Positions 1-17,536 of a stretch of 17,536 bases of DNA are shown piece by piece (the first letter of the stretch is position 1; each line of letters opens with the position of its first letter). The DNA is from a virus. A program made the position numbers and the translations under genes. The notes under the pieces are model-generated. The model was not told where the DNA came from. It made no database searches and saw only the letters and a list, made by a program, of their open reading frames with translations. The stretch is taken from the UHGV virus genome UHGV-1676750; one strand, given 5' to 3'.

Positions 1-17
1 CGACGCTCTTCCGATCT
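1..17. other. Illumina TruSeq adapter remnant (CGACGCTCTTCCGATCT), a library artefact at the contig edge
   Basis: The 17 nt are identical to the 3' end of the TruSeq universal adapter (…ACACGACGCTCTTCCGATCT). They sit at the extreme 5' end, directly before the first ATG. Confidence 0.85.
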
Positions 18-20
18 ATT

Positions 21-845
21 ATGGCACAACATAATTTAAACAACATTATTGTCGATAGAGTACTACGTGGTGTATTCTCTGACAAAAATGATAGTATTAT
101 TTTTGCTCTAAATCAGGTTCAGAATCTGTCTATGAATAGCTCTTCTGAGTCTCAGGATATTGTTGACGCTCTAGGTGTATCTATTATGGAGCTGATGCGT
201 TCCAAGGCAATTGAAGTTTCTGCTGAAAATGCCATTCCCGATCTAGGATTACTAGCAGCCCAGTATGGCACTGAAAAGGTGGCTGCTACTAGCACTGATA
301 AGCTAACTGTTCCCACTATGGAATCTTTTGAAGTTCCTGCTGCCGGGGAAGATGGTAAAGTAAAATACGCTCTAAAACACACTCCTGTTACTGCTCCCAA
401 GGCTATTTATGAGCTAAATGGTGATAGCACCCTTGGTGCCCCGTATGATCCTGCTACTGATCCCGCTCCCGCTACCGAGACCGAGAGAGCAAAGTTTGCT
501 TATGCAGATGGCGTAATTACTCTACCTGATGGCACTGCTGCTGGAACTGACATGTTTGTTATGTACGAGTATGAATCTGAAAATGCTGTTGAGGTCATCA
601 ACTCTGCTAACCAGTTTGCTAAGATGGGCAAGCTCACTCTAGAGTGCTTAGTTTATGACGTGTGTGATCCTGAAACTAAGATTTTTGCTTATATCATTCT
701 ACCTCGTTTCCAGCTCAGCAATGACTTCGACTGGAGCATTGGTGGCGATAATCAGGTGCATGGTTTCTCTGGTAAGGCTCACGTTGACTATTGCCAGAAG
801 GACAAAAAGATGTGTCGTGTGGTCATTGTAGATGATGAAGAGTAA
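21..845 (+). CDS. Hypothetical phage protein, possibly a virion structural protein; N-terminus uncertain because the adapter lies directly upstream
   Basis: 825-nt ORF ending in TAA at 843-845. No RBS can be assessed because upstream sequence is adapter. Codon style and G+C resemble the downstream fibre genes. No motif I can name with confidence. Confidence 0.6.
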   Translation: MAQHNLNNIIVDRVLRGVFSDKNDSIIFALNQVQNLSMNSSSESQDIVDALGVSIMELMRSKAIEVSAENAIPDLGLLAAQYGTEKVAATSTDKLTVPTMESFEVPAAGEDGKVKYALKHTPVTAPKAIYELNGDSTLGAPYDPATDPAPATETERAKFAYADGVITLPDGTAAGTDMFVMYEYESENAVEVINSANQFAKMGKLTLECLVYDVCDPETKIFAYIILPRFQLSNDFDWSIGGDNQVHGFSGKAHVDYCQKDKKMCRVVIVDDEE

Positions 846-856
846 TTGTCGTCCCC

Positions 857-885
857 TTGACAATACAAAATTAATGTGATATACT
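857..885 (+). promoter_or_regulatory. Sigma-A/sigma-70-like promoter: TTGACA (857-862), 17-nt spacer, TATACT (880-885)
   Basis: Exact -35 consensus, 17-nt spacer and a 5/6 match to the -10 consensus, read directly. Lies in the intergenic region between ORF1 and the GIY-YIG gene. Confidence 0.5.
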
Positions 886-925
886 ATAGACGCAAGATAG
901 ATGAGGAGTAATTAACCTCATTAAT

Positions 926-969
926 AAGGCTAGGGGCCTCCACCCCTGGCCTTCTTGTAGTTATTTTTT
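926..969 (+). terminator. GC-rich hairpin followed by a U-rich tract; candidate intrinsic terminator or attenuator between the promoter and the GIY-YIG gene
   Basis: AAGGCTAGGGG (926-936) pairs with CCCCTGGCCTT (943-953): 11-bp stem with one G-U wobble, 6-nt loop. A T-rich run follows (TTATTTTTT, 961-969) but is displaced about 8 nt from the stem. Confidence 0.4.
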
Positions 970-1005
970 AATGTGGAGGAAATGGTGTTATGGAGGTAAC
1001 GAAAA

Positions 1006-1833
1006 ATGGAATATAGAACTGCGGACGCTCTTTGTGGTGTTTACAAAATTACTAACATTATTAATTGGAAAGTTTATATTGGACAGAGTATTAACATAAT
1101 GGTTAGATGGAAAGAACATGTTAATGCTTTAAATAGAAATGGTAGTAGTTGTACACTTTTACAACGGGCATGGAATAAATATGGGCAAGAGAATTTTTCT
1201 TTTGAGATTTTAGAGTTATGTTCTGAAGATATGTTGGACGAGATTGAAGTAAAATATATAGAAATATATGGTGCGTGCAACCCGAAGAAGGGTTATAATA
1301 TCGAATCTGGTGGTAATAAAAATAAGCATTTGTCAGAGGAGACAAAACAAAAACTTAGAGAAGCACATCTTGGGAAAACTATGTCTCCAGAAACCTCACA
1401 GAAAATGTCTAAATCTAGAACTGGAGAGGGCAATGGTATGTATGGTCGGCACCACACCGAAGAGGCAAAAAAGAAAATGAGTGAAGCGAAGAAAGGCAGA
1501 CCTGGACATCCGTGTAGCGATTATGCGAGGGAACGTGCCAGACAAGCTAATTTGGGCAAGATAGTATCCGAAAGAACTTGTCAAAAGCTTAGTGAATCTC
1601 ATAAGGGGAAACCTGCACATAATAAAATTATAATACCGGTATATTGTGTTGAGTTAGATAAAGTTTTTGAATGCCCATCTGATGCAGCGAAAGATCTTAA
1701 CATTAAGAACGCAACTAACATAATGGATTGTTGTAAACACATTCGCAAGACTTGTGGTGGCTATCATTGGGAGTTTGCGTATGTAATTTACCCAGATCTA
1801 TATCCCGCAATACCTTTGACAACACAAAATTAA
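1006..1833 (+). CDS. GIY-YIG family homing endonuclease with NUMOD3-type repeats and a C-terminal NUMOD1-like DNA-binding domain (I-TevI-like, free-standing)
   Basis: N-terminal GVYKITN…KVYIGQS…RWKEH matches the GIY-YIG motif, followed by YNIESGG. Four tandem [ST]-x-E-[TA]-x-x-K-[MIL]-S-x-[AS] repeats (HLSEETKQKLREAHLGK, SPETSQKMSKSRTG, HTEEAKKKMSEAKKGR, SERTCQKLSESHKGK) fit NUMOD3. The C-terminus IPVYCVELDKVFECPSDAAKDL…GGYHWEF fits the DNA-binding tail of phage homing endonucleases. RBS GGAGGT at 991-996. Confidence 0.85.
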   Translation: MEYRTADALCGVYKITNIINWKVYIGQSINIMVRWKEHVNALNRNGSSCTLLQRAWNKYGQENFSFEILELCSEDMLDEIEVKYIEIYGACNPKKGYNIESGGNKNKHLSEETKQKLREAHLGKTMSPETSQKMSKSRTGEGNGMYGRHHTEEAKKKMSEAKKGRPGHPCSDYARERARQANLGKIVSERTCQKLSESHKGKPAHNKIIIPVYCVELDKVFECPSDAAKDLNIKNATNIMDCCKHIRKTCGGYHWEFAYVIYPDLYPAIPLTTQN

Positions 1834-1862
1834 TGAACTACTGCCATGTAGTTCATTTTTTA
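1833..1862 (+). terminator. Rho-independent terminator downstream of the GIY-YIG gene
   Basis: Perfect 10-bp inverted repeat AATGAACTAC (1833-1842) / GTAGTTCATT (1849-1858) with a 6-nt loop, running straight into T6 (1857-1862). Confidence 0.7.
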
Positions 1863-1893
1863 TACCCAAAATTAACTAAAGGAGGTGCTTCCG

Positions 1894-2271
1894 ATGGCGA
1901 CAAATAACAAAACTTGTCTTTGCTGTAGTACACGTTATAGTTATTGCCCCTCATGTTCGAACGCAGATCGTCTTGCTCCTTCATGGAAGGCTGAATTTTG
2001 TTCCGAAACCTGCAAAGACCTATGGCTCACATGTACTCGCTATAATATGGGCAGACACACCAAGCAAGAAGCACAAGATATTATTAAATCTCTCCCACTC
2101 AAACCTGCTGTCGAATACGTAGCATGCGTACAAAGGGACCTGGGGGTTATCCTAAAAGAAGATCCCAAACCAAAGCGCAATAAGCGCAAACCCATCGACG
2201 ATTTTGCGGACATTACCCCCGCTCTCGTCAATGAGCCAACGAGTGAAGTAGTTTTACAAGAAAATGAGTAA
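1894..2271 (+). CDS. Hypothetical Cys-rich (putative zinc-binding) small protein with a basic KPKRNKRKP patch
   Basis: ATG at 1894 preceded by AAGGAGG (1879-1885); the ORF-track start at 1885 is a GTG inside the RBS. Eight Cys in the first 47 residues (CLCC…CPSC…C…C…C). Confidence 0.7.
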   Translation: MATNNKTCLCCSTRYSYCPSCSNADRLAPSWKAEFCSETCKDLWLTCTRYNMGRHTKQEAQDIIKSLPLKPAVEYVACVQRDLGVILKEDPKPKRNKRKPIDDFADITPALVNEPTSEVVLQENE

Positions 2272-2320
2272 ATAGGGAACTGAACTTCACACGAAACGAA
2301 GATTGGTTCCCTATTTTTTT
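2271..2320 (+). terminator. Candidate intrinsic terminator
   Basis: AATAGGGAAC (2271-2280) pairs with GTTCCCTATT (2306-2315) and is followed by T7 (2314-2320). The loop is long (25 nt) with partial internal pairing. Confidence 0.5.
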
Positions 2321-2343
2321 ACGGACAAAAAGGAGAAAATAAT

Positions 2344-2568
2344 ATGATTAAATCACTGATCACGGGCCGAGAATACGAAGAAAATAACTGCATTTATATC
2401 ACAAACATGTTGCAAGCGCAGCGCTATCTCTCCTATCTCGGCCCCGAGTACCTTTTAGATATTCTCTACACAGGTACATACAGAAAGGATTCCTTAGTTT
2501 TTGTTTTTCAGCGTTGCCCAGAGACACGCAAAGCAAAGGAACTATGGGATAAGCACGAACTAAACTAA
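2344..2568 (+). CDS. Hypothetical small protein (74 aa)
   Basis: ATG at 2344 with AGGAG at 2331-2335. No recognisable motif. Confidence 0.6.
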   Translation: MIKSLITGREYEENNCIYITNMLQAQRYLSYLGPEYLLDILYTGTYRKDSLVFVFQRCPETRKAKELWDKHELN

Positions 2569-2586
2569 AAAAGCGAGGTGTACTAC

Positions 2587-2808
2587 ATGGACGCATCCAT
2601 ACTAGAAACACTTGCTCCAATCATCGGTGATACGCCCGTATCTGTGCAAATTAGCGCAGCACTTGAGCCAATGGCCTCAAAAAACTACGTGCACGATAAC
2701 TACGTCACACTCGATGATTTTGAAGAATTAAAAAGACAATTTGAAGCGCTAGTCGGAGATACGTCTGTTTCTGAACAAATTTCTACGGCGCTTAAAAATA
2801 ATAAATAA
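2587..2808 (+). CDS. Small fibre-motif protein (73 aa) carrying two copies of the VGDT-x-V-x-x-QI module
   Basis: ATG at 2587 with GAGGTG at 2575-2580; the track start at 2578 is a GTG inside the RBS. Contains IGDTPVSVQISAAL and VGDTSVSEQISTAL. Confidence 0.65.
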   Translation: MDASILETLAPIIGDTPVSVQISAALEPMASKNYVHDNYVTLDDFEELKRQFEALVGDTSVSEQISTALKNNK

Positions 2809-2835
2809 AACAATTCGTAAAAGGATGTGATAAAA

Positions 2836-3201
2836 TTGAGCACAAAAAAACTGCAAGTTTTAGATTATAAAATTAAGCAGGCTGAAAACGCTGATACTGT
2901 AGATAATAAGCACGCTTCTGACTTCGCATCCGCTACTGATATGAGCACGGCGCAAAATAATATTAGCGACCTTCAGGCAAAAGTCGGAGATACGCCTGTA
3001 TCTACGCAAATTACAAATGCTATCTCTTCAAACCGTATAGTTTACGTTCAAAACGAAGAGCCAGTTGATGCACCACCTGGATCGCTATGGGTGAATTTAG
3101 AATTGCAAAATACGGATGACTTTGTATCTGTTTATAAAGAAATTTTAATATTTGGAATACAATACGTTGCGCTTGTTGATAGTGATACTTTGATAATATG
3201 A
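2836..3201 (+). CDS. Short tail-fibre-like protein with one VGDT module and an EP…PPGSLW motif
   Basis: Probable TTG start at 2836, 10 nt after AAGGA (2821-2825); the GTG at 2827 is too close to the RBS. Contains KVGDTPVSTQITNAI and EEPVDAPPGSLWVNLE. Confidence 0.6.
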   Translation: MSTKKLQVLDYKIKQAENADTVDNKHASDFASATDMSTAQNNISDLQAKVGDTPVSTQITNAISSNRIVYVQNEEPVDAPPGSLWVNLELQNTDDFVSVYKEILIFGIQYVALVDSDTLII

Positions 3202-3211
3202 GGTGATGATA

Positions 3212-4171
3212 ATGGCAGATATAAGTAAAATTAATATTAAGAATGAACAATATGATATTAAAGATAATATCGCACGAACACATATAGCGAGCACAAGTAA
3301 TCCTCATGGCGTTACAGCTGAACAGGTCGGTGCAAGACCTGATACATGGATGCCTACAGCTGAACAGGTCGGTGCCGTAACGCCTGCGGAACTCAACGCC
3401 GCCATCCGCAAAGCCGCCCCGAGGAATCTGCTGGACAATTCCGATTTCAGGAATCCGGTGAATCAGAGGGGGCAGACGACATACACAAATAACGGTTACA
3501 CGATTGATCGATGGGAGCTATACAGTGGATTGATTGGCGTTTCTTCGGATGGTTATGTATCCACTAATGGACAAATGTATCAGAAAATCGAAATCGCCAC
3601 GGATAAAGTATATACATTTGCGGTCAAAACTGCCGCTGGAATAGCGGCTGTTACGGGAATCCCGGCAAACGGCGCAATCAATCCAGCAACGATTGGCAAC
3701 GCCTTGATTAAACTTGCTACGATTGGAGAGTATGTGGAAGTGGTCATCGAACCGGCTGAAGGATTCGATTTTGCTGGAGCATACTGGGCAGCCCTGTACG
3801 AAGGCTCTTACACTGCGGATACCCTTCCGGAGTACAAGCCGAAGGGGTACGGCGCGGAGCTGGCGGAATGTCAGAGGTATTACCAGCAGTTTTTAAACAA
3901 TGCGTTTTTAGGTTGGGCGACTGTTGATGCAGATGGCATTAACTTTCAGGGAATGATTCCCTGCGGCAGTATGCGGATTAATTCCCCCACGATTCTTGGC
4001 GGAATCTCCGCATGGACAGGCTTGGTTTCAATTGGCGTTTCTTCAGTTACAGTCTTTAATTATCAGGGCAATGGGATGCGGATTAACGGGTGTTTGGCGA
4101 GCAGCACAACGGCTGGCAGTGTCATTGCGATTTATGCTGCGGAAACGGTTGCATTTTCCGCTGACCTGTAA
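3212..4171 (+). CDS. Tail-fibre protein with a GC-rich, probably horizontally exchanged, C-terminal domain
   Basis: ATG at 3212 after GAGGTG. N-terminal SNPHGVTAEQVGA…PTAEQVGA is a duplicated fibre-type motif. G+C rises sharply from about 3340 onward (67% counted for 3361-3420). Confidence 0.7.
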   Translation: MADISKINIKNEQYDIKDNIARTHIASTSNPHGVTAEQVGARPDTWMPTAEQVGAVTPAELNAAIRKAAPRNLLDNSDFRNPVNQRGQTTYTNNGYTIDRWELYSGLIGVSSDGYVSTNGQMYQKIEIATDKVYTFAVKTAAGIAAVTGIPANGAINPATIGNALIKLATIGEYVEVVIEPAEGFDFAGAYWAALYEGSYTADTLPEYKPKGYGAELAECQRYYQQFLNNAFLGWATVDADGINFQGMIPCGSMRINSPTILGGISAWTGLVSIGVSSVTVFNYQGNGMRINGCLASSTTAGSVIAIYAAETVAFSADL

Positions 4172-4185
4172 AGGAGGAATGACAA

Positions 4186-4563
4186 ATGGAATATGAAAAT
4201 CCCTATATCGTGTATGTGAAAACCAATTCCAGCGGCTACATCACCGCCGTCAATTCCTCCGCTTTCCTGACGGACACTACGGACTGGACAGAAATCGACA
4301 GCGGCTATGGCGACAAATACCACCACGCGCAGGGAAACTACTTCCCCCAGCCAATCATCACCGACGGTGGTGCATACCGATATCGTCTGGTGGATGGAAA
4401 GCCTGTGGAATGTACCGCAGAGGAGATTGCGGAGCAGGAGGAGGCAATCAAATCTTCTATTATTACTGTACCAACTGCCGAGGAGCGCATTGCAGAGCTT
4501 GAAGCGCAGAATGAAATGTTACTTCAATGCGTACTCGAAATGAGTGAGACAGTTTATGCGTAA
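4186..4563 (+). CDS. Hypothetical protein directly downstream of the fibre gene; possible fibre-associated or chaperone-like protein (assigned by position only)
   Basis: ATG at 4186 with AGGAGG at 4174-4179. Shares the elevated G+C of the preceding fibre C-terminus. Acidic, helical-looking C-terminus. Confidence 0.55.
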   Translation: MEYENPYIVYVKTNSSGYITAVNSSAFLTDTTDWTEIDSGYGDKYHHAQGNYFPQPIITDGGAYRYRLVDGKPVECTAEEIAEQEEAIKSSIITVPTAEERIAELEAQNEMLLQCVLEMSETVYA

Positions 4564-4603
4564 AATATTATTTAACATACTTTTTGGAAAAGGAGGAGAA
4601 GAC

Positions 4604-4735
4604 ATGATGGCTATGTTATGGGCACAGCAAATTATGCTTGGCAAGAAGACCTTTGCGCAGGTTCCTCGTCTACTAAAAGACAAGGTTCGTGAGATTCTAG
4701 TAGATTCTGGCTGCGAAGATCTAATTGCAGAGTAA
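4604..4735 (+). CDS. Small protein (43 aa), possibly XkdX-like (low confidence)
   Basis: ATG at 4604 with AGGAGG at 4591-4596; the longer track ORF from 4544 lacks an RBS. The size and position after the fibre and fibre-associated genes resemble the PBSX xkdV-xkdW-xkdX order. Confidence 0.45.
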   Translation: MMAMLWAQQIMLGKKTFAQVPRLLKDKVREILVDSGCEDLIAE

Positions 4736-4772
4736 TCTGAACGAATATTACGCTAGGAGGTGCAAATAAAAA

Positions 4773-5195
4773 ATGGCAGAGTATATAACAAAAATTAGAA
4801 CTATGAATGGCGACTTGCAATATGACTATAATTCACTGTATGACAAACCAGAATCTGATACTCAATTAGAAAAATCAGGGGCGTTTGCCGATGCTCAGGT
4901 GGTTGGAAATAAAATTAAGAGCATAAATACACAACTGAATACCATTAATAGTCAGATTACAGAGATCAAGAATAGCACTCACGTTCATTCTGCAAATGAT
5001 ATTACTAGTGGTACACTAAGTGTTGACAGGCTGCCAACAATTCCGATTATAAAAGGCGGAACTGGAGCTGAAAATGGGCAAGATGGATTAAAGAATTTAT
5101 TAGCATCTGGGGCAATGATTTTGTCTGCTAATCAGTATGGGACTGACTTTCCAAGCAATCCAATTGTAGGTCAAGTCTTCTTTTTAAAGGTATAA
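4773..5195 (+). CDS. Short tail-fibre-like protein with a GGTGA motif and a P…P…GQVFF motif
   Basis: ATG at 4773 with AGGAGG at 4755-4760. Contains DRLPTIPIIKGGTGAENGQDGLKNLLA, as in fibre N-terminal regions, and ends …PSNPIVGQVFFLKV. Confidence 0.65.
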   Translation: MAEYITKIRTMNGDLQYDYNSLYDKPESDTQLEKSGAFADAQVVGNKIKSINTQLNTINSQITEIKNSTHVHSANDITSGTLSVDRLPTIPIIKGGTGAENGQDGLKNLLASGAMILSANQYGTDFPSNPIVGQVFFLKV

Positions 5196-5261
5196 ATTGG
5201 TGAGCTTTATGGAAGATATTTTACAAACTAATAAGTTAGTTAGATTGGCGGTGATTGCATA

Positions 5262-6152
5262 ATGGGAAGTGCTAGTGTATCCGCACCCACAACAGAGGGG
5301 ACTGTATTTGCATCAATAAGCTGGGATACTACTCCAACAGTATCTATAAGTATAACAGGCGGATATGGAATATCATGGAGAATTAGAGGTCGCGGAACAG
5401 ATACATATGTATATTATGGTCCAACAACTTCTTCGTCTGGTACGTTTACGGCAAGTTATGGAACAAGTTATGTACTTCAAGCAGTTAGCGACGGAGGATG
5501 GAATAATACTGGTGATAGTGTATTTACCGTCACGCAAGATGTTCACACTCACTCTTATTCTTTTTATACCACTGTTGACCCAACTTGTACTGAACAAGGT
5601 TATGAGATTTGGCGTTGTAGTGGTTGTGGTGATTTAGATTATAGAAATTATACTAACGCCCTTGGACATAACACTGTCAATACTGTTGTTACCCCGACCT
5701 GTACCGAACAAGGCTATACAACTCACATTTGCTCTCGTTGCGGAGCCACCACAAGCGCTAATGATAATTATACAAGTGCATTGGGCCACAATGATGCTAA
5801 TACTGTTGTTGCTCCAACTTGCACGGAACAAGGCTACACTAAGCATATTTGTTCCCGTTGTGGAATCACTATAAGTGCTAATGATAATTACATAAATGCT
5901 CTTGGACATGCGTGGGACGATGGTGAAATTATACTAGAACCAACTTATACCGAAGATGGAATTATAAAATATTTGTGTACAAGGTGCGGCGAAACTCGTA
6001 CAGAAGCTATAGCTAAAAAAGTTGGTTCGGTGCGTATTTATAACGGTTCAACTTTTGATATTTATAGTATCTATGTACGTGGAAAAGCGCAATCATGGGA
6101 TTTATATGTGCCGTACATATATAATGGATCAAGTTGGGATTTATATAGTTAG
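5262..6152 (+). CDS. Protein with four tandem ~40-aa Cys-rich (zinc-ribbon-like) repeats; putative binding or adhesin-type structural protein
   Basis: Repeats of H-x(9-11)-PTCTEQGY-x(4)-C-[ST]-x-CG-x(10-12)-ALG; the last copy is GHAWDDGEIILEPTYTEDGIIKYLCTRCGETRTEAI. Weak RBS; a 17-codon uORF (5209-5262) overlaps the start. Confidence 0.65.
   Translation: MGSASVSAPTTEGTVFASISWDTTPTVSISITGGYGISWRIRGRGTDTYVYYGPTTSSSGTFTASYGTSYVLQAVSDGGWNNTGDSVFTVTQDVHTHSYSFYTTVDPTCTEQGYEIWRCSGCGDLDYRNYTNALGHNTVNTVVTPTCTEQGYTTHICSRCGATTSANDNYTSALGHNDANTVVAPTCTEQGYTKHICSRCGITISANDNYINALGHAWDDGEIILEPTYTEDGIIKYLCTRCGETRTEAIAKKVGSVRIYNGSTFDIYSIYVRGKAQSWDLYVPYIYNGSSWDLYS
5544..6011 (+). repeat. Four tandem ~120-bp coding repeats (Cys-rich module) inside the 5262-6152 CDS
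   Basis: Units at roughly 5544-5666, 5667-5786, 5787-5906 and 5907-6011. Units 2 and 3 are clearly similar at nucleotide level (shared …CAAGGCTA… and …GCTAATGATAATTA… stretches). Confidence 0.7.
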
Positions 6153-6163
6153 GAGGTGAATAG

Positions 6164-6880
6164 ATGCCTCAGAACATCTTTAAAATCTATGATGGTAGAA
6201 CGAACTTTTGGCAATGGGACACTAAGCAGAAATTGATTGTTTTAGATGATCGTATTACAGAAGTTCGTTTTTCTAATAGAAATATGGAACACTCAAAACG
6301 TAGACCTGTCTACACGGACAATAATGGAGTTAGAATTTGTAATGTGCCTGATGTGCTCTTGCAACTTCCTAAGAATCTTATAGCGTATGCGTGTATTAAG
6401 CAAGACGATGGGACTTGTAGCACAGTAAAAGCGGTCAAGTTTGCAGTTGCTAGACAGCCAATTCCTGCGGATTATGTGTGTGAGCAAGATGCAGTTATTG
6501 AAAACATTCTCGCAAAGATCGAGATGCTTGAGAATTTACTCAAAGAAGTTGAGTCTGGATCAAAAGAAATGAAGAAGTTCACTAGCATGGTGGAAGCTGC
6601 ACAATGGGCCAAAGAAAATGGCAACGCTGGTGACATTGTTGTCATCAAACTTGATGTAGGTTGGGTGCCTCATGTTATTGAAGACGGCAAGAGTCTAAGC
6701 GCTATTTGCAACTGTGATGGCGATGAGATTGTTCTTCAGCTCGACGGAGATGACCCCGACGGCATTAATGAAGACGAAGAAGATATGGTTCTGTATTATG
6801 ACGGTAATTATATTGACGAAAGTAACGATGTAATTCAGTATTTTGATGGCGGTTCCGCATCTGGTTTACAAACGGGGTGA
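6164..6880 (+). CDS. Hypothetical phage protein (238 aa) with an acidic C-terminus
   Basis: ATG at 6164 with AGGAGGTGA at 6151-6159. No named motif. Confidence 0.7.
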   Translation: MPQNIFKIYDGRTNFWQWDTKQKLIVLDDRITEVRFSNRNMEHSKRRPVYTDNNGVRICNVPDVLLQLPKNLIAYACIKQDDGTCSTVKAVKFAVARQPIPADYVCEQDAVIENILAKIEMLENLLKEVESGSKEMKKFTSMVEAAQWAKENGNAGDIVVIKLDVGWVPHVIEDGKSLSAICNCDGDEIVLQLDGDDPDGINEDEEDMVLYYDGNYIDESNDVIQYFDGGSASGLQTG

Positions 6881-6884
6881 GAGA

Positions 6885-7244
6885 ATGGCCGATATAAGAA
6901 AAGTAAAAACTGTATTTCAAATCAGGCGCTCGACGACTGCGGAATGGGAAGCGAATAAAGATGCAATTCCTGATGCCGGAGAGCCCTGTTTTGATTTAGA
7001 CTTTGGTATATTAAAAATTGGTGATGGAAAGACCGCTTATAAAGACCTCAAGATTATTGGTGCTGGCGCTTCAATATCTGACGATGGTCTTTATTTAATT
7101 GTTGATAATTTGCAGAAAGATATCGATGAATTAAAGATCCGCATTGAAAATATTTCTGTTGAAGATCAAATTAATGATGCTATGAGCGATATTGTGGATG
7201 ACTCAGAATTACAGCAAACTCTGGATTCTGTGTTAAATAATTAA
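6885..7244 (+). CDS. Short fibre paralogue: HylP-like N-terminal attachment domain plus a short helical tail (possibly a truncated or minimal fibre)
   Basis: MADIRKVKTVFQIRRSTTAEWEANKDAIPDAGEPCFDLDFGILKIGDGKTAYKDLKIIG matches the conserved N-terminus of Gram-positive phage fibre/hyaluronidase (HylP) proteins: FQ/K-R-R…AEW…GE…D…KIGDG…Y…L. Confidence 0.7.
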   Translation: MADIRKVKTVFQIRRSTTAEWEANKDAIPDAGEPCFDLDFGILKIGDGKTAYKDLKIIGAGASISDDGLYLIVDNLQKDIDELKIRIENISVEDQINDAMSDIVDDSELQQTLDSVLNN

Positions 7245-7263
7245 GTTAAAGGAAGTGATGAAA

Positions 7264-8679
7264 ATGGCAATTAAAAAAATCAAGACATTGTTCCAACTCC
7301 GCAGGGGAACCACTGCCGAATGGGAACTCAATAAATCCGTAGTTCCCGCCGCTGGTGAACCGTGTTTTGATCTAGACCTTGGTACACTCAAAATTGGCGA
7401 CGGCGTTAAAACCTATGAGCAATTAGATGTAATTGGCGGCGGCAATGTAGCGCTTTCTGCCGATGGCAAGTCTATCATTTTGGATGACGGCATTTTTAAG
7501 CTTGCTGGTTTTGCCGATGCTGAAACTGGTGCTCAGCCTCGCAAGAACGCCGACGGCAATATTGAGTGGGTTGTACCTTCTAGCGAAACTCTTGATGGTC
7601 TACAGACAATTGTCGCTGGTTTACAAACTGACGTTACTGGATTGCAAACTAGCGTTGCTAGTATTCAGGAGGTTCTAGCTCCATCCGATGAAGGTGCAAT
7701 GACTCTACTAGAGAGAGTTGCCGCAATTGAGGGTAAGGTTGGCGAAAGCTCTGTTGATGAAAAAATTAACACTGCCTTTGACGACTTTATGGCAAAAGTT
7801 TCTGATGATGGCATCGTCAATACTGTCAAAGAACTAATTGACTATGTAGCAGACCATGCGCCCGAGGCCGCTCAGATGGCCGCTGATATTACTAGTCTGC
7901 AAGAACTTGTTGGTAACACCTCTGTTGATGCCCAAATTCTAGCTGCCATTACTACAAGCGAAGCAAAAACCGCTGCTCTTTACAAGAAAGTAAAATATGA
8001 GATTTCTTCTAAGCCCGCCGAAGCTTTAGTGGACTATAGAGAGAAAGAAATCAGAATTATGTGTCCCGCTGATACTCAATTTGAGCTTCAGAATGTTGGT
8101 CCTACTGGTGATTCTACTAGATACTATATTGGATTTAAGGCATATGCCCCTGATGGCGCTGTAAGCTTTAAGGAAGATACTAAGGCTACCATTGAAGATA
8201 CTACTATGTATTACTTTGAAGGCAATGATTTTGCTGGCACTGATGCTTATGGTCGTAAGTATAGTATTGTATGGCTACCTGTGGCAAAGCATAATGATGA
8301 TGATACTTGGACTTATTATGGTACTAATTCTAGTGCTGCCAAGTATATTGGCTGGTACTACTCTGTCGAGTGGTATGGTGCTAATGGTAAGGTTATTGCG
8401 TCTGATATCATTCGTATTAATCTAAGTAATGAGGCTTGCCATAATGTGGTTGAGCCTTATTTTATGGGCCAAGTTGTTAAGGGAGTTAGCGTTGGTGGAA
8501 CTCTGCTTGATTTGATTGACAATAAGGTTAATATTAATGCCAGTGATATTGTTAAAGGGTCTGATGAAATTGCGGTTGCTGAGGACGGGACTCTAAGCAT
8601 TGGCCAAATTAATGTGTCCAAGCTGGTGCAGGATGAAGGCTCCGAGCTAGTCTTTGATGGCGGCGGGGCTTCTAGATAA
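7264..8679 (+). CDS. Tail-fibre protein with a HylP-like N-terminal domain, GLQTxVx heptad repeats and VGxxSVD-x-x-I modules
   Basis: ATG at 7264, 8 nt after AAAGGAAG. N-terminus TLFQLRRGTTAEWELNKSVVPAAGEPCFDLDLGTLKIGDGVKTYEQL. Three 21-bp tandem heptad repeats at 7597-7659. Contains LVGNTSVDAQILAAI and KVGESSVDEKINTAF. Confidence 0.8.
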   Translation: MAIKKIKTLFQLRRGTTAEWELNKSVVPAAGEPCFDLDLGTLKIGDGVKTYEQLDVIGGGNVALSADGKSIILDDGIFKLAGFADAETGAQPRKNADGNIEWVVPSSETLDGLQTIVAGLQTDVTGLQTSVASIQEVLAPSDEGAMTLLERVAAIEGKVGESSVDEKINTAFDDFMAKVSDDGIVNTVKELIDYVADHAPEAAQMAADITSLQELVGNTSVDAQILAAITTSEAKTAALYKKVKYEISSKPAEALVDYREKEIRIMCPADTQFELQNVGPTGDSTRYYIGFKAYAPDGAVSFKEDTKATIEDTTMYYFEGNDFAGTDAYGRKYSIVWLPVAKHNDDDTWTYYGTNSSAAKYIGWYYSVEWYGANGKVIASDIIRINLSNEACHNVVEPYFMGQVVKGVSVGGTLLDLIDNKVNINASDIVKGSDEIAVAEDGTLSIGQINVSKLVQDEGSELVFDGGGASR

Positions 8680-8726
8680 CAACAAAAACTAAATAAAATT
8701 TTAATCATTAAAGGAGAAATGTAATC

Positions 8727-10664
8727 ATGGCTATTGAAAAAACACTTAATACTCGTCTGAAACTTCGTTACGATTCTCATGAGAATTGGCTTGCTAATGA
8801 TCCTACTCTGCTTGCAGGCGAAGTCGCTCTAAGTGCTGTATCTGTTAAGCAGGACGGCGTAGTTAACGAAGTCCCCAGCGTACTAATTAAAGTTGGCGAT
8901 GGCACTCATAAGTATTCCGAACTAGATTATGCTTACGCGAGGGCGGCAGATGTCATCGAGCAGGCTAAGAGTGCAGAAAAGCTAACCGATTTCATCAACA
9001 ATGTAATTGCTAGTGCTGGTATTGCCACTGACGAGGCTCTAACTACTCTAGCTGGTAAGGTTACTACTGCCGAAGGCAAGATCACTGCTCTAGAAGGTCT
9101 AGTTGGCGATACTGCCGTAGCCACTCAGATTCAGAATAAGATTGATGCTCTGAAACTATCCGATACCTATGCCGCAAAGTCTCACACTCATACTAAGTCT
9201 GAGATTACTGATTTTGCGCATACTCATGTTATTGGTGATGTAACTGGTTTAAGCGATTCTATTGCTGAAGCTAAGCAGACTGGCCTTGACGCAACTTCTG
9301 CTCTTAATACTTATAAGAATACTAATGATGCTGCTGTAAAGGCCAATACTGATGCAATTGCTGCTATTAACAACGCTGACACTGGTATTCTTGCTCAGGC
9401 TAAGACTTATGCTGACGGAAAGGATGCCGCTATTACCGCTGCTAAGAATGCTGCTGATGCTGCTCAGGCTGACGTTGACGCCCTAGAAGCTAAGGTCGGC
9501 ACTGTCCCTGCAGATACCACTGTTGTCCAGATGATTGCTGACGCCCAGGATGCTGCTACTTATGATGACACTGCTCTAAAGGGTCGTGTAAGCGCAAACG
9601 AGACTGCTATTAGCAAGCTAAATGGGCTTGTCGGTGACACCGCTGTCGCCACTCAGATTAGCACTGCTGTTTCCGATGCTAAGACTGAGCTAAAGGGTAG
9701 CGCTTCCGATACCGATGCTTCTGCTACTATTGCTGGCGCTAAGAAGTATGCTGACAAGCTAGATGCTGCTATGGATGCTCGTGTTGATGCTCTAGAGGCT
9801 GCTGTTGGCGAAGATGGTTCTGTTGCAGAGAAGATCACTGCCGCAGTTGAAGCTCTTGACGCTACCGTTGAGACCGCTGCAATCCCAGAAGGTCAGGACG
9901 GTATTTATGTAAAGGTTACCGAGGTTGATGGTAAGCTAACTGCTGTTGAGGCTACTATCGAAGTATCTAATGAGATTAATGCTGCTAAGTCCGAGCTTGA
10001 GGACAAGATTGGTACTGTTGCCGAGGGTAAGACTCTTGCTGGTCTAATCGCTGACAATGCTGCCGCTATTGAGGCTCATAAGACTGCGGTCGATGCTAAG
10101 GTAACCACTCTAATTGGTGCTGATACCGACAAATCCGTGCGTACTATTGCTAATGAGGAACTGGCTGCTCAGCTGATTCCTGAGAACGCTAAGGAATCTC
10201 TAAATACCCTACAGGAGATCGCTGCTTGGATTCAGGCTCACCCCGATGATGCCGCTACAATGAATACGGCCATTGCAAACCTAAAGGCGCTAGTTGGTGA
10301 CGAAAGTGTTAACGCTCAGATTAATACTGCCGTTGACAACCTAAAGAATAACGAGATTAAGAACGCAACTGATCGCATTGCAGATCTAGAGGCTGATACT
10401 CACACTCATGCCAACAAGGCCCTGCTCGATTCTTACACTCAGACCGAAGCTGACCTGGCTGACGCCGTTGCTAAGAAGCACGAGCACGCTAATGCTACCG
10501 AACTGGCCAAGTTCGTTGAGGGTGATAAGGATAAGCTAGATGCCGCCGTTCAGACTGTTACCGCTGGCACTGGCCTCACCGCAACTAAGACTGGTACTGA
10601 TGTAGCTATTGGATTTGACGATACTGTCACTTTCGTGTTTGACTGCGGCGATAGCTCCATCTAA
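8727..10664 (+). CDS. Long tail-fibre protein: HylP-like N-terminus (variant), Ala-rich helical shaft, three VGD-x-x-V-x-x-QI modules and HTH/HxH motifs
   Basis: ATG at 8727 with AAGGAG at 8711-8716. Contains LVGDTAVATQIQNKI, LVGDTAVATQISTAV, LVGDESVNAQINTAV, SHTHTKSEITDFAHTHV and DTHTHANKALLDSY. G+C is visibly higher than in flanking AT-rich genes. Confidence 0.8.
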   Translation: MAIEKTLNTRLKLRYDSHENWLANDPTLLAGEVALSAVSVKQDGVVNEVPSVLIKVGDGTHKYSELDYAYARAADVIEQAKSAEKLTDFINNVIASAGIATDEALTTLAGKVTTAEGKITALEGLVGDTAVATQIQNKIDALKLSDTYAAKSHTHTKSEITDFAHTHVIGDVTGLSDSIAEAKQTGLDATSALNTYKNTNDAAVKANTDAIAAINNADTGILAQAKTYADGKDAAITAAKNAADAAQADVDALEAKVGTVPADTTVVQMIADAQDAATYDDTALKGRVSANETAISKLNGLVGDTAVATQISTAVSDAKTELKGSASDTDASATIAGAKKYADKLDAAMDARVDALEAAVGEDGSVAEKITAAVEALDATVETAAIPEGQDGIYVKVTEVDGKLTAVEATIEVSNEINAAKSELEDKIGTVAEGKTLAGLIADNAAAIEAHKTAVDAKVTTLIGADTDKSVRTIANEELAAQLIPENAKESLNTLQEIAAWIQAHPDDAATMNTAIANLKALVGDESVNAQINTAVDNLKNNEIKNATDRIADLEADTHTHANKALLDSYTQTEADLADAVAKKHEHANATELAKFVEGDKDKLDAAVQTVTAGTGLTATKTGTDVAIGFDDTVTFVFDCGDSSI

Positions 10665-10686
10665 TTTTATAGCCTAATTCTAAGCA

Positions 10687-10717
10687 AGTTGCCTCGTTAT
10701 TCGTAACGGGGCAACTT
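10687..10717 (+). promoter_or_regulatory. Intergenic hairpin without a U-tract (RNA structure or processing/regulatory element)
   Basis: AAGTTGCCTCG (10687-10697) pairs with CGGGGCAACTT (10707-10717): 11-bp stem with one G-U wobble and a 10-nt loop. No T-run follows. Confidence 0.35.
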
Positions 10718-10743
10718 CAATAAGAAAGGATGAGGACTTCTTT

Positions 10744-11589
10744 ATGCCAAATAAAGAAATATTGGCCCGTGTCAAGCAAAAAAGAGATACGAGCGCTAAC
10801 TGGGAAGCACGAAATCCAGTTATTTTAAATGGCGAGATTATTCTCGTAGATACCAACGCAGGCGAGCTTAGAGCTAAAATTGGCGATGGTACAAAAACGT
10901 ATACTCAGCTACCTTTTTCAGATGAAGCTTTAAGAAGCCTCATCAATGCAAATAAGGTTACGGTAGATAGTGCGCTGTCTTCTACTAGTACCAATCCTGT
11001 ACAGAATAAAATTGTAAACGCCGCCATTAGCAACTTGAATACTTTGGTTGGTGATACCTCTATATCTTCTCAAATCGAAACTGCTGTTGCTTCAAAGCTC
11101 GACGCCGCAGATGCGACTTGGGCTCAGATTTATGATTCTGGCGCAATTACATCAGAAGTAAACTCTATTGCGGGCATTGATATCACAGGTTATAAGAGTC
11201 TAATGGTTGCTGTTAAGTGTGTAAACACTACGAATACCGCCAGTACAAGAGCTGGTGCGGTAATTTTTACTGGCAATAATCAAGACTATGCGTTTAATAA
11301 TCTTTTTAGCAACCTGATTAAAAATGGTACAACAACTTCCGGTGCTATGGCTAAATTTAAGATCGTGGACGGTTTTATTATTTGTGAGACTGCTATGAGA
11401 GCAATTACTGCGGATGGCATTTTATCTGATGCCGAAGGGGTAGGAATTGATACATTAGCCCCAGTAAGTAGTGGTCTTATTAAGTGTACAAACGCAGTCA
11501 CTACAATGGCCGTTTCTAGTGCGGCTCAGTCTGCAGACCATTACTACGGTGTTGGTAGTAGAGTTATTGTTTGGGGGTGTAAGGTATAA
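10744..11589 (+). CDS. Tail-fibre protein with a HylP-like N-terminal domain and one VGDT module
   Basis: N-terminus ILARVKQKRDTSANWEARNPVILNGEIILVDTNAGELRAKIGDGTKTYTQLPF. Contains LVGDTSISSQIETAVASKL. Confidence 0.8.
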   Translation: MPNKEILARVKQKRDTSANWEARNPVILNGEIILVDTNAGELRAKIGDGTKTYTQLPFSDEALRSLINANKVTVDSALSSTSTNPVQNKIVNAAISNLNTLVGDTSISSQIETAVASKLDAADATWAQIYDSGAITSEVNSIAGIDITGYKSLMVAVKCVNTTNTASTRAGAVIFTGNNQDYAFNNLFSNLIKNGTTTSGAMAKFKIVDGFIICETAMRAITADGILSDAEGVGIDTLAPVSSGLIKCTNAVTTMAVSSAAQSADHYYGVGSRVIVWGCKV

Positions 11590-11963
11590 TGGCAAATAAA
11601 ACAATTACAGCATGGGTAAATGGTGCAGTTCAGTCAATTAGTGTTCCAGACGTGGCATATACTGCTCCTAAAGTTACCATTGAGGACAAGGTTAGTGCTC
11701 TTATTGCTACAGTGACACTGCCAGTCGCTGATTGGGCGGGTTCAGCAAGTCCGTATTATCAGACGATAGACTCTAATATTTTTACCGCCAATAGTATGGT
11801 TGATTTACAGCCAACCCCTGAGCAGCTTGCGGAATGGCAAGATGATGGACTGGCTTTTAGCACCACAAATGATAATGGAGTGGTGAAGGTATATGTTGCT
11901 GGTGGTGTACCTGCTGCCGATATTACTGTACAGATTAAGGTACAGGAGGTGGTTGTCATATGA
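11589..11963 (+). CDS. Hypothetical protein carrying a ~85-aa domain that is also present at the C-terminus of the 16021-16617 product
   Basis: TAATG overlap with the upstream gene. TLPVADWAGSASPYYQT…DITVQIKVQEV parallels TIPVNWVGTSAPYTQD…EVPIQVEVI in 16021-16617. Confidence 0.7.
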   Translation: MANKTITAWVNGAVQSISVPDVAYTAPKVTIEDKVSALIATVTLPVADWAGSASPYYQTIDSNIFTANSMVDLQPTPEQLAEWQDDGLAFSTTNDNGVVKVYVAGGVPAADITVQIKVQEVVVI

Positions 11964-12451
11964 TATATGGCAATGCAACTGGTGGCTTTGGAATGCCAAA
12001 GTCATTTGTTTTAACAGATGATAGTGGAAATGAAATGACAGGGGTTGTAACTGGTGAACAAGTTGTATTTACAGCTGGTTTAAGCGATATTAGAGCGGGT
12101 AAGGTTGCAGCCAATGCAGATGGTATTGTTACTGGTACGAAAGATATACCAGCATATCATACTACAGAAGGTCATCGAGTAATTACACCTGGAAGTGATT
12201 GTAAAATCTATATTCCTAATTACGAATATACCGGTTTACAAGCTATAGTTTGTTCATACAATACCTCTTTAGATGATAGTGTTGCCGCTAATCAAGTTGC
12301 CATTAAAGGCAATTTATATAATGTACAATCTGTAGACATATTATCTATAATTAGTATAGATAATACAGATCAGTGTATTAATTTAGGGATTACAAACACA
12401 ACTGATAATTTATTAATTATTAGATATTTTAGTTATAAGGAGATTTTATGA
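11960..12451 (+). CDS. Hypothetical protein (163 aa), Gly/Thr-rich N-terminus
   Basis: ATGA overlap with the upstream gene; AGGAGGT at 11944-11950. AT-rich (about 22% G+C counted for 12301-12360). Confidence 0.7.
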   Translation: MIYGNATGGFGMPKSFVLTDDSGNEMTGVVTGEQVVFTAGLSDIRAGKVAANADGIVTGTKDIPAYHTTEGHRVITPGSDCKIYIPNYEYTGLQAIVCSYNTSLDDSVAANQVAIKGNLYNVQSVDILSIISIDNTDQCINLGITNTTDNLLIIRYFSYKEIL

Positions 12452-12690
12452 TGGAAACGAGACGTTATGCATATAATTTTGCAGAAATTGATAATGCCAC
12501 TAATATGTGTATTGGTGTTATAACTACTACAGATCCAAACACAGAAGGTCCAACTGGTGGTGGAACAACTTTTGTTGCAATTCCAGTATATGATGAGAAT
12601 TATTCTTTAAAATATTACAATTGGGATAATGGTAAATTTTATTATGACTCTGCGTATACACAGGAGTACATTTCTCCATTACTACAATAA
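12448..12690 (+). CDS. Hypothetical small protein (80 aa)
   Basis: ATGA overlap with the upstream gene (translational coupling). No named motif. Confidence 0.6.
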   Translation: MMETRRYAYNFAEIDNATNMCIGVITTTDPNTEGPTGGGTTFVAIPVYDENYSLKYYNWDNGKFYYDSAYTQEYISPLLQ

Positions 12691-12712
12691 TTAAACAAAG
12701 GGGCGACGGATT

Positions 12713-12883
12713 ATGAATAAATATTTCTATTGTTATAGCTATCCATTAAAAGAATTTTTCAAAAAAAACGGCTTAAGTTACATTACCGCCGCTACGAATC
12801 ATTCAACAAATAAAACGTATTGGTTGTTTGAAGGATCTGAAAAATTAAATATGTTATTACAAAAATGGCGTTTAAATAAATAA
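12713..12883 (+). CDS. Unannotated small ORF (56 aa), hypothetical; absent from the ORF track because it is under 60 aa
   Basis: ATG at 12713 preceded by AAAGGGG. Translates to MNKYFYCYSYPLKEFFKKNGLSYITAATNHSTNKTYWLFEGSEKLNMLLQKWRLNK. Contains an A8 run at 12761-12768. The stop codon is embedded in the hairpin at 12862-12893. Confidence 0.4.
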   Translation: MNKYFYCYSYPLKEFFKKNGLSYITAATNHSTNKTYWLFEGSEKLNMLLQKWRLNK

Positions 12884-12900
12884 ACGTCATTTTCTATTTT
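12862..12900 (+). terminator. Candidate AT-rich intrinsic terminator
   Basis: AAAATGGCGTTT (12862-12873) pairs with AAACGTCATTTT (12882-12893): 12-bp stem with one G-U wobble and an 8-nt loop, followed by CTATTTT. The stem is AT-rich, hence modest stability. Confidence 0.4.
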
Positions 12901-12928
12901 ACAAATGATGTTTTGGAGGTAACTAAAG

Positions 12929-14266
12929 ATGAAGAAGTTGACGCATGAAGAATTTATTGAGAAAGTAACGAAACTCAACGAACATGTTGCAAATGGTGAG
13001 ATAGAAATATTAAGTCAGTATATAAACCAAAGAACTAAAATTAAATGTAAATGTGCCATACATAATACTATATGGGAGAGATCGGTACAAAGCCTTTACG
13101 AAAATAGTGGTTGTGAAGATTGTAAATATGAATTAAGTGGAAGAAAAAGACGGTTTTCACATGAAGAATTTGTTGAAAAGATAAAGGTTTTAAATGATGA
13201 AATTATAGTTTTGGGACATTATACAACGATGAATAAATCAATTGAATTTCAATGTAAATTTGGTCATATATGGACAGCCAAGCCTTATAGCATTATCAAT
13301 GGGCATCAATGTCCATATTGTGCTGGGCAAAAACCTATAATTGGGAATAATGACTTATGGACAACAAGACCAGACGTTGCAAGTTTATTAAAAAATCGTG
13401 ATGACGGATATGGTTTGATGGAATTTAGTCAGCGTAAAGTAATATTTATTTGTCCAACATGCGGTAACGAAATCATAAAATCAGTTCAACGTGTATCAAT
13501 AGATGGGCTTGTTTGCCAAAGATGTTCTGATGGTGTATCATATCCGAATAAATTTGCAAGAGCATTTTTAAATCAACTACTTGGTAATAATTTTAAATGT
13601 GAGTATCAACCTGATTGGGCCAAACCATATTATTATGATAATTATTTTGAATATGGTAATAAGAAATATATTTTGGAGATGGATGGCAGTTTTCATTATA
13701 TTTCAAGACAGTTGACCAAACAGTCTCTTGATGAACGAAAAAGGATTGATGCATTAAAAGATAAACTTGCTGAGCAACATAATATTCGTGTTATTCGTAT
13801 AGAGTGTATAAAATCTAATTGTAATTACATAAAGAATAACATTTTACAATCCGAGTTGAGTTTAGTTTTTAATTTATCTAAGATTAATTGGGATTTATGC
13901 GACCAAATGGCGCAAAGAAGTTTGGTTAAAGATGTTTGTAATTTATATATGAACGGAATAAAAGATTTGCATAAAATAGCAGAAATATTGCATATTAGCA
14001 AAAGTACGGTATATGTATATTTGGTTAGAGGTTCTAAGTTTGGATGGTGTGATTACGATGGGAAGAATGCTCATTACTTGAAAATTTCTATTCCAATAAT
14101 TGTACTTGATGAAAATAACAATGCTATACATAAGTTTGATAGTATTAGTGCGTGCAAAGAAGAGATGAAAAAAATGTACGGATATTCATTTGATAGAAAT
14201 ACTTTGAAAAAAGCTTGTGAGTATTCTATTTCATATCATGGATTTAACTTTAAATATGCGTATTAA
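12929..14266 (+). CDS. Multi-domain homing-endonuclease-like protein: tandem zinc-ribbon modules, a Vsr/DUF559-like PD-(D/E)xK nuclease core, a helix-turn-helix and a NUMOD1-like C-terminal DNA-binding domain
   Basis: Two ~60-aa repeats ([TS]HEEF[IV]EK…LN…C-x-x-H…W…G-x-x-C-x-x-C) and a third CPTCG…CQRCS module. KKYILEMDGSFHYI…DERKRIDALKDKLAEQHNIRVIRIE resembles the DUF559/Vsr-like endonuclease motif. KIAEILHISKSTVYVYL is HTH-like. The C-terminus IPIIVLDENNNAIHKFDSISACKEEM…YHGFNFKY parallels the C-terminus of the GIY-YIG protein. Very AT-rich. RBS GGAGGT at 12915-12920. Confidence 0.65.
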   Translation: MKKLTHEEFIEKVTKLNEHVANGEIEILSQYINQRTKIKCKCAIHNTIWERSVQSLYENSGCEDCKYELSGRKRRFSHEEFVEKIKVLNDEIIVLGHYTTMNKSIEFQCKFGHIWTAKPYSIINGHQCPYCAGQKPIIGNNDLWTTRPDVASLLKNRDDGYGLMEFSQRKVIFICPTCGNEIIKSVQRVSIDGLVCQRCSDGVSYPNKFARAFLNQLLGNNFKCEYQPDWAKPYYYDNYFEYGNKKYILEMDGSFHYISRQLTKQSLDERKRIDALKDKLAEQHNIRVIRIECIKSNCNYIKNNILQSELSLVFNLSKINWDLCDQMAQRSLVKDVCNLYMNGIKDLHKIAEILHISKSTVYVYLVRGSKFGWCDYDGKNAHYLKISIPIIVLDENNNAIHKFDSISACKEEMKKMYGYSFDRNTLKKACEYSISYHGFNFKYAY

Positions 14267-14336
14267 CAATACAAAATTAATGTTTAAAGTAATTAGTGAA
14301 ATAATAAAGTCTAAAATACTAAGGAGGAGTTTATAT

Positions 14337-15557
14337 ATGTCTAACCCCAATTTCAATCCTACGTATAGCTCGAACTTAATTTGGAGAGATGAAGACGACA
14401 CTCGTTGTATTACTGATGACCTAGATAATATCGAATCCGACATCACTGCACTCGAAACAGGCAAGGCCGACACTAACCATACACATACCGGATATGCTAC
14501 TACAGATCACACTCATACAGGCTACGCCGCAGCAGATCATACCCACACTGGCTATGCGGCGGCTGCAGACGTAACTACACTACAAAATTTGGTTGGAGAC
14601 ACTAGTGTATCTTCTCAGATCAGTACGGCTATTGCGGGCAAGGTTGATGCTGTGGAAGGTAAAGGCTTGTCTACCAATGACTATACGACAGCCGAGAAGA
14701 ATAAGCTTACTGGAATTGATACAGGAGCTAACAATTATGTGCTTCCAACTGCAAGCAGCACTACTCTTGGCGGTATTAAAACTGGGGATAACATTACTAA
14801 TTCGTCTGGTACGATTAGTCTAACAAAAAGCAATGTCACGTCAGCTTTAGGATATACTCCATTTGGCAGTAGTACGTTGTCAATGGCCAATGGTGGTACT
14901 GGCAGCGCTCAGGTTGTTAATGCTCCAAAGAATGCCATATTGAAGAAGGCAAACGATGGGAACTATGTGTGGTATACTCAGACAAAAAGTGGGGCTTTCT
15001 ACGCTACTGCAACAGATGGAGTTCCGAAATTCGGTGTACTGCCCAAGGCATTAGGTGGCACAGGTGCGGATTTCAGTAATATTCCAGCTAATGCTATTAT
15101 TCGTAATTCTGGTTCTGGCGGTAGTGACTTGTACTATTTTGCAACTGGCAATGGGGCATGCTATGCCACATCAGCTAATGGGTATCCGACTTTTGGTACA
15201 TTGCCCGTAGCGCAAGGTGGCACTGGCGAAACTACTGCTTGGACAAATGGTACAGTTACGAGTTTGAATAGTACTACTATTACATCATACCAATTTGCTG
15301 TTTTCCCCTATTTAAATAAGGCATTTATTAGGCTTAATGTGCTATTAGGTAGTGCTTTAGATGCTGACGAAGCTAGATATATAGTAATGCCGTCAACTGT
15401 TGCAACTGCACATACTGCTTTGTCTTGCTTTAATATTGCTGGATATGATATTCATTGTGGTATGGCTAGCGATAGTGGCATTTATGTAATTAATTGTGGT
15501 ACTGCTTCAATGCCCAATACTGTACGTCTTTATATTGCGGGATGGTATTCAATCTAA
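14337..15557 (+). CDS. Tail-fibre protein with an HTHTGYA triple repeat, one VGDT module and repeated GGTG motifs
   Basis: ATG at 14337 with AAGGAGG at 14321-14327; the track ORF from 14217 overlaps the upstream gene and lacks an RBS. Contains NHTHTGYATTDHTHTGYAAADHTHTGYAAA, LVGDTSVSSQISTAIAGKV, and three L-x-x-x-GGTG motifs (MANGGTGSA, PKALGGTGAD, PVAQGGTGET). Confidence 0.8.
   Translation: MSNPNFNPTYSSNLIWRDEDDTRCITDDLDNIESDITALETGKADTNHTHTGYATTDHTHTGYAAADHTHTGYAAAADVTTLQNLVGDTSVSSQISTAIAGKVDAVEGKGLSTNDYTTAEKNKLTGIDTGANNYVLPTASSTTLGGIKTGDNITNSSGTISLTKSNVTSALGYTPFGSSTLSMANGGTGSAQVVNAPKNAILKKANDGNYVWYTQTKSGAFYATATDGVPKFGVLPKALGGTGADFSNIPANAIIRNSGSGGSDLYYFATGNGACYATSANGYPTFGTLPVAQGGTGETTAWTNGTVTSLNSTTITSYQFAVFPYLNKAFIRLNVLLGSALDADEARYIVMPSTVATAHTALSCFNIAGYDIHCGMASDSGIYVINCGTASMPNTVRLYIAGWYSI
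14475..14564 (+). repeat. Three tandem 30-bp coding repeats, each encoding [ND]HTHTGYA-x-x
   Basis: aaccatacacataccggatatgctactaca / gatcacactcatacaggctacgccgcagca / gatcatacccacactggctatgcggcggct. Confidence 0.75.
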
Positions 15558-15571
15558 GGAGGATGATATAT

Positions 15572-15940
15572 ATGAAAATTCTACTTGATGAAAATAATTA
15601 TCTGACTTGTATTTGTATTGATGCTGAATTAGAGAATGGTATAGAAGTAGAAACCCCAGATGACATTGATGCTTTTATTGACGTATTTAGGGCGTATAAG
15701 TATGAAGATGGCAAATTGATTTTAGATGAAGCAAGATTGGATAAGTTGAACAATGAACGTTTAGCAGATGAATTACGTCATAAGCGTGAGAAAAAATGTT
15801 TTCCTATTATTAATCGTGGGGCACTTTGGTACAATCATCTGTCTGGGCAACAAAGAGCCGAGCTGGATGTGTGGTATCAGGCATGGCTTAATGTTACTGA
15901 GACGAAAGTTGAGCCTGAAACGCCTGAGTGGTTAAAATAA
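15572..15940 (+). CDS. Hypothetical protein directly downstream of the fibre gene; possible fibre-associated or assembly protein (assigned by position only)
   Basis: ATG at 15572 with AAGGAGG at 15556-15562. Trp-rich C-terminus (…DVWYQAWLNVTETKVEPETPEWLK). Confidence 0.6.
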   Translation: MKILLDENNYLTCICIDAELENGIEVETPDDIDAFIDVFRAYKYEDGKLILDEARLDKLNNERLADELRHKREKKCFPIINRGALWYNHLSGQQRAELDVWYQAWLNVTETKVEPETPEWLK

Positions 15941-16020
15941 TTATATATATGCACAACAGTGGGGCGCAGTGGTAACATTGTGCCCTATAGTTACAATACG
16001 AATAAAAGGAGGTATCAAAC

Positions 16021-16617
16021 TTGCCAACTGTAAGAGTTAAAATTGGAGACGAATGGGTAGCCACTTCTGGAGAGCCAGGTGATCGTGGCTTTGCCTTTAC
16101 ATATGACGACTTTACTCCAGAACAACTTGCTGAATTAAAAGGTGATAGAGGAGAGCCTGCGACTCTTCAAAGTGCAGAGATAACTTATCAGATCGGAACC
16201 TCCGGCACGACTGCACCGACTGGTGAGTGGAGTGTGGATATTCCCGATGTTCCACAAGGTCAATATTTATGGACTCGTAAAATTGTTCAATTTAATAGTG
16301 GTGATCCTATAACTGAGTACAGCGTATCTTATATTGGGATTGACGGAGATCGTACTGTTTATTCTGCTACAATTCCTGTAAATTGGGTTGGTACAAGCGC
16401 ACCTTATACTCAGGATGTTACAATTACTGGTATTTTAGTAACCGATACACCACATGTTATACCAGTTTATTCTGAGGATATAAGCACCACTCTTTCTCAA
16501 ATGGAAGCGTGGTCAATGGTTAGTATGGCACAAGTAGGAGCAGATAAGATAACCTTCATTTGTTTTGAGGACAAACCTGCGGTGGAAGTGCCGATTCAAG
16601 TGGAGGTGATTAGGTAA
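16021..16617 (+). CDS. Structural protein with short collagen-like G-x-x triplets and a C-terminal domain shared with the 11589-11963 product; TTG start
   Basis: TTG at 16021, 8 nt after AAAGGAGGT (16005-16013); there is no in-frame ATG near the 5' end. Contains GEPGDRG-FAFTYDDFTPEQLAEL-KGDRGEP. Confidence 0.7.
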   Translation: MPTVRVKIGDEWVATSGEPGDRGFAFTYDDFTPEQLAELKGDRGEPATLQSAEITYQIGTSGTTAPTGEWSVDIPDVPQGQYLWTRKIVQFNSGDPITEYSVSYIGIDGDRTVYSATIPVNWVGTSAPYTQDVTITGILVTDTPHVIPVYSEDISTTLSQMEAWSMVSMAQVGADKITFICFEDKPAVEVPIQVEVIR

Positions 16618-17504
16618 TGCCAGTAGCTTTTTTGCATGGTAATAGTGGAAATGGTAAAGTTGGCGGTGTGCTGACGGTAACGGTAGACGAATCAGAGCCA
16701 GCAGGAATATTGGTTACAGTTAGTAAGGATGATAAGTCGTATTCTAAGGTGGCAGATGATAGTGGTATTGTTGTATTTAAGGGACTGGCGACTGGAGAGT
16801 GGACTGTGACTATTATTAAGGGAGATGAAATGGCAGACAAAACTATAACTATTGCAGCCGATTTTGAAACAACAATGAAATTTCAACACTTGGTTCCAAC
16901 AGAATATAGAGCAGTTGAGTATCTTCAATCTACTGGTACACAGTATATTAAAACAGGATTAGGTACTAGCCATTATCTTTGGAAATGTAAAATTGAAAGT
17001 AAACTACGAAAAGATGATGATGATGGTTGCTTATTTGGTGTTAGTTATAGCTATCCGGTATTCAATTTTGCAATTTGGGGATGCCCTTATGGTGCTCAGT
17101 CTGTTGAATCCATTGGTGGCAGTCGATTTACTTCTGGAGAAGATCATATTGTAATTTTCAATGGAGGATCTAATGCACAATCTGCAACAATTGACGGAAC
17201 GACTTGGAATGTATCAACAACTTATGATGGATCAATGTATTGTAAGGATACTTGCTATTTATTTGCATCACATCAGCGAGTTTATCTTGGAGAGACTTCA
17301 TCATATACAAATGAGGCATATTATCCATTTAACGGGCGTTTATACTATTTTAAGATATACGATGAAGACCATGAAACACTTATCGCAGATTATGTACCAT
17401 GCTATCGCAAATCTGATGGTGCGGCAGGAATTTGGGACAGAGTAACTGAAACCTTTTTGACAAACAGTGGCAGTGGAACATTTATTGTGGGGGCTGACCT
17501 ATGA
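16617..17504 (+). CDS. Hypothetical tail or receptor-binding-type protein (295 aa)
   Basis: TAATG overlap with the upstream gene; GGAGGTGA at 16602-16609. The C-terminal region (YRAVEYLQSTGTQYIKTGLG…NGRLYYFKIYDEDHETLIADYVPCYRKSDGAAGIWDRVTETFLTNSGSGTFIVGADL) looks like a conserved globular domain, but I cannot name the family. Confidence 0.65.
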   Translation: MPVAFLHGNSGNGKVGGVLTVTVDESEPAGILVTVSKDDKSYSKVADDSGIVVFKGLATGEWTVTIIKGDEMADKTITIAADFETTMKFQHLVPTEYRAVEYLQSTGTQYIKTGLGTSHYLWKCKIESKLRKDDDDGCLFGVSYSYPVFNFAIWGCPYGAQSVESIGGSRFTSGEDHIVIFNGGSNAQSATIDGTTWNVSTTYDGSMYCKDTCYLFASHQRVYLGETSSYTNEAYYPFNGRLYYFKIYDEDHETLIADYVPCYRKSDGAAGIWDRVTETFLTNSGSGTFIVGADL

Positions 17505-17536
17505 GAATTTTATATATAGATGCAGATTTTCATTTA
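17501..17536 (+). CDS. 5' end of a further gene, truncated by the window edge
   Basis: ATG at 17501 overlaps the upstream TGA (ATGA). The frame stays open to the end of the window (MRILYIDADFHL…). Confidence 0.35.
   Translation, partial: MRILYIDADFHL

Follow-up and report, generated by a model that had tools for sequence, protein, structure and literature searches.

An array of ten-residue His-x-His units in a phage tail-fibre gene: a candidate metal-clamped shaft that varies among relatives by whole units

In T4 gp37, P2 gpV, phi92 gp138 and the R1/R2 pyocin fibres, three His-x-His (HxH) pairs coordinate iron octahedrally on the three-fold axis, and T4 gp12 has zinc at the equivalent HxH site (PMC6116203). 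The iron is buried in the known structures, and such sites were proposed to act as a reference point for folding and chain register and as a stiffener (PMC6116203). The HxH iron sites of gp37 and gp37-like fibres were also treated in later papers (PMC8174754, PMC12609058), and the iron-binding needle of gp37 is six-stranded, since each chain doubles back (PMC12609058). It was also discussed whether iron bound in fibres could give phages access to siderophore receptors (PMC11705849). The tip region of T4 gp37 (residues 883-998) contains seven HxH pairs, equal in number to its iron sites, and the last three are in tandem at a 9-residue period (GDHSHSVGI, GAHTHTVAI and GSHGHTITV). With HxH iron sites in phage fibres and spikes already known, the motif alone is no surprise.

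The stretch of DNA analyzed here (the window) comprises 17,536 nucleotides of the virus genome UHGV-1676750. Judged by its gene content, the window represents a cluster of phage tail-fibre genes: the N-termini of genes 6843, 7255, 8727, and 10744 correspond to Mtd_N or hyaluronidase-type fibre anchors, the matches of gene 16021 are to host-specificity fibre PHROGs, and two homing endonucleases are interspersed in the cluster. The whole window gave no match to GenBank phages in megablast. Relatives were found on IMG/VR viral contigs of 93-168 kb and on a 159-kb contig in which the gene order is the same. The features of the two fibre genes considered below, with the evidence for each in brackets, are as follows.

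14337..15557, plus strand: tail-fibre gene, supported as receptor-binding, 406 aa (translation, homology, and synteny with contig L001)
14409..14465, plus strand: heptad helix just N-terminal of the array (AF2 helix at residues 25-42, pLDDT 75-78)
14475..14564, plus strand: array of three 10-residue HxHxGYAxx units, aa 47-76 (units at 14475-14504, 14505-14534, and 14535-14564)
14565..14645, plus strand: helix-turn-helix "LQNLVGDTSVSSQISTAI" module C-terminal of the array (AF2 helices at residues 77-86 and 89-99)
15234..15554, plus strand: C-terminal beta-sandwich head, aa 300-406 (AF2 pLDDT 88-96, Foldseek)
8727..10664, plus strand: second fibre gene, 645 aa, Ala-rich, with an Mtd_N-like N-terminus (HxH at aa 153, 165, 559, and 585)
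9180..9251, plus strand: two 12-residue HxH units, SHTHTKSEITDF and AHTHVIGDVTGL, aa 152-175 (pairwise alignment with the L001 homologue)
10401..10487, plus strand: motifs THTHANKALLD and KHEHANATEL, HxH at aa 559 and 585 (both kept in the L001 homologue)

The HxH richness of both fibre products is not due to chance. The 14337 product has three pairs against 0.13 expected by residue shuffles, with none of 2000 shuffles reaching three, and the 8727 product has four against 0.21, with none of 2000 reaching four. In the 8727 gene, the peptides SHTHTKSEITDFAHTHV and DTHTHANK were both found, as originally claimed, together with KKHEHANATEL (HxH at aa 585), which had gone unmentioned. The L001 homologue of this gene has only one 12-residue unit, leaving an exact 12-residue gap in the alignment.

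The ATG start of the 14337 gene lies nine bases past an AGGAGG sequence (14322-14327), and the stop codon is at 15555-15557; in the mechanical list of open reading frames the same frame is open upstream to a GTG at 14217. The 406-aa ATG product is 100% identical to database protein P0001, matches a PHROG tail protein, and has a syntenic copy on contig L001. An 80-aa open reading frame on the minus strand (14231-14473) was judged spurious. A 122-aa gene downstream of the fibre gene may encode a chaperone.

Structural associations of the product were analyzed on an AF2 monomer built from a 37-sequence alignment. In the helix preceding the array, residues I25, L29, I32, I36, and L39, read from the sequence, occupy heptad a/d positions with 4-3-4-3 spacing, and this helix is presumed to form a trimeric coiled coil. 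The array itself (about residues 45-74) was modeled as coil with pLDDT 41-48, which neither supports nor refutes metal binding. The 10-unit array of homologue P0103 (aa 1-203), modeled from its single sequence, was likewise coil except for a helix at residues 26-44, with a mean pLDDT of 46. The helix-turn-helix "LQNLVGDTSVSSQISTAI" module following the array was found also in genes 7255, 8727, and 10744. Distant matches to the conserved post-array module (about aa 95-180) came largely from gut Clostridia genomes, the others being from Bacteroidota and from crAss-like, Bacillus, and Clostridium phages. Residues 131-160 carry a motif Y-x-LP-x-A-x-x-T-LGG-[IV]-K (here YVLPxAxxxTLGGIK) that is common to the phi29 and crAss001 head fibres. 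The Pfam model PF11133 (Phage_head_fibr) scored 22.8 bits over aa 116-161, under its gathering cutoff of 24.6 and with the array outside the match, and many homologues of the 14337 product have a precomputed PF11133 domain. The head (aa 300-406) is the probable receptor-binding part of the protein and was matched by Foldseek to the lactococcal phage RBP head 2fsd with probability 1.0, TMt 0.64, and rmsd 4.0 Å over 114 columns, a likeness at fold level only with 12% identity. The TP901-1 RBP and the R1/R2 pyocin fibres were also among the Foldseek matches to the model.

The claim that 14337 is a fibre gene was thus borne out by its position in the tail-fibre cluster and by the C-terminal domain resembling lactococcal RBP heads and R-pyocin fibres, and its assignment as a phage receptor-binding fibre is supported. 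The lactococcal RBP, pyocin, phi29, and crAss001 fibres that resemble parts of the product are trimeric, and one other array-bearing protein, P0129, has a Peptidase_S74 trimer-chaperone domain. From the heptad helix, the head similar to trimeric RBPs, and the S74 domain of that one protein, we infer that the 14337 product is a homotrimer.

The array reads NHTHTGYATT / DHTHTGYAAA / DHTHTGYAAA at aa 47-76, so that the three peptide units of the original prediction were recovered exactly at nt 14475-14564. Its description as a perfect tandem repeat did not hold: units 2 and 3 are identical, but only as peptides, and unit 1 differs. In the DNA, 17 of 30 columns are invariant, any two units agree at 19-22 of 30 nt, a repeat search of the array gave 61-71% identity, and the longest exact direct repeat within it is 7 nt. 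TRF reported no tandem repeat at the array even at a score of 30. Between units 2 and 3 the same codon is used at 2 of the 10 identical residues, with 4.4 expected from the codon usage of the cluster, and for all units of the array identical codons were found at 5 of 24 identical residues compared to 10.7 expected. The same was observed more widely. In 12 distinct arrays, all 26 adjacent unit pairs shared 17-24 of 30 nt (57-80%) and never 25, and the same codon was used at 35.5% of identical residues, at or under random codon choice. Because identical residues mostly use different codons, both in units 2 and 3 and across the 12 arrays, it is the peptide and not the DNA that is conserved. The counts hint that neighboring units avoid the same codons; if this is true, selection would be protecting the array from repeat instability at the DNA level. 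No Rfam match was obtained on either strand, no inverted repeats were found around the array, and promoter- and terminator-like sites were at or under shuffle expectation, so there was no sign that the DNA acts as an RNA or in regulation.

Conservation of the unit was followed in the best 120 of 3441 matches to the 14337 product. The array motif was present in every close full-length homologue of this set; its lack in homologues, named among the grounds for refutation in the original prediction, was thus not observed. The 151 units chosen by YA at positions 7-8 gave the consensus [D/N]-H-T-H-[T/S]-[G/E]-Y-A-x-x, with T at position 3 in 125, T or S at position 5, and at position 6 G in 97 and E in 41. 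The 10-residue period was strict in the homologue arrays, and no obvious half-sites were seen. Within the best 120 of 3441 matches, successive HxH pairs were 10 residues apart 107 times and 39 residues apart 24 times; the latter spacing equals 10 residues plus a helical "LVGD" module of about 29 aa that parts successive HxH runs. When units were located only through Y[A/S] at the 10-residue period, His occupied both positions -5 and -3 in 799 of 867, and no pair with a single His was among the 15 commonest residue pairs. The exceptions inspected were 11-residue variants (HxHDxxYA) or a leader before the first unit. Both His residues are therefore co-conserved in array units, as an obligate ligand pair predicts.

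A profile of three units, searched against 1.84 billion representatives, recovered 824 protein clusters at E<=1e-3, of which 261 reached E<=1e-10; gut Clostridia prophages and large gut phages account for some of the clusters. In the best 150 of the 824 clusters, a spacing of 10 residues prevailed with 1073 cases, followed by 11 residues (272) and 9 residues (90), and runs extended to 14 consecutive units (P0134). The run of P0103 has 10 units. Neither Pfam-A nor NCBIfam had a model over the array in the 14337 product or in 10 array-rich proteins, giving only spurious matches below threshold, and PHROGs had no model over the array. In the PDB, the array remained unmatched at E<=10 whether the query sequence was the whole protein, a 115-aa run of 10 units, or the three-unit profile. 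A literature text search returned no paper with HTHTGYA-type or HxHxxY peptide strings.

In comparison to the known fibres, the array resembles trimeric fibres with several HxH pairs along their length, namely, the T4 gp37 needle (2XGF) and the gp37-like tips of Bas63 and Burkholderia phage E094 gp23, whose sites each bind Fe2+ through six axial His. It shares with gp37 the core H-[S/T]-H-[S/T], one gp37 motif being the identical HTHT, and beyond this local core no similarity to the gp37 tip (2XGF) was found at E<=10. The HxH spacing in gp37 is irregular (32, 14, 37, 14, 9, and 9 residues), in contrast to the strict 10 residues with a conserved Y-A here, and the gp37 pairs lie at the receptor-binding tip, whereas the present array is near the N-terminus, apparently single-pass, and variable in unit number. 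Alteromonas phage R22Y gp12 has six HxH pairs in an N-terminal fibre shaft, predicted as iron sites in an AF2 trimer (PMC11705849); four of the six are about 22 residues apart (135, 157, 179, and 201) without Y-A, compared to 10 residues in this array. The R1/R2 pyocin fibre shares with the 14337 product a rod of helices and turns followed by a C-terminal beta-sandwich. An R-pyocin fibre ranked first in Foldseek, with a TM of 0.15-0.23 and an rmsd of about 30 Å over the extended model, a general architectural likeness only. In the R1/R2 pyocin fibre, P2 gpV, and phi92 gp138, each protein has only one HxH site instead of an array with a period. The head fibres of phi29 (gp8.5; PF11133; 3QC7) and crAss001 have a similar helix-turn-helix style of trimeric rod, and phi29 gp8.5 is without an HxH array. 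Short periodic repeats whose number scales with the length of a trimeric shaft are represented by the VxGxxxxx octapeptide of T4 gp5 and the 15-residue shaft repeat of adenovirus. The gp5 triple beta-helix and the adenovirus beta-spiral have hydrophobic cores, not His or metal, and other periods and signatures.

The explanation that we hold with moderate confidence is that the 14337 product is a homotrimeric fibre in which each unit level clamps one metal ion on the axis, the number of units being changed mainly by recombination. Each 10-residue unit x-H-T-H-T-G-Y-A-x-x would give one HxH pair per chain, and the six imidazoles of three chains would coordinate one ion octahedrally at each unit level on the three-fold axis, most likely Fe2+ and possibly Zn2+. 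The three units would thus form a stack of three metal clamps between the N-terminal coiled coil and the helix-turn-helix module, setting the register of the chains during folding and stiffening a thin segment of the shaft. Addition or removal of units would shift the fibre length in fixed steps, and as the unit is self-contained, the rest of the protein would be undisturbed. We infer the trimeric state, the axial position of His, that a metal is bound and which one, and the role in stiffening and length tuning. Metal coordination by the HxH pairs appears consistent with all observations. The geometry of the array is extrapolated from non-homologous HxH sites, because no solved structure matches its sequence even at E<=10. 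Glu in place of Gly at unit position 6, present in about a quarter of units, is awkward if this position packs on the axis. A single pass would provide only three strands, unlike the six-stranded gp37 needle, and this may be counted against metal clamping.

The main alternative, though unlikely, is that the repeat is fibrous and binds no metal; the decapeptide would then form a thin trimeric structure, either a beta-spiral or a triple strand, with a hydrogen-bonded stacked core of His, Tyr, and Ala in which HxH serves packing. Y7 and A8 match both His residues in the regularity of their conservation, and the period is strict, a pattern that would fit any repetitive fibrous fold. Against this, the HxH pairs in the structurally characterized phage fibres and spikes compiled in PMC6116203 ligate axial metal, six buried imidazoles per level without a cation would be unusual, and the lack of any one-His pair among the commonest pairs is more naturally explained by ligand pairs. 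In a wider form of the metal-clamp explanation, HxHxxYAxx may be a distinct and undescribed fibre block, a "metal ladder" of three strands, each in a single pass, that would clamp an ion every 10 residues, up to 14 in a run, and have a quantized length shuffled by recombination; to this wider proposal we give slightly less than an even chance. To our knowledge, neither a solved precedent nor a described fold exists for such a ladder.

Unit number was compared across samples, as originally suggested. In clusters formed at 90% identity or above, P0283, P0007, and P0282 have 1, 3, and 5 units and P0271 and P0273 have 4 and 3 units, and the 14337 product has 3 units compared to 4 in its relatives P0002-P0004, which are 90-92% identical. 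In DNA alignments, these differences appeared as clean in-frame gaps of 30, 60, and 90 nt. The predicted length-variable site was therefore confirmed as to whole-unit differences in multiples of 30 nt, while the reason given for it, a perfect DNA repeat, was wrong. Orthologous units of different phages share 25-27 of 30 nt, more than the 19-22 of 30 nt shared by neighboring units within the 14337 gene, from which it follows that the units are old and not fresh duplicates.

One event was resolved in the P0273 gene, which is a DNA mosaic. Its informative sites are almost all of P0271 type from the 5' end to the first unit and again from about nt 960 onward, and the middle stretch is mostly of P0002 type; the 5' switch falls within the array, at the missing unit. 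Private substitutions at the junction make a simple assembly chimera less likely in the metagenomic contig concerned, L085. The 14337 gene is also mosaic, with a P0007-like N-terminus and array and a P0002-like remainder, and homologues were found with the same N-terminus and array but unrelated C-termini, and vice versa. The sequence of this one contig, L085, points to a change of unit number by recombination between related phages, not by slippage; recombination is favored because the single resolved event is a junction inside the array with a unit lost. Under the metal-clamp explanation, the exchange would be mainly unequal or heterologous recombination inside the array between related phages rather than replication slippage.

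Slippage on the perfect tandem repeat of the original prediction, with the array as a hypervariable repeat of the contingency type undergoing high-frequency slipped-strand changes in replication, could account for the differing unit number among close relatives and is nevertheless highly improbable. Adjacent units were only 57-80% identical in every pair compared, TRF was silent, exact repeats did not exceed 7 nt, the units are old by the comparison of orthologous and neighboring copies, and the one resolved event was tied to a recombination junction. Assignment of the array as a slipped-strand VNTR or contingency locus was rejected, near-identical head-to-tail DNA units being absent.

The crossover inside the array of P0273, the mosaic 14337 gene, and the exchange of C-termini, or of the N-terminus with the array, among homologues would also be expected if the units were mainly recombination linkers with any structural role secondary, short conserved motifs between modules through which phages exchange fibre parts, as in the "His boxes" of T-even adhesins, an idea reportedly put forward by Tetart et al. 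in 1998 for gp37/gp38. This was considered improbable as the main function, since the synonymous sites are as scrambled as random or more (5 of 24 against 10.7 in this array, 35.5% in the 12 arrays) and the 7-nt limit on exact internal repeats is the opposite of a selected recombination substrate, selection clearly acting on the peptide. A linker function is compatible with the metal-clamp explanation as a side effect.

The position and variation of the array also bear on a possible surface exposure of the His pairs, which could then act as a sensor of pH or metal or bind a host ligand or a siderophore receptor in the manner of a "Ferrojan horse". His titrates near physiological pH, and iron in fibres was considered as a siderophore-receptor route (PMC11705849). 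The array is N-proximal and virion-proximal, about 230 residues ahead of the C-terminal head, its variation from 1 to 5 units among near-identical fibres would be poorly tolerated by a specific binding site, and HxH iron is buried in the known structures (PMC6116203); exposure was accordingly regarded as quite improbable.

The novelty lies in the format, a strictly periodic and self-contained module of 10 residues that occurs in stacks of 1 to 14, differs in number by whole units between near-identical phages, and is without a family model or structure. A Pfam-style model of the unit would better annotate many hypothetical fibre genes of gut phages. If each unit binds a metal ion, no known viral protein would have a denser linear repeat of metal sites, and the arrays would bear on estimates of phage-bound iron. 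In nature they would act as a simple ruler of fibre length, and in the engineering of fibres and receptor-binding proteins they would be a convenient element to design with.

In the His-x-His (HxH) array of the receptor-binding tail fibre gene (window 14475-14564), the same residue in neighbouring units was encoded by the same codon in 5 of 24 cases, against 10.7 expected from random codon choice. Across this array and 11 others in relatives' loci, same-codon use at shared residues of neighbouring units was 35.5% overall. Shared codons for identical residues were thus rarer between neighbouring units than random codon choice predicts, which gives only a hint of selection acting against DNA-level repetition in HxH arrays, since the unit comparisons are non-independent. 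The homologous fibre gene P0273, compared with P0271 and P0002 from two further loci, was a clean DNA mosaic of three segments, with one junction falling within the HxH array and a second close to nt 960, at the start of the head-domain region. The features of the window considered with the array are as follows.

1006-1833, +, second homing endonuclease, GIY-YIG type (phrog_314, 5e-50)
4980-4988, HxH in 'STHVHSANDITSG', DIT-type context (gene 4773-5195, aa 70-72)
6843-7244, 7255-8679, 8727-10664 and 10744-11589, +, four successive genes with an Mtd_N/hyaluronidase-like N-terminal anchor
7616-7656, 21-nt x2 repeat (gene 7255)
7897, 10281, 11035 and 14580, starts of the helical module 'LxxLVGDTsVxxQIxxAi' (in the 8727 gene, at aa 122 and 298 as well)
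9180-9251, +, 12-residue HxH unit x2, xHxHxxxxITDF/xHxHxxxDVTGL (8727 gene, aa 152-175)
9450-9471, 9-nt x2.4 repeat (gene 8727)
12929-14266, +, gene of 445 aa for a homing endonuclease, with a PHROG match to HNH endonuclease (6e-44), a DUF4379 treble-clef zinc finger and an HTH at the C terminus
15569-15940, +, small gene encoding 123 aa, with weak matches to DUF2977 and to phrog_300, annotated 'tail fiber protein'

Four of the window's fibre genes carried the helical module, which is about 29 aa long and in homologues serves as the spacer separating the HxH runs; its copies were only 45-64% alike in DNA. The two short DNA repeats detected by TRF lay within other fibre genes, 7255 and 8727. 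Immediately 5' of the HxH fibre gene, the 12929-14266 homing-endonuclease gene (GC 30%, versus 40% in the window) looks like a mobile insertion, because the syntenic contig of a relative, L001, has no gene at the matching position. The GIY-YIG endonuclease gene sits within the same structural gene cluster. On the 3' side, a 122-aa counterpart of the small gene was kept behind the fibre gene in every homologue examined, and its product could act in fibre assembly as a chaperone or partner.

HxH also occurred outside the array. The 12-residue unit, a second flavour, had two copies in the 8727 gene and one in its L001 homologue, so this gene, too, varies by whole HxH units. Related motifs, 'xHxHxxxDIT', were frequent among other matches; of the same DIT type is STHVHSANDITSG, whose HxH pair holds the sole two His residues of the 4773-5195 product (140 aa; weak match to PHROG minor-tail).

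The N termini encoded by 6843, 7255, 8727 and 10744 shared the anchor W..N..L..GE...KIGDG..Y..L. The 6843 ORF (133 aa), which has a TTG start and overlaps 6164-6880, may be a remnant. One anchor at the start of four successive genes suggests a battery of fibres, alternative or co-mounted.
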